Program-made: the position numbers and the translations under genes | Shown: piece by piece, positions 1 to 64,000 of the stretch | Layout: every line of letters starts with the position of its first letter | Numbering within the stretch: the first letter of the stretch is position 1 | DNA from: Candidatus Hydrothermarchaeum profundi | Lineage (GTDB): Archaea > Hydrothermarchaeota > Hydrothermarchaeia > Hydrothermarchaeales > Hydrothermarchaeaceae | Assembly (NCBI GenBank): GCA_002011125.2 | Contig: MTMF02000009.1 | Location: 428,006 to 492,005, forward strand | Length of the DNA stretch: 64,000 bases | Direction: 5' to 3' | Notes under the pieces: model-generated | The model's database searches: none | What the model was told of the DNA's origin: nothing | What the model saw: the letters and a program-made list of their open reading frames with translations, nothing else

Positions 1-1
1 A

Positions 2-1333
2 GAGGTAGTATACCAGATTACGAAGGCAAGATTAATAGAGCTCGCCAAGCAGGGAGATGAAAAACTAATAACGCAACTCAAAAAGAGATTTGAAATTATA
101 AGAGGAGAAGTTACAAGAGATTTTCTGAAGCTTGACAACACACTGATAGAAAAGAAAGAAATCTACGCTTTCTATAAAAATAAGATTGAAGGCCCATTGG
201 ATAATAAAAGAGTAAAAAAATATGGTGTACCGTGGAGAACTCTTCTACCATTACTAAAGAATAAGGAAATTAAACTTTCAGACTGGTACATAAAAAATAG
301 TAACGCCATCTTAAGTCTTTTAGATATGATCGAGATTTATTCTAGATTAGTAGCACTTGAAGCTTTAGAAGAAATATCAAAAATTAGAAAACCGGGGAGA
401 AAAATAGAGATAGATAAATTAGAAAGGTTATCAAATCTTCTTTCTAGTATATCAAAGACTTCCTATAAGGTTCCCTTATCTATAGCTAAACCAGGAAAAT
501 TTGTACCAGAGAATTTTCCTCCATGTATTAAAAGTGTTTTAAACGGTGTTTCTACCGGATCTAGGAATTATGCTATAAGTGTTCTCCTCACTTCATTCTT
601 ATCTTATGCGAGAGCGGCTCCTAGTAATGTTCAAAATCCTAAAATTTCAGACTTTATAAAAGACCCCGCTATTCTTACAGAAGAAATAATGCCGCTGATA
701 TATGAGGCAGCTGAGAGATGTGAACCCCCCCTATTCGAGGACCAGCCTATAGAGAAACTGAACATTGCATACCACTTAGGTTTAGGTCTGACGGAAGAGG
801 TTAAATTGGAAAATGCTGGCGCATCTAAGTGGTACTTTCCACCAAACTGTGAGAAGATACAAAGGGATGCACCAGCACTATGTATGCCAGATGAGTTTTG
901 CGGGAAGATAAAGAATCCCTTGAATTATTATTTTTTGAAGAATAAAATATCAACCCAAAAAGAAGAAGGTGCACGCAGAGAAGTGATAGTGGGCAAGATA
1001 ATTAAAATTCATCCTATGAGTGGCCTAATAGAGCGCTGTCCTCAGTGCAGACAGCGAGTAATTAACAATAGATGTATCATTCATGGGAATATCCATGGTC
1101 AACCAGACCTAAGAATAAAGGCAACCCTTGTACAAGATAATACTCTTTTTACTCTTATATTCAATAAAGAAGTTACTGAAAATATTCTTGGTATTGATCT
1201 CGAAAAAGCTATTAAAATAGGGAGAAAAACTCTGCTAAATATCATTAAAGAGAGATTATTAGAAAATAACTTTGAGGTTAGTGGGAGGAAAGTAGGTAAA
1301 AACTTCTTGGTCCAAAGCATTAATAGCAAATAA
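2..1333 (+). CDS. priL: DNA primase large subunit PriL with a C-terminal RPA-like Zn-finger OB-fold extension (5' end lies outside the window)
   Basis: Frame is open from nt 2 (ORF track starts at TTG 197). Fe-S domain motifs FPPCI, GSRN, CEPPLF, PPNCEKI, LCxxDxxC, KNPLNYY; priS lies downstream. Confidence 0.9.
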   Translation, partial: EVVYQITKARLIELAKQGDEKLITQLKKRFEIIRGEVTRDFLKLDNTLIEKKEIYAFYKNKIEGPLDNKRVKKYGVPWRTLLPLLKNKEIKLSDWYIKNSNAILSLLDMIEIYSRLVALEALEEISKIRKPGRKIEIDKLERLSNLLSSISKTSYKVPLSIAKPGKFVPENFPPCIKSVLNGVSTGSRNYAISVLLTSFLSYARAAPSNVQNPKISDFIKDPAILTEEIMPLIYEAAERCEPPLFEDQPIEKLNIAYHLGLGLTEEVKLENAGASKWYFPPNCEKIQRDAPALCMPDEFCGKIKNPLNYYFLKNKISTQKEEGARREVIVGKIIKIHPMSGLIERCPQCRQRVINNRCIIHGNIHGQPDLRIKATLVQDNTLFTLIFNKEVTENILGIDLEKAIKIGRKTLLNIIKERLLENNFEVSGRKVGKNFLVQSINSK

Positions 1334-1446
1334 GATTAAGCCATATCGAACTACAGAAAATAGTACATCAAGTAATCTTAGGCCCGCTTAATAATTAGTT
1401 GCGTTTTAGCAAAATGGAACACAAGGAATAATTGGAGGTATAGAAA

Positions 1447-1941
1447 ACGGAAATTAAGAAAGACATAAGAATAGTCAAAAGTGCTAAAATATTCAGAAAC
1501 TGCACAGTTATTTATTTGCCGGAGGGACTAAGTGGGAGTAAAGAGAAAAAATGGATCTCGAAAATAATTGAACGGTTTGAGAAGCATCAGAGAAAGCTTA
1601 AGTTGAACGACAAATATTTAGAGAAAAGAGCTAAGGAGATTAATAAAAAGTATTTCGGAGGGAAACTGAAGATCAAATCCGTAACTTTTTCTATGAATCA
1701 AAACACGATATTTGGTAGTTGTACCCCAGATAAAGGCACGATACGTCTATCACATAAAGCTCGGAATATGCCTAAATGGGTTCTTGACTATCTTATTATA
1801 CATGAACTTGCTCATCTTATATACCATAATCACTCAAAAGCTTTCTGGAAACTTGTGAATAAATACCCCTACGCTGAGAGAGCAAAAGGATTTCTGATAG
1901 CTAAGGGAATGGAAGAGGATGCTAAGAAGAGCAACGCCTGA
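1447..1941 (+). CDS. M48/YgjP (DUF45, SprT-like) zinc metallohydrolase
   Basis: FGSC, IRLS, P.WVLDYLIIHELAHL..NHS..FW motifs. Start uncertain: ACG at 1447 after GGAGGT, or TTG at 1516. Confidence 0.8.
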   Translation, partial: TEIKKDIRIVKSAKIFRNCTVIYLPEGLSGSKEKKWISKIIERFEKHQRKLKLNDKYLEKRAKEINKKYFGGKLKIKSVTFSMNQNTIFGSCTPDKGTIRLSHKARNMPKWVLDYLIIHELAHLIYHNHSKAFWKLVNKYPYAERAKGFLIAKGMEEDAKKSNA

Positions 1942-2869
1942 AGAAAGAAAAATATATTACTTGGAGGAATGGAAGCCAGAAGACCTACCTACTTTTATAA
2001 CCGATTCACTAGAAATGAGGGAATTTGGCTTTGACTATGATGGCTCTGGTCCTAGAGATAGATACAATCGTTTTACTTCGGTGGCAGATTTAGAAGTTTT
2101 TTTACGAGAAAGGGCTCCATTTTCAGTTTACAACAGCATTTCCTACTATAATGAGCCAGAAAAAAGGAAAGGGTGGATAAAAGCTGAACTTGTCTTTGAT
2201 ATAGACGCTAAGGAAATGGCAATAAAAACTTGTTGTCTAGAAGGCCAGGTTTGTGAAGAGTGTTTAGAAAACGCAAAAAAGATTTCTATGGAAATTACCG
2301 GAATATTGAGAAAAAATTTAGGGCTAAAGAATATTTTCCATGTTTATTCTGGGCGTGGATATCATATCAGGGTATTTGACGATGACCTTATGGAGCAAGG
2401 GTCTGAGGTTCGTGCAGAGATTTTTGAATACGTCAGAGATAGGGTTTATACTCCTCCTGAGCTAATAATTAACCCTCCATCTATTATTTCCAACATGATG
2501 AGAGAAACTATAGAAAAACTAATTTCAAGCGGAACCAGAAATCTTGAAAATATCCCTGGTATTGGTTTTAAAAAAAGTAGAGAATTGTATGAGAGAAAGG
2601 ATGAAATTTTAGATGACTTGGATAGCAATAAAATAACTATTTTAAAAGAGGTTCTTGGAGAAAAATTAACTGAGAGTTTTTTGAACTATTTGTATAAGGC
2701 TCAAATAGCTATATTAGACGCTAAAGTAACAGTGGACATAAAAAGAATATTACGCCTTCCTAGCTCCCTTCATTCTACCGTTAGCATGAAGTGCATGCTG
2801 ATTAAGGACTTGAAAAGCTTTTCACCTTTCAGAGATGCCGTTCCTAGGTTTATGAAGGAGAAATCATGA
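1919..2869 (+). CDS. priS: DNA primase small (catalytic) subunit
   Basis: REFGF, ELVFDID, YSGRGYH, D.KVT.DIKRILRLP.SLH motifs; helical insert with an HhH-like IPGIG. Confidence 0.95.
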   Translation: MLRRATPEERKIYYLEEWKPEDLPTFITDSLEMREFGFDYDGSGPRDRYNRFTSVADLEVFLRERAPFSVYNSISYYNEPEKRKGWIKAELVFDIDAKEMAIKTCCLEGQVCEECLENAKKISMEITGILRKNLGLKNIFHVYSGRGYHIRVFDDDLMEQGSEVRAEIFEYVRDRVYTPPELIINPPSIISNMMRETIEKLISSGTRNLENIPGIGFKKSRELYERKDEILDDLDSNKITILKEVLGEKLTESFLNYLYKAQIAILDAKVTVDIKRILRLPSSLHSTVSMKCMLIKDLKSFSPFRDAVPRFMKEKS

Positions 2870-3807
2870 ACGAAAAAATATTTAAGAGAGATAGCAAAAC
2901 CATCTTATCATTTCTTTTTGCCTTCGCCATCCTTTATCTCCTTATTACTAGAGCAAACTTGAGAGAAACCGTTAGAATAATCTCTAACGCTGACTTAATA
3001 CTTTATCTACTAGCGATCCTATATTTATTTCCCTCTTTTTTAATTCGTAGTTACCGCTGGAAAATCCTATTAGAGAATGTTAGATATACCGGAAAATTAA
3101 GGGACCTGAATGAAGTAGTTGTACTTTCATTTTTCGTTAACTGCATAGTACCCGCCAAAGTAGGGGATATCTACCGTTGCTATTTAATGAAGAAAAACTT
3201 TCAACAATCTATCTCAAAGGTTCTTGGTACTGTATTCGTTGAACGAAGTCTTGACACCATCGGAATAAGTGTTATCTTTCTGTTATCTGCCTTTATGAGC
3301 TTTAGAGTAATACCGGGCAATGTATTGAGGTTAATGGAATTTGGAGTAATTATAACAGTACTATTTATATTGCTGCTTATCTTGCTGAAATACCAAAACA
3401 CCAAAATTGCAAAGTTTATGCCTGGCAAGTCTAGCGAACTTATGCTTAGGTTTGGAGAAGGTGCTTCTGGATCCTTAAAAAGCTCTTCTCTGCCTATGAT
3501 ATCTATAACAACTATCTTCCTCTGGTTACTAGAAGGAGGCAGGTTATTTCTAGTTATGAAATCAATAGGTCTAATTTTACCTTTCGCTATGATACTATTT
3601 GTAGCATTGGCCTCCGCACTAGCTACGGCCTTCCCTCTCACACCTGCCGGACTCGGAGCTGTAGAGCTAGTAATGGCCGGTTTACTTATATTAGTCGGGA
3701 TTAACAAAGATATGGCTGTTTCTGTTGCAATTATGGACCGATTTATAAGCTATTGGTGTATCCTTATTTTAGGAGGGATTATCTATGCCCTCAGTTCTAA
3801 GACATGA
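2866..3807 (+). CDS. UPF0104 / lysylphosphatidylglycerol synthase-like flippase membrane protein
   Basis: R..RW, N.IVPAKVGDIYR, ERSLD, TPAGLGAVE motifs; multiple TM segments. Confidence 0.85.
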   Translation: MNEKIFKRDSKTILSFLFAFAILYLLITRANLRETVRIISNADLILYLLAILYLFPSFLIRSYRWKILLENVRYTGKLRDLNEVVVLSFFVNCIVPAKVGDIYRCYLMKKNFQQSISKVLGTVFVERSLDTIGISVIFLLSAFMSFRVIPGNVLRLMEFGVIITVLFILLLILLKYQNTKIAKFMPGKSSELMLRFGEGASGSLKSSSLPMISITTIFLWLLEGGRLFLVMKSIGLILPFAMILFVALASALATAFPLTPAGLGAVELVMAGLLILVGINKDMAVSVAIMDRFISYWCILILGGIIYALSSKT

Positions 3808-5392
3808 TATAGCTATTATATCTGCTTTATCCATTATCGGAATAACGCCGCTATTAAAACCTGGATTTTTCGCCTCACATGATATGGCCGCTCCATTATA
3901 TCGCTTATTGGAACTGGATATTTGCCTTAAGTCAGGTGATATCTTTCCTAGGTGGTTTCCAGACCTCTATGGAGGACGAGGAGGTATGTTCTTTAATTTT
4001 TATGCACCTTTATCATATTACGTTGCAGAACTCTTTCATATACTTGGTATAGGCTATATTAACTCGATAAAAGCGGTATATCTTCTTTCTTTCGTTTTCT
4101 CTGGAGTTTTTATGTATCTCTTCGCCCTGGAAAAGACTTCTAGACACGGCGCATTGATTGCGGCAACATTATACATGTATGCTCCATATAGATTTACAGA
4201 TGTTTTTATTAGAGGGGACCTAGCCGAAGCATTTTCTTTTGTTTTCCTACCAATGATTTTGCTATCTATCGAGAGGCTCTCAAAAAATAGCAAAATAGAG
4301 AATATACTTCTATTCGGGTTTTCATATGCAGGATTAATATTAACCCACAATATCACTGCACTTATATTTTCATATTTTATGGTGCCGTATATTATATACG
4401 TCGCTTATAGGAATGTCTTGCTTTATAGAGACATTTTCATTTCTATTATCCTTGCGTTTTCACTTTCAGCCTTTTTTTGGCTCCCTGCAATTGTAGAGAA
4501 AAAGTATGTGAATATCGAAAATGCTATTTTCACTTTTAGTTTTATAGAGTTAAAGAAACTCCTTCCAACGCTCACAAGTTATACCAGTAATCAAGGAGAG
4601 ATGGCTTTTCAGCTGGGCGTATTCCATCTTGCATTTATTTTGATTGCTTTAACCTATTTAAATGAGAAATACGTGAAGTTTATTTTTGCTAATTTAATAG
4701 CTGCTATTTTTATGCTTACCCCTTATTCAACGCCACTTTGGAAAGTCTTACCTCTCACTCAGTATACTCAATTCTCTTGGAGGCTCTTAACTATTACAAC
4801 TCTGCTTGTATCACTCTTAGGAGGGTTATCTACTAAGAGATTTAATCTTTCAGATGCTAGGGTAGCAATTTTATGCCTCGCTATAACGCTTTCATCAATA
4901 AATTTCATCGGGTATTCTGAAAGTCTATCCTTATCAGACGAAGAAATTAATAGGGTAGAGCTACGGAATTTAAACACGGGCTTAACTTATGGGCACGAGT
5001 ATCTTCCTCTAGATGCGGAAATAATCGAGAAACCTATGAGCGAAAAAATTGCACTGCTTGAAGGAAATATCTCGATAAAGGAACTCAAAGAGGATTGTGA
5101 AAAAATATCTTTTAATACGATAGCAAAAGAAGACTCCTTATTACTCATAAACACTTATTGGTTCCCTGGTTGGAGCGTTAAACTTAATGGAGAAAAAATT
5201 AATATTCAAAGCAAAGATGGCTTAATGTTAATCAGAATACCAAAAGGGGAATCCGACGTACTTGTAAAATTTGAGGAAACACGAGTTAGAAAAGTATCTA
5301 ACATAATTTCTATTCTATCTTTTATGACTGCAATAGTGGTTATCTTACGAAAGGGGATAAAGAGTCTAAAGGCATCCAGACTTCCCCATTAA
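3785..5392 (+). CDS. GT-C-fold membrane glycosyltransferase-like protein (PTPS-related/YfhO family)
   Basis: SHD, PRW.PDLYGG.G..FFNFYAPL, RGDLAE, QFSWR, EYLP, WFPGW motifs; many TM segments. Confidence 0.75.
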   Translation: MPSVLRHDIAIISALSIIGITPLLKPGFFASHDMAAPLYRLLELDICLKSGDIFPRWFPDLYGGRGGMFFNFYAPLSYYVAELFHILGIGYINSIKAVYLLSFVFSGVFMYLFALEKTSRHGALIAATLYMYAPYRFTDVFIRGDLAEAFSFVFLPMILLSIERLSKNSKIENILLFGFSYAGLILTHNITALIFSYFMVPYIIYVAYRNVLLYRDIFISIILAFSLSAFFWLPAIVEKKYVNIENAIFTFSFIELKKLLPTLTSYTSNQGEMAFQLGVFHLAFILIALTYLNEKYVKFIFANLIAAIFMLTPYSTPLWKVLPLTQYTQFSWRLLTITTLLVSLLGGLSTKRFNLSDARVAILCLAITLSSINFIGYSESLSLSDEEINRVELRNLNTGLTYGHEYLPLDAEIIEKPMSEKIALLEGNISIKELKEDCEKISFNTIAKEDSLLLINTYWFPGWSVKLNGEKINIQSKDGLMLIRIPKGESDVLVKFEETRVRKVSNIISILSFMTAIVVILRKGIKSLKASRLPH

Positions 5393-6443
5393 TAATGAGA
5401 GCTTGATAGAAGTAATATTGAGACAAAACCGCATATAAGAAGACGCATACCAAAATTAAGCCTTTCCCACGATATCCGAATAAATCCGAAATCATTAACC
5501 CGCTCAAAATAGCGAGAGGTTGAGCTACATATTCAATAAACCTATCAGGAAAGAAAATCAACATAGGAATCAATCCTATCCCCCAGAAAACGGTGAGTTT
5601 ACCTAATCTATCAGGCTTCTTAAATCCCATATGAATAATCAAGATTATTGTAAGAATGAAAAGAGGATATCCTAGATATTTTATCGCAAAGAGAGGTTCT
5701 GTGATAACTCCTAACTCCTGGGGTTCATTAATCCCGCCAGTCTCCGGTATGAAGACTTCAGCTTTTATCAATGCTGGAGTATAGTATAACATGAGAAGTA
5801 TTAGGGGCAAACATGCTAATAAAATTGAGTAAAAGATCTTTAGGCGTTCTTTCTCGTAGAGATAGGTATAGGCTAATAAGGATATCACGAACAATCCCGA
5901 ATACAACCAATGAGAATATAAGAGATAGGAACTAATAGCAATAAAAATAGAGTTCTTTTTTTCTGTATAAAATAAAATCGCCATCGGAAACAGCAAAAGA
6001 TCAACTGCTTGAGGAATAACTTGGGCTCCTCTATCCCAGAAAGCAGGACTCGTAGCTAAGATTAGTACGCTTATAACAGCCGTAAGAGTGTCTTTTTTTT
6101 TATAAACTAGATAAAATGTGGTTAATAAAATCGATGGAAACAAAATTACTTGAAGTATATTTGCTACATCAATTAAGCCTACTAGAGGGGCTAAGGATAA
6201 GGCTGCTAATGTAAGATGGAAGGCTGGTGGATAAGGGAATAACCCTTTACTAAAATATCGGTCATCAAAAAGAGGTACATCTAAATTTAACCAGCCTTGT
6301 GAAAGCCGTAAGTGAAGCGATATATCACTCCCGCTAGGATATTTATATTTTACAACATATGCAACCCCTCCTGCTAATATTAGGCTAATTGTTAATATAA
6401 AAAATACGAGAGCAATTTTATCCAAATCCCTATTTATTTTCAT
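5340..6443 (-). CDS. Multi-pass membrane protein, probable GT-C glycosyltransferase
   Basis: Early D..H luminal loop, YPPAFH motif, about 10 TM segments; convergent with the other GT-C gene. Confidence 0.55.
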   Translation of the reverse strand: MKINRDLDKIALVFFILTISLILAGGVAYVVKYKYPSGSDISLHLRLSQGWLNLDVPLFDDRYFSKGLFPYPPAFHLTLAALSLAPLVGLIDVANILQVILFPSILLTTFYLVYKKKDTLTAVISVLILATSPAFWDRGAQVIPQAVDLLLFPMAILFYTEKKNSIFIAISSYLLYSHWLYSGLFVISLLAYTYLYEKERLKIFYSILLACLPLILLMLYYTPALIKAEVFIPETGGINEPQELGVITEPLFAIKYLGYPLFILTIILIIHMGFKKPDRLGKLTVFWGIGLIPMLIFFPDRFIEYVAQPLAILSGLMISDLFGYRGKGLILVCVFLYAVLSQYYFYQALIINGEVWMPLDSLSPFVR

Positions 6444-6451
6444 TTATGTCC

Positions 6452-7264
6452 TCAAAAATTATCTTTAACGTATTTTACCATGTTCTCAAATATCACATAA
6501 CCGTCTCCATAACCTTTTAAGCCCTTTCTCGTCCAATCAGGATAAGTAATCCAATGAAACGCCCTTTCAGGATGAGGCATCATTCCAAGTATCAAACCAG
6601 AAGGATCACATATCCCAGCGATATCGAATATCGAACCATTAGGATTATGAGGATACTTTCCTAACGCTGGAGTTCCATCTTCATATGAATACCTAAAAAC
6701 AATTTGATCGTTTCTCTTTAGTCTGTCTAAATATTCTTCTTCAAGTCCCAAGGGTAGAATAAGCTTTCCTTCCCCATGCGCAACAGGCATCCTTAAAACT
6801 TTTTTGAGATTCCTAGTAAAAATACAATTTCCACGGTTTTCATTAACTAAATATACCCATCGATCTTCAAATCTTGAGGAAGAATTAGTTCCTAATGCAA
6901 CCTCTTGCTCTTCCTTGAACCCTGGAAGCATACCTGCTTCAACAAGTACTTGAAATCCATTACATATACCGAGGATCGGTTTCTCTTCCTCAACGAATTT
7001 TTTTATTTCATTCCCAATCTTCTTCATAAGTGTTTTACCCATTATAGCCCCAGATCTCACTCGGTCACCATAAGAAAATCCTCCAGGAATTACTAAACCA
7101 TGATAATCAAGCAGACTCCTTTCTCCTTTTATAAGCTTGTTAATATGTAGAATCTCGGCGGTACATCTAAAGTGCTCTAAGGAAACTTTAGTTTCTATAT
7201 CGCAGTTAGTACCAGGTCCTCTTAAAACGCAAAATTTTATATCCCTCATAACCCTCCCTGCCAT
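6452..7264 (-). CDS. purQ: FGAM synthase glutaminase subunit
   Basis: PGTNCD, PGGFSYGD, GICNGFQ, AHGEG, MMPHPER motifs. Confidence 0.97.
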   Translation of the reverse strand: MAGRVMRDIKFCVLRGPGTNCDIETKVSLEHFRCTAEILHINKLIKGERSLLDYHGLVIPGGFSYGDRVRSGAIMGKTLMKKIGNEIKKFVEEEKPILGICNGFQVLVEAGMLPGFKEEQEVALGTNSSSRFEDRWVYLVNENRGNCIFTRNLKKVLRMPVAHGEGKLILPLGLEEEYLDRLKRNDQIVFRYSYEDGTPALGKYPHNPNGSIFDIAGICDPSGLILGMMPHPERAFHWITYPDWTRKGLKGYGDGYVIFENMVKYVKDNF

Positions 7265-9579
7265 GCTTTTCTTAAATCATCAATAGTAGACGAAATAAGT
7301 TTTCTACTACTAGCATAAACTATTAGCTCGTCTGATTCGGTTGTGACTCCGATCTCACTGTAGGGACATCCATTAAACAATTCTTCGAATGCGTCTTTAT
7401 TCTTTTCAGCGACTTCTACTAAAAATCTACTATTAGACTCCGAGAATAGTATATGATCACTTCGGAGTTTCCCTCTGACAAGCACTCTCTCTAAATCTAT
7501 CTCTAAACCTATATTTCCTCCAATAGCCATTTCTGCAGCTGCTACCGCCAAACCCCCCTCTGATAAATCATGACATGACAAAATTAGCCCCTTGTCCATC
7601 GCCCTAATTAAGGTATCGATCTGTATCTTTGCTCTAAGAGCATCCACTTTTGGTACAGAATTCCCCAAATAACCATGGACCTTATAGTAATGAGAACCCC
7701 CAAGTTCATCAAATGTCAAACCAATTATATATACCAAACTATTTTTTTCTTTTAAATCCATACTTACAGCTTTCCTCACATCCGGTAATATCCCAATAGC
7801 CGAAATAAGAAGAGTTGGAGTTACAGGTCCTGCCGATGACTCATTATACAAGCTGTCCTTCCCAGATATGAAAGGAGTCTCGAACGCCTTTGCAATATCA
7901 TAACAAGCTTGAGCTGCTCTAACTAGTCCACCCATATTCTCAGGCTTCTCTGGATTCCCCCAGCAAAAATTGTCCAATAATGCTATTCTTCTACCACCCA
8001 CCGCTACATTATTCCGTATAGCTTCATCTATAGCTGACGCCGCCATCCAATATGGGTCTATTTTCCCGTACTCTGGATTTATCCCATTTGAGATAACTAT
8101 ACCTTTCCAAGAATTGTATAAAGGCTTTAGAACTGCCGCATCGCTAGGAGCATCATTATATACCCCTTGTAAAGGTTTTAAGACAGTCATTGCTTTAACT
8201 TCGTGGTCATACGTCCTTATCACAGATTCTTTGCTCACAACATTAGGAGAAGATAAAATTTTCAAGAGATCAAGAGTTAGATCATCTGGCATAGAGAACT
8301 TTGCTTCTGGATGCCTCCTCTCCTTCCACACCGCCTTTCTAACAGCTTTTATTTCATTAAAAAGGAAAGACACATCTATCTGGCCCACTAGCTCCCCTTT
8401 ATAGTAGATGTTAAGCTTATTTTCTCTAATGAATTCTCCGATAGGAGTAGCTTCCACGTTTTCATCACTAAAAATCTCCAAAACTTCTTCTAAATTTTCC
8501 TTTGGTACGCAAAGAAGCATTCTTTCCTGCGATTCTGAGACCCATATCTCCCAAGGACTCATTTTAGGATACTTGAGAGGTACTTTATCTAGCTCGACTA
8601 TCGCTCCACAGTTAAATAGGCGAGCTAGTTCTCCCACAGCAGAAGAAAGCCCTCCTCCCCCTAAGTCGGTTATAGCACTGCCTAATTGTCTATTCCTTAC
8701 CTCTATTATTCCTCTCTTTATCTTTTCTTCTTCGATTGGATCACCTATCTGAACTGCTGTCCCAAATGTCTCCTCGGCTTCTTCATGCAGTTCTGTAGAA
8801 GCAAAAGTAACACCATGGATTCCGTCTCTACCGGTTTTACCACCAACTAATACTAAAATGTCTCCAGGCTTTCCTTTCCTTACATATTTACTTTTTGGGA
8901 CAAGGCCTACAGTCCCGCAAAAGACCAAAGGATTAGTAACATAACTCTCATCAAATAATATTGCTCCATTAACAGTTGGTATCCCCATGTTATTTCCATA
9001 TGCTCCAATACCCAGTATAACGTACTTTGATATAAATCTTGGATGTTTTGTACCTTTTGGTAGTTTATGATAAGGGAAATCCTGAGGTCCAAAACATAGG
9101 ACATCTGTGTTAGCAATAGGCTCTCCCCACACTCCTAATATGTCTCTTATAACACCTCCAACTCCCGTTGCCGCACCTCCAAAAGGCTCAATAGCTGATG
9201 GATGATTATGAGTTTCTACTTTAAATGCTACCCCTATATCCCCTTCAAAATCCACAATGCCTGCGTTGTCCTCGAAAACTGAAAAACACCACTCACAGTT
9301 GAGTTCTTTAGTGACTCTAGCGATTGTACTTTTTAGAAGATTGTTAATTTTACCCTCCTTCGTCAAAATTTCTCCCTTAAAAGTCTTGTGTACGCAGTGC
9401 TCACTCCAAGTTTGAGCGAATGTTTCTAATTCCACATCAGTTGGGTCTCTGCCTAGCGATGAAAAATAGGACTGTATTGCCTTCATCTCTTCTAAATTCA
9501 AGGAAAGTTGCCTTTTTTCACTGATTTCCAAAAGCTGATTTGCATCTATACCAATTAGTTTTACTCTCATTTTTTCCAC
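7246..9579 (-). CDS. purL: FGAM synthase synthetase subunit
   Basis: WSEHC.HK, ETHNHPS, GGAATGVGG, SESQERM, SGKDSLYN motifs. Confidence 0.97.
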   Translation of the reverse strand: MEKMRVKLIGIDANQLLEISEKRQLSLNLEEMKAIQSYFSSLGRDPTDVELETFAQTWSEHCVHKTFKGEILTKEGKINNLLKSTIARVTKELNCEWCFSVFEDNAGIVDFEGDIGVAFKVETHNHPSAIEPFGGAATGVGGVIRDILGVWGEPIANTDVLCFGPQDFPYHKLPKGTKHPRFISKYVILGIGAYGNNMGIPTVNGAILFDESYVTNPLVFCGTVGLVPKSKYVRKGKPGDILVLVGGKTGRDGIHGVTFASTELHEEAEETFGTAVQIGDPIEEEKIKRGIIEVRNRQLGSAITDLGGGGLSSAVGELARLFNCGAIVELDKVPLKYPKMSPWEIWVSESQERMLLCVPKENLEEVLEIFSDENVEATPIGEFIRENKLNIYYKGELVGQIDVSFLFNEIKAVRKAVWKERRHPEAKFSMPDDLTLDLLKILSSPNVVSKESVIRTYDHEVKAMTVLKPLQGVYNDAPSDAAVLKPLYNSWKGIVISNGINPEYGKIDPYWMAASAIDEAIRNNVAVGGRRIALLDNFCWGNPEKPENMGGLVRAAQACYDIAKAFETPFISGKDSLYNESSAGPVTPTLLISAIGILPDVRKAVSMDLKEKNSLVYIIGLTFDELGGSHYYKVHGYLGNSVPKVDALRAKIQIDTLIRAMDKGLILSCHDLSEGGLAVAAAEMAIGGNIGLEIDLERVLVRGKLRSDHILFSESNSRFLVEVAEKNKDAFEELFNGCPYSEIGVTTESDELIVYASSRKLISSTIDDLRKAWQGGL

Positions 9580-9664
9580 TTTTAAGTAATTTTAAAGAAA
9601 ATCGCATTACCTTAAGGAAGTTTTTACCGGTAAAGGATACTGATTGTTTTTTAAAAACACTGGT

Positions 9665-9919
9665 TCACCTCGAACTATGCTGTTTAACTTCCCTGATTTC
9701 ATAGTCCTGACTAATCGGGTTTGCTAAAAGACGTTTACACATTTCCTCTATTTGCTGGAGATCATAGTCGCTTTTAATCACATATAGCTTAGCACTGCGG
9801 ACTTCTTCAACTTTTTCAAATCCCAATGCCCTCAGTCCTTCAAGTGTCGACTCCCCTTCCGGATCTTGTACTCCCGGTTTATAAGAAATCCTAACTTCAT
9901 ATATCATGTTAATACACAT
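9665..9919 (-). CDS. purS: FGAM synthase subunit PurS
   Basis: KPGVQDPEG and LLANP motifs; upstream of purL; real start is probably ATG at 9907. Confidence 0.95.
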   Translation of the reverse strand: MCINMIYEVRISYKPGVQDPEGESTLEGLRALGFEKVEEVRSAKLYVIKSDYDLQQIEEMCKRLLANPISQDYEIREVKQHSSR

Positions 9920-10035
9920 ATGGTCCTTAAAAAATTACAATATATTTAATTTTTGATTATCTGATATTTATAAAATCCTGAAATGATGTTTAAAATATAA
10001 AACAGATGATAGTGTTAAAAAAGTAAAATAGTAGC

Positions 10036-10836
10036 ATGATTACCAAAAGGATAATACCATGTTTGGACGTAAAAGACGGCAGAGTTGTTAAAGGAATTAA
10101 TTTTAAAAATTTAAAAGATGCCGGCCATCCCGTTAAGCTCGCTAAAATGTACGATGAACAAGGAGCTGACGAACTGGTTTACCTTGATATAAGTGCCTCA
10201 CCAGAAGGAAGAAAAACTATGTTAGACTTAGTGGAAAAAACAGCAGATCAAGTCTTCATCCCTCTAACTGTAGGCGGAGGAATAAGTAGTGTTGAAGACA
10301 TTAGAAGAATTTTAAAGGCAGGAGCAGATAAAGTTGCGATCAACACCGCTGCTGTTAAAAATCCTGAAATCATTAAAAAAGGAGCCACTAAATTTGGTTC
10401 CCAATGCATCGTTTCAGCAATTGATGCTAAAAGAGTCTATGAAAACAATAAAACAAAAAATGTTATAGAGACTCTAGAGGGAAAATGCTGGCTTGAAGTC
10501 TACATCTATGGTGGAAGAAAACCTACGGGAATAGATGCAATTACTTGGGCAAAAAAAGTTGAAGAACTTGGGGCAGGCGAAATATTACTTACAAGCATGG
10601 ACGCGGATGGTACTAAAATGGGTTTTGACATCCCTCTAACAAGAACCATTTCTGAAGAAACGAATATACCAATTATAGCAAGCGGTGGTGCCGGAACTCT
10701 AGAGCACATTTATGAGGCTCTAACTATCGGAAAAGCAGATGCCGCGTTGGCTGCCTCAATATTTCATTATAAGGAGTATACGGTTGGGGATATTAAAAAT
10801 TATCTTAAAGAGCGGAACGTACCGGTGAGAATTTAA
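10036..10836 (+). CDS. hisF: Imidazole glycerol phosphate synthase cyclase subunit
   Basis: [38 protein letters not shown] motifs. Confidence 0.97.
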
Positions 10837-11717
10837 TGGCCCACAACCATGAATTTAAAACTGAAGTTGAACTAAAAAAAGTAATACTATTTATTTCTCT
10901 GATCTTCATTGCTGAAATTATAGGCGGAGTTCTTTCCAACAGCCTTGCTCTCCTCAGTGATGCCGCGCATGTTTTCTCTGACCTATTTGCTTTAACTTTA
11001 AGCTGGACTGCTCTTAAAATATCTGAAAAACCGGCAAGTACTTCTAGAACCTTTGGATTTCATAGAATGGAAATATTTGCGGCACTTATTAACGGAGTTC
11101 TTTTATTGTTAATCTCTTTATTCATTTTCCGTGAGGCTTATTATAGAATTCTTTCCCCACCCCACGTAAAAACTTCTCAAATGTTAATTGTTGCTACTTT
11201 AGGTTTACTTGTAAATATATGGGTAGTTATCAGACTTAAACGCCATACTTCCGATCTTAATGTGAAAAGTGCCTTTTTACATGCACTAGGGGACGCAATC
11301 GCTTCAGTAGGTGTTATAACGGGAGGTGTAATAATACTTTTTACTGGATATTTCATAGCAGATCCCCTTATTAGCGTATTTATTGGAATTATAATCCTAG
11401 TAGGATCTCTTAGGCTTATCAAAGAAGCGTCTCATATTCTATTAGAAGGCACTCCACGGCATATTGATATTGAACAAGTAACAGTTGCTATCTCCTCAAT
11501 AGAGGGGGTAAAAAATATACATGACCTACATGTCTGGAGTATATGTTCTCATATAAATGCCGCAAGCGCACATGTCATCGTGGAAGACAAAAAGGTAAGT
11601 GAAATCGAAGAAATGTCAAAAAAAATAAAAGATAAAATGGAAGATTTCAACATCAAACATACAACGATCGAATTCGAATGCGGAGAAGATGGCGAGCCTT
11701 GCCAATTAACCCATTAA
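10836..11717 (+). CDS. Cation diffusion facilitator (CzcD/ZitB-like Zn transporter)
   Basis: SLALLSDAAHVFSD, TFGFHRME, LHALGD, HDLHVWSI motifs. Confidence 0.92.
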   Translation: MAHNHEFKTEVELKKVILFISLIFIAEIIGGVLSNSLALLSDAAHVFSDLFALTLSWTALKISEKPASTSRTFGFHRMEIFAALINGVLLLLISLFIFREAYYRILSPPHVKTSQMLIVATLGLLVNIWVVIRLKRHTSDLNVKSAFLHALGDAIASVGVITGGVIILFTGYFIADPLISVFIGIIILVGSLRLIKEASHILLEGTPRHIDIEQVTVAISSIEGVKNIHDLHVWSICSHINAASAHVIVEDKKVSEIEEMSKKIKDKMEDFNIKHTTIEFECGEDGEPCQLTH

Positions 11718-11727
11718 AAGTGTTATT

Positions 11728-12327
11728 ATGAAAGTTGCAATAATCGACTACGGCATGGGAAACCTACGAAGCGTGTACCGAGGTTTAGAATATGGAGGGG
11801 CTAAACCAGTTATTACAATCGATAGAGAGGAAATAGAAGATAGTGATGCAATAGTTCTTCCAGGCGTAGGAGCTTTTTGTGATGCCATTAATGGCTTAAA
11901 AGGGATAGAAGACATCATTAAAGAAAGCTCTAAAGAAAAACCGATTCTGGGTATCTGCTTAGGGCTTCAACTCTACTTTAGCGAGAGCGAGGAGGATGGA
12001 CTCCATAAGGGTTTAGATCTAATGGTGGGTAAAGTAGTAAAACTTCCACCTACAGTTAAAGTACCTCAAATGGGGTGGAATTCCATAAAAATAAAGAAGG
12101 AAAGCAGATTACTAGACGGCATTAGAGATGGAGAGTTTTTTTACTTCGTTCACTCATTTTACGCCAAGCCTAAAGAAGATGTGACCGTTGCAACAACAGA
12201 ATATGGTGTTGAGATTCCCGCGATATTAGAAAAAGGCAAACTATATGCTACGCAGTTCCATCCAGAAAAGAGCGGGAAAATTGGGTTAAACCTCCTTAAA
12301 AATTTCATAGCTATAGCTAAAGAATAA
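11728..12327 (+). CDS. hisH: Imidazole glycerol phosphate synthase glutaminase subunit
   Basis: DYGMGNL.SV, PGVGAF, GICLG, VPQMGWN, QFHPEKSG motifs. Confidence 0.97.
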   Translation: MKVAIIDYGMGNLRSVYRGLEYGGAKPVITIDREEIEDSDAIVLPGVGAFCDAINGLKGIEDIIKESSKEKPILGICLGLQLYFSESEEDGLHKGLDLMVGKVVKLPPTVKVPQMGWNSIKIKKESRLLDGIRDGEFFYFVHSFYAKPKEDVTVATTEYGVEIPAILEKGKLYATQFHPEKSGKIGLNLLKNFIAIAKE

Positions 12328-12371
12328 AAAGTAAAAAATACGCTTTTTTTAATCTACAAGCATGATTTAGT

Positions 12372-13163
12372 TCATATCGCTAGATTAAAGGCCCTCCCTT
12401 TCCATAGTGCCAAGAATTTCTCACGACTAATTCTTAGATAATCCCTATCATGAGCATGGATCTCCAAGGTAATAGTACCATCATACACTCTCTTTAATTC
12501 TCTTACCATTTTTTTCCAGTCGATATTCCCTGTACCTAGAGGGAGATGAAGATCTTCATATCCTAAATTATCGTGAACATGAACATGAGCTAATCTTTCA
12601 TAAAAATTTTTTAAGAATACGAAAAGTTCCTCTTCCTCTCTAAGACCCAAATTAGCATGCCCAATATCGAATAAAAACTTAGCGTTTGGAACTTCGCTAA
12701 AGATTCTAGAGAAATCTTCAACATTGAACGTGGAGATATCCATATTTTCAACGCAGAGCGTTATTCCTCTGTCGCTTGCTTCCTCAACTATTTCTTTAAT
12801 TCCCGCTATATTGCGTCCAAGTTTATCCTCAAATAGTCCCTTTGGCTTTAAAATATGAATTCCAACTTTTTCTATCTCGAATTTTGAAGCTATTTTTATA
12901 ACCTTTTTAGCCTCTTTGAGATATGCTTTTTGAACGGTCTTGTACGGATTTCCTATGTCAAAGAACCAAGGTATATGGGCAATAGCAAACATTTCGTACC
13001 TAGTAAGTTGCTCTTTGATTTCATTTAAATTCTCTTTAAGTGTCTCTGGATCTGCTTTTGGTCCTTCAACTGCCAATTCTACAAAGTCAAACCTCATTTC
13101 TCCAAAAAGATTGATCTCCTTTATCACATTTCTTTCGGGATTATTCATAGCGCCAAGCTTCAT
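12372..13163 (-). CDS. Sugar phosphate isomerase/epimerase-like TIM barrel (AP endonuclease 2 family)
   Basis: VENM, DIGHA, HVHVHDN, DLHLPLGTG, TLE metal-binding motifs. Confidence 0.85.
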   Translation of the reverse strand: MKLGAMNNPERNVIKEINLFGEMRFDFVELAVEGPKADPETLKENLNEIKEQLTRYEMFAIAHIPWFFDIGNPYKTVQKAYLKEAKKVIKIASKFEIEKVGIHILKPKGLFEDKLGRNIAGIKEIVEEASDRGITLCVENMDISTFNVEDFSRIFSEVPNAKFLFDIGHANLGLREEEELFVFLKNFYERLAHVHVHDNLGYEDLHLPLGTGNIDWKKMVRELKRVYDGTITLEIHAHDRDYLRISREKFLALWKGRAFNLAI

Positions 13164-13197
13164 GTCATAAGTTTGCTTATTTAACCTTATTTAACAA

Positions 13198-13296
13198 TTA
13201 AAAAAAAAGGAAAATATGAAGAAACCGGATTTGCTTGTTAAAGGAATATGCGCCCATAGGATTTGAATAGTTTCTTAAGGCGCATATATCCTTTAA
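13198..13296 (-). terminator. Long hairpin followed by a T-tract downstream of the rubrerythrin-like gene
   Basis: TTAAAGGAATATGCGCC (13238-13254) pairs with GGCGCATATATCCTTTAA (13279-13296) with one bulge; the A-run at about 13200-13208 is an oligo-T on the minus strand. Confidence 0.5.
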
Positions 13297-13310
13297 AAGT
13301 TTTGGAAATT

Positions 13311-13733
13311 TTATTTAAAATACCTGTCTAATAGTCCTTGAAGTGCTTTTGCATGCCTTGCCTCATCTCTCGAAGATTCATCAAAAAAATCATGCGCCTC
13401 ATCGATGCCTCCTTCCTTAGCTTTTACTGCAGCTTCTCTTTTTCCTTTATTCGCCATTTTTTCTCCTGCCAACATCTTTTCTAGATTCTCTTTAGTACTC
13501 GTTGATATCAAGCCATTGAGTTCAGCAAACCTAGCCGCATGCCATGCTTCATCCATCGCTATTTTCTCAAGGGCCACTGCTATCTCAGGATATCCTTCAC
13601 GCAATGCCTGCTTTGACATTGCGAGATAAAGACCAACTTCACTCGTTTCTCCCATAAAATTTTTCTTTACATGTTCTTCCACAGGGCTTCCCTTAGCAAT
13701 GCCCACCTTGCTTTCAAATTCTAATTCTTGCAT
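13311..13733 (-). CDS. Rubrerythrin/ferritin-like diiron protein lacking a rubredoxin domain
   Basis: GETSE..Y, EAWHA, GEKMA, EARHA diiron motifs; GGAGGTGG ribosome-binding site. Confidence 0.9.
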
Positions 13734-13801
13734 TTTTTACCACCTCCATAATTTTTATATAGGTATATCGCATATATTTATACTAAATATATAAATTTTT
13801 G

Positions 13802-13816
13802 GTACGAAATTCGTAC
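13802..13816. promoter_or_regulatory. 15-bp palindromic Lrp-family operator (Ptr2-like) in the divergent rubrerythrin/lrp promoter
   Basis: GTACGAA-A-TTCGTAC perfect inverted repeat just upstream of a minus-strand TTTATATA box at about 13788-13795. Confidence 0.65.
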
Positions 13817-13837
13817 TTAAAAAAAGGAGAAAGTAGT

Positions 13838-14260
13838 ATGGTAGATTGGAAAGATTTGAAAATAATAGAAATGCTTCGCAATAATGCTCGCACCCCTTTT
13901 ACAAAAATAGCAGAAGAACTAGGAGTAACTGAGTCTACTATTAGAAAACGTGTTAAAGCGCTAGAAAAAAGCGGTGCAATAATAGGGTATACTATAAATG
14001 TAGACCCCGTTAAATTGGGTTATAAAAATATTGCCCTTATTGGAATAGATACAGCTCCAGAAAATTATTTTGAAGTAGTAGAAAAACTGATAAGCGAAGA
14101 AGAAGTTCGCTCTGTATCTACCTCTTCTGGAGATCATATGATAATGATAGAATATTGGGCGAAAAATAACAAAGAACTCATGGAATTCACCAATAAATTA
14201 AATTCTTTAAAAGGCGTAACAAAAGTTTGTCCCGCCATCATATTAGAGAAGCTAAAATAG
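13838..14260 (+). CDS. Lrp/AsnC transcriptional regulator (LrpA/Ptr2-like)
   Basis: D.KDLKII..L..NARTPFTKIAEELGVTESTIRKRVK HTH; SSGDHMIM and VCPAIILE motifs; ATG 13838 follows AGGAGA. Confidence 0.92.
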   Translation: MVDWKDLKIIEMLRNNARTPFTKIAEELGVTESTIRKRVKALEKSGAIIGYTINVDPVKLGYKNIALIGIDTAPENYFEVVEKLISEEEVRSVSTSSGDHMIMIEYWAKNNKELMEFTNKLNSLKGVTKVCPAIILEKLK

Positions 14261-14301
14261 AAGCGGATATCTTTATTATTTAATAGAGGATATACTCAAA
14301 T

Positions 14302-15651
14302 ATGGATCTAGAAGGTTTCGCGAGAAGAAAAATACTAGAAGGATACGATCACCAGGAAATAATCAAAGAATTAAAACAAGCAATAAAAGAATTCAAAGAC
14401 TGGAGTGAGGAAAGGAACGAAGAGTTTTCTAAAGCGGTATTAGACGAAGTTATAACCTCAGAATCATACAAAAAAATTAAGGATACTTTCTTAAGAAGGC
14501 TTTTAGGATATCCTACAGCAGAAGTCAAGATGGGAGAATTTGGCGTAGGTTCTAGGGGCGAGGGAGATTTTTTTGTTCATAGAAAAATCGCTGATATTCT
14601 TGGGAGTATGGGCGAGGTTATTGGACCTCAACAGCAGGATGATGCAGGAGTAGTTAAGGGTTCAGGTAGATACTTAACTGTCTCAATAGATGGAATGCAC
14701 TCCAGACTTAGTGAGTTTCCTTTTTTAGCAGGCTTTCATGTTGCCAGAGCTGCTTTGAGGGACGTTTACGTTATGGGATCTAAACCTGTAGCATTGATAA
14801 GCGACCTTCACTTAGGAGACGATGGAGATATAGGGAAGCTTCTTGATTTTACAGCCGGCGTTTCTACTATTTCAGAACTAACAGGAGTTCCAACCGTAGC
14901 TGGGAGTACTCTACGTATAGGAGGAGACATGGTATTTGGCGACCGCTTGGTCGCAGCAGTCGGAGCTGTAGGAACCTCTTCAGAAAGACCTAAAGCTAGA
15001 AAAAATGCTGAAGAAAGTGATGTAATCCTTATAACCGAAGGTAAAGGAGGCGGAACAATCACTACTATAGCGATTTATAATGGATATTTTGATACAATTA
15101 AGGTTACATTGAATGTTGAGTTTATGAAAGCATGTGAAACAATTATGCAGAAGGGTCATATGCAAAGTATTCATGCTATGACTGATGTAACTAATGGTGG
15201 ATTAAGGGGAGATGCTATAGAGATCTCTAGGACTTCTAAAAAGAAACTGATATTTTATGAGGAAATGCTTAATAAATTTGTAAACCCAGAAGTTATGAAA
15301 ATGCTTAAAGACCTGAATATAGATCCCTTAGGTATATCTACCGACTCTTTATTACTAATTTTACCCGAGAAGGAAGTTGAAGATGTTAAGAAATGTTTAA
15401 ATGAAGTAACGAAAACCTACGAAATAGGTAGAGTAGAATCCGGAAAGGGAGTTAAAATTCTTGGTGAGGGAGAAACTGAACTCAAGCCTCTATTCCGTGA
15501 GGCGCCCTACACTAAGATAAAAAAAATTATTGGTGAAAAAACACCGCAGAATGTGGAAAAAATGAAAGAAAATATAGAAAAAGCTAAAAAAGAAGCGGTA
15601 GAAAAAAAGAAAGAGATAATAAAATTTATTGGAGGTGGCAGCTTTGACTGA
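14302..15651 (+). CDS. AIR synthase/HypE/SelD-fold (PurM-like) protein with N-terminal extension, function unknown
   Basis: [32 protein letters not shown] motifs. Confidence 0.8.
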
Positions 15652-16528
15652 AACAGGCACTGAAAAAGTGAAGAGAGGCTTGGCTCAAATGCTTAAGGGA
15701 GGAGTAATAATGGATGTTACAAACGCAGAGCAGGCGGTAATCGCGGAAGAAGCTGGAGCAGTAGCAGTAATGGCTTTGGAAAGAGTGCCCGCGGATATAA
15801 GAGCTGCTGGCGGAGTAGCTAGGATGGCAGATCCAAAAAAAATCGAGGAAATAATGGACGCTGTCACCATACCTGTGATGGCTAAAGTTAGAATTGGACA
15901 TTTCGCTGAAGCCCAGATACTTGAAGCTATGGGAGTTGACTTTATAGATGAAAGTGAAGTTCTCACTCCAGCTGATGAAAGGAATCATATTGACAAAACT
16001 AAATTTAAAGTGCCTTTTGTATGCGGCGCAAGAAGTCTTGGAGAGGCTTTACGTAGGATTGGAGAGGGTGCTGCGATGATAAGGACTAAAGGAGAAGCAG
16101 GTAGCGGTAATGTAGTAGAAGCTGTAAGGCATATGCGAGAGGTGATGGGGCATATTAGAAAACTTCAAAACATGTCAGAAGACGAACTTATGACTGAAGC
16201 TAAAGAGATGGGTGCACCATATGACCTAGTAAAAGAAACCGCTAAGCTTGGAAGACTACCTGTAGTTAATTTCGCTGCTGGCGGAATTGCTACTCCTGCT
16301 GATGCTTCATTAATGATGCAGTTAGGCGCTGATGGTATTTTTGTAGGCTCTGGTATTTTCAAGTCTGAAAATCCTGCTGCAAGAGCTAAAGCAATAGTGA
16401 TGGCTACTACTCACTATGATGATCCAAAGGTATTAATTGAAGCTTCAAAAGGAATCGGAGAGGCTATGAAAGGATTGGATATTAGAAGCCTTAAGCCTGA
16501 AGAACTCCTTCAAACTAGGGGGGTTTGA
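15644..16528 (+). CDS. pdxS: PLP synthase lyase subunit
   Basis: [38 protein letters not shown] motifs; TTG at 15644 follows GGAGGTG. Confidence 0.97.
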
Positions 16529-17760
16529 TGCTAAAGTTTTTTAATACCCTCTCCAGAAAGAAGGAGCTTTTTTTTCCTTTGGAGGAGGGAAGAGTAAAAC
16601 TTTACACATGTGGTCCTTCTGTTTATGACACTCCTCACCTTGGTAATTATCGAACTTATGCTTTTGAAGATACATTAAAAAGATACTTAGAATTCAAAGG
16701 TTTTGAAGTATTCCATGTAATGAATGTTACCGATGTTGAAGATAAAGCTATAAGAGCTGCGAAAAAAGATAAAATATCTCTTAAAGAACTTACCAATAGG
16801 TATTTAGATATTTTTTTAAAAGATATGGATTTACTGAAGATAAAGCTTCCTAATATCTGTGCTATAGCTTCTGAACATATAAAAGATGCCGAAAAACTTG
16901 TTAAAATCTTATTAAACAAAGGTTTAGCTTATAAGGATGAAAAAGGCAATGTTTTCTACGATATATCAAAATTTAAGGGATATGGAATGCTTTCAAAAAT
17001 TAAACTCACCGATAAAATGTTAAACCGCAGAGTTACAAAAGATGATTACCAGAATTGGGAGGCAGGAGACTATGTTCTTTGGAAAGCATGGAAGAAGAGT
17101 GATGGAGAAGTATATTGGGAGAGTTATTTAGGGAAAGGACGTCCAGGATGGCATCTAGAGGATACTGCTATCGCCCTTCGATATTTAGGTGATAGATATG
17201 ATATCCACTGCGGTGGTGCGGATAATGTTTTCCCACACCATGAAAATCTAATCGCGCAAAATGATGGAGTAACCGGCCATAAAACTGTTAATTACTGGCT
17301 CCATTGCCGACATTTAATAATAGAAGGAAGAAAGATGTCAAAACGTACCGGAAATGTAGTGTATCCCCAAGACCTTATCTCTAAAGGTTTTACTCCAGAA
17401 GGCATAAGGTATCTATTCTACTCTACCCACTATCGTAGAAGATTGAACTTCACTATGGATGAAATGCGGAAGGCGGAAGAAGAAGTCAAACGCCTAAATG
17501 GATTTATAAAATCCCTAAAAATAGGAGGAAATGAATATATCCCTGAGATAAAGGAGGAAGTTGATAAATTAATTAAAGATTTTGAGAAATCGATGGATGA
17601 CGATCTTAATACTGTGTTAGCTCTCAAGGCAATTTCAAATATGATTGAAAATCTGGGGAAATATAGGAATGTTAAGCTGTCAAAAGATAATTACACGGAG
17701 ATTATGGAAACTATCAAAAGAGTTAATAGCGTGCTCCCTATCTTTCAATATTATCTGTAA
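16525..17760 (+). CDS. Non-canonical class I cysteinyl-tRNA synthetase paralog (altered Zn site, no anticodon-binding domain)
   Basis: [37 protein letters not shown] motifs; the protein ends at 411 aa after the helical bundle. Confidence 0.85.
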
Positions 17761-17793
17761 GGATGTTACACGTTAAAGTATAAAAAAAAAGAT

Positions 17794-18369
17794 ATGCTTA
17801 TAGGTGTTTTAGCATTACAAGGTGATGTCTCAGAACATTTTAATATCTTGCGAAATTTATTGGCAGCCGAAGAAGTAACTTTGGTTAAAACTAAGGAAAG
17901 GATATCAGAACTTGACGGGCTAATTATACCTGGCGGGGAGAGCACGACCGTTGGAAAACTGATGGTTAAATATGGGATAGATAAAAAGATTAAGAGTAGT
18001 GAAAATTTAGCGATTTTTGGAACCTGCACAGGAGCTATTCTACTTGCTAAAAAAATATTAGGAATGAAACAGTTTACCCTTAATCTTATGGATTTTGAGG
18101 TCGAGAGAAATGCATATGGACGCCAAAGAGAGAGCTTCGAGGCTGACCTAGCGATTCCGGTATTAGATGGGAAGCCGTTTAGAGGTATATTTATCAGGGC
18201 CCCAGTAATTAAAAATGTTGGGAAGAAAGTTAAAGTTCTAGCGAGATATAAGAATGACCCAGTGCTAATAGAAGAGGACAGATTTTTGGCTGCAACTTTT
18301 CACCCAGAACTAACAGATGACATAAGGATACATAAATACTTCATAAAAATCGTTAGGAAGTATCTCTAA
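17794..18369 (+). CDS. pdxT: PLP synthase glutaminase subunit
   Basis: GVLALQG, PGGEST, GTC.G, RNAYGRQ, FIRAP, FHPEL motifs. Confidence 0.97.
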   Translation: MLIGVLALQGDVSEHFNILRNLLAAEEVTLVKTKERISELDGLIIPGGESTTVGKLMVKYGIDKKIKSSENLAIFGTCTGAILLAKKILGMKQFTLNLMDFEVERNAYGRQRESFEADLAIPVLDGKPFRGIFIRAPVIKNVGKKVKVLARYKNDPVLIEEDRFLAATFHPELTDDIRIHKYFIKIVRKYL

Positions 18370-18412
18370 TTACGTTAACGTTTTTATAATATGAAAACTT
18401 AGGGGTAGAGAC

Positions 18413-19582
18413 ATGTTTGTTAGCCTTTATAACTTCAAAGACGAAGTAAGAAATGGATTTAACTTCAAAGAAATAAAGATAAATGACACTACTTTACGAG
18501 ATGGAGAACAAACTCCTGGAGTAGTCTTCTCTATCGAAGAGAAGGTTAATATAGCTAAGATGCTTGACGAGATAGGGGTACAGCAAATTGAAGCTGGAAC
18601 TCCTGCTATGTCTCCTGAAGAGATTAAAGCCGTAAAATCAATTGTCCAAGAAAATCTTAATGCAAGTATTATGGGTTGGGCACGGGCAGTTAAAAGTGAC
18701 ATCGACGCTGTGTTGAAAACTGATGCCGACGCTATTGCTATATCTATTGCTACCTCAGATATACACCTCAAGTACAAGCTGAGAAAAACCAGAGAAGAAG
18801 TTTTAGAGATGGCTACCAATATGGTAGAATATGCAAAATCCCATGGACTATATGTTTCTCTTAATTCAGAAGACGCTACAAGGACGGATTTCCCATTCCT
18901 AAAAGAATTCGCTAAAAGCGGACTTGAAGCCGGAGCTAATAGGCTTAGGATATGTGATACTCTTGGAGTTCTTATACCTGCTTCAAGCAAATACCTAACA
19001 AAGAAAATTATCGAAGAAGTTGGAATAACTGTAGAAATACACACCCACAATGATTATGGACTGGCGGTTGCAAATGCTCTTGCGGCTTTTGAAGCAGGAG
19101 CCGAGTGGGCTTCAACAACTGTTAATGGGTTAGGAGAGAGAGCAGGAAACTCCTCCCTCGAAGGGGTGATAATGAGCCTCATCAAACTATATAACTTAGA
19201 TCTTCCATTTAAAATAAGTAAAATCTACCAGCTTTCTAAATACGTTGAAAAGGCAAGCGGTATACCTATCCCACCCAATAGATCAATCGTTGGCCAACAT
19301 ATGTTCACACATGAATCTGGTATTCATGTAGATGGTGTATTAAAGTACCCCTATACATACGAGTCCTTCTTACCTGACGAAATCGGTGCAAGCAGACGGA
19401 TAGTTATAGGAAAACACTCGGGAAAACATGCAGTGTGGGATAAGCTAAAGTCACTTGGATTCGAGGTGAATAAAGAGGACCTGATGAAAATAGTTGAAAT
19501 AGTAAAAAAGAGAGCCGAAGAGAGAAAGAGTGCTTTAACAGATGACGAATTAAAACAGATAGCTCTGGAAGTACTTAAATGA
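18413..19582 (+). CDS. Homocitrate synthase-like (AksA/NifV/LeuA family, no regulatory domain)
   Basis: DTTLRDGEQ, HTHND, NGLGERAGN, HESGIH, GKHSG motifs; 389 aa. Confidence 0.85.
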   Translation: MFVSLYNFKDEVRNGFNFKEIKINDTTLRDGEQTPGVVFSIEEKVNIAKMLDEIGVQQIEAGTPAMSPEEIKAVKSIVQENLNASIMGWARAVKSDIDAVLKTDADAIAISIATSDIHLKYKLRKTREEVLEMATNMVEYAKSHGLYVSLNSEDATRTDFPFLKEFAKSGLEAGANRLRICDTLGVLIPASSKYLTKKIIEEVGITVEIHTHNDYGLAVANALAAFEAGAEWASTTVNGLGERAGNSSLEGVIMSLIKLYNLDLPFKISKIYQLSKYVEKASGIPIPPNRSIVGQHMFTHESGIHVDGVLKYPYTYESFLPDEIGASRRIVIGKHSGKHAVWDKLKSLGFEVNKEDLMKIVEIVKKRAEERKSALTDDELKQIALEVLK

Positions 19583-19591
19583 GGCTTTTAC

Positions 19592-20845
19592 ATGGGGAAA
19601 ACCATCTCAGAAAAAATATTAAGTTCCCATTCTAAGAAAGATGTTTACGCTGGAGATATCATTGTAGCAAATATTGACCTAGCAATTGCCCAAGATGGTA
19701 CCGGACCTTTAACTGTCCAAAAAATTCGAGAATTAAATAGAGCAGTAAAAAATCCTTCAAAAACTATATTCTTCATAGACCATGCCTCACCAAGCCCTAG
19801 AAAAGAGCTTTCTGATGCTCATACTATTTTAAGGGAGTTTACAATTGAAAGCGGATGTAAACTCTACGACATTGGATGTGGAATATCACATCAAATAATA
19901 GCTGAAGAATACGTTAATCCCGGAGAAATAGTAATCGGGGCAGATTCCCATACGTGTACAGCTGGAGCTCTTGGTGCCTTCGCTACTGGTATGGGGTCCA
20001 CGGATATTGCTGTAGGGATGGTACTCGGCAAGACTTGGTTCAGAGTACCAGAAACGTATAAAATCTTAGTGACTGGAAAATTGCCTGTAGGAACTTATCC
20101 TAAAGATCTGATTCTTTATATAATAGGTAAGTTAGGCGCTAATGGTGCAACATATAAAGCTTTAGAATTCTCTGGCGAAACTATAGAAAGAATGGAAATG
20201 GCGGGCAGACTTACGCTTACTAATATGGCAGTTGAAGCCGGAGCTAAAACCGGCTTAATAGCAACCGATAAAACTACGGAAGAGTATCTTATCAGACAGG
20301 GAAGAGGAGAGAAATATGTTGAAATCAAGCCAGATAAAGATGCCAATTACAAGAGGGAAATTTATATCGATGCCTCTGATTTAGTGCCGTTGGTTTCAGT
20401 ACCTCATAGAGTGGATAACGTTAAACCAGCCTCGGAGTTATCAGACATAAAATTGGATCAGGTATATATTGGAACTTGCACTAACGGGAGAATAGAAGAT
20501 TTTAGGATTGCCGCTAAAATACTTAGAGGAAAAAAGAGGAACCCTGAAACTCGGCTAATAATCGCTCCTGCTTCTAAAGATGTATATGAGAAGGCCTTAG
20601 AAGAAGGTCTTATAAAGATTTTTTTGAATGCTGGTGCAACCATACTACCCCCTGGCTGTGGACCCTGCGTGGGCGTTCATGGAGGTATCCTTGGAAATGG
20701 AGAAATTTGTTTATCTACGCAAAATAGAAATTTTAAAGGGCGGATGGGAAATCCTGATGCCGAAATATACCTAGCCTCTCCTGCAACCGCTGCTTATTCA
20801 GCATTATCTGGAGTGATCTCAGATCCCCAGGAGGCAATGCTATGA
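19592..20845 (+). CDS. Homoaconitase/3-isopropylmalate dehydratase large subunit (HacA/LeuC)
   Basis: GADSHTCT.GA, GTCTNGR, CGPC.G, RNFKGRMG motifs. Confidence 0.93.
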   Translation: MGKTISEKILSSHSKKDVYAGDIIVANIDLAIAQDGTGPLTVQKIRELNRAVKNPSKTIFFIDHASPSPRKELSDAHTILREFTIESGCKLYDIGCGISHQIIAEEYVNPGEIVIGADSHTCTAGALGAFATGMGSTDIAVGMVLGKTWFRVPETYKILVTGKLPVGTYPKDLILYIIGKLGANGATYKALEFSGETIERMEMAGRLTLTNMAVEAGAKTGLIATDKTTEEYLIRQGRGEKYVEIKPDKDANYKREIYIDASDLVPLVSVPHRVDNVKPASELSDIKLDQVYIGTCTNGRIEDFRIAAKILRGKKRNPETRLIIAPASKDVYEKALEEGLIKIFLNAGATILPPGCGPCVGVHGGILGNGEICLSTQNRNFKGRMGNPDAEIYLASPATAAYSALSGVISDPQEAML

Positions 20846-21339
20846 TTCTTAAAGGGAGAGCTTGGAAATTCGGAGATAATATTAGTACCGATCTAATAGC
20901 ACCTGGGAGATACTTCCATTTAAGAACAAATTTGCCTGAACTTGCCAAACACACATTAGAAGACGCTGATCCAGAGTTTTCAAAAAAGGTAAGAAAAGGC
21001 GACTTTATAGTTGCTGGTGAAAATTTTGGTCTAGGGTCTAGCAGAGAGCACGCTCCACAAATAATTAAGCTCTCAGGAGTCAGTGCAGTTCTCGCAAAAT
21101 CCTTTGCGAGAATCTTTTATCGTAACGCTGTTAATATAGGACTTCCTGTTTTAGAAGCTGACACAGATAAAATAGATAATGGAGACAAAATAGAAGTCGA
21201 TATAGAAAAGGGATTAATCATAAATAATTCTAAAGATATTAAGATTAGATCACAACCCCTACCAGAATTTATGATTAAACTATTAGAAAACGGGGGACTT
21301 ATAGCTTATATTCAAAAATATAAAGACTTAGAAATTTAA
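20842..21339 (+). CDS. Homoaconitase/3-isopropylmalate dehydratase small subunit (HacB/LeuD)
   Basis: GDNISTD.IAPG, NFGLGSSREHAP, SFARIFYRN motifs. Confidence 0.93.
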   Translation: MILKGRAWKFGDNISTDLIAPGRYFHLRTNLPELAKHTLEDADPEFSKKVRKGDFIVAGENFGLGSSREHAPQIIKLSGVSAVLAKSFARIFYRNAVNIGLPVLEADTDKIDNGDKIEVDIEKGLIINNSKDIKIRSQPLPEFMIKLLENGGLIAYIQKYKDLEI

Positions 21340-21369
21340 AAAGAAGGGATGGAGTCTCTAGAAATTTAT

Positions 21370-21465
21370 TTATCCAAATGGGTGGAAAAGCATCCCTATT
21401 ACCATAATCCCCAAGAAATAGGCTATTAAACCTCCAAAAACTATATATCCTAGCGCACTGGGCAT
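21370..21465 (-). CDS. Small 31-aa single-TM peptide MPSALGYIVFGGLIAYFLGIMVIGMLFHPFG (not in ORF track)
   Basis: GGAGGTGA ribosome-binding site (21472-21479) 6 nt before the ATG; fully hydrophobic core; sits in an otherwise empty intergenic gap. Confidence 0.7.
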   Translation of the reverse strand: MPSALGYIVFGGLIAYFLGIMVIGMLFHPFG

Positions 21466-21740
21466 TTTATTTCACCTCCTTGAGCCTCTTTCTGTTGTTA
21501 TGTTCTTTTTACGTGAATATACTAATAGCGAAAAAAAAGAGTAAAATATATGTTAAATGTGATAAAAATAACTAAAAATCTCCGGATGTAATTTACAATT
21601 TTATTGATTTTTCCATAGAATTAAGTAATTAAAACGTAAAAAAGAGTTAACAACATATGTAAATTCGTAGTTTTAATTTAGTTAAACTTGTCCCTAAAAG
21701 ATACGGTTTTTATATTAGTATCTTTAACTATAAGTTCCAA

Positions 21741-22466
21741 ATGTTTACAGAAAAAATTAAACACAAGGATTTAAGCCAAAATTTAGCTGTTTTAACTTCG
21801 GGGGGTAAGGATTCATTATATTCGGCCTATGTAATGTACAAAAGAGGTTTCGACATCTCACATTTTCTAACAATCTTCCCAGAAACTGAGGAGAGTTACA
21901 TGTTTCATTATCCTAATGTCAAACTTACAAAACTTCAAGCAGAAGCTGTGAGTGTCCAGCATTTTGTATCCTATAGTAAAGGTGAAAAGGAGAAGGAACT
22001 CGAAGATCTAAAGTTTCTAATTTCGAAAGTTAAAGGCAAGGTTTCCGGACTAGTTTCTGGAGCCATAGCCTCTGAATATCAGAAAAAAAGGGTAGACGCA
22101 ATATGCCGTCTGATAGGTATAAGGTCATACGCTCCGCTTTGGAATTTAAACCCCAAAAACCTTCTTCATAGCATGCTAAAAGAAAAATTTGAGATAATTA
22201 TAACCTCTGTGGCAGCTAGTGGGCTTGACGAAAGTTGGCTTGGAAGAAAAATTGATTCAAAATGTATTAAAGATCTAATAAAACTGAACGAAAAGTTTGG
22301 GATACATCTAACAGGCGAAGGAGGAGAATATGAAACTCTAGTTATTGATATGCCCTTGTTTAGGAAAAAATTAGAAATTATAGATGCAGAGAAAATATGG
22401 GAAGAAAATTCCGGAAGTTATATTATAAGAAGGGCAAGACTTGTTGAAAAAATTAATATCGAGTGA
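21741..22466 (+). CDS. Diphthine--ammonia ligase (Dph6, PP-loop ATPase)
   Basis: SGGKDS, SYMFH, GAIASEYQ, APLW, GEGGEYET motifs. Confidence 0.9.
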   Translation: MFTEKIKHKDLSQNLAVLTSGGKDSLYSAYVMYKRGFDISHFLTIFPETEESYMFHYPNVKLTKLQAEAVSVQHFVSYSKGEKEKELEDLKFLISKVKGKVSGLVSGAIASEYQKKRVDAICRLIGIRSYAPLWNLNPKNLLHSMLKEKFEIIITSVAASGLDESWLGRKIDSKCIKDLIKLNEKFGIHLTGEGGEYETLVIDMPLFRKKLEIIDAEKIWEENSGSYIIRRARLVEKINIE

Positions 22467-24073
22467 GGATGGAAATAATGATAAAAATCGCTATAGCTCA
22501 AATTAATCCGACAGTTGGAGACTTGGAGGGAAATACAGAAAAAATCATTGAGTATATCAGCCTAGCCAAAAGCAAAGGAGCAAATTTAGTTGTATTTCCT
22601 GAACTCGCTATCACAGGCTATCCCCCAAAAGACCTCCTACTTAAACCCTCATTTATTGAAGACAACCAAAAAAAACTTGATGAAATAATAGAAAACACTC
22701 ATGGAATAGCTGCTGTTGTTGGTTTTGTAGACGGCCTTCGTGAGATATATAATGCCGCGGCCCTTATAAAAGATGGAGAGCTTATTGGAGTCCAACACAA
22801 GACACACCTTCCTAATTACGATGTCTTTGACGAAAAAAGATATTTTACGCCTGCTAAAACTTGCCGTATTTTCGATGTAGAAGGAGTAAAAATAGGTATA
22901 AACATCTGCGAAGATATCTGGGTAGAGGATGGCCCTCCCAAGATTCAATCTAGACTAGGAGCGGAGTTGCTGGTTACTATCAATGCATCTCCATTTCATG
23001 CTGGAAAACTTAAAGAAAGAGAGAAACTCATAGCAAAAAGAGCCAAAGAAAATTGGGTTCCAATAATCTACTGCAATATGGTTGGAGGGCAGGATGACCT
23101 TGTTTTCGATGGCGGAAGTTATATTTTTGATAGAGAAGGCCGGCTCATAGCACGATGTAAACGCTTTGAGGAGGATCTTCTCCTCTGGGAGCCTGAGAGC
23201 AAACCTGAAGTGATTCCTGAAGAGGACCCAATGGAAGAGATTTTTAATGCACTAGTATTAGGGATACGCGATTATGCTAGAAAAAATGGATTCGATAAAG
23301 CAATTATTGGATTGAGCGGTGGTATAGACTCTTCATTAACAGCTGCCTTAGCAACAAAAGCCTTAGGTAGTGAAAATGTTATAGGACTGTCTATGCCCAG
23401 CAGGATAACATCAAATGAAAGTATGGAAGATGCAATGGAAGTTGCAAAAAATCTTGGAATAGCCTATAAAGTTGTACCAATTAGCGAGATAATGGACGCA
23501 TATACTAAAGCCCTCGCAGAGGAATTCAAGGGACTGCCTGAGGATGTAACAGAAGAAAATCTCCAAGCAAGAATCAGAGGAAATTTGCTTTTGGCGTTTT
23601 CTAATAAATTCGGTTATTTAGTGATTTCAACTGGAAATAAATCAGAATTAGCTGTAGGTTATACCACTCTCTATGGCGATATGGCAGGAGGCTTGGCAGC
23701 AATAAGCGATGTCCCTAAGACAATGGTTTATGAACTTGCTAAATTCATTAATATGAAAGAAGGAAAAGAGCTAATACCCAAGAGAGTAATTGAGAAAGAA
23801 CCCTCCGCTGAACTTAGAGTCGGCCAAAAAGACGCAGATGAGATTCCACCATACGAAGTCCTAGATCCTATACTTCACGCCTATATCGAAGAGAATAAAA
23901 GTAAGAGAGAGATTATAGCGATGGGATACGATAGAAAAATCGTTGAAGATATAATTTGGAGAGTTGATCACAATGAATATAAAAGAAAACAAGCCCCAAT
24001 TGGGATAAAAGTGACAACAAAAGCTTTCGGGTTTGGAAGGAGAATGCCAATTACAAACAAATATGGAGGATGA
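22463..24073 (+). CDS. nadE: Glutamine-dependent NAD+ synthetase
   Basis: Nitrilase domain (FPEL, LPNYDVFDEKRYF, ICEDIW) plus synthetase domain (GLSGGIDS, ENLQARIRG, TGNKSE, PSAEL). Confidence 0.96.
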   Translation: MRMEIMIKIAIAQINPTVGDLEGNTEKIIEYISLAKSKGANLVVFPELAITGYPPKDLLLKPSFIEDNQKKLDEIIENTHGIAAVVGFVDGLREIYNAAALIKDGELIGVQHKTHLPNYDVFDEKRYFTPAKTCRIFDVEGVKIGINICEDIWVEDGPPKIQSRLGAELLVTINASPFHAGKLKEREKLIAKRAKENWVPIIYCNMVGGQDDLVFDGGSYIFDREGRLIARCKRFEEDLLLWEPESKPEVIPEEDPMEEIFNALVLGIRDYARKNGFDKAIIGLSGGIDSSLTAALATKALGSENVIGLSMPSRITSNESMEDAMEVAKNLGIAYKVVPISEIMDAYTKALAEEFKGLPEDVTEENLQARIRGNLLLAFSNKFGYLVISTGNKSELAVGYTTLYGDMAGGLAAISDVPKTMVYELAKFINMKEGKELIPKRVIEKEPSAELRVGQKDADEIPPYEVLDPILHAYIEENKSKREIIAMGYDRKIVEDIIWRVDHNEYKRKQAPIGIKVTTKAFGFGRRMPITNKYGG

Positions 24074-24076
24074 GGA

Positions 24077-24940
24077 ATGAAGATAAGTATCATTGGAGCA
24101 GGAAGAGTAGGATCACAAATAGCATTTGTGTTGATGGAACGTGGCCTATGTGATGAAATTGTTATAATCGATATCATAAAGGATCGAGCGCAAGGGGAAG
24201 CTCTCGACCTTTTACATTGCTCATCAGAAATTGATAAAAAAATAAAAATCTCTGGTGGAGATGATTATTCATTGGTCAACGGCTCTGAGATTATTATAAT
24301 TACAGCAGGCGTAGCACGTAAACCTGGAGATACTCGGTTGGACCTAGCTAAAAAGAATTCTCAGATAATGCAAGATATCGTAAGAAGACTTCCAAAAGAG
24401 GGGCTGATCTTAGTAGTCTCTAATCCTGTGGACGTGATGACCTATCAAGTACTTAAGAGTACCAATAAAGATAAAACTGAGGTATTTGGACTTGGAACGA
24501 TGCTTGATACCATGAGATTACGGTCATTACTCTTAGAGAAATATGGAAAATGTGATGAAGTATATATAATTGGAGAACACGGTGACAGCATGATTCCAGT
24601 ATTCGGAAAACTTGCAGAAAGAGGTAATATGAATGAATTGAAATCAGTCTTTGAGAATGTAAGAAAAGGAGCAGCAGAAGTAATTAAGCTTAAAGGTGCT
24701 ACCGTGTTCGCCCCTGCCGTTGCTGTCGCCAAAGTAGTGCAGAGCGTGGTTAGAGATGAAAGAAAGATATTACCTATCTCAGCTCTGCGAGAGGAGTATG
24801 GGGTATGTATAAGTCTGCCTACCATAATAGGTAAGAAGGGTGCTAACTTTATAGATTTCGAGCTAAATGAAGAAGAAAAAGACGGATTATTAAAGTCAGT
24901 AGAAGTTCTAAAAAAAGCAAAAGAACAACTACATCTTTAG
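24077..24940 (+). CDS. mdh: LDH-like malate dehydrogenase
   Basis: GAGRVG, ARKPGDTRLDL (Arg in the specificity loop), NPVD, LDTMR, GEHGD motifs. Confidence 0.85.
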   Translation: MKISIIGAGRVGSQIAFVLMERGLCDEIVIIDIIKDRAQGEALDLLHCSSEIDKKIKISGGDDYSLVNGSEIIIITAGVARKPGDTRLDLAKKNSQIMQDIVRRLPKEGLILVVSNPVDVMTYQVLKSTNKDKTEVFGLGTMLDTMRLRSLLLEKYGKCDEVYIIGEHGDSMIPVFGKLAERGNMNELKSVFENVRKGAAEVIKLKGATVFAPAVAVAKVVQSVVRDERKILPISALREEYGVCISLPTIIGKKGANFIDFELNEEEKDGLLKSVEVLKKAKEQLHL

Positions 24941-25657
24941 TACTCTAGCAATATTTTTCCAGAGTATAAGCTCTTTAACATCCTTATTTAACTCTATTTC
25001 CTCAAATTTTTCTATGAGTTCTTTTCTCATATTAGAGTAAGGAGAATCAGATCCCGCAATTATTCTCCTTGGTCCAAGCCTCACTAAGGCCTCTTTTATC
25101 TTGTTAAGGTTCCACGCTTTCACCGTACCTAAGTATAGGTTTTTATGCTCTTCACACACCTCTATGAAATTCTCTCCACGCATATGAGCTAGGATAATAA
25201 TGGCGTCAGGGACTTCCCCAGCAAGTTTACCTATACCTTCATTAGGAGATTCCTTTTTCCCATTATCGAAAACTACAGGTACACCGTGCTCAGCAGCTTT
25301 TTTTATTACTTCTAAAACATAGGGATGATCTAGAGTAAATGCCTGAGCCGTAGGATGTAACTTAACTCCTTTTAACCCTAATTCATTAATGCTTCTTTCT
25401 AGTTCTTCTAAGGTCTTTTCTTCAAAATTAGGATCCAATCTACAAAAGCCTATAAGATGCTCAGGATATTTTTCAACTGCGGAGGAAACTGCGTTATTAG
25501 CTTTAGAAAAAGAAATACCAGGATCTATATCATTAAAAGGGAATACAATGGCTTTATCTACACCAATATCCTCCATAGAATTAACTAATTCCTCAGGAGT
25601 CAAAGTAGCCCCGTCTTTGTCGGGCCCTCCCATATGAACATGAGAATCAATTATCAT
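24929..25657 (-). CDS. Amidohydrolase family 2 metal-dependent hydrolase
   Basis: IIDSHVH, GVKLHP, LAHM, GSDSP motifs. Confidence 0.85.
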   Translation of the reverse strand: MIIDSHVHMGGPDKDGATLTPEELVNSMEDIGVDKAIVFPFNDIDPGISFSKANNAVSSAVEKYPEHLIGFCRLDPNFEEKTLEELERSINELGLKGVKLHPTAQAFTLDHPYVLEVIKKAAEHGVPVVFDNGKKESPNEGIGKLAGEVPDAIIILAHMRGENFIEVCEEHKNLYLGTVKAWNLNKIKEALVRLGPRRIIAGSDSPYSNMRKELIEKFEEIELNKDVKELILWKNIARVLKM

Positions 25658-25700
25658 AGAATAAAAAGGAATATGACAATAAGGTTATATATTTTTCTAG

Positions 25701-27077
25701 TCACAATTGCCTAATTTCATTTAATAGCCGGGTACATACTTCACGAGCATCCCCAAAAAGCATCATTGTATTCTTTTTATAAAATAACTCATTATCTATT
25801 CCTGCGTATCCCGGGTTGAGGCTACGCTTTATTACAATAATATTATGAGCTTTGTCTACATCTAAGATAGGCATACCATACAGAGGGCTATTAACATCGT
25901 GACGAGCTACAGGATTTACAATATCATTTGCACCAACAACTAAAACAACATCAGTTCTACTAAACTCAGGGTTAATTTCCTCCATGCTATACATTTTATC
26001 ATAGGGGACCTCTGCTTCAGCAAGCAAAACATTCATATGCCCCGGCATTCTCCCAGCAACTGGATGAATTGCAAACTTAACTTCTACTCCTCGTTTCTCA
26101 AGCTGTTCAGCGATCTCGCTTACCACATGCTGTGCTCTCGCTGCAGCCATACCATACCCTGGAACTATAACTAGAGAACGAGCATACACTAACATAGTTG
26201 CTGCTTCCTCAATTCCAATTGAGTTAACGTTCTTTTCTTCAGATTTAAAAGATACTCCTCTATCTTCAAAAACACCAAACAATATATTTTTTAATGAACG
26301 ATTCATCGCTTTACTCATAATCCTTGTGAGTATAATACCTGAAGCTCCAACAAGTGCGCCTGAGATAATTAAAATATTATTCATAATTACAAACCCGGTC
26401 GCAGAAGCTGCGATCCCTGAAAAAGAATTCAGGAGAGCTATCGCTACTGGCATATCAGCTCCTCCTATCGGAATTACGAATAATATACCTAAAACTAATG
26501 AAAGCCCGATGAGAAAAAGAAATATTAATGGTTCTCTGCGAAGCATGATAAGATATCCTGACCCAATGAGAAAAGATAAGAATAATGATACGCTAAAATA
26601 CTGGTGAAGAGGGATTTTTATTGGTTTCAATGAAATTATTTTTTGTAATTTTCCAAATGCGATCATACTACCTGAAAAGGTAATCCCGCCTATAAATAGC
26701 CCGAGTACTATAGTGACTAACATATAAGGAGGTATAAAATCCTCCTTGGACATCCAAAACTCTCCAACTGAGATAATTGCAGACGCTCCTCCCCCAAAAC
26801 CATTAAAAAGTCCTACCATTTGAGGCATTGCAGTCATTTTCACTTTCTTAGCTGCAATTGCCCCCAGAATAGATCCTATAATTAGTCCAAGTAAAATAAT
26901 TTGATAATCTATTATAGACTTATTTAAAAGTGTTACTACTATAGCAATAAACATTCCGGTAGAGGCACGTAAGTTGCCTCTGCGAGCAGTTATTGGAGAA
27001 CCTAAGTCATGTAAACCGATAATGAATAGCGAGGCAGAAACAAGGTATGCTATCTCTACTAATGCTTGAACGTTCAT
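25701..27077 (-). CDS. pntB: Proton-translocating NAD(P) transhydrogenase beta subunit
   Basis: MTAMPQMV, IGGADMPV, VPGYGMA, HPVAGRMPGHMNVLLAEA, GANDIVNP, KRS motifs. Confidence 0.96.
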   Translation of the reverse strand: MNVQALVEIAYLVSASLFIIGLHDLGSPITARRGNLRASTGMFIAIVVTLLNKSIIDYQIILLGLIIGSILGAIAAKKVKMTAMPQMVGLFNGFGGGASAIISVGEFWMSKEDFIPPYMLVTIVLGLFIGGITFSGSMIAFGKLQKIISLKPIKIPLHQYFSVSLFLSFLIGSGYLIMLRREPLIFLFLIGLSLVLGILFVIPIGGADMPVAIALLNSFSGIAASATGFVIMNNILIISGALVGASGIILTRIMSKAMNRSLKNILFGVFEDRGVSFKSEEKNVNSIGIEEAATMLVYARSLVIVPGYGMAAARAQHVVSEIAEQLEKRGVEVKFAIHPVAGRMPGHMNVLLAEAEVPYDKMYSMEEINPEFSRTDVVLVVGANDIVNPVARHDVNSPLYGMPILDVDKAHNIIVIKRSLNPGYAGIDNELFYKKNTMMLFGDAREVCTRLLNEIRQL

Positions 27078-27361
27078 TCCCTTCCCCTTTTGAACATTTT
27101 AAGCATACGGTCTGTAACCAAGAATCCTCCTACTACATTTATAGTTGCAAGTATTATAGCTAATAGCCCTAATATCTTCAAAGCTCCTTTTTCCTGAGAA
27201 CCCGCCGTTACTAGAGCTCCTATTAATACTATCCCAGAGATAGCATTTGCACCTGACATAAGGGGAGTATGGAGCGTAGGAGGAACCTTTCTAATAACTT
27301 CAAATCCAACAAATATTGCCAAAATAAAAATATACAAGCCTGTTATTATTGCATCAACCAT
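27074..27361 (-). CDS. pntAB: NAD(P) transhydrogenase alpha-2 (membrane) subunit
   Basis: VPPTLHTPLMSGANAISG, NVVGGF.VTDRML motifs. Confidence 0.95.
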   Translation of the reverse strand: MVDAIITGLYIFILAIFVGFEVIRKVPPTLHTPLMSGANAISGIVLIGALVTAGSQEKGALKILGLLAIILATINVVGGFLVTDRMLKMFKRGRE

Positions 27362-27374
27362 TTAGTCGCTTCAC

Positions 27375-28511
27375 CTACTGAACTTCGCCTAACTTTCTTA
27401 GAACTTCCTCATTCCTAATCACGCCGTTGTATACAATGCAAGACCTATTTATTATTTCATCAGCAAAGTCTATTCTTAATTTGCCATCCCTTACTATATA
27501 TTGTAAAAAGGAAGATATGTTATTTGAGTACATTTCACTAGCATGAACTTGCATTGAGGAAGGTAAATTAATAGCTCCTATGATTTTGACTCCATTATAA
27601 ACTACCTCTTTTCCAGCTATAGTTAACTCGCAATTACCGCCTCGTTCTGCAGCCAAATCTACTATCACCGATCCGGGCTTCATCTTTTTAACCATGTCTT
27701 TTGTTATAAGCACTGGCGCTTTTTTCCCATAAACCGAAGCAGTCGTTATTATGACATCGTACATTTCTATATATTGAGCTAATATCTCTTGTTCACGAAT
27801 TTTAGTCTCTTCAGAGACCTCCTTTATATAACCCTCTTCATCAGAATTTTCTTTAACTATAGTTATTTCTAAGAACTTTGCTCCAACGCTTTCGACTTCC
27901 TCTTTTACTTCAGGCCTTACATCAAAAGCCTCTACAACAGCCCCTAAACGCTTAGCTGTTGCTATCGCCTGTAGGCCTGCAACACCTGCTCCTATGACCA
28001 AAACTTTAATAGGCACAGTAGTTCCTGCCGCTGTTATCATCATGGGAAAAAGCTTTCCAATCGAATCTGCTGCAATTATAACGGACTTGTATCCTGCTAG
28101 ATTAGCTTGCGATGTTAAAGCATCCATATTTTGGGCTCTACTTATTCTTGGTATCATATCCATGCTAAAAGTGTTAATATTCCTAGATGCCAAAAGCTTG
28201 ACCAATTTTAGATTTACAAAGGGATCAATAAAACCTATAATAGTAGAACCGGACCGAAGCGTTTCTATTTCCTTCTGCCTAGGGGGTCTAATCTTTAGTA
28301 TAATATCAGATTCCCCCCAGATTTTTTTTACATCAGAAATGATTTGAGCGCCCATCTCAACATACTGATAGTCATAAAAAAATGATTTTTCTCCAGCCCC
28401 TGATTCTACCCATACCTTGAATCTTTTTTTTAAAAGTTTGCTTACCGCTGATGGAACCAAAGCAACTCTATTTTCTCCGGGATCTACTTCTTTTGGAACC
28501 GCTATAATCAT
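27375..28511 (-). CDS. pntAA: NAD(P) transhydrogenase alpha-1 (NAD-binding) subunit
   Basis: E.RVAL.P, PRISRAQ.MDAL.SQAN.AGY, GAGVAGLQA, DLAAE.GGNC motifs. Confidence 0.95.
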   Translation of the reverse strand: MIIAVPKEVDPGENRVALVPSAVSKLLKKRFKVWVESGAGEKSFFYDYQYVEMGAQIISDVKKIWGESDIILKIRPPRQKEIETLRSGSTIIGFIDPFVNLKLVKLLASRNINTFSMDMIPRISRAQNMDALTSQANLAGYKSVIIAADSIGKLFPMMITAAGTTVPIKVLVIGAGVAGLQAIATAKRLGAVVEAFDVRPEVKEEVESVGAKFLEITIVKENSDEEGYIKEVSEETKIREQEILAQYIEMYDVIITTASVYGKKAPVLITKDMVKKMKPGSVIVDLAAERGGNCELTIAGKEVVYNGVKIIGAINLPSSMQVHASEMYSNNISSFLQYIVRDGKLRIDFADEIINRSCIVYNGVIRNEEVLRKLGEVQ

Positions 28512-28592
28512 TTTATTTCACCTTATATTCAAAATATTCTTAGGATGTATAAAAAAATTCATAAAAAATTTGAAATACCCTCGCGATAAAAT

Positions 28593-29863
28593 ATGGCTAT
28601 GAAATTTGAAAAATTAGAACCTCCAAGCGATGGTAAAAGAATAAGAGTTAAGAAAGGTAAACTCATCGTCCCTGATAACCCAATAATACCAGTAATTTAT
28701 GGTGACGGCATAGGTCCTGAAGTAGTAGAAGTTGCTATTAATGTTCTTTCAGCGGCCGTAGATCACGCTTATCAAGGAAATAAAAAGATAAAATGGCTTG
28801 AAGTATTTGCAGGGAATAGGGCTAAAGAACTTTATGGAGAACTATTACCAGAAGAAACATTAAAGGCCATAAAGCACTATTGTGTAGCTTTGAAGGGTCC
28901 TTTAACAACCCCTATAGGAGGAGGTTTTAGAAGTCTAAATGTTACATTACGTCAGACGTTAGATCTTTATGCCTGTGTGAGACCTGTCTATTATCTAGAA
29001 GGGGTTCCTAGCCCAGTAAAACATCCTGAAAAAATGAATATAGTTATTTTTAGGGAAAATACTGAGGATGTTTACGCTGGTATTGAGTGGAAGAAAGATA
29101 GTGAAGATGCAAAAAAAATTATAGAGTTCTTATACCAAGAATTTGGAATAAGAATTAGGGAAGACTCTGGTATAGGAGTGAAACCGATCAGCGAGTTTGG
29201 AACAAAGAGGCTGGTAAGAAAAGCTATTCAATATGCTATAGATATGAGGAGGAAAAGTGTGACCCTTGTTCACAAAGGGAATATCATGAAATATACAGAA
29301 GGTGCTTTTAGGGACTGGGGATATGAAGTTGCGAAAGATGAATTTGACGACAGGATTATTACCGAACAAGAACTGTGGGAGAAATACGATGGAAAACAGC
29401 CTGAAGAAAAGATTGTAATAAAAGATAGACTTGCTGATAACATGTTCCAACAAATTCTTACTAGGACTGAGGAATATGATGTATTAGCGATGCCAAATTT
29501 GAATGGAGATTACTTTAGTGATGCCGCTGCAGCTCAGGTGGGAGGCCTTGGAGTAGCCCCTGGGGGAAATATTGGGGACTACATTGGTATATTCGAAGCT
29601 ACACATGGCACTGCCCCAAAATATGCTGGACTTAATAAAGTAAATCCAATATCAATTATACTATCTGGAGTAATGATGCTTGAATATATAGGATGGAACG
29701 AAGCAGCCAAACTAATAGTTAAAGGAATTAAAAAAACGGTTAAACAGAAATTAGTAACCTACGACCTCGCAAGACAGATGAAAGATGCAACCGAAGTTAA
29801 AACTGCAGAATTCGGTAATTATGTAATAAAAAATATAAAAGAGACAAAACTTTTTAAGAGAAT

Positions 29864-29867
<4 letters not shown>
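28593..29867 (+). CDS. icd: Isocitrate dehydrogenase (NADP, E. coli-type)
   Basis: [54 protein letters not shown] motifs. Confidence 0.96.
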
Positions 29868-33232
<3,365 letters not shown>

Positions 33233-33266
33233 AGTGATAACATAAAAAAAAATTGAGATAATTATT

Positions 33267-33740
33267 TTAAATCCTTATACCGTGTTCTTCTTTCACTGTA
33301 TTAAGCACTATCATCGTATATGTTCTTTTAACATGTTTAGTTGCTAGAATTTTTTTTACAAAATCATTTAGAGAAGAGCGGCTTTTAAATTTGGCAACTA
33401 TCATAGCATCATACTCCCCTGTCACATCATAGACCGCCGTAGCATTCGGCTCTTTCGCGATTTGCTCTTCTATCTCCGGGAGATGACCACCTTCAACCAT
33501 TACCCCTATTAGTGCTACAATATCGTATCCCAGCTTAGAATAATCTATGTCTGGAATAAATCCTCTTATAACTTTATTCTCTTTAAGCTTGCTTACTCTG
33601 TTATATACTGTGCCCTCAGCAACTCCAAGCTTCTCGGCTATCTCACGATAGCTTTTTCTAGCATCAGCTTGAAGTTCTCTAATTATTTTTAAATCCAACT
33701 CGTCGATTTTTACCATGGACTTGAAATGTCCTCTGCCCAT
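33267..33740 (-). CDS. Lrp/AsnC transcriptional regulator
   Basis: DELDLKIIRELQADARKSYREIA HTH; VYDVTGEYD motif. Confidence 0.92.
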   Translation of the reverse strand: MGRGHFKSMVKIDELDLKIIRELQADARKSYREIAEKLGVAEGTVYNRVSKLKENKVIRGFIPDIDYSKLGYDIVALIGVMVEGGHLPEIEEQIAKEPNATAVYDVTGEYDAMIVAKFKSRSSLNDFVKKILATKHVKRTYTMIVLNTVKEEHGIRI

Positions 33741-33761
33741 TATTAATTTTTTCTAAAGAGT

Positions 33762-34304
33762 CTATTTTATTGCTTTTACTCTTAACTTCGCAAAATCTTC
33801 TTTTATTTCAACTTTATACCCCATACTAGGGAGTACTACCTCCAAAAAGGTTTTAACAAATCTTTTTGTAAGATCAGAAAATAAGATAAGCGTGAATTCA
33901 TTTTCTGAGGCTTTGTTTAACTTAAAAAAATTGCATGCCTCAAGTCTTTTAAGAACACCCTCTGCCGTGGGCACCTGCGATGAAAATTGCTCAGAATGAG
34001 ATTTAGCTACTTTTAAGTGATCTTCCCAAAATTTTTCTTTATCGGGAGAAGATTCTATAAATTTTAAGAATAGGAGAAAATGATCTACATCAAGAATTAT
34101 ATGTTCCCCGCTGGATAACATATCAACATAAATTTTAATTCTTTCGCTTCCAAATTCGTCAACAATTTTCTTATTCTCGCTGTAAAATCTGAGAGCCCTT
34201 CTAAAAACTCCACTCTGGGAGAGCTTCATATCTCTCCTTAACTTTTCAAGAAGAGACATTGTTTCTGAGTCTAAAGATATTGTGATTCTAGTTGGAACCC
34301 TCAT
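33762..34304 (-). CDS. Ribbon-helix-helix (CopG-like) regulator with a C-terminal putative ligand-binding domain
   Basis: RITISLD...L..L......SQS.V.RRAL N-terminus; divergent from glnA. Confidence 0.7.
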   Translation of the reverse strand: MRVPTRITISLDSETMSLLEKLRRDMKLSQSGVFRRALRFYSENKKIVDEFGSERIKIYVDMLSSGEHIILDVDHFLLFLKFIESSPDKEKFWEDHLKVAKSHSEQFSSQVPTAEGVLKRLEACNFFKLNKASENEFTLILFSDLTKRFVKTFLEVVLPSMGYKVEIKEDFAKLRVKAIK

Positions 34305-34627
34305 TGGAATAATAGTTGTTACCAAATAGTATAAATTTCATTCTATTCAGAGCTAATTTGAAGAAAATACTATTATTACTGATTTAATTGACATTTCTAT
34401 TTCAAAATAATTAAAATTTCTTTGACGTAGATGGTCTTGAGAATCAAGTAATAGAATAAAGGTTTATTCTACGCCGAAAAAATGACACGTTCAAAGAATG
34501 AGTGAGTATAATCAAAGGATTTCTGAACATTTCATAATTTTTCTTAAAAAGTTTTATATATGTCTTCAATTTTTTCTACAATGTTTTGTGGTTTCATAAA
34601 TATTCCACATGTGTGAGGTGAATATGT

Positions 34628-36001
34628 ATGGCGCGAATAAAAAGCGGATATTCTGATGAAGAAAAACAAAATGCTTTAGAATGTGCTAAAAAAGAGGACG
34701 TAAAATTTGTAAGACTACAGTTTACCGACATTAAGGGTACGTTAAAAAGCACTGCAATTCTAGTTAACGACCTTGAAGACGTATTAGATAATGGGCAAGG
34801 CTTTGATGGCTCTTCTATTTTAGGATACACGCCAATACATGAGTCTGATATGCTGTTAGTGCCTGACCCAAATACCTTCTCAATACTTCCTTGGAGACCC
34901 TCCCCTAAAAGAGTGGCAAGACTTATATGTGACGTATATCATCCTGACGGCAGACGATTCGAAGGAGACCCACGCTATGTAGCTCAAAGAGCTCTCGAAG
35001 AAGCTAAGAAAATGGGGTATATCTTTAACTGTGGTCCAGAACTGGAGTTTTTCCTATTCAAAAAGGAATTTAACCCTGCATTTGGTCCAGAAACCGTGGA
35101 TCATGGAGGCTACTTTGACTTCCATCCACTAGACCTTGCTGAAGACATCCGTAGAGAGATGGTTTTCGACTTAGAAAAATTTGGAATAAGAGTTGAGATG
35201 AGTCACCATGAAGTCTCTCCAAGTCAATATGAAGTAGATTTTCAATATGATAATCTTGTCAAAACGGCGGATAATGTAGTAACATATAAAATGGTAGCGA
35301 AAACGATAGCCCATCTTAACAACTACATAGCAACGTTTATGCCGAAACCTATCTATGGAATCAATGGGTCTGGAATGCATACTCACCAGAGCTTATGGGA
35401 TATTAAAGAAAATAGAAACGCCTTTTATGATCCTGAAAGAAAGAGAGCAGATGCTATGTCTGATATTTTTCTATATTTCATTGGAGGTTTATTAAATCAT
35501 GCTAAAGCTCTTTCAGCAATAGTTGCTCCAACTGTAAACTCATATAAAAGGCTAGTACCAGGATATGAAGCTCCCGTATACATTTCATGGGCTCATAAAA
35601 ACAGGTCAGCTCTAATACGGGTGCCAGAATATTTCCCAGGCATGGAAAAAGCTATGAGAGCAGAGTTCAGGTGTCCAGATCCAAGTTGCAATCCATATCT
35701 GGCATTCGCTGCCATGTGCGCTGCCGGACTTGATGGAATAAGGAAAAAAATTACGCCTCCTGATCCTGTAGAAGCAGATATATTCGAAATGAGTCCCAAG
35801 GAAAAAGCAGAACGCGGTATAGAATCATTACCAAGCACTCTTAAGGAGGCTCTTAACGAGCTGGAAAATGACAAAGTAATTCAGAAAGCCCTAGGAAACC
35901 ACGTATATACAAATTATATGAAAATTAAAAATCAGGAATGGGATGAATATAGAATGTCTGTATCTCAATGGGAACTTGAAAAATATCTAAAGTTCTGTTA
36001 A
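34628..36001 (+). CDS. glnA: Glutamine synthetase type I
   Basis: FDGSSI, GPELEFF, HHEV, FMPKP..GINGSGMH.H, NSYKRLVPGYEAP, NRSALIRVP, EFRCPD motifs. Confidence 0.97.
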   Translation: MARIKSGYSDEEKQNALECAKKEDVKFVRLQFTDIKGTLKSTAILVNDLEDVLDNGQGFDGSSILGYTPIHESDMLLVPDPNTFSILPWRPSPKRVARLICDVYHPDGRRFEGDPRYVAQRALEEAKKMGYIFNCGPELEFFLFKKEFNPAFGPETVDHGGYFDFHPLDLAEDIRREMVFDLEKFGIRVEMSHHEVSPSQYEVDFQYDNLVKTADNVVTYKMVAKTIAHLNNYIATFMPKPIYGINGSGMHTHQSLWDIKENRNAFYDPERKRADAMSDIFLYFIGGLLNHAKALSAIVAPTVNSYKRLVPGYEAPVYISWAHKNRSALIRVPEYFPGMEKAMRAEFRCPDPSCNPYLAFAAMCAAGLDGIRKKITPPDPVEADIFEMSPKEKAERGIESLPSTLKEALNELENDKVIQKALGNHVYTNYMKIKNQEWDEYRMSVSQWELEKYLKFC

Positions 36002-36011
36002 AATGTATATC

Positions 36012-36042
36012 AGGGGTGCCATAGTGGTCTCCCCTCTTTTTT
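36012..36042 (+). terminator. GC-rich hairpin plus T-tract after glnA
   Basis: AGGGGTGCCA-TAG-TGGTCTCCCCT followed by CTTTTTT. Confidence 0.55.
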
Positions 36043-36144
36043 ATATATTTAAGAGAGTTTATGAACTTTTCACAAATAATTTTATAAATTAATTTTTGTA
36101 GTTATCAACTCCTCTAATTAGAAAAATTAGGGGTATAAATTAGG

Positions 36145-37320
36145 ATGAATACTTATAAATTTACAAAAAGATCGAATTATGCCTTTAGAGACTCTGGCGC
36201 CTGCGGGATTACTGCATTATTCAATTTAGATTTAGAACCAGTAAGTGGAGAAAAAATAAAGGACATGATCTGTGTAATGCGGGAGAGGGAAAATGGACAA
36301 GGCGCTGGATTCTCGGTCTATGGACTTTTTCCGGAATATCAAGATCAGTATTGCATTCAGCTTATACTTGAAGATATCCCAGAACGCCCTCCTGCCAAAG
36401 AAAGGGTAGAAGACTTCCTCTCTTCATGCACTGATATCGTAAAGGAGGAAAAGGTACCAGTGGATTCAAATGTTTTCAGGGAGTATCCTCTCGTATGGAG
36501 ATTCTTTGTTGAACCTAAGTGTGTCTCTGGAGAAGAAGACGATATGATGAAGAATATCATGATGTACATAAATGACAGGATTGACGGCGCCTTTTGTATG
36601 AGCGGCGGTAAGAATATGGCAGTATTTAAGGGTGTAGGCTGGTCGGACGAAATTGCAAAATTTTACAGGATTGAAGACTTGAAAGGTTATATGTGGAGTT
36701 TTCATTCACGTTTTCCAACAAACACGCCAGGATGGTGGGGTGGTGCTCATCCGTTTTCTATACTGGGCCATGCAGTTATCCATAACGGCGAGATCACGTC
36801 CTACGGAACAAACGTGGAATACCTAAGGGAACTTGGGTATACGTGTACATTGATGACCGACACAGAGCCTCTGATTTATATTTTCGACTATATAGTCAGG
36901 AAAAGCGGGTATCCATATAAAATAGCACTTCAAACTGCCACAATGGCAATGGCTCCTCCATATTGGAGGGATATTGATAGAATGGATCCCATTCTGAAAA
37001 AATGGGTTGCCTCTATTAGAATAACGCATAGGTGGGCCATGGCTAATGGTCCTTTTAGTATCGTATTAACAACCAATATGCCAAGACCTACTATGATCGG
37101 ACATTCGGACAGAAAAAAACTTAGACCGCTAATTGCAGCTCTTTCTGAAGATGAAAAGACATTTTATTTAGCAAGCGAACTCAACGCTATTCACGAAGTG
37201 GATAATACAAGCAACTACTGGCAACCAGACCCTGGAAGACCGGTTATTGCAACTGAAGACGGAGTAATGTTGAAAGGATCTGATAGGGATATCTATAAAT
37301 TTGCGGAGGTTCTTAAGTGA
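36145..37320 (+). CDS. Glutamate synthase glutamine amidotransferase subunit (GltB1, Ntn type)
   Basis: ACG nucleophile after a short propeptide, HSRFPTNT, AHPF, HNGEI, TDTE, D...LRP motifs. Confidence 0.88.
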   Translation: MNTYKFTKRSNYAFRDSGACGITALFNLDLEPVSGEKIKDMICVMRERENGQGAGFSVYGLFPEYQDQYCIQLILEDIPERPPAKERVEDFLSSCTDIVKEEKVPVDSNVFREYPLVWRFFVEPKCVSGEEDDMMKNIMMYINDRIDGAFCMSGGKNMAVFKGVGWSDEIAKFYRIEDLKGYMWSFHSRFPTNTPGWWGGAHPFSILGHAVIHNGEITSYGTNVEYLRELGYTCTLMTDTEPLIYIFDYIVRKSGYPYKIALQTATMAMAPPYWRDIDRMDPILKKWVASIRITHRWAMANGPFSIVLTTNMPRPTMIGHSDRKKLRPLIAALSEDEKTFYLASELNAIHEVDNTSNYWQPDPGRPVIATEDGVMLKGSDRDIYKFAEVLK

Positions 37321-38855
37321 CAGCACCAAGAGACAAGCTGCTTCCTAGATTTAAAACAATTATAGATTATGATAGGTGTATTGGATGTGGTAAGTGCGGA
37401 GAAAGTTGTTCATACGGGTGTATTTTTTTCGACAAAGAACAAAAAAAGCCTTTTGTTAAAAAACAGGAAAACTGCGTAGCATGCCAAAGATGCGTTATTT
37501 TCTGCCCGAAAGAAGCGATTGAGATACATAACTACCCGGTTTCCTATCCACCTCATGCTCTTTGGAGTCCCTACCACGTACGCAGTATTATAGAACAGGC
37601 ACGCAGTGGAAGCGTTTTGATCTCAGGCACCGGAAATGATAGGCCTTACCCCGTGATCTTCGACTATTTAGTCTGGGATGCCTGTCAAGTTACTAATCCC
37701 TCTATAGATGCTCTTAGAGAGCCTGTAGAAACACGGACATGGCTAGGCAGAAAACCTAAACATCTCAGTATTAAAGAAGTTGACGGTAAATTTGAAATTG
37801 ATGATTTCCCTCCTAATGTAATGCTTTCTACTCCACTTATAATAGGACACATGAGCTTAGGATCTTTGAGCTATAATGCGATAACATCAATGTATAAAGC
37901 AGTAAAAGAGGTAGGCACTTTGATGGGTACTGGAGAGGGAGGTCTTCATAAGGACCATTATATTTATAAGGACAGGTTAATAGGAGAAGTCGCAAGCGGT
38001 AGATTTGGAGTTAGTCCTGAATACCTGGATATTGCGGCTTTAGAAATAAAAATAGGACAAGGAGCAAAGCCCGGACATGGCGGGCAACTTCCTGGCGAAA
38101 AAGTAACGGAATTAATTTCTGAGACTAGAGGCATACCAGTTGGAACTGACGCTCTTAGCCCTAATCCTCAACACGATATATACTCAATTGAAGACCTTAA
38201 AACTTTAATAGCTGCCCTTCATGAAGCTACCGAATACCGGATACCTGTTGGAGTTAAGATTGCGGCTGTCAATAACGTTGCAGCTATAGCATCGGGTATT
38301 GTAAGAGCAGATGCTGATTTCATTACAATCGATGGCTTCCGAGGTGGGACTGGTGCAGCTCCAAGGATCCTAAGGGACAATGCTGGTATACCTATTGAAC
38401 TTGCTATTGCATCCGTGGATCAGCACCTAAGAGATGAGAAGCTGAGACATAAAATTACACTAATAGCCGGAGGCGGAATAAGGTCCCCTTCAGATATGAT
38501 AAAAATTATAGCACTAGGTGCGGATATTGCGATGGTAGGAACCGCTCCGCTAATTGCGCTCGGATGCAAGGTATGCCAACAGTGCACTACAGGTAAATGT
38601 TCTTGGGGTATCGCTACTGGAAACCCAGAACTTGGAAAAAGGATTGATATTGAGTGGGGAGCTAGAAGAGTAGCTAATATGCTTAGAGCATGGACAGCCG
38701 AACTAGAGGAAGTACTCGGTACAATGGGGATTGATGCCGTAGAGAGTTTTGTAGGAAATAGAGATAGATTACGGTACTTGGGGCCTAACCCTCATGAAGC
38801 TGAAATTCTCGGAGTTAAACATGCCGGAGAGAGAATAACTAGGGGCGGAGAGTGA
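37317..38855 (+). CDS. Glutamate synthase FMN subunit with N-terminal 2x[4Fe-4S] (GltB2)
   Basis: Two CxxCxxCxxxC motifs, GTGEGG, VASGRFGV, EIKIGQGAKPG.GG.LPGEKV, HDIYSIEDL, CKVCQQC motifs. Confidence 0.93.
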   Translation: MTAPRDKLLPRFKTIIDYDRCIGCGKCGESCSYGCIFFDKEQKKPFVKKQENCVACQRCVIFCPKEAIEIHNYPVSYPPHALWSPYHVRSIIEQARSGSVLISGTGNDRPYPVIFDYLVWDACQVTNPSIDALREPVETRTWLGRKPKHLSIKEVDGKFEIDDFPPNVMLSTPLIIGHMSLGSLSYNAITSMYKAVKEVGTLMGTGEGGLHKDHYIYKDRLIGEVASGRFGVSPEYLDIAALEIKIGQGAKPGHGGQLPGEKVTELISETRGIPVGTDALSPNPQHDIYSIEDLKTLIAALHEATEYRIPVGVKIAAVNNVAAIASGIVRADADFITIDGFRGGTGAAPRILRDNAGIPIELAIASVDQHLRDEKLRHKITLIAGGGIRSPSDMIKIIALGADIAMVGTAPLIALGCKVCQQCTTGKCSWGIATGNPELGKRIDIEWGARRVANMLRAWTAELEEVLGTMGIDAVESFVGNRDRLRYLGPNPHEAEILGVKHAGERITRGGE

Positions 38856-38858
38856 AAG

Positions 38859-39698
38859 ATGGGTGAGAATAGACAGATAGTTATAAATGCAAATGAAAAT
38901 GGATGCAAGCTTTATCATAGAGAATTGAACAGGAAAATAAGAGAAGCCATTCAAAACGGTTACAAGCATATTATATTAAAGAATATAATGGGACAGAGAT
39001 TCATAGGGGCTGGGATAAAAGATGATGTAGTCATTGAAATCTATGGAGATGCGGGTCTTGATCTCGGAGTATTCTTTGGAGGTAAACAGATAATCGTTCA
39101 TGGATGTTCGGAATATCTGCTTGGAAATACGCTTAATGGCGGAGAAATTGTTGTTTATGGAGATTCATGGGATATCACAGGTATGGGGGCTCGAGATGGA
39201 AAAATATTTGTAATGGGCAATGGAGGGAGTCGAGTAGGAATTCACATGAAGGAATATAAAGACAAAAAACCGGTTATCTGCTATGGAGGCAAAGTAAAGC
39301 AGTACTGTGGCGAGTATATGGCTGGGGGAATCATAGTTATACTTGGTCTAGATTTCAGAGAAGCTATAATTGACAGAAAAAAGCCCTTAGACCGAGATAA
39401 TATCGATCCAAGTAAGATAAAAAATTATGATGATCCTATTGTTCAATCAGATATTGGTGGAGGGATACACGGGGGAGCAATTTATGTTCGTGGTGAAGTT
39501 CCCAAAGAATATCTAGGGGTATACGCAGTGAAAGAAAAAGCAACGAACGCTGATAAGAGAATTCTAAAACCAATAATTAAAAGGTTTTGTGAACTGTTCA
39601 ACTGCCCTGAAGACCTTATATGGCAGAAGGAATTCACTAAAATAAGGCCGATATCTTCTAGACCATTCGGGAAGCATTATAGTACCGTGCCTATTTAA
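38859..39698 (+). CDS. Glutamate synthase GXGXG subunit (GltB3)
   Basis: GQRFIG, repeated G-rich beta-helix, GEYMAGG, GIHGGAIYVRG motifs. Confidence 0.9.
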   Translation: MGENRQIVINANENGCKLYHRELNRKIREAIQNGYKHIILKNIMGQRFIGAGIKDDVVIEIYGDAGLDLGVFFGGKQIIVHGCSEYLLGNTLNGGEIVVYGDSWDITGMGARDGKIFVMGNGGSRVGIHMKEYKDKKPVICYGGKVKQYCGEYMAGGIIVILGLDFREAIIDRKKPLDRDNIDPSKIKNYDDPIVQSDIGGGIHGGAIYVRGEVPKEYLGVYAVKEKATNADKRILKPIIKRFCELFNCPEDLIWQKEFTKIRPISSRPFGKHYSTVPI

Positions 39699-39736
39699 GA
39701 TAACTTTAATATTGCCCTACGTTTAAAATTAATTAA

Positions 39737-41275
39737 ATGCAACGAAAGATTATTGGCCTACTACTCTTTATCCTTATTCTTTCTTTAACTGCTACTTTCA
39801 CTTTTATGAAAGTAGAGGGTAGAAGCTTTGTTGACTCTGTATATTTCGTTGTAGCTACTATAACGACCGTAGGGTATGGAGATATAGTAGCTGAAACTCT
39901 TGAAGGAAAACTTTTATCAGTATTTTTAATGATTCTAGGCGTAGGTGCTGTACTTTCACTTATACCCTTAGCCTTTAGCTATTTTTTAGAAAGAGGAATT
40001 AGGATAAGTCTCGGGCTTGGAAGCGTACCAAAATTAAAAGATCACATAATAATATGCCGTTACAACGAACTGAGTGGAGAAGCGATAGAGGAAATAAAAG
40101 AGCATGGATTGTCATTCATAGTAATTGAGGATGATGAGGATAGAGTTAGAGAGCTAAGAGAATTAGACTTACCTTTTATAAACGGCGATCCTAGTGAAGA
40201 AAGAATCTTAGAAAAAGCTTCTACTAGAAGCGCGTTGTCAGCTATACTCGCCTCTAAAAATGATTCGGAAAATGTTTTTGTCGCAATGGCTGCTAAAAAT
40301 CTTAATCCCAACATTAGATTAATAGGTATTGTCAATACAAGTGAAAACACTCCAATATATGAGAAAGTAGAAATTGATAAAATTATAGACCCCCACGATA
40401 TTTCTCTCAAAATCCTTAGTAAAAACGCTCTTTCTCCATATGCTGCTGATTTACTTGATAAAATTTCTCTTTTCGCTGATATAAATCTAGGCCAATTCCA
40501 AGTTACCGCCGATTCTCCTCTTTTAGGAAAAACCATTCAAGAAAGCGAGTTTAGGAATAAATCAGGGGCTTCAATTGTAGCTATATGGAGAAAAAATGAG
40601 ATAATCCCTAATCCCTCTTCAAGTGAAATATTTGAAGAAAATGATGTCTTATTAGTTCTTGGAACTTCTACTCAGCTTAAAGAAGCTAAGGCTCTAATTG
40701 AGAAGGGGACAAGAAAAAAGAAAATCAAGGAACTGAGGGAGGAGAAAAAATTAAAACAAAAAGAAGCCGCGAATGAGATTAGAGTTAGATTGCCTAAAGT
40801 AGCTTTAAATACTCTACTAATTCTAGGTTTTTTATTCGCAGTTACTGTAGTTTTTCCCTCAATGGCTGCTGTGTGGAATCTAATACCCCCTGTAGGAACT
40901 GCATTAGGGACCCTATTACCAATAACTGCTTGGATAGTAATAGCTCTTTTAGTATTCAGAATTGCGGAAGACATCAAAGTACTTTTTGAGATCACCTCTG
41001 AAGCAGTAACCGGGCTTTTTCCAGGCGTAGAAGGTTTAAACTTACGAAGAGCGATGAAAGACATAATTTACGCTGCAGCTACGGTTATTTTTTTCACTTT
41101 ACTATCTCCGTTCATCTCTGGAACTCCAACTATAGTTAGAAGCTTTTTCTCAATAGTTACTATAATAATCCCTATACTTTTTCTTTACGATGCTGGTAGA
41201 ATACTGTATGGGCAATTAGCTATAATAGTTGATAGAATAACGGAAAAAGTAGCTGGAGAATTAGAGAAAAAATAA
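39737..41275 (+). CDS. Potassium channel: 2TM pore, RCK-N/RCK-C, extra C-terminal membrane domain
   Basis: TTVGYGD selectivity filter; KDHIIIC RCK start; TrkA-C (SPLLGKTI...IPNP); about 4 hydrophobic helices at the C-terminus. Confidence 0.88.
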   Translation: MQRKIIGLLLFILILSLTATFTFMKVEGRSFVDSVYFVVATITTVGYGDIVAETLEGKLLSVFLMILGVGAVLSLIPLAFSYFLERGIRISLGLGSVPKLKDHIIICRYNELSGEAIEEIKEHGLSFIVIEDDEDRVRELRELDLPFINGDPSEERILEKASTRSALSAILASKNDSENVFVAMAAKNLNPNIRLIGIVNTSENTPIYEKVEIDKIIDPHDISLKILSKNALSPYAADLLDKISLFADINLGQFQVTADSPLLGKTIQESEFRNKSGASIVAIWRKNEIIPNPSSSEIFEENDVLLVLGTSTQLKEAKALIEKGTRKKKIKELREEKKLKQKEAANEIRVRLPKVALNTLLILGFLFAVTVVFPSMAAVWNLIPPVGTALGTLLPITAWIVIALLVFRIAEDIKVLFEITSEAVTGLFPGVEGLNLRRAMKDIIYAAATVIFFTLLSPFISGTPTIVRSFFSIVTIIIPILFLYDAGRILYGQLAIIVDRITEKVAGELEKK

Positions 41276-41393
41276 AATGCGGGAGTAATAAAAGAAAAGT
41301 ATTGGATTTTAAAAATAATTCCAATAGTAAGCGGAGTAAAAAAGAGGTGAATAGGCAAACTCGACTAGGTTACTGGATTATTGCCTAGATGAA

Positions 41394-42056
41394 ATGAAGG
41401 ACCATGTAGTAATTTGTGGTTATGGATATAATGGTAAAAAACTCGCTGAAGAACTAGACAGAAGGAATATTGAATACATCATTATAGATAAGAGAGAGGA
41501 TGCTTTTAAAGAATTAAAAAAAATAAAGACCAAAAAAATTGTAGGAGACGGCAAAGACGAAGAAACACTAAAGAAAGCATATATTAAGGAGGCTAGAACT
41601 CTTCTGATTACTGTAAGCAGTGATGTTGAAGCGGCGTTTATAAGTCTAGTAGCAAAGAAATTAAATCCTTCCCTAAACATAATAGTTAAGGCTAATAAAC
41701 TCGAATCTATTAATAAATTATATCAAGCAGGAGCAACTAAGGTAGTTTCTCCCCTAGTTATCGGCGGAAAACTCGCAGCAAAATACGCTATTCGGCCCTT
41801 TGTAGCAGAGTTTCTAGATATGATAACTTTTACAAAGGATCTAGATATAACACAATTTAAAGTTGAAAAAGACTCACATTTTAACAATAAAAAAATAAAA
41901 GATCTAAATCTCTCTCAAAAGAAGATTTCAATATTAGCCATATATAGAAAAGGAAATCTACTTCCCAATCCTTCCCCAGACCTAGAACTCAAGCCAGAGG
42001 ATATTGTTGTAATCCTAGGATCCTCGAAGGAGATTAGAGAATTAACCCATCACTAA
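41394..42056 (+). CDS. Soluble TrkA/KtrA-like RCK protein
   Basis: [34 protein letters not shown] motifs; no TM segment. Confidence 0.88.
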
Positions 42057-44485
42057 TCTTTAACTGTAACTTTAGTAAATGCCGCTACTTTATCTCCTTT
42101 ATCTAATTTCATAAGCTTTACGCCTTGAGTATTTCTCCCTATGACCGATATCCCTCTTACAGGAAGCCTAATTATAACCCCTTCCCTACTGCTTATCATA
42201 ATCTCATCATCATCGGCCACATCTTCAATACCTACAACTAGACCATTTCTTTTGCTCGGAATTATATTAATTACTCCTTTACCGCCTCTACGATGAAGAG
42301 GATAATCTTCTAAAGCCGTTCTCTTACCATATCCATTCTCAGTAACGGTTAAAATAGTGTCACCTTTAGAAACAATCTTCATACCAACTATTTCATCCTT
42401 TTCTCTCAATCTCATTCCAATGACTCCCTTAGCCGTTCTTCCCATAGGTCTAACGTCATCTTCTGAAAACCTTATTGCTTTTCCATATTTCGCTGCTAGG
42501 ATAATTTCCCTAGAACCGTCTGTTAATCCGACTTTCACAAGGTCATCTCCATCTTCCAAGGTTATAGCTCTAATACCCCCTCTCCGAGGATTGCTAAAAT
42601 CTGATAAAGGAGTCTTTTTAACCATTCCTTTTTTAGTCGCAAAAAATAAGTAGTGCTTTTCATCAAACTCCTTTACCGCTATATTAGCAGTTACTTTTTC
42701 TCCCTCGTCTAACTCAATTAGATTTACTATTGCTTTACCTTTTGAATATCTCCCCCCAGTTGGGATATTATATACTTTTTTCCAATGGACTTTTCCTTTA
42801 TTTGTAAAAAATAATATGTAATCATGAGTAGATGCAACAAATATATCCGAGATCATATCTTCTTCTTTTGTCTCCATGCCTATGATCCCTTTTCCGCCTC
42901 TTCGCTGAGCCCTATATGTAGTAAGAGGCAGCTTTTTAATATATCCACTACTCGTAACAGTTACAACAACTTCTTCTTCCTTTATAAGATCCTCAATATC
43001 TATCTCTCCCGGGTCCTCAATTATTTCAGTTCTCCTAGAATCACCGTATTTATTTTTAAGTTCAAACAACTCCTCTTTAATAATCTTGAGAATCTCAGAT
43101 TCACTCGCCAGCACTTCTTTAAGACGTGAAATAAGCTTAAGTAGACCCTTATATTCATCATCAATCTTCTCCCTCTCTAATGTAGTAAGCTTCTGTAGCT
43201 TCATATCTAATATCGCATTTGCTTGCTCTACACTAAGTTTAAAATTCAAAATAAGTCCTTCTCTAGCTTCGTCCGTTGTCTTAGAAGCTCTAACGAGTTT
43301 AATAACCTTATCTATGTTGTTAAGAGCTATACGGAGTCCTTCTAATATATGCGCTCTCCTCTCAGCTTTTTCTAACTCAAACTTTGTTCTCCTTGTGACT
43401 ACATTTTTTCTATGTTTTATGAACTCCCAAATCGTATCCTGGAGAGTTAAAACCTTTGGCTCCCCATCCACCAAAGCTAGATTAATTATCCCAAAAGTGC
43501 TTTCAAGCTGAGTATGCTTATATAGCTGGTTCAAGACTATTTCCGGTACTGCGCCACTCTTAAGAACAAAAACAATCCTCATACCCTCCCTGTCTGACTC
43601 ATCCCTAATATCAGAAATACCGTCTATTACTTTATTCCTAACTAACTCCGCAGCATTTTCAATTAACTTTGCCTTATTAACCTGATAAGGAATCTCGGTT
43701 ACAACGATGCAATCTCTATTTTTTATTTTTTCGAAAACTGCTCTACCACGTATTTTTATACTGCCCCTACCACTACTATAAGCTTCTATTATGCCCTTTC
43801 TACCTAAAATCAGGCCCCCTGTCGGAAAATCAGGCCCCTTAATATATCTCATCAAACTTCTTAAGTCGGCATCAGGATTATCAATTTGATAAGTAATAGC
43901 ATCTACCACCTCCGCCAAATTATGAGGCGGAATATTAGTAGCCATTCCAACTGCTATACCTGAGGAACCGTTTATAAGGAGATTCGGGACTTTCCCAGGA
44001 AGTATTGACGGCTCCTTTAAGGATTCGTCGAAATTAGGAACAAAATCAACCGTATTCTTATCTATATCTTCTATTAATTCCTCAGCTATCTTTTCCAGCC
44101 TTGCCTCAGTATATCGCATCGCCGCAGCGGAATCACCATCGACGCTACCGAAATTGCCTTGACCATCTATTAACGGATATCGTAAAGAGAAGTCTTGAAC
44201 CATTCTTACTAGGGCATCGTATACTGCCATATCACCATGCGGATGATACTTACCTAAAACTTCCCCAACTATCCTAGCACACTTTTTATAGGGTTTGTTA
44301 GATGTCAAGCCCATGTCCCGCATGGCATATAGTATGCGCCGATGTACAGGTTTCAAACCATCTCGGACATCTGGAAGCGCTCTGCCCACTATCACACTCA
44401 TAGCGTAGTCAATATAGCTACGCTTCATTTCTTCTTCAATCTTCACAGGAATTATAATCTCGCCGCTAGGTATTTCTACGCTCAT
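42053..44485 (-). CDS. gyrA: DNA gyrase subunit A
   Basis: [29 protein letters not shown], GyrA-box QRRGGKG, beta-pinwheel repeats. Confidence 0.98.
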
Positions 44486-44488
44486 AAG

Positions 44489-46477
<1,989 letters not shown>

Positions 46478-46547
46478 CTATTTCCGGCTCTAAAAACCTT
46501 TTTATTTAATATAGATGAATTTACCCTTTGCAAGGCTGTTTGAAAAA

Positions 46548-46823
46548 ATGACTCGGAGAAAAAGAATTATTAATGCTTTAAGATACAATCCTCTAACTAT
46601 TGAGGAGATATCGGAAATCGCTGAAGTAAACGTTAAAACTGTAATAAGCGACTTAAAGCATATAAGGCTCTCGCTTAAAAACCAAAATAAAAGCTTATAC
46701 ATCCAGCCGCCTTATTGCAATTCCTGCGATTCTATTATAAACATTAAAGATATTAAGAATATTAAGAAGTGCCCAAAATGTAAGTCGGAATGGATATCCA
46801 GAGCTAGATTTTTTATAAGGTGA
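46548..46823 (+). CDS. HTH plus Zn-ribbon transcriptional regulator (COG3357-like)
   Basis: TRR..II..L, DLKHI..SL, PPYCNSC, KCPKCKSEWI motifs; start may be 46515 or 46548. Confidence 0.82.
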   Translation: MTRRKRIINALRYNPLTIEEISEIAEVNVKTVISDLKHIRLSLKNQNKSLYIQPPYCNSCDSIINIKDIKNIKKCPKCKSEWISRARFFIR

Positions 46824-46827
46824 TTAG

Positions 46828-48168
46828 ATGCTTACCTGGGTTGAAAAATATAGGCCCCAAAAACTAAGGGACATTGCAGGTAACCCTAGAGCAATAAAAG
46901 ATCTAGTTAAATGGGCTGAAAGCTGGAAAAAAGGTATCCCCACTAAAAAAGCCATATTGCTTCACGGCCCTCCCGGCACCGGCAAAACCACTACAGCATA
47001 TGCTTTAGCGAGGGAACTTGGTTACGATTATATAGAGCTAAACGCTTCTGATAGCCGGACAAAAGATATTGTAGATAGAATCATTGGAAATGCGTCTAAG
47101 CTAGGAACTTTGAATCCTAATTTGGTAAAAAAAGTATTGATAATTGATGAAGTCGACGGAATACATGGCAAGGAAGAATACGGAGGACTCGCAGCTTTAA
47201 AAAAGTGGATTAAAACTTCATTGCAACCAATTATTCTCATTGCGAATGATCCCTGGGCACTGCCCAAAGAATTCAGAAATCTGTGCGAAATGGTTGCCTT
47301 CAAAAGAATTGATCAGAGGACTGTATTGAAAGTGTTGAAGAAAATCTGCTCAAGAGAAGGGATTACCGCAGATGAAAGAGCATTGAAGTTAATAGCTACT
47401 AACTCGAATGGTGATCTACGTTCAGCTATAAATGATCTTCAAAGTCTTTCTGAAGGAAAGAAAAAGATCAGTTTAGATGATACTGATATTCTTACAATCA
47501 GAGACTCTGAGCTACGGATTTTTGAAACTATGGCCCGCATATTTAAAGCAACCTCATGTGATAGAGCTAAGGAAGCTCTCAGAGAATCTGAAGAACAGCC
47601 TGAAACGGTATTAATGTGGGTAGCTGAGAACCTCCCTATCGAATATGAGGATCCAAGTGATTTAGCAAGAGGATACGATAGCATATCCAAGGCTGATATT
47701 TTTCTTGGCCGAATAGAAAGAAGGCAGGATTGGGGACTACTTAAATATGCTGTAGATTACATGTCTGCGGGAGTAGCGATGGCTAAGAAGAGAAGATATC
47801 ATAAATGGTCGCGATATCAGTATCCCAAAATCCTGACTATTTACGCTGAAACTCGCAAAAAAAGAGAAATAATGAACTCGATTGCAGAAAAGCTTCAAGG
47901 GAAGAAAGATACCTATGAAAAATGTCATGGTTCAAAAAAATTAATGAAGTCCTACTTACCCATTATGAGAATAATATTTAATAACAACTATGAGATGGCT
48001 GCTCAGATAGCATCAGAATTTGAGTTAAATCTAGAGGATATCAGTTTTTTTATAGAGGATAATGAGACCGCTGGGAAAATATACTACCGTGCAAAAGAAC
48101 TCACTTCGGAAAGAATCAAATTAAAAACACGAGGAGAAAAGCAAATCTCACTTCTTGAGTTTGGATAA
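46828..48168 (+). CDS. rfcL: Replication factor C large subunit
   Basis: WVEKYRP, GPPGTGKT, ELNASD, IDEVD, GDLRSAINDL motifs; C-terminal PIP box QISLLEF. Confidence 0.95.
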   Translation: MLTWVEKYRPQKLRDIAGNPRAIKDLVKWAESWKKGIPTKKAILLHGPPGTGKTTTAYALARELGYDYIELNASDSRTKDIVDRIIGNASKLGTLNPNLVKKVLIIDEVDGIHGKEEYGGLAALKKWIKTSLQPIILIANDPWALPKEFRNLCEMVAFKRIDQRTVLKVLKKICSREGITADERALKLIATNSNGDLRSAINDLQSLSEGKKKISLDDTDILTIRDSELRIFETMARIFKATSCDRAKEALRESEEQPETVLMWVAENLPIEYEDPSDLARGYDSISKADIFLGRIERRQDWGLLKYAVDYMSAGVAMAKKRRYHKWSRYQYPKILTIYAETRKKREIMNSIAEKLQGKKDTYEKCHGSKKLMKSYLPIMRIIFNNNYEMAAQIASEFELNLEDISFFIEDNETAGKIYYRAKELTSERIKLKTRGEKQISLLEFG

Positions 48169-48942
48169 AGTATCGAGGATATGCTGATCTATTAAAGCCG
48201 TTCTACTTAGACTAATTTTAGATTCAAAAATATTTTGAGTAAGATTATCCAGAGAGTATTTCTCATAATTAAATTCAAAAGGATATCTTATATCCCATAA
48301 GATCAAGCCTTCAGGACCGGAGGGAGGTATTTTTTTATTTATCTCCGGATTGAAGTACATTTTAAGATTTTCTAGAGTTATTTCGCCATTGCCCACTTTT
48401 TTCAATGCAGTCATTATTCTTCTTACCATTTGCCATAAAAAGCTTTTACCCGATAATGTAACAACAAAAAATTCGCCCTCCTTGTTTATATCTGCTTTAT
48501 TAATTCTTCTAATGGGATTCCTCTTATCTGAGACGCAGAAATTATGGAAGCTGTGAATTCCCTCAAAGACTTTTATCCCTTTTTTTAATAATTCAAGATC
48601 ATACCCTTCATCATACAAAAAATATTTATATACTCTTTCCAATGCCTCATTCCGAGGATTAAAATCATCAGAAACTTCTCTAATACCATAAACTCTTATA
48701 TTTCTCGATATTACACTATTCAACATCCTTGGTGATATTTTGATGTTAGTTGTAACTGCGAATACGTTTCCAAGAGCAGAAACACCTTTATCCGTTCTCC
48801 CCGCCCTTTGAAAATTACTTGCCACTATACCAAGCTTTTCAAATCCTTCAATTAGCTCTCCTTCAACAGTTCGAACACCTGGCTGTATTTGAGAGCCGAA
48901 AAAACTTTTGCCATCATAATAAACCTTAAGGGCGTATCTCAT
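48148..48942 (-). CDS. truA: tRNA pseudouridine(38-40) synthase
   Basis: GSQIQP..RTVEG, AGRTDKGVSA, FLWQMVR motifs. Confidence 0.95.
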   Translation of the reverse strand: MRYALKVYYDGKSFFGSQIQPGVRTVEGELIEGFEKLGIVASNFQRAGRTDKGVSALGNVFAVTTNIKISPRMLNSVISRNIRVYGIREVSDDFNPRNEALERVYKYFLYDEGYDLELLKKGIKVFEGIHSFHNFCVSDKRNPIRRINKADINKEGEFFVVTLSGKSFLWQMVRRIMTALKKVGNGEITLENLKMYFNPEINKKIPPSGPEGLILWDIRYPFEFNYEKYSLDNLTQNIFESKISLSRTALIDQHILDTLSKLKK

Positions 48943-49640
48943 TCAACGCTCCTCAAACCACTTCCAACTATCGTGAATTTAGTACTTATAGATTCCGGCA
49001 TAGAGCGATGCCTTCTAAGAATAGCGACTCTAACACCATTTTCTTTTTGAAGTTCTATTATCGTCTTGCTCCAATATTTCAAAATATTTCCGCCTACGGG
49101 TTCCACGCCTCCATTCTCAAAAGAGGAGTAAACTTGATTAGTTATAATCACAGCTAAATTAAACTTCTTAGCTACCTCTCTGAGAAGTTCAAGTTGCTTG
49201 CTGAGCTGGCGACTCATTGACAGTTTATCTTCATCTGCTCCTGTCCTAAATAGCGTTACTGCGCTATCTAAAACAATTAAACCAAAATCTTCGTTAACTA
49301 CCTTACCTAAGTTTTTAATAATTTTATCCTGCTCTTCAAAATTGGTGGGTTCAAAGAATATACAATTCTCCAGTACTCTCTTAAAATCATCCTTTGCTAT
49401 CTGTTTTATCCTCTCGATAGAGTGACCTCCTTCTGTATCAATAAAAATTACTTTCTTCCCGGCTCTTACGCAGTTGATAGCGAGAATAAGGCAAATATTT
49501 GTTTTCCCACTAGCAGGAGGACCATAAATTTGCGTAATAATTTTACTCTCTATTCCTCCCCCAAGTATGTCATCAATGCAACATCCTATCTGCAGTTTTT
49601 TAGTATTGTCAACGGCGCGGAAAGGTTCCAGTTCTTTCAT
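48939..49640 (-). CDS. radB: DNA repair and recombination protein RadB
   Basis: GPPASGKT, FIDTEG, LDS, TNQVY, GG..LKYWSK, basic patch RRHR. Confidence 0.95.
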   Translation of the reverse strand: MKELEPFRAVDNTKKLQIGCCIDDILGGGIESKIITQIYGPPASGKTNICLILAINCVRAGKKVIFIDTEGGHSIERIKQIAKDDFKRVLENCIFFEPTNFEEQDKIIKNLGKVVNEDFGLIVLDSAVTLFRTGADEDKLSMSRQLSKQLELLREVAKKFNLAVIITNQVYSSFENGGVEPVGGNILKYWSKTIIELQKENGVRVAILRRHRSMPESISTKFTIVGSGLRSVE

Positions 49641-49710
49641 TTTAAAACCATGTTTGAATTACTCCAACATTTTCCTCCCTGAGATATAATTCTTTTCCTT
49701 TCCATATTTA

Positions 49711-52700
49711 TTAATTGATGAAATCAGATAATGAAACCTGCTTCGCTGCATCATTATCGAAGACTGACGAAATACTCATTTCTATGATTTCAATTCTCTG
49801 GCGTAGATAATCTTCTAACCGGTAATCTTCTATTAAGGATTTAGTGACCTCAAGATATTTTTCAACAGAGCCCTTAGAAACCGTCAATACTAGTTTTCCT
49901 CCACCACATTTCCTACACTTCCCATTCAAAGGTACCCTCCGGTATTTTGTGTTGCAATTAACGCATCTAGTGGTTTGCTTTGAAAAAGCCCTTAAATTAC
50001 CCGCCAAATCAGGTAAAAAATGGCTTTCTATTACTCTACGCGCTACGTCTTTTTCATCCACGGCTCTTATTTTCTTGGCTAAATCAAGTTGATGACGCAC
50101 TTTTTCAAACATAGCTCCTAAGGTTTTATAGGAACTCATCACCGGTCCAGAAGAAATTTCACTAGTATCATGCGTAAACTTTAAGCCATAATACTGCTCT
50201 GGCTTTCCGATTCTATTAGATACCGTTTCTATTAAGCTTGCCATCTCCTGAGGACGAGCATATCTAAGACTAGCTTCAAAGAATTCTAAAGGATATTTTT
50301 CCACTATATCTAAATTGTGAGCCTCATCATCAATCTCAGCCGGATCTAGCTTCAATGTTAGAACTAAAGGAGCGTCCATTTTTCCTCCTCTTGTACTAGG
50401 TAGATATTTTTTAGAGAAATTAATCAAAGCATCAAGGAGAAGTATAACAGAATCCTCATCTCCATCACAGTTCCGTCGGCGCGCAGCATGAAAATAAGGA
50501 TGCGCATATCCAACATTAGCCTTACAAAATCCGATTATCCTGCCTAATATTGCCGCAGACGTATGAGGAGCCAAACCAATAACAAGGTGTCCTAAAAGGT
50601 CTTCCTTAGTTTCAGCTCTATAGAAGGGCTCTAGCCCGTATAGCTGAGTTAATAAATCGTCAACAAATTTAGCAACCCTGAGAAGATAATCAGCGCCTGC
50701 CTCAGGAAGTATTATATCCTGACACTTAAGCTCAACAATTTGGTCATCTCTCTCTAATGGCCTGCCTTTGTAGTCCTTTTCATATCCTAGTTCTTTCAGC
50801 TTCTCTACTGAAACATTAATTTCGGAAGGTCTGAAATGCGTTAGAGGAACATCAGTAGAATCAAATCTAATCGTTCCATCTTTAAAAACAAAAACTCTAT
50901 GTCTCGATCTTAAGATACCTTTTTCAAGTGGCTCAGGTATCTTAAATGATGACGTCATCCCTATAACTCCTTTTAAATCATTAAAGGCGTTGCCCACTTT
51001 TTTAACAGCCTCATTTAACTCCTCCCTAACATTTATCTCTCTTTCCTCAAAGCATTTAGTTGGAGCTGCACATGCCGGGTTTTTACAAATCTCAGTGTTA
51101 TTCTCATAAACTCTACCGCATTTAATACAGATTCTTTTTAGCTTAGTGACCTTTCCACACGTAGGGCAAAGGGTTTTAAAGGTGATTTTACCACACACCG
51201 GACAGCTTCTTCTTGCAATCTCTACTCTTATTTTGAAGTTTTGAGCAGCCTTCTTAACATCCCGTGTCCTACCTCCCTCTTGACCTACTGGGAAAAGTAC
51301 GTTAACAGGCGGTTGCATTTTTCTTTCCTTTGCTTTCTCCGGTCTTCCCATTCTAGCTCCAATATACGTAGGTGCCTTAGCCCTAACCTTTATACCAAAG
51401 CTATTAACAATTTCCATTACATCTAACGATTTATCAAAGACCTTATTGAATTGATCCATAGAAAAATCCTGTATTCCTAAAACTCTTAATAGCGCTTTAT
51501 ATTCCTCTATTATTATATTATTGCCTTTAACGCTATGCGGTACTCCAAGTACTTCTAGAACCCTTTTTGCATCAGACTTTTTTAAGACAAGGGCGTCGCT
51601 TTCAATTTGACCTTGGCATAGCCATTCACACAGTTTTTTAAGATCATCTTTTTCTATGTCATGATAAAAGTAAGTATATCTTGGATGAAGAGGTATTGCA
51701 AGTTCTTCTGATATCTTTAAAGCTACTTCTTGGGAAGGTATCCTTTTTCTATCAATATACTCTCTAAATTTCCCACTATCTGCCTCCTCCAACTCTTGAA
51801 TCCACCACTCTTCCACATAGCCGGACGGCATTAGAACATGATTATTTTCCAAAAAATCTCCAAAACTAACTAGGATGTCCCCCAAAAAAAGAATCTCCTT
51901 TATACTATCCTTCACTCTTTCTGCTTCTTCTTCGCTTTCAACTCTAATAACGCTTCCATCTACCAGCTTAACTATAGGTCCTTCAATTTCATCGCATGGT
52001 GTTATTGCTGAACCTTTACCGGGCCTCTCGGTTTTTATTTGAGTTCCAATAGCAATAAACCCGTCTAGCAAAATCATCGTAGCTGGGTGCAACGAGCATG
52101 CTGCCAGACCCGAATTCCTACACCTACCGTATCTTAATCTTAATCCTCCCTTCCTAGAAGGATGAGACAAAACCGGTCTACCAGCTATTAAGTCTTTAAT
52201 ATACTTATAATTAGGGCTTATTTCAATATTACTTTCGACTCTTTCTACTTTTGAGTTATTAATCTCTCTGAGCCATTCCCATCCCTTTAGATCAAGTTTT
52301 TCAACGTATTTCAATATTTTAGGCGCTTTCTGAAGAACTCCTTCTGCTAATGCAAGAATAGCTCCTCCTCTTAGTTGATTTGTTTCAACTCTTGGGAGGT
52401 CTCTATACCCAGAGACCTCTATTTTATCTGTTGACTCGCCAGTAATTTCAATAGGGATATTTCTTACTGCTAACCGCGTTTCCTTTGCACTAGGAAGATA
52501 CTGAAGTCTAGCGGCTTCTTGGTTATATAAATCCACTTCCTCTACGAATCTCTCTATCTCATCGCTAGTAGGTTTATATCTATCTAGACCAACTGCTCTT
52601 CTAATATAATCTCCGGTTAACACAGCAAGAGCTTGAGCAGATCCTCCTGCAGATCTTATAGGCCCCGCAAAATAAATAGCCAAATATTTTGAGCCATCTA

Positions 52701-53073
52701 AATTTTTTTTAACTTTAACTTTAACTATACCTTCTAGCGGAGCGGCTACAATTCCTTCAGTAAGTATCGCTAGGGAAGTTCTTATTGCCTGTTCTGAGGC
52801 TTCTTCTAATGAAGAAAAATTTTGAAATTTACCTTCCACAATTTCTTTAGCAATTTTAAGAGAGGCCTCCTCCTTTGACATGCTAGAAGTCAATTCTCGA
52901 ATTCTATTAGAAATGCCGGGAGGACCAACTAATCCTTCTACCCTCTCCGCTAGATCTTTAGCTAATGGTATCTCTGGGTCTAACTCGGGGTCATAACCTC
53001 GCTTCCTTGCCTTACGAGCTACCTCATATGCTTTTTCAACCTCCTCTTCCAGTTTTTTAAAATATAACATCAT
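49711..53073 (-). CDS. polC: DNA polymerase D large subunit DP2 (no intein)
   Basis: AGPIRSAGG, RMGRPEKAK, DGTIRFD, RRNCDGDED catalytic motif, Zn fingers, PIP box QVSLSDF. Confidence 0.98.
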   Translation of the reverse strand: MMLYFKKLEEEVEKAYEVARKARKRGYDPELDPEIPLAKDLAERVEGLVGPPGISNRIRELTSSMSKEEASLKIAKEIVEGKFQNFSSLEEASEQAIRTSLAILTEGIVAAPLEGIVKVKVKKNLDGSKYLAIYFAGPIRSAGGSAQALAVLTGDYIRRAVGLDRYKPTSDEIERFVEEVDLYNQEAARLQYLPSAKETRLAVRNIPIEITGESTDKIEVSGYRDLPRVETNQLRGGAILALAEGVLQKAPKILKYVEKLDLKGWEWLREINNSKVERVESNIEISPNYKYIKDLIAGRPVLSHPSRKGGLRLRYGRCRNSGLAACSLHPATMILLDGFIAIGTQIKTERPGKGSAITPCDEIEGPIVKLVDGSVIRVESEEEAERVKDSIKEILFLGDILVSFGDFLENNHVLMPSGYVEEWWIQELEEADSGKFREYIDRKRIPSQEVALKISEELAIPLHPRYTYFYHDIEKDDLKKLCEWLCQGQIESDALVLKKSDAKRVLEVLGVPHSVKGNNIIIEEYKALLRVLGIQDFSMDQFNKVFDKSLDVMEIVNSFGIKVRAKAPTYIGARMGRPEKAKERKMQPPVNVLFPVGQEGGRTRDVKKAAQNFKIRVEIARRSCPVCGKITFKTLCPTCGKVTKLKRICIKCGRVYENNTEICKNPACAAPTKCFEEREINVREELNEAVKKVGNAFNDLKGVIGMTSSFKIPEPLEKGILRSRHRVFVFKDGTIRFDSTDVPLTHFRPSEINVSVEKLKELGYEKDYKGRPLERDDQIVELKCQDIILPEAGADYLLRVAKFVDDLLTQLYGLEPFYRAETKEDLLGHLVIGLAPHTSAAILGRIIGFCKANVGYAHPYFHAARRRNCDGDEDSVILLLDALINFSKKYLPSTRGGKMDAPLVLTLKLDPAEIDDEAHNLDIVEKYPLEFFEASLRYARPQEMASLIETVSNRIGKPEQYYGLKFTHDTSEISSGPVMSSYKTLGAMFEKVRHQLDLAKKIRAVDEKDVARRVIESHFLPDLAGNLRAFSKQTTRCVNCNTKYRRVPLNGKCRKCGGGKLVLTVSKGSVEKYLEVTKSLIEDYRLEDYLRQRIEIIEMSISSVFDNDAAKQVSLSDFIN

Positions 53074-54563
53074 AAGAACTCCATTTTAATAGTCTTAAGC
53101 TCAGAAAGGTCAATTATTGGAACTTTTCCTGGAGTTGGGATCATGTTCAGTTTCCTCTGAAATGATGTTTGATCCTGAAAGGTACCAGAATTTATAAGGG
53201 TTACTCCCCTATATTGAGCCCATCCATAGTGGTGTACATGTCCTAAGTGGAGAATATCCGGAAGATCTTCTATAACCATATAGTCCATGCTCTCCGGGGC
53301 TAAGGGAATTTTTCCCCCATAGATGGGAGTTAAATGCCTTTTCCTAAGAAGCTCTAACATTGCTTTTTCTGGCTTAGAATAAGAGTGATCCGGTAATGTT
53401 GAAATTATGTCATCTAGACTTCTCCCATGGTATGAAAGGACTTCAACTCCATGAAATGTAGTTCTACAGGGATTGCCGACCATATGAAATCTAGAGTTTT
53501 CATAGAATCTAGGTGCAAAATCCTGGCTTATAGCAGGCTGAGGTTCTGCTTGTCTAACCGCATCGTGATTTCCAGGAAGAACTATTATCTCGATATAATC
53601 TGGAATCTCCTCTAAAAAATCTGCGACTCTCTTATATTGCTGAGTAATATCTTTTATAACTAATTCCTTTTCTTGGCCTGGATAAACTCCCACTCCATCT
53701 ACAAGGTCTCCACCAATGAGTAGATATTTTATCCTTTCTGCTAGATTCTTGTGTTTTAGACTCCCCATTTCACCTTTTAGCCACTTTATGAACTTAGTGA
53801 AAACTTCCTCTAAAAATTTAGTACTGCCCATATGAATATCTGATATTAAAGCTAAACAGAGGGGAACATCGCTCTTATTGGCTTCTTTATTTATGGGCAG
53901 ATCAGGGAACAAAATCTCTTCGGCAATAACCATGTCATTCCACATTCTTCCTACAACGCCGATTACCTCGTCTTTTACAAGGGAATTAGAAACTTTCAAT
54001 AAGTCTCCATCATTTTTACTGAGTAATACAGTGATAGTGCCCGTAAGATCTTCTAGCTCTAGAAGGAGATGTCCTTTTTTACTCCATCTTATATCTGATA
54101 TCATCCCAATTAATCTAACGTCATCTCGGCTTCTTCTGCGGAGGTCTTCTATATTAGCGGCATCTTTAAGTTGCTCTCTGACCCTAAGTATGTTAGAAAT
54201 TTTTTCAAATCTATCCTGGAAATATTTAACAAATCCTTGGATATCCCCATTAGAAAAGGATCTATTTGTAATATCTAGTTCATTTTTTATTCTAAGTTCG
54301 GCGTCATACTCTTCGGCTAATGCTCTTTTCCTTTTTTTAAAAACAACTACATTATTTTCATTCTTTTCAAGAGAAGAGCCATTATTTTTTTTTAAAATAG
54401 TAATCTGCTCTACTGTTATTACGTTTTTGTTTTCTAGTTTTGTAAGTTTAGAAAGAATCCTCTCTATTTCGGAATCATCCATTTTTTTAAGCTCTTCTAA
54501 TGCAAGAGGATGTAAGTTTAAATTTCCTTCCAAAAATCTGCTAATTATTTCAATATCATCCAT
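53070..54563 (-). CDS. polB: DNA polymerase D small (exonuclease) subunit DP1
   Basis: OB fold, SDIHMGS, GDLVDG, PGNHD, YHGRS, GHVH motifs. Confidence 0.97.
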   Translation of the reverse strand: MDDIEIISRFLEGNLNLHPLALEELKKMDDSEIERILSKLTKLENKNVITVEQITILKKNNGSSLEKNENNVVVFKKRKRALAEEYDAELRIKNELDITNRSFSNGDIQGFVKYFQDRFEKISNILRVREQLKDAANIEDLRRRSRDDVRLIGMISDIRWSKKGHLLLELEDLTGTITVLLSKNDGDLLKVSNSLVKDEVIGVVGRMWNDMVIAEEILFPDLPINKEANKSDVPLCLALISDIHMGSTKFLEEVFTKFIKWLKGEMGSLKHKNLAERIKYLLIGGDLVDGVGVYPGQEKELVIKDITQQYKRVADFLEEIPDYIEIIVLPGNHDAVRQAEPQPAISQDFAPRFYENSRFHMVGNPCRTTFHGVEVLSYHGRSLDDIISTLPDHSYSKPEKAMLELLRKRHLTPIYGGKIPLAPESMDYMVIEDLPDILHLGHVHHYGWAQYRGVTLINSGTFQDQTSFQRKLNMIPTPGKVPIIDLSELKTIKMEFL

Positions 54564-54581
54564 AAAGACGCCTCATTAATC

Positions 54582-55823
54582 CTAGAATAACCTACGCTGA
54601 GGAAACTTGAAGTTACTGAGGTTCCTTAGCCTCGTATCGTCTTCTAATACAAGCTTTATTCCTACAGGAGACACCTCAAGCTTTATCTCTTTAGTACGAC
54701 CGTACCTCCCCTTACTTACCACATGAGAGTTTATGATACCCAATAGGTCAAGTTCAGATATTAAATCTGAAACCCTTCTTTGAGTTAAAATATCAAGGGA
54801 TAAAGATTTACACATACGTTTATAGATATCGTAAACTTCCCCCGTAGTAACCATTTCCGAGCCGCGCTCCTCCAAGAGAATAATTGCATAAAGAAGTACT
54901 TTTGATTGTGTTGGAAGAGTTCTTACAACTTCAACTATATTATCTGACTCGATTTTCTCGTTCGCCCTCCTCACATGTTTTTCTGTGATAATTTCAGCGT
55001 TTTCCCTTTCAGCTACCTCTCCTGCCACTCTAAGAAGGTCTAAAGCCTTTCTCGCATCACCATGCTCACGAGCAGCAAGAGCAGCGCAAAGAGGAATAAC
55101 GAACTCATCCAATACTCCCGGCTTGAAAGCCATTTCCGCTCTCTGTCTAAGTATATCCTCAAGTTGCCTTGCGTTATACGGTGAAAATACTAATTCCTCC
55201 TCGCTTAAAGAACTTTGAACTCTAGGATCTAGGTAATTTGTGAATCTCAGATCGTTAGAAATCCCTACAATACTTACCTTAGCGTTTTTAAGTTCAGAAT
55301 TTATTCTTGTTAGATTATATACTACAGTATCACCACTTTTACTTACTAGCTTATCTATTTCATCTAGAATTATTATTACACATCTATTTTCCTCATCTAT
55401 AGATTTTTTAAAGGCGTTGTAGACTTTATCTGTGGGCCATCCAGTAAACGGTATTTTTTCTCCAAAATGTTTAGCGAGATTTGCCAAAATCCTATACTGC
55501 GTATCAGTTACTTCGCAATTTAGATAGATAGGCGTAACAGGATAGAAGTTAGTATTTTTCTTTAATGTTTCAACTAATAAATCACATACAAATTTTGTTA
55601 CAATAGTTTTTCCTGTACCATTTTTTCCATAAATTAGAATATTGGAGGGAGTTTCTCCTTTTAATGCCGGAGCAAGTATCGTAGCAAGTTGTTTAATCTC
55701 TGATTCTCTATGAGGGAGCTCTGAAGGTGTATAAGAATGCCTGAGTATATCTTTATCTTTAAATAGTGGTTCTTTCGATAGAATAGATTCAAATATGCCA
55801 CTAAACGAACTTTTAAGGTCCAT
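54582..55823 (-). CDS. cdc6: Orc1/Cdc6 replication initiator
   Basis: LPHRE, Walker A GTGKT, LDEID, GDARKALDLLR, winged-helix GRYGRT motifs. Confidence 0.97.
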   Translation of the reverse strand: MDLKSSFSGIFESILSKEPLFKDKDILRHSYTPSELPHRESEIKQLATILAPALKGETPSNILIYGKNGTGKTIVTKFVCDLLVETLKKNTNFYPVTPIYLNCEVTDTQYRILANLAKHFGEKIPFTGWPTDKVYNAFKKSIDEENRCVIIILDEIDKLVSKSGDTVVYNLTRINSELKNAKVSIVGISNDLRFTNYLDPRVQSSLSEEELVFSPYNARQLEDILRQRAEMAFKPGVLDEFVIPLCAALAAREHGDARKALDLLRVAGEVAERENAEIITEKHVRRANEKIESDNIVEVVRTLPTQSKVLLYAIILLEERGSEMVTTGEVYDIYKRMCKSLSLDILTQRRVSDLISELDLLGIINSHVVSKGRYGRTKEIKLEVSPVGIKLVLEDDTRLRNLSNFKFPQRRLF

Positions 55824-56050
55824 ACGAAACCCCGGCCTTTAATTTCATGTTTTCACCCACAGCTCCATAAGAAATAAAGGTTTTCTGTAAAACTTCGTAG
55901 TAGAGATAGTTTAAATTAATATTTAATGCTTTTGTGTCGACAACTAATACTTCCTATGGAGTTAATTATCTTGAGTAATTTAAAGGGTAAGGTAGCCCCG
56001 AAAGATTGTTTAAAAAATTATTGCAAAAATATTTAATGACAAGAGGGTAT

Positions 56051-56114
56051 TATTTCCACTGGAAATTTGACTGTTTTAATATTTCTATACCCTTATATTT
56101 CCACTGGAAATTTG
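56051..56114 (-). repeat. Two ORB elements (19-bp exact direct repeat TATTTCCACTGGAAATTTG)
   Basis: Copies at 56051-56069 and 56096-56114; the minus strand of the second reads TTCCAGTGGAAATATAAGGG, matching the ORB consensus with a G-string. Confidence 0.9.
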
Positions 56115-56342
56115 CAGAATACTGTGTGTGCTTTAAATACTGGAGATATTCCAACGACAAAATTTAAAAAGGAATTTATTAATGTCTCCTTTAGCATATT
56201 TACTTCATATAATAACTTACTGTTTTTATTCAAAAATTTATCCGACTTAATAAGTTTTCAATAAATATTTATAGTAGTAAGTGAAAGAAAAGATAGGGGA
56301 TTTTTGATTAAAACTTTTTTGTAATACCATTATAGTAATTTA

Positions 56343-56363
56343 TTTGCATTAGAAATATAGGGG
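56343..56363 (+). repeat. Degenerate ORB on the opposite strand
   Basis: TTTGCATTAGAAATATAGGGG; a similar element CTCCATAAGAAATAAAGG lies at 55863-55880. Confidence 0.55.
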
Positions 56364-56368
56364 TCTCT

Positions 56369-56893
56369 CTAGTATTCCAGCTTATTTAGCTGTTGTCGTA
56401 ATTTATCCAATTTCACTTTTATTGGCTTTAAACCTTCAGCATCATGATTCTCAAATAAAAACCTATATAGAGAATGATATTTTATTGACAAATCAAAATA
56501 TCGTAATTCTAATTTTTTTGGGTCTTCATAGTGCTTAATTAAATCTTCCTTCAAAAAGTTGATGTCATTTTCAAGATCTTTAATTATTCTCTGTGAAAAA
56601 AGATCCCATTTAACTATAGAATGATCTCTTCTTGTAAAACCTTTTTCTATTATTATTTTACTGACAGAGTAATCTTCATAAGGTTCCGAGTTTCCTAAAA
56701 TATATCCGAGTTTATTCTCCGAATTCTCTTCTGGAAAAATCTTATAAATTATGTATTCGTTTTCAAGCTCTTCTAAATAATTATTCAATATTTTTAAATT
56801 CTTTCTGTCAGTTAGTTCATTCCAAACTATCTCAATTTCATCATTAAAAGCAATAAAGAGCGAGTATACTATAGAAAGTATTAATTTTTTCAT
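56369..56893 (-). CDS. Hypothetical protein abutting oriC
   Basis: 174-aa ORF, 4 nt downstream of the UPF0147 gene; no recognised motif. Confidence 0.6.
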   Translation of the reverse strand: MKKLILSIVYSLFIAFNDEIEIVWNELTDRKNLKILNNYLEELENEYIIYKIFPEENSENKLGYILGNSEPYEDYSVSKIIIEKGFTRRDHSIVKWDLFSQRIIKDLENDINFLKEDLIKHYEDPKKLELRYFDLSIKYHSLYRFLFENHDAEGLKPIKVKLDKLRQQLNKLEY

Positions 56894-56897
56894 CTAA

Positions 56898-57152
56898 TTA
56901 ACTTATTTTGATAGTTTCTAATTCGCTCGACACATTCCATACGATAGTCCTAGCATGAATAGGAAGATTTCTATCGTTACTAATCTCTTCTAGTATGTAT
57001 ATTGCAGAAGAAACTCTTACCCCTAAATCCTCCTTATCGTTTAAAAGTATATTTTTTGCTTCTTCTGCCGATCTTCTAATATTTCTAGGAACAGAAGTGT
57101 CTTCAATAAGCTGATCTAAAACTTCTGCTACCTGTTTTATTTTCTTCTCCAT
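56898..57152 (-). CDS. UPF0147 family protein
   Basis: DTSVPRNIRR, DRNLPIHART.VW motifs. Confidence 0.92.
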   Translation of the reverse strand: MEKKIKQVAEVLDQLIEDTSVPRNIRRSAEEAKNILLNDKEDLGVRVSSAIYILEEISNDRNLPIHARTIVWNVSSELETIKIS

Positions 57153-57200
57153 ATCAATACCTCCATAATAATAAATATAACTCCATTAATAAAAATTACC

Positions 57201-57500
57201 ATGGAAAAGGAAAAAGCTTTGAAAGAGATGGCAGATCTTCTATTATCCAAAGCTACGATGTTAAGATACCACTGTGCGGAATGTAAATCTCCCTTATTTG
57301 AGAAAGACGGTAAGATAATATGTCCCGTCTGTGGAGAATTTGATCGAAAATCAGCGAAAGAGAAAAAGAAGAAATCCCATACTAGGGATATACTAAAGAA
57401 AAAAAGAGATGAATTGCTTAAACAATTAGAGAAGGAGAAAGATCCAAAAAAAATTTCGGAACTTGCAGAAGCGATAAGCAAGCTTGAAAAAATACTCTAA
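57201..57500 (+). CDS. UPF0148 / Sjogren autoantigen-like Zn-ribbon protein
   Basis: MADLL..KATML..HC..C.SPLF....ICPVC motif. Confidence 0.88.
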   Translation: MEKEKALKEMADLLLSKATMLRYHCAECKSPLFEKDGKIICPVCGEFDRKSAKEKKKKSHTRDILKKKRDELLKQLEKEKDPKKISELAEAISKLEKIL

Positions 57501-57504
57501 AAGT

Positions 57505-59214
57505 TTATATATTCTCAATAGTAATTTCGCCTTTAAGTAGATTTTTAATTATCTTAGAAACATCTTTAATATGGACTCTAAATTGTTTCGTCGTATCTCT
57601 ATCTCTAATCGTCACCATATCGTCTTTAAGGCTCTCAAAGTCTACGGTAATAGCATACGGCACACCGATCTCATCAACTCGAGCATATCTTCTTCCAATA
57701 GAGTCATTTTCATCATAAGTGACATAAAATCCTTCATTTTTTAATGAATCATAGATTCTCTTAGCGACTTCATTAAGTTGGGGTTTATTTATCAAAGGAA
57801 ATACAGCTACTTCTATAGGAGCTAAAGGTTTCTTTAACATTAACACTACTTTATTATCCCTCTCGGTATAGGCTGTTTCTAACATGCAGTAGAGTATCCT
57901 GTCAATTCCATATGAGGGCTCTATAACATGAGGAGTTATTTTCTCTCCAGTAATAGTTTCTTCAACATACTTAACTTCTAGATATCTCTCATCCAATTTG
58001 ATTTTCTGGCCCATTATCTCAATCTCAATAAACCCAGATTCCAAAAAATCTCTGACGCCTTCATCACCGATTGAATTTATCTTATTTACTATTTCACCTA
58101 CCATTTGCTTAAACCGAGGCCCTAATTCTCGCATATTAGGGATTAAAATCTCTTTCTTTTTCTTTTTAGGCTTTGAATATTGTTTGAATGCTTTAAGTTC
58201 TGTTTTACTCTCTTTTTCATGGGATTCTAAATCATAGCAGGTTCTATCCGCTATACCTACTACTTCAACCCATCCAAATCTTTCAGTAGAAACTTCAGCA
58301 TCCCAACAATCTGCTGCATAATGAGCCATCTCATTTTGTGCATGTTGCCTAAATCTAATTTTTTGAGAGGGAATTCCAATTTCTAACAAAAATTCCTGAG
58401 TAAGAATTATTTGATAGGCCAGTAACTCATGAGCAATAATATTCTTTTTAACAGCATCTCCAGCAGTGATTATAATTTCTTTTCCATCTCTAGGAAGTAA
58501 TCTCAATTTTTTATTAGCAACGGACGAAAATCCTTTATGAGTCTTATCCTCAGGATCAACGAATATTTCAACTTCCGCCTGGCTAAACTCTCTAAGCCTT
58601 AGGAGGCCTTGCCGTGGTGAGATTTCATTTCTATAGGCTTTTCCCAATTGAGCAACTCCAAAAGGTAATTTTTTTCTATAAAAGGAATAAAGGCGATTAA
58701 AAAGAACAAACATATTTTGAGCAGTCTCCGGTCTTAAATATCCCACCTTTCTTTCTCCGGGACCAATATGTGTTTTGAACATTAAATTATAGCTCCAAAC
58801 ACCGCTAAGTTCTCCTCCACAGTCAGGACATTTTATGCGTTTTTCTCTAATTAGGTCTTCCAATTCCTTAAATGATAAACCGTCTAATTTAATGTCTAAA
58901 ACAGAAGTAATTAAATGATCAGCTCTGAAAGGAGTTCTACATTTTTTACATTCCACCATAGGATCAACAAAACTTTCTACATGGCCGCTAGCAATAAAGA
59001 CTTCTTCAGGCCCAATTGTAGGTGAAAATATTTCAAGATATCCCTCTTTAACACAGTAAAACTCTCGCCACTTGTCTTCTATCTTCTTCTTTAAAGTAGC
59101 TCCAAGAGGTCCATAGTCATAAAATCCGCTAACGCCACCATAAATCTCGAAGCTAGGCCAAAAGAATCCTCTCCGAAGGGCAAGCTCCATTACTTTGTCG
59201 TGCTTATCGGCCAA
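57505..59214 (-). CDS. glyS: Glycine--tRNA ligase (alpha2 type)
   Basis: RRGF, YDYGPLG, YLRPETAQ, RNEISPR, HYA..CWD, EPSYGIDR, IGRRYAR.DE motifs. Confidence 0.97.
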   Translation of the reverse strand: MADKHDKVMELALRRGFFWPSFEIYGGVSGFYDYGPLGATLKKKIEDKWREFYCVKEGYLEIFSPTIGPEEVFIASGHVESFVDPMVECKKCRTPFRADHLITSVLDIKLDGLSFKELEDLIREKRIKCPDCGGELSGVWSYNLMFKTHIGPGERKVGYLRPETAQNMFVLFNRLYSFYRKKLPFGVAQLGKAYRNEISPRQGLLRLREFSQAEVEIFVDPEDKTHKGFSSVANKKLRLLPRDGKEIIITAGDAVKKNIIAHELLAYQIILTQEFLLEIGIPSQKIRFRQHAQNEMAHYAADCWDAEVSTERFGWVEVVGIADRTCYDLESHEKESKTELKAFKQYSKPKKKKKEILIPNMRELGPRFKQMVGEIVNKINSIGDEGVRDFLESGFIEIEIMGQKIKLDERYLEVKYVEETITGEKITPHVIEPSYGIDRILYCMLETAYTERDNKVVLMLKKPLAPIEVAVFPLINKPQLNEVAKRIYDSLKNEGFYVTYDENDSIGRRYARVDEIGVPYAITVDFESLKDDMVTIRDRDTTKQFRVHIKDVSKIIKNLLKGEITIENI

Positions 59215-59265
59215 GTTTCCTCACCAGTCTTCTAATAAGCTAACGAATATTTAGTAGACGCCTGA

Positions 59266-59502
59266 CTATTTTTTCTTTCTTTTTTTCTTGGCTTTCCCTT
59301 TTTTATCATCGTAAAGAGAAATAGGACAACTCCCTCTTCTCCGATCTAGGAACACCAATATAATTCCAGCTCCAATCAAGATAAACGGCAAAATAAATTT
59401 TACGCTCTGAAATGTTGTGATTATAAAAAGTCCTCCAAATGCACCTATCACAGCGGCTATAATTGCCCCTATGGATATCAACAGCTTTTTTGAAGATACC
59501 AT
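59266..59502 (-). CDS. Small 2-TM membrane protein with a basic C-terminal tail
   Basis: Two hydrophobic segments; co-oriented and tightly packed between the CBS gene and glyS. Confidence 0.65.
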   Translation of the reverse strand: MVSSKKLLISIGAIIAAVIGAFGGLFIITTFQSVKFILPFILIGAGIILVFLDRRRGSCPISLYDDKKGKAKKKRKKK

Positions 59503-59506
59503 TGTT

Positions 59507-60355
59507 TTATCTCAACGCTTTTAATAAATTCGTATCTTTCACAATACCTATTATTCTACCCTCAGCATCTATCACAGGCACTTGTTCAATTCTTGCGTCA
59601 GCCATCCTTTTCGAGCACTCAGAAACCGGAGTCTTTCTAGTCACGGTCACGACTTTTTTAACCATTAGATCACGAACGAGTATGTCTGGAACTTCGAATT
59701 TTTTTTTCATTATATAAACAACGCTTTTACTATCCCATCCCCATCTATCGCCTTCAGTACCGCTTGATATCTCTGACTTTTCTGTAGATTCGGTTAATTC
59801 TATAACTTTAAGTATATCTGTATCTCCAATCACTCCTACAAGAGTGTTATCAGAATCCAGCACGGGCAGCGCTCTCGTTTTAGCGAGGCTCATTATTTGA
59901 TATGCAACTTTTAGGGGCGTTCCGTCCCAAATTGCGGTCAGTGAGTCGTCCATGTACTTTTCAATAGGCTCTGATATGTCCATTTTTGCAAGCGCTCTCC
60001 ATACAATATCGCTTATCGTAACTATCCCTATTAGATCAGAATTTTCCACTACAGGAAGCCTGCGGAAGCCTTTTTCTTTAAATATTTTGGCCGCTTCAGA
60101 AATATCAGCGTCAGGGGAAATTGTCATTACAGTTCTAGTCATAAGTAAAGCAAGTTGACTTTCATCGGGATTTCTAGAAAAATCGTTTCTAGTTACTACT
60201 CCCACAATCTCTTTAGTTCCTCTTTTTACTACGGGCAAACCAGAAACGTTGCTTTTTAAAAGTAATTCTAATGCATCGCTGGCATTGCCAGGAACCTCAG
60301 CATATACTACATCTTTAGTCATTATGTCTTTAACCAGCATTGGAAAAACCTCCAT
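59507..60355 (-). CDS. Tandem CBS-domain protein
   Basis: Four CBS repeats (VKDIMT, GLPVV, RRLPVV, LPVL, VPVI). Confidence 0.92.
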   Translation of the reverse strand: MEVFPMLVKDIMTKDVVYAEVPGNASDALELLLKSNVSGLPVVKRGTKEIVGVVTRNDFSRNPDESQLALLMTRTVMTISPDADISEAAKIFKEKGFRRLPVVENSDLIGIVTISDIVWRALAKMDISEPIEKYMDDSLTAIWDGTPLKVAYQIMSLAKTRALPVLDSDNTLVGVIGDTDILKVIELTESTEKSEISSGTEGDRWGWDSKSVVYIMKKKFEVPDILVRDLMVKKVVTVTRKTPVSECSKRMADARIEQVPVIDAEGRIIGIVKDTNLLKALR

Positions 60356-60784
60356 TTATTTATGCACTACTAATACAGGACAAGCGGAAGTCCTAACCAC
60401 TTTCTCGGTTACACTCCCTAATAAGAAGCGATCAAGTCCTGTCCTACCTGCCGTGCCCATTACTATTAAATCTACCCCTTTTTCTTTAGATATCCTAACA
60501 ATATCTTCTGATGGAACACCCTCCTCAAGTATATTCTCAAATTTTACTCGGTTCTCTTTTGCTACTTTTTCGATTTTTTCAAGAGCTTTTTTACCTTCGT
60601 CTTCAAGAAGTTCTCGCATGTTTTCCCATATTGCTTCTGTAGGCACTCCTGTGAAGGCTGATACGTCTATTACATAGAGGCCGTAGACCTTAGCATTCAC
60701 AGCCTTAGCTAACTTTACGCCATGTTCAACAGCTAGCTCTGCAGTATCAGATCCATCGGTAGGTATTAATATCTTTTTATACAT
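60356..60784 (-). CDS. Universal stress protein
   Basis: ILIPTDGS, DLIVMGT.GRTG...LLGSVTEKVVR motifs. Confidence 0.95.
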   Translation of the reverse strand: MYKKILIPTDGSDTAELAVEHGVKLAKAVNAKVYGLYVIDVSAFTGVPTEAIWENMRELLEDEGKKALEKIEKVAKENRVKFENILEEGVPSEDIVRISKEKGVDLIVMGTAGRTGLDRFLLGSVTEKVVRTSACPVLVVHK

Positions 60785-61854
60785 TTTGACCCCTTAACGA
60801 GTGCCCTGATGTCTTTTATTTCGAATCTGTGTAGAATAGCTATTATCGGGTCATATATATATTTTCTGTTATGGAAAATTAAGAAGTCTGCTTTAGCTCC
60901 TTCTTTAATTGCATTATCTTCTAAACCAAGAACGCGCCTACCGTTTAATGTCGCAGCTTTCAATATCCTCTCTCCATTAAATCTATAGTCTTTGGATAGT
61001 CCTCTTATAATCTTAAACGCGAATTCCATCTCTCGCAACATATTTAATGAATTTACCATAACGTTATCAGTTCCAAAAGCAGCTAATGTATTACTTAAAA
61101 TCTCTTTAATAGGAGGGATACCCACCCCAAGCATGGCATTTGCTCTAGGGCAAAGCACTACCGGAAGATTTTTTGAAAACACTAGCTCAAGGCTTTCTTC
61201 ATTCACATTAGTTAGATGAACTAGAAAATCAGGCTCTAGTTTTAAGGCTTCCTCTAAATCATCCCTTACCTCTCCTGCGTGAATTGCCAGCAACTTTCCA
61301 GAACTTTTTACAGCGGTTGAGATTTTTTTAAGTTCAGTTTCATTATAGGAGCTGATACTGCTTATGCCGATTCCATTACTCTCGTTTAGGACGCTTTGAA
61401 TAGGGTCTCCATCAGGCCTACCGAGAATAACAGCTTCATGAAGAGGCGTTAAGCATCCTTTTAATTTTTTAATCCCTTCTACTCCCCCCTCCCTAAAATC
61501 GCAGAAAGATGTTGTTCCGCTTGAAATCATTTCTTTAAGAGAGGCTTTTATTCCAGGAATTATGTTTCTTTTAAGAATCTTAAACTTTATACTCTCTTTT
61601 CCAACCCTCTTCTCAATAGGCTCATAAGCCCCAATGTCCTGCGCGATGCCGTCTCCTAAATGTACATGGGCATTGGTAAAAGAGGGAACTACATATCCTC
61701 TTTTAACGTCGATAGCTCTCTTTTTTGGAGTTTTTCCCTCTCCTATTTCAGTAATAACGCCATCTTCTACTACTAAATATCCTCGGGTTATCTCAAATTC
61801 CTCTCCCTCTAAAATAATTGCGTTATTAAAGATCATACTTTTCATTTTTCGCAT
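60766..61854 (-). CDS. Metal-dependent amidohydrolase (deaminase-like)
   Basis: NAHVHLGD, DFREGG, IHAGE, VHLT, CPRAN, GTDN motifs. Confidence 0.88.
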   Translation of the reverse strand: MRKMKSMIFNNAIILEGEEFEITRGYLVVEDGVITEIGEGKTPKKRAIDVKRGYVVPSFTNAHVHLGDGIAQDIGAYEPIEKRVGKESIKFKILKRNIIPGIKASLKEMISSGTTSFCDFREGGVEGIKKLKGCLTPLHEAVILGRPDGDPIQSVLNESNGIGISSISSYNETELKKISTAVKSSGKLLAIHAGEVRDDLEEALKLEPDFLVHLTNVNEESLELVFSKNLPVVLCPRANAMLGVGIPPIKEILSNTLAAFGTDNVMVNSLNMLREMEFAFKIIRGLSKDYRFNGERILKAATLNGRRVLGLEDNAIKEGAKADFLIFHNRKYIYDPIIAILHRFEIKDIRALVKGSKCIKRY

Positions 61855-62129
61855 TGGCAGGGGGCTTGCCTACAGTAGTTGCACACACCCGGATATTTAC
61901 GACTCAAGGAATCCTCAAGATCTATATTAAGTAAATTTGCCAAGGAAGTTGTCCACGCGATTACATCAGCGAGTTCGTTCTCAATAGATTGAGCATCTCC
62001 TTTACGCAAGGCCTGTGAGAGTTCTCCTATCTCCTCTAAAAGCCATAGAAAAGTTTTATCAACGCCTCTCTTTTTATCTTTTTCATAGTATAGCACTCGC
62101 ATTAAGGATTGAAATTCTTTAATATCCAT
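61842..62129 (-). CDS. MazG-like nucleotide pyrophosphohydrolase
   Basis: WLLEEIGEL, ELADVIAW motifs; C-terminal CxxC...CxC. Confidence 0.9.
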   Translation of the reverse strand: MDIKEFQSLMRVLYYEKDKKRGVDKTFLWLLEEIGELSQALRKGDAQSIENELADVIAWTTSLANLLNIDLEDSLSRKYPGVCNYCRQAPCQCEK

Positions 62130-62195
62130 TAATATCCAAATATGGTAATGGTGATAAATAATTTACTCAACGTTAAAAATAAATATGAATGAGTA

Positions 62196-62408
62196 ATGAA
62201 CCAACTCGAGAGCTTCCGGCAGAAAAAAAAGGAAATGGGGGTTACCCACAAAGAGGACATGAGGGTAATAGAGAGGCTAGTGAAGCTTAACCCGGGGATT
62301 GTCAAATGCCCTAACTGTGGAGAACCTCTAGAAGTTCATCACTGGGTAAGAGAGGAAGAAGTGAGGATACCTATTTTCAAGTGCCGTGCTTGTGGTTTTT
62401 TGGGGTAA
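62196..62408 (+). CDS. Small Zn-ribbon protein
   Basis: CPNCG...CRACG; 70 aa. Confidence 0.7.
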   Translation: MNQLESFRQKKKEMGVTHKEDMRVIERLVKLNPGIVKCPNCGEPLEVHHWVREEEVRIPIFKCRACGFLG

Positions 62409-62416
62409 CCTAAGAT

Positions 62417-62446
62417 AAACAAAAAACGAGGTGATAACGCCTCGTT
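62417..62446. terminator. Hairpin AACGAGGTG-ATAA-CGCCTCGTT flanked by an A-tract
   Basis: 9-bp stem with one G-U pair at 62425-62446; direction of use unclear. Confidence 0.4.
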
Positions 62447-62543
62447 AATTAACTTATTTTATAGTTTATTTAGGAACTCTAGAATCTTATTTCACCAAAA
62501 CAAGGGCAAGGAATATATATCCACAAATTGGACATTCTCGGAC

Positions 62544-63032
62544 ATGCATTTTAGTAACTATATTAGCAAAGCTGCCGCAAAAAAATGTTTAAGAAATGTA
62601 GCCGAAGTTTCGGTTACACCTACAGCTTTGAAGCAAACTCCGAAAGAGAATTTAAAATTTCTTGAAGAAAATGGAATTAAAATACGCATAGTTAATAGGC
62701 GGGGTAGACCGAGGAGGCTAGTTGAAAAGGATATTAGGAGAATACTAGCGATTAGAAGGGACAGTGGGCTGAGCTTTTATAGGATCTCTAGAATGTTAGG
62801 CATCCCAAAAAGCACGGTATTTGACTATTTTAGAAGATATTCTACCGAGGAACTTGATGGCAAATATATAGAGGAGCTTAAAATAAGTGAGGCGAGGTCT
62901 TTATTTCACCAGCTAATGAAATCCGATATAGACGATCAAATAATTGCTCTAGCTAAGCAGGGTTATGAAAGCAATGACTTAGCGGAGATAGAAGAAATAA
63001 TGAGAGAGATAAAGGAGTTAATTTTTATATAG
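62544..63032 (+). CDS. HTH DNA-binding protein (RGRP motif plus resolvase-like HTH)
   Basis: RRGRPRRL followed by GLSFYRISRMLGIPKSTVFDY. Confidence 0.75.
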   Translation: MHFSNYISKAAAKKCLRNVAEVSVTPTALKQTPKENLKFLEENGIKIRIVNRRGRPRRLVEKDIRRILAIRRDSGLSFYRISRMLGIPKSTVFDYFRRYSTEELDGKYIEELKISEARSLFHQLMKSDIDDQIIALAKQGYESNDLAEIEEIMREIKELIFI

Positions 63033-63053
63033 TTAGGTTTAAAAATCTGATAT

Positions 63054-63221
63054 ATGGTAAAGAGGAAGAAAAGCAAAGTTTCAATGCCCGCGTCTGGCGC
63101 TGGTCTAGTTCGGTATGTGGACGAGGAGGGTAGGGGAATAAAGTTCAAGCCTGAGCATGTCCTCGCTGCCGCAGTGGGATTTATAATAATAGAAGTAGCG
63201 CTGAAGATGGGGCTTATCTAG
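63054..63221 (+). CDS. secG: Preprotein translocase subunit Sec61beta (not in ORF track)
   Basis: MVKRKKSKVSMPASGAGLVRYVDEEGRGIKFKPEHVL plus TM helix; AGL.RY.DE..IK..P signature. Confidence 0.92.
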   Translation: MVKRKKSKVSMPASGAGLVRYVDEEGRGIKFKPEHVLAAAVGFIIIEVALKMGLI

Positions 63222-63268
63222 TTTTGAAGTAACTTTAGCATTATAGTTACATAAAAAGGAGCACTTAA

Positions 63269-63973
63269 ATGAAGATTGCCATAACTAGACCCCGAGAGAA
63301 GGCGGATGAAACAATTAAGAGGGTAGAAAATAAGGGCTGGAAGGCAGTAATAATCCCTGGAGTCGAGATAATCCCAAGGGCCGAAGAAGAAGTTAAAAAA
63401 GAAATAGGAAGGTTAGAAGAATATCACTGGCTTATTCTTACTAGTGCTTCAGGTGCTGAAATAATGTTGCAATATTTTGGTGAAGAGTTAAAAAAGGTAA
63501 AGTTAGCTGTGATAGGACCAAAAACTAAGAAAGTATTAGAAGAAAAAGGTGTTAATGTAGACCTCGTACCTAAAGAATATAAAGGAGAAAATTTGGCAGA
63601 AGAACTGATATCGCGAGGGGTAGATGGTACAAAGATTTTAGTTGCAAGAGCGTCTATTGGGAGAGAGGTTTTAATAGAGAGGCTTAGAAGACATGCTGAG
63701 ATAAATGAGGTCGTGCTTTATGATGTTGCACAGCCGAGGGATATCCCAGACAGTAAGATAATGGATGGGGTAGATGCAGTAATTTTTACTAGCTCTCAAA
63801 GTGTTAAAAACCTATACAAGGCATGGGGAGAAGAGTTCGGTAAACTCCTTAAAAATAAGAAAATTTGTGCGATAGGGCCTATAACCGCCGGAACCTTAAG
63901 AGGATTAGGTGTAAGAGTGGATGTAATGCCAGAAGAGTATACAGTTGACGCTTGTCTGGAGGCCCTACGATGA
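63269..63973 (+). CDS. hemD: Uroporphyrinogen-III synthase
   Basis: ITRP, LTSASG, VIGPKT, FTSSQSV, AIGPITA motifs. Confidence 0.93.
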   Translation: MKIAITRPREKADETIKRVENKGWKAVIIPGVEIIPRAEEEVKKEIGRLEEYHWLILTSASGAEIMLQYFGEELKKVKLAVIGPKTKKVLEEKGVNVDLVPKEYKGENLAEELISRGVDGTKILVARASIGREVLIERLRRHAEINEVVLYDVAQPRDIPDSKIMDGVDAVIFTSSQSVKNLYKAWGEEFGKLLKNKKICAIGPITAGTLRGLGVRVDVMPEEYTVDACLEALR

Positions 63974-64000
63974 GAGACAAGATTGTTATTTGGCCAGCGT
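63970..64000 (+). CDS. srp19: Signal recognition particle protein SRP19 (5' fragment, truncated by window end)
   Basis: ATGA overlap with hemD; MRDKIVIWPA matches the SRP19 N-terminal IWPxY motif; only 10 codons visible. Confidence 0.65.
   Translation, partial: MRDKIVIWPA

Follow-up and report, generated by a model that had tools for sequence, protein, structure and literature searches.

[quoted passage not shown] The paralog is a member of a wider family of ~400-aa archaeal CysRS paralogs. Our preferred account, which we hold at about even confidence, is that the gene encodes a working adenylating enzyme whose pocket is altered and whose acceptor would be chosen without reading an anticodon; it is not the housekeeping CysRS.

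Gene, fold and altered pocket

The paralog occupies positions 16525..17760 of the forward strand, as delimited by the open reading frame list, Pfam, TIGR00435 and an AF2 model. Its reading frame is intact and gives 411 aa from TTG 16525; the codon right after this, ATG 16528, is the more likely start and yields the 410-aa product that is database protein P0001. Also on the forward strand, pdxS (PLP synthase subunit, 15629..16528; PF01680, 370 bits) precedes it and pdxT (glutaminase subunit, 17794..18369; PF01174, 182 bits) begins 33 nt 3' of it. The PF01680 and PF01174 matches confirm the placement between these two genes that was proposed by an earlier, sequence-only reading, and the gene is a true CysRS paralog. 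Upstream of pdxS lies an AIR-synthase-related gene of 449 aa (14302..15651, forward strand; PF00586/PF02769) whose position is conserved in synteny among relatives. The stop codon TGA of pdxS (16526-16528) overlaps the ATG of the paralog, an SD-like motif (AGGGGGG) stands 5 nt upstream of that ATG, and the paralog is translationally coupled to pdxS. Its GC3 (0.297) is similar to that of the neighbour genes.

Pfam searches of the paralog detect tRNA-synt_1e (PF01406, 305 bits) and DALR_2 and no CysS_C (PF23493) anticodon-binding domain. The TIGR00435 match scores 377.7 bits (cut-off 340) and stops at position 400 of the 466 in the model, having started at position 1, which bears out the claim that the protein ends after the helical bundle with no anticodon domain. 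The AF2 model (pLDDT 95, pTM 0.93) has CysRS and then MshC as its best fold matches, and together with Pfam it indicates that the CP domain and the stem-contact/helical bundle are retained. Canonical CysRS (PDB 1LI5/1U0B/8QHP) shares the fold and the domain order up to that bundle (TM 0.86-0.89).

The adenylation motifs are intact, as had been claimed. Numbering residues on the 411-aa form, and with E. coli numbering checked through the 1li5 alignment, the HIGH signature reads HLGN (16636..16647, residues 38-41) and the KMSKS signature reads KMSKR (17332..17346, residues 270-274); DDDLNT is also present. The zinc/cysteine pocket of the E. coli enzyme, known from its structure, comprises C28, C209 and what we take to be H234 and E238. 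The assignment of C28 and C209 as zinc cysteines is supported by the available text of PMC5660078. In the paralog these four positions read C-D-H-L. By alignment, the equivalents of C28 (Cys29 in the motif YTCGPS, 16609..16611) and H234 (His238, 17236..17238) are kept, as is Trp205. The second zinc cysteine is replaced by Asp213 (GAT, 17161..17163) in GWHLED (residues 208-213), and Glu238 is replaced by Leu242 (CTA, 17248..17250) in HHENL (residues 238-242), both as described by the earlier reading. Because the six pocket positions are C-W-H-C-H-E in 193/193 full-length homologues examined, these changes are not chance variation. Cys209 is invariant across all 232 other homologues examined, and Asp occurs there only in the paralog. 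Two further departures from canonical CysRS are a remodelled helix after residue 209 and a CP-domain GARV motif altered to NRRV. Elsewhere the protein is conservative, matching 62 of the 66 near-invariant columns (>=95% conserved) and deviating at 4.

The truncated family and its genomic neighbours

Truncated relatives of the paralog are currently annotated 'cysteine--tRNA ligase', and our literature search, including one on Hydrothermarchaeota and CysRS, found no description of a truncated archaeal CysRS paralog family. One group, clade A, consists of paralogs of about 391-412 aa in 16 of 40 relatives; all 16 keep C209 and 14 have lost E238. A second, clade B, comprises 11 metagenomic proteins reading GW[S/N]IEC; two clade B proteins, P0005 and P0018, come from contigs of 233 kb and 323 kb. 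Scans of genome and metagenome contigs with the clade B proteins recovered mostly canonical CysRS at ~50% identity, and clade B members among these contigs only at L145, L146 and a partial L151. The database sets contain 39 further truncated homologues, every one of which ends at the paralog's truncation point. The pocket departs from C-W-H-C-H-E in 38 of these 39 short proteins, with Glu238 lost in 28. Loss of Glu238 or His206 is recurrent across the truncated family and affects nearly all members in other genomes, and E238L is the form that it takes in the window paralog.

The paralog is sister to clade B in our tree (SH-aLRT 100). A topology test does not reject one clade uniting every truncated form (p-AU 0.44), and the paralog fits the family length of about 390-435 aa; a grouping with clade A is only marginally rejected (p-AU 0.045). 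The paralog shares its truncation point and the loss of Glu238 with clades A and B, but it alone has Asp209 and its branch is much longer (0.76, the longest in-group terminal, against a median of 0.19). A search of 5.8 billion proteins gave no closer homologue than 53% identity, the window's own record aside. The combination of Asp209 and Leu238 was found nowhere else, and a degenerate PGWHxED pattern run over 38 genomes of the phylum hit the window gene alone, two further matches both lying in stop-ridden frames. The combination is private to this lineage.

The usual neighbours of the family are genes for a DrrA-like ATPase and a DrrB-like ABC-2 permease. They stand directly 3' of the paralog in 11/16 clade A cases and at 2/2 clade B places with context, and were found at no other locus among L001-L224. 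The genome analysed here has the orthologous ABC pair at C9:1177187-1178916 (72% and 77% identity), with no truncated paralog beside it; the window paralog is followed by pdxT instead, and it has apparently lost the family's exporter linkage. The truncated family, its DrrAB-type exporter link and the recurrent Glu238/His206 loss go beyond what the sequence-only reading had noticed. The family now labelled simply 'cysteine--tRNA ligase' has its exporter operon conserved and its cysteine/zinc pocket altered in a systematic way.

A special link to pdxS and pdxT is not supported, since the arrangement is not conserved among relatives. At 18 relatives' loci with whole pdxS and pdxT, the two genes are adjacent in 9 and separated by a thioredoxin-like gene in the other 9; in the two same-family relatives with pdxS, the contigs end inside that gene (L242, L253). 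Neither pdxS nor pdxT was found next to the clade A or clade B paralogs. We rejected a conserved PLP linkage on these grounds, the slot being variable and the family members having no adjoining pdxS or pdxT.

Enzymatic role and competing explanations

Truncated paralogs of aminoacyl-tRNA synthetases (aaRS) have repeatedly proved to be new enzymes, for instance MshC, YadB/GluQRS, CysRS* and the amino acid:carrier-protein ligases. In the present genome a full-length CysRS (466 aa, with PF23493; 547.7 bits) is encoded along with SepRS and SepCysS. Since the cell has both a full-length enzyme and the SepRS/SepCysS route, the paralog is not its Cys-tRNA synthetase. It is redundant with the canonical copy, and with cysS, sepS and pscS all found in the genome it is not the sole CysRS and is free for another role. 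Three routes in the host bear on Cys-tRNA (canonical CysRS, SepRS/SepCysS and the truncated paralog), and its tRNA-Cys species number two, so that it offers a compact system for studying rewired cysteine recognition.

Based on these data, we propose that the paralog would descend from the ~400-aa archaeal CysRS paralogs that are usually co-operonic with a DrrAB-type ABC-2 exporter. In this lineage the gene would have lost its exporter linkage and become coupled into the pdxS-pdxT operon, Asp would have replaced Cys209 and Leu Glu238, and the helix that follows position 209 would have been remodelled. The enzyme would bind ATP through HLGN and KMSKR and form an acyl-adenylate from cysteine or another substrate. 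A metal could be held by Cys29, Asp213 and His238; MshC likewise uses three protein ligands, and Asp would here take the place of a Cys. The product would then be passed to an acceptor, which could be a tRNA identified through its acceptor end or a nucleophile other than tRNA. Both a tRNA-independent ligase and an altered substrate are plausible. Cysteine activation may be impaired rather than retuned, because Cys-to-Asp mutants of the E. coli zinc ligands are strongly attenuated in translation activity. Against the adenylating-enzyme account stand the single lineage with Asp209 and Leu238, the long branch and the small sample behind the omega estimate given below. Overall, the earlier interpretation, an amino acid:small-molecule ligase with a non-cysteine or modified substrate, is partly supported.

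The nearest precedent is MshC, the Cys:GlcN-Ins ligase of mycothiol synthesis (PDB 3C8Z/8HFM), likewise a CysRS paralog of ~410 aa without an anticodon domain (TM 0.83-0.84). Its zinc is bound, according to the part of PMC9736012 at hand, by C43, C231, H256 and the substrate thiol, an arrangement of three protein ligands that the site predicted for the paralog would resemble. However, MshC keeps both Cys ligands, the second of which is Asp in the paralog, and the paralog scores 223.3 bits on TIGR03447, well short of the cut-off of 485.1. Actinobacterial MshC and the archaeal paralog also have separate origins, and mycothiol genes do not lie beside the paralog.

Among the competing explanations, we see an outside chance that the paralog is an auxiliary CysRS that charges tRNA-Cys without reading the anticodon, serving one tRNA-Cys species or acting as an inhibitor- or stress-resistant spare. 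The TIGR00435 score above cut-off, the retained CP domain and stem-contact/helical bundle, and two different tRNA-Cys(GCA) genes in the genome (C9:158068-158138 and C9:1032912-1032984) are consistent with such a role, and aaRS paralogs next to exporters are a known resistance arrangement. The closest parallel is CysRS* of Desulfobacterales (Mukai et al., NAR 2017, PMC5389517), in the available text of which it is a second cysS copy without an anticodon domain and with an altered CP1 region, encoded downstream of selC*/selB* and proposed to charge the SelC* opal-suppressor tRNA-Cys. The same portion of that paper reports no activity of native CysRS* in E. coli; an engineered stand-in was used to demonstrate the activity. 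The paralog differs in its pdxS/pdxT context, no tRNA gene was found in the 64-kb window, and the UCA anticodon is absent among the genome's 45 tRNAs. Both tRNA-Cys types are widespread in relatives (22/41 and 36/41 genomes), where type 1 adjoins canonical cysS and not the paralogs. A dedicated tRNA-Cys for the paralog gains no support from this, since the presence of a tRNA-Cys type does not track that of the paralog. Weighing further against charging are the GARV to NRRV change in the CP domain and the changes at two of the four zinc-site residues that select cysteine; in E. coli CysRS the C28D and C28/209D changes strongly attenuate translation activity, as far as the accessible part of PMC5660078 goes.

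It is unlikely, in our judgement, that the paralog has abandoned aminoacylation to become a dedicated PLP-dependent cysteine persulfide synthase (CPERS) co-expressed with PLP synthase. The idea draws on work by Akaike et al. (2017, PMC5660078), whose available text describes PLP-dependent formation of cysteine persulfide by E. coli CysRS, a reaction that needs neither ATP nor tRNA, with PLP sites at K73 and K269. There, replacing zinc cysteines with Asp uncoupled the two activities: persulfide formation survived and translation activity was lost in C28D and C28/209D of the E. coli enzyme and in C78/257D of mouse CARS2. The paralog carries a natural Cys209Asp, keeps the equivalents of both lysines (K74 and K273) and is coupled to pdxS. 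However, K73 and K269 are near-universal in CysRS proteins and hence not discriminating, C28 is retained, and the kept HLGN argues for continued ATP use. The relatives' pdxS-pdxT slot is empty or filled by an unrelated thioredoxin-like gene, which may make the PLP link a coincidence of position, and members of the family usually accompany an exporter and not a PLP gene. In the portion of the Akaike paper we refer to, the activity was shown for full-length enzymes. Rather unlikely, too, is the broader proposal of a natural separation-of-function CysRS, in which tRNA charging would have been given up for dedicated PLP-dependent persulfide/supersulfide synthesis and the DrrAB-linked family of Hydrothermarchaeota and related archaea would serve to produce a thiol or persulfide compound from cysteine for export. 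If true, the persulfide-synthase reading would mean that this debated activity has, for the first time, a natural enzyme devoted to it.

We consider it improbable that the paralog is an orphaned, functionless gene under relaxed constraint and heading for loss, as its long terminal branch, private substitutions and lost exporter context might suggest. A contig from run X3 of a third study, ~2% diverged, retains both changed codons; of its codon differences from the paralog, 7 are synonymous and 6 non-synonymous. This gives an omega of ~0.23-0.26 (binomial p 0.009-0.015 against neutrality), from 13 changed codons on one contig of depth 5.4. The contig spans codons 207-411 only, 16549-17100 being uncovered, so the estimate is one for the C-terminal half. 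All 6 replacements fall in the C-terminal helical part and none in codons 207-332. The omega of the paralog is nevertheless ~5x that of pdxT, which is a point in favour of relaxed constraint. An identical paralog sequence is present in a run of a second study, so that the gene occurs in runs of three studies. With its frame intact and its start coupled to pdxS behind an SD-like motif, the gene does not look to be decaying. The sequence-only reading had paired private substitutions with decay as grounds for doubt; the substitutions are private, and decay is not supported in view of the 62/66 columns, the pLDDT of 95 and the omega of ~0.25.

That the paralog is one half of a split CysRS, as the sequence-only reading offered as an alternative, has nothing but the truncation itself in its favour and is very improbable: genome-wide (97.65% complete), PF23493 matches only the C-terminus of canonical CysRS (35.4 bits) apart from a weak stretch inside an 818-aa frame (13.5 bits, E 0.198), which led us to reject a separately encoded domain, and the truncated homologues share one common end point.

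A CysRS paralog with an altered zinc site

We find that the gene at 16525-17760 (+) encodes a redundant, intact and conserved CysRS paralog that is without an anticodon domain and has a unique change at a zinc cysteine. Read from TTG, the protein has 411 aa; ATG follows directly (16528), and the database record, P0001, has 410 aa. All motifs named in the sequence-only reading are present in the ORF: YTCGPS, HLGN (residues 38-41 in the 411-aa numbering), GWHLED (208-213), HHENL (238-242), KMSKR (270-274) and DDDLNT. Alignment to E. coli CysRS (1li5) equates Cys29, Asp213, His238 and Leu242 of the paralog with C28, C209, H234 and E238, the numbering used below for the pocket. Pfam assigns a class I(C) catalytic domain and DALR_2 and no CysS_C, confirming the predicted absence of the anticodon domain. 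The protein scores 377.7 bits against TIGR00435 (cut-off 340; model positions 1-400 of 466) and 223 bits against the MshC model (cut-off 485). Its AlphaFold2 model (28-row alignment; pLDDT 95.0, pTM 0.93, no disordered segment) matches CysRS first (TM 0.86-0.89) and MshC next (0.83-0.84).

We compared 233 database proteins and the query at C28, W205, H206, C209, H234 and E238. Full-length proteins read CWHCHE in 193/193 cases. Among 39 short proteins, a set that leaves out the window's own record, E238 is Gly, Ser or Thr in 28 and H206 is Ser or Asn in 12, and just one pocket is fully canonical; C209 is kept by all 39. The short paralogs of relatives (clade A) have lost E238 at 14 of 16 loci and kept C209 at all 16. 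The query reads CWHDHL, a combination confined to it among the 233 database proteins compared, which bears out the earlier claim of a rewired zinc site. From these alignments, the pocket is altered across the truncated family, with Asp209 unique to the query. A search of 38 genomes of the phylum for the pattern PGWHxED returned no gene besides the query and 2 chance matches in stop-filled frames. In addition, the helix after residue 209 has changed from ECSAMSM to EDTAIAL and the IAQSE segment to IAQND in the query, and the CP-domain GARV motif is altered in both clade A and the metagenomic short proteins (clade B). In MshC, zinc is bound by C43, C231, H256 and the substrate thiol (excerpt of PMC9736012), so the loss of Glu238 in the truncated CysRS paralogs mirrors this three-ligand site. 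The literature searched describes no CysRS-fold protein in which residue 209 is Asp; aaRS paralogs are a known kind, and the Asp209-Leu238 substitutions are confined to a single lineage.

The truncated family, its exporter linkage and constraint

The proteins nearest to the paralog among 5.8 billion are 51-53% identical to it. They make up clade B, eleven proteins of 411-434 aa, likewise without PF23493. Clade A consists of additional CysRS-like genes, encoding about 391-412 aa, in 16/40 relatives' genomes, in nearly all cases with a full-length CysRS copy in the same genome. The NCBI name of clade A members is 'cysteine--tRNA ligase [Candidatus Hydrothermarchaeaceae / Hydrothermarchaeales archaeon]'. 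Truncated paralogs are not modelled separately in NCBIfam, and all tested members exceed the cysS threshold. In a maximum-likelihood tree the query is sister to clade B (SH-aLRT 100) and has the longest in-group branch (0.76 vs a median of 0.19). Constraining the query to clade A is 35.6 lnL units worse (p-AU 0.045). Constraining all truncated forms to one clade costs merely 2.8 lnL (p-AU 0.44), and therefore a single origin of the family is compatible with, rather than demonstrated by, these data. The TrpRS at the clade B locus L145 has a uniform 57-64% identity to TrpRS of the phylum, so clade B hosts appear to belong to an order other than the one sampled.

The paralog is derived from an exporter-linked family. 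Directly 3' of the clade A paralog at 11/16 places are genes for an ABC ATPase (~320 aa) and an ABC-2 permease (~249 aa), often with overlapping stop and start, and the same arrangement is found at both clade B loci with flanks (L145 and L146). The linked ATPases score 325 and 363 bits, above the DrrA subfamily cut-off of 312, and the permeases match DrrB best, slightly under cut-off. Permease matches by tblastn over loci L001-L224 are confined to truncated-paralog loci. Judging by these neighborhoods, the usual context of the family is an exporter, not PLP. This genome has the orthologous ABC pair at C9:1177187-1178916 (72% and 77% identity to the pair of a same-family relative), with no CysRS-like sequence beside it and no clade A gene in the genome. 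Neither truncated CysRS paralogs of archaea nor their DrrAB linkage is described in the literature searched. At L049, L051 and L053 (family f2, genus g18) the clade A paralog does not adjoin the ABC pair and is oriented divergently from clustered genes for MTHFR, an MTHFR-C-terminal-like protein and a PLP-dependent decarboxylase, beyond which lies a 413-418-aa ORF. At L045, L046 and L047, KaiC-like ATPase genes are divergently upstream of the clade A paralog, and in L047 one of them is a fusion with a small Arf/Ras-like GTPase domain.

The paralog is not decaying. Of the 66 columns with at least 95% conservation among the other 65 sequences, it departs from consensus at 4, C209D included, inside the range of 0-11 among those sequences. 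Public runs from three studies contain the stretch, and this DNA may come from one of them. The second-study run gives identical contigs over 15855-16869 and 17110-18316. The third-study contig (17144-17800), from a strain ~2% diverged, has 14 substitutions; in addition, 7 nt inserted behind 17750 bring an earlier stop and a protein 3 residues shorter, so the extreme C-terminus is variable. Both GAT at 17161 and CTA at 17248 are unchanged. Codons 207-411 carry 7 synonymous and 6 non-synonymous changes, all 6 replacements within codons 333-401. The resulting omega is ~0.23-0.26 (binomial p 0.009-0.015 vs neutral), from few changes in one contig of depth 5.4 that leaves the N-terminal half uncovered. 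For pdxT in the same strain, the counts are 12 synonymous and 2 non-synonymous (omega 0.045).

Operon position and possible activity

The gene had been placed inside pdxS-pdxT, and its position there is real but not conserved. PdxS (PF01680, 370 bits) is upstream and PdxT (PF01174, 182 bits) downstream, with 33 nt between the paralog stop and the pdxT start. At the upstream junction, ...ACTAGGGGGGTTTGATG..., the paralog ATG shares bases with the pdxS stop TGA and is preceded, 5 nt upstream, by a Shine-Dalgarno-like AGGGGGG, an arrangement expected for translational coupling. GC3 of the paralog (0.297) is like that of neighboring genes, so any lateral acquisition was not recent. Relatives share the block AIR-synthase-like gene, pdxS, pdxT. 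The pdxS-pdxT spacing is 7-110 nt in 9 of their loci; in 9 others and one partial locus a gap of 0.9-1.0 kb is filled by a gene for a thioredoxin/DsbA-like protein of 301 aa that has a membrane anchor and a CPFC motif. Among the loci compared, a CysRS-like gene occupies the slot in this genome alone; the contigs of the two same-family relatives with pdxS end within pdxS and thus say nothing on it. The thioredoxin/DsbA-like gene occurs in other families of the order (L238:578-1483 (-), L245:2387-3292 (+) and 7 further loci), and its best NCBIfam match, under cut-off, is the Rcas_1661 thioredoxin-like (seleno)lipoprotein family. The AIR-synthase-related gene (PurM/ThiL/HypE/SelD-like; 449 aa, 14302-15651, under all NCBIfam cut-offs) is directly upstream of pdxS in ~23 relatives' loci.

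We propose that the paralog would still adenylate, since HLGN and KMSKR are kept. A metal may be held by Cys/Asp/His, and the product could be passed to an acceptor without anticodon reading. Among less likely readings, an auxiliary role in tRNA-Cys charging has a precedent in the CysRS* of Desulfobacterales, which likewise is without an anticodon domain and was proposed for a special tRNA-Cys (excerpts of PMC5389517 and PMC9437257). Another such reading is a PLP-dependent cysteine persulfide synthase. According to an excerpt of PMC5660078, E. coli CysRS has such an activity, independent of ATP and tRNA, and it outlasts C28D and C28/209D mutations that cripple translation; a natural C209D copy in a PLP-synthase operon is therefore suggestive. 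Against this, nearly all family members have the Lys residues in question, and the pdxS-pdxT position is not conserved.

Cys-tRNA routes in the genome

The genome (2.19 Mb, 19 contigs, 97.65% complete) does not need the paralog for Cys-tRNA. It encodes a canonical 466-aa CysRS with PF23493 (547.7 bits), SepRS (749.6 bits) and SepCysS (365.5 bits, barely above cut-off). The earlier suggestion of a split CysRS, with its anticodon domain encoded elsewhere, is without support because a PF23493 search of the genome finds only the canonical CysRS C-terminus, no stand-alone domain, and one 13.5-bit match (E 0.198) inside an 818-aa frame.

Two tRNA-Cys(GCA) genes, at G000:C9:158068-158138 (-) and G000:C9:1032912-1032984 (+), are very different in sequence, both with U73 and G37, and may reflect a division of labor between CysRS and SepRS. 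The first type directly adjoins canonical cysS in the relatives G010, G014 and G019 and lies close to that gene in G025 and G015, while 36/41 genomes contain the second type. Outside the window, a tRNA-Pyl(CTA) gene and, ~420 nt away, a PylS C-terminal-domain gene (294.5 bits, cut-off 178) at G000:C9:1320440-1321652 suggest that this Hydrothermarchaeota genome encodes a pyrrolysine system.
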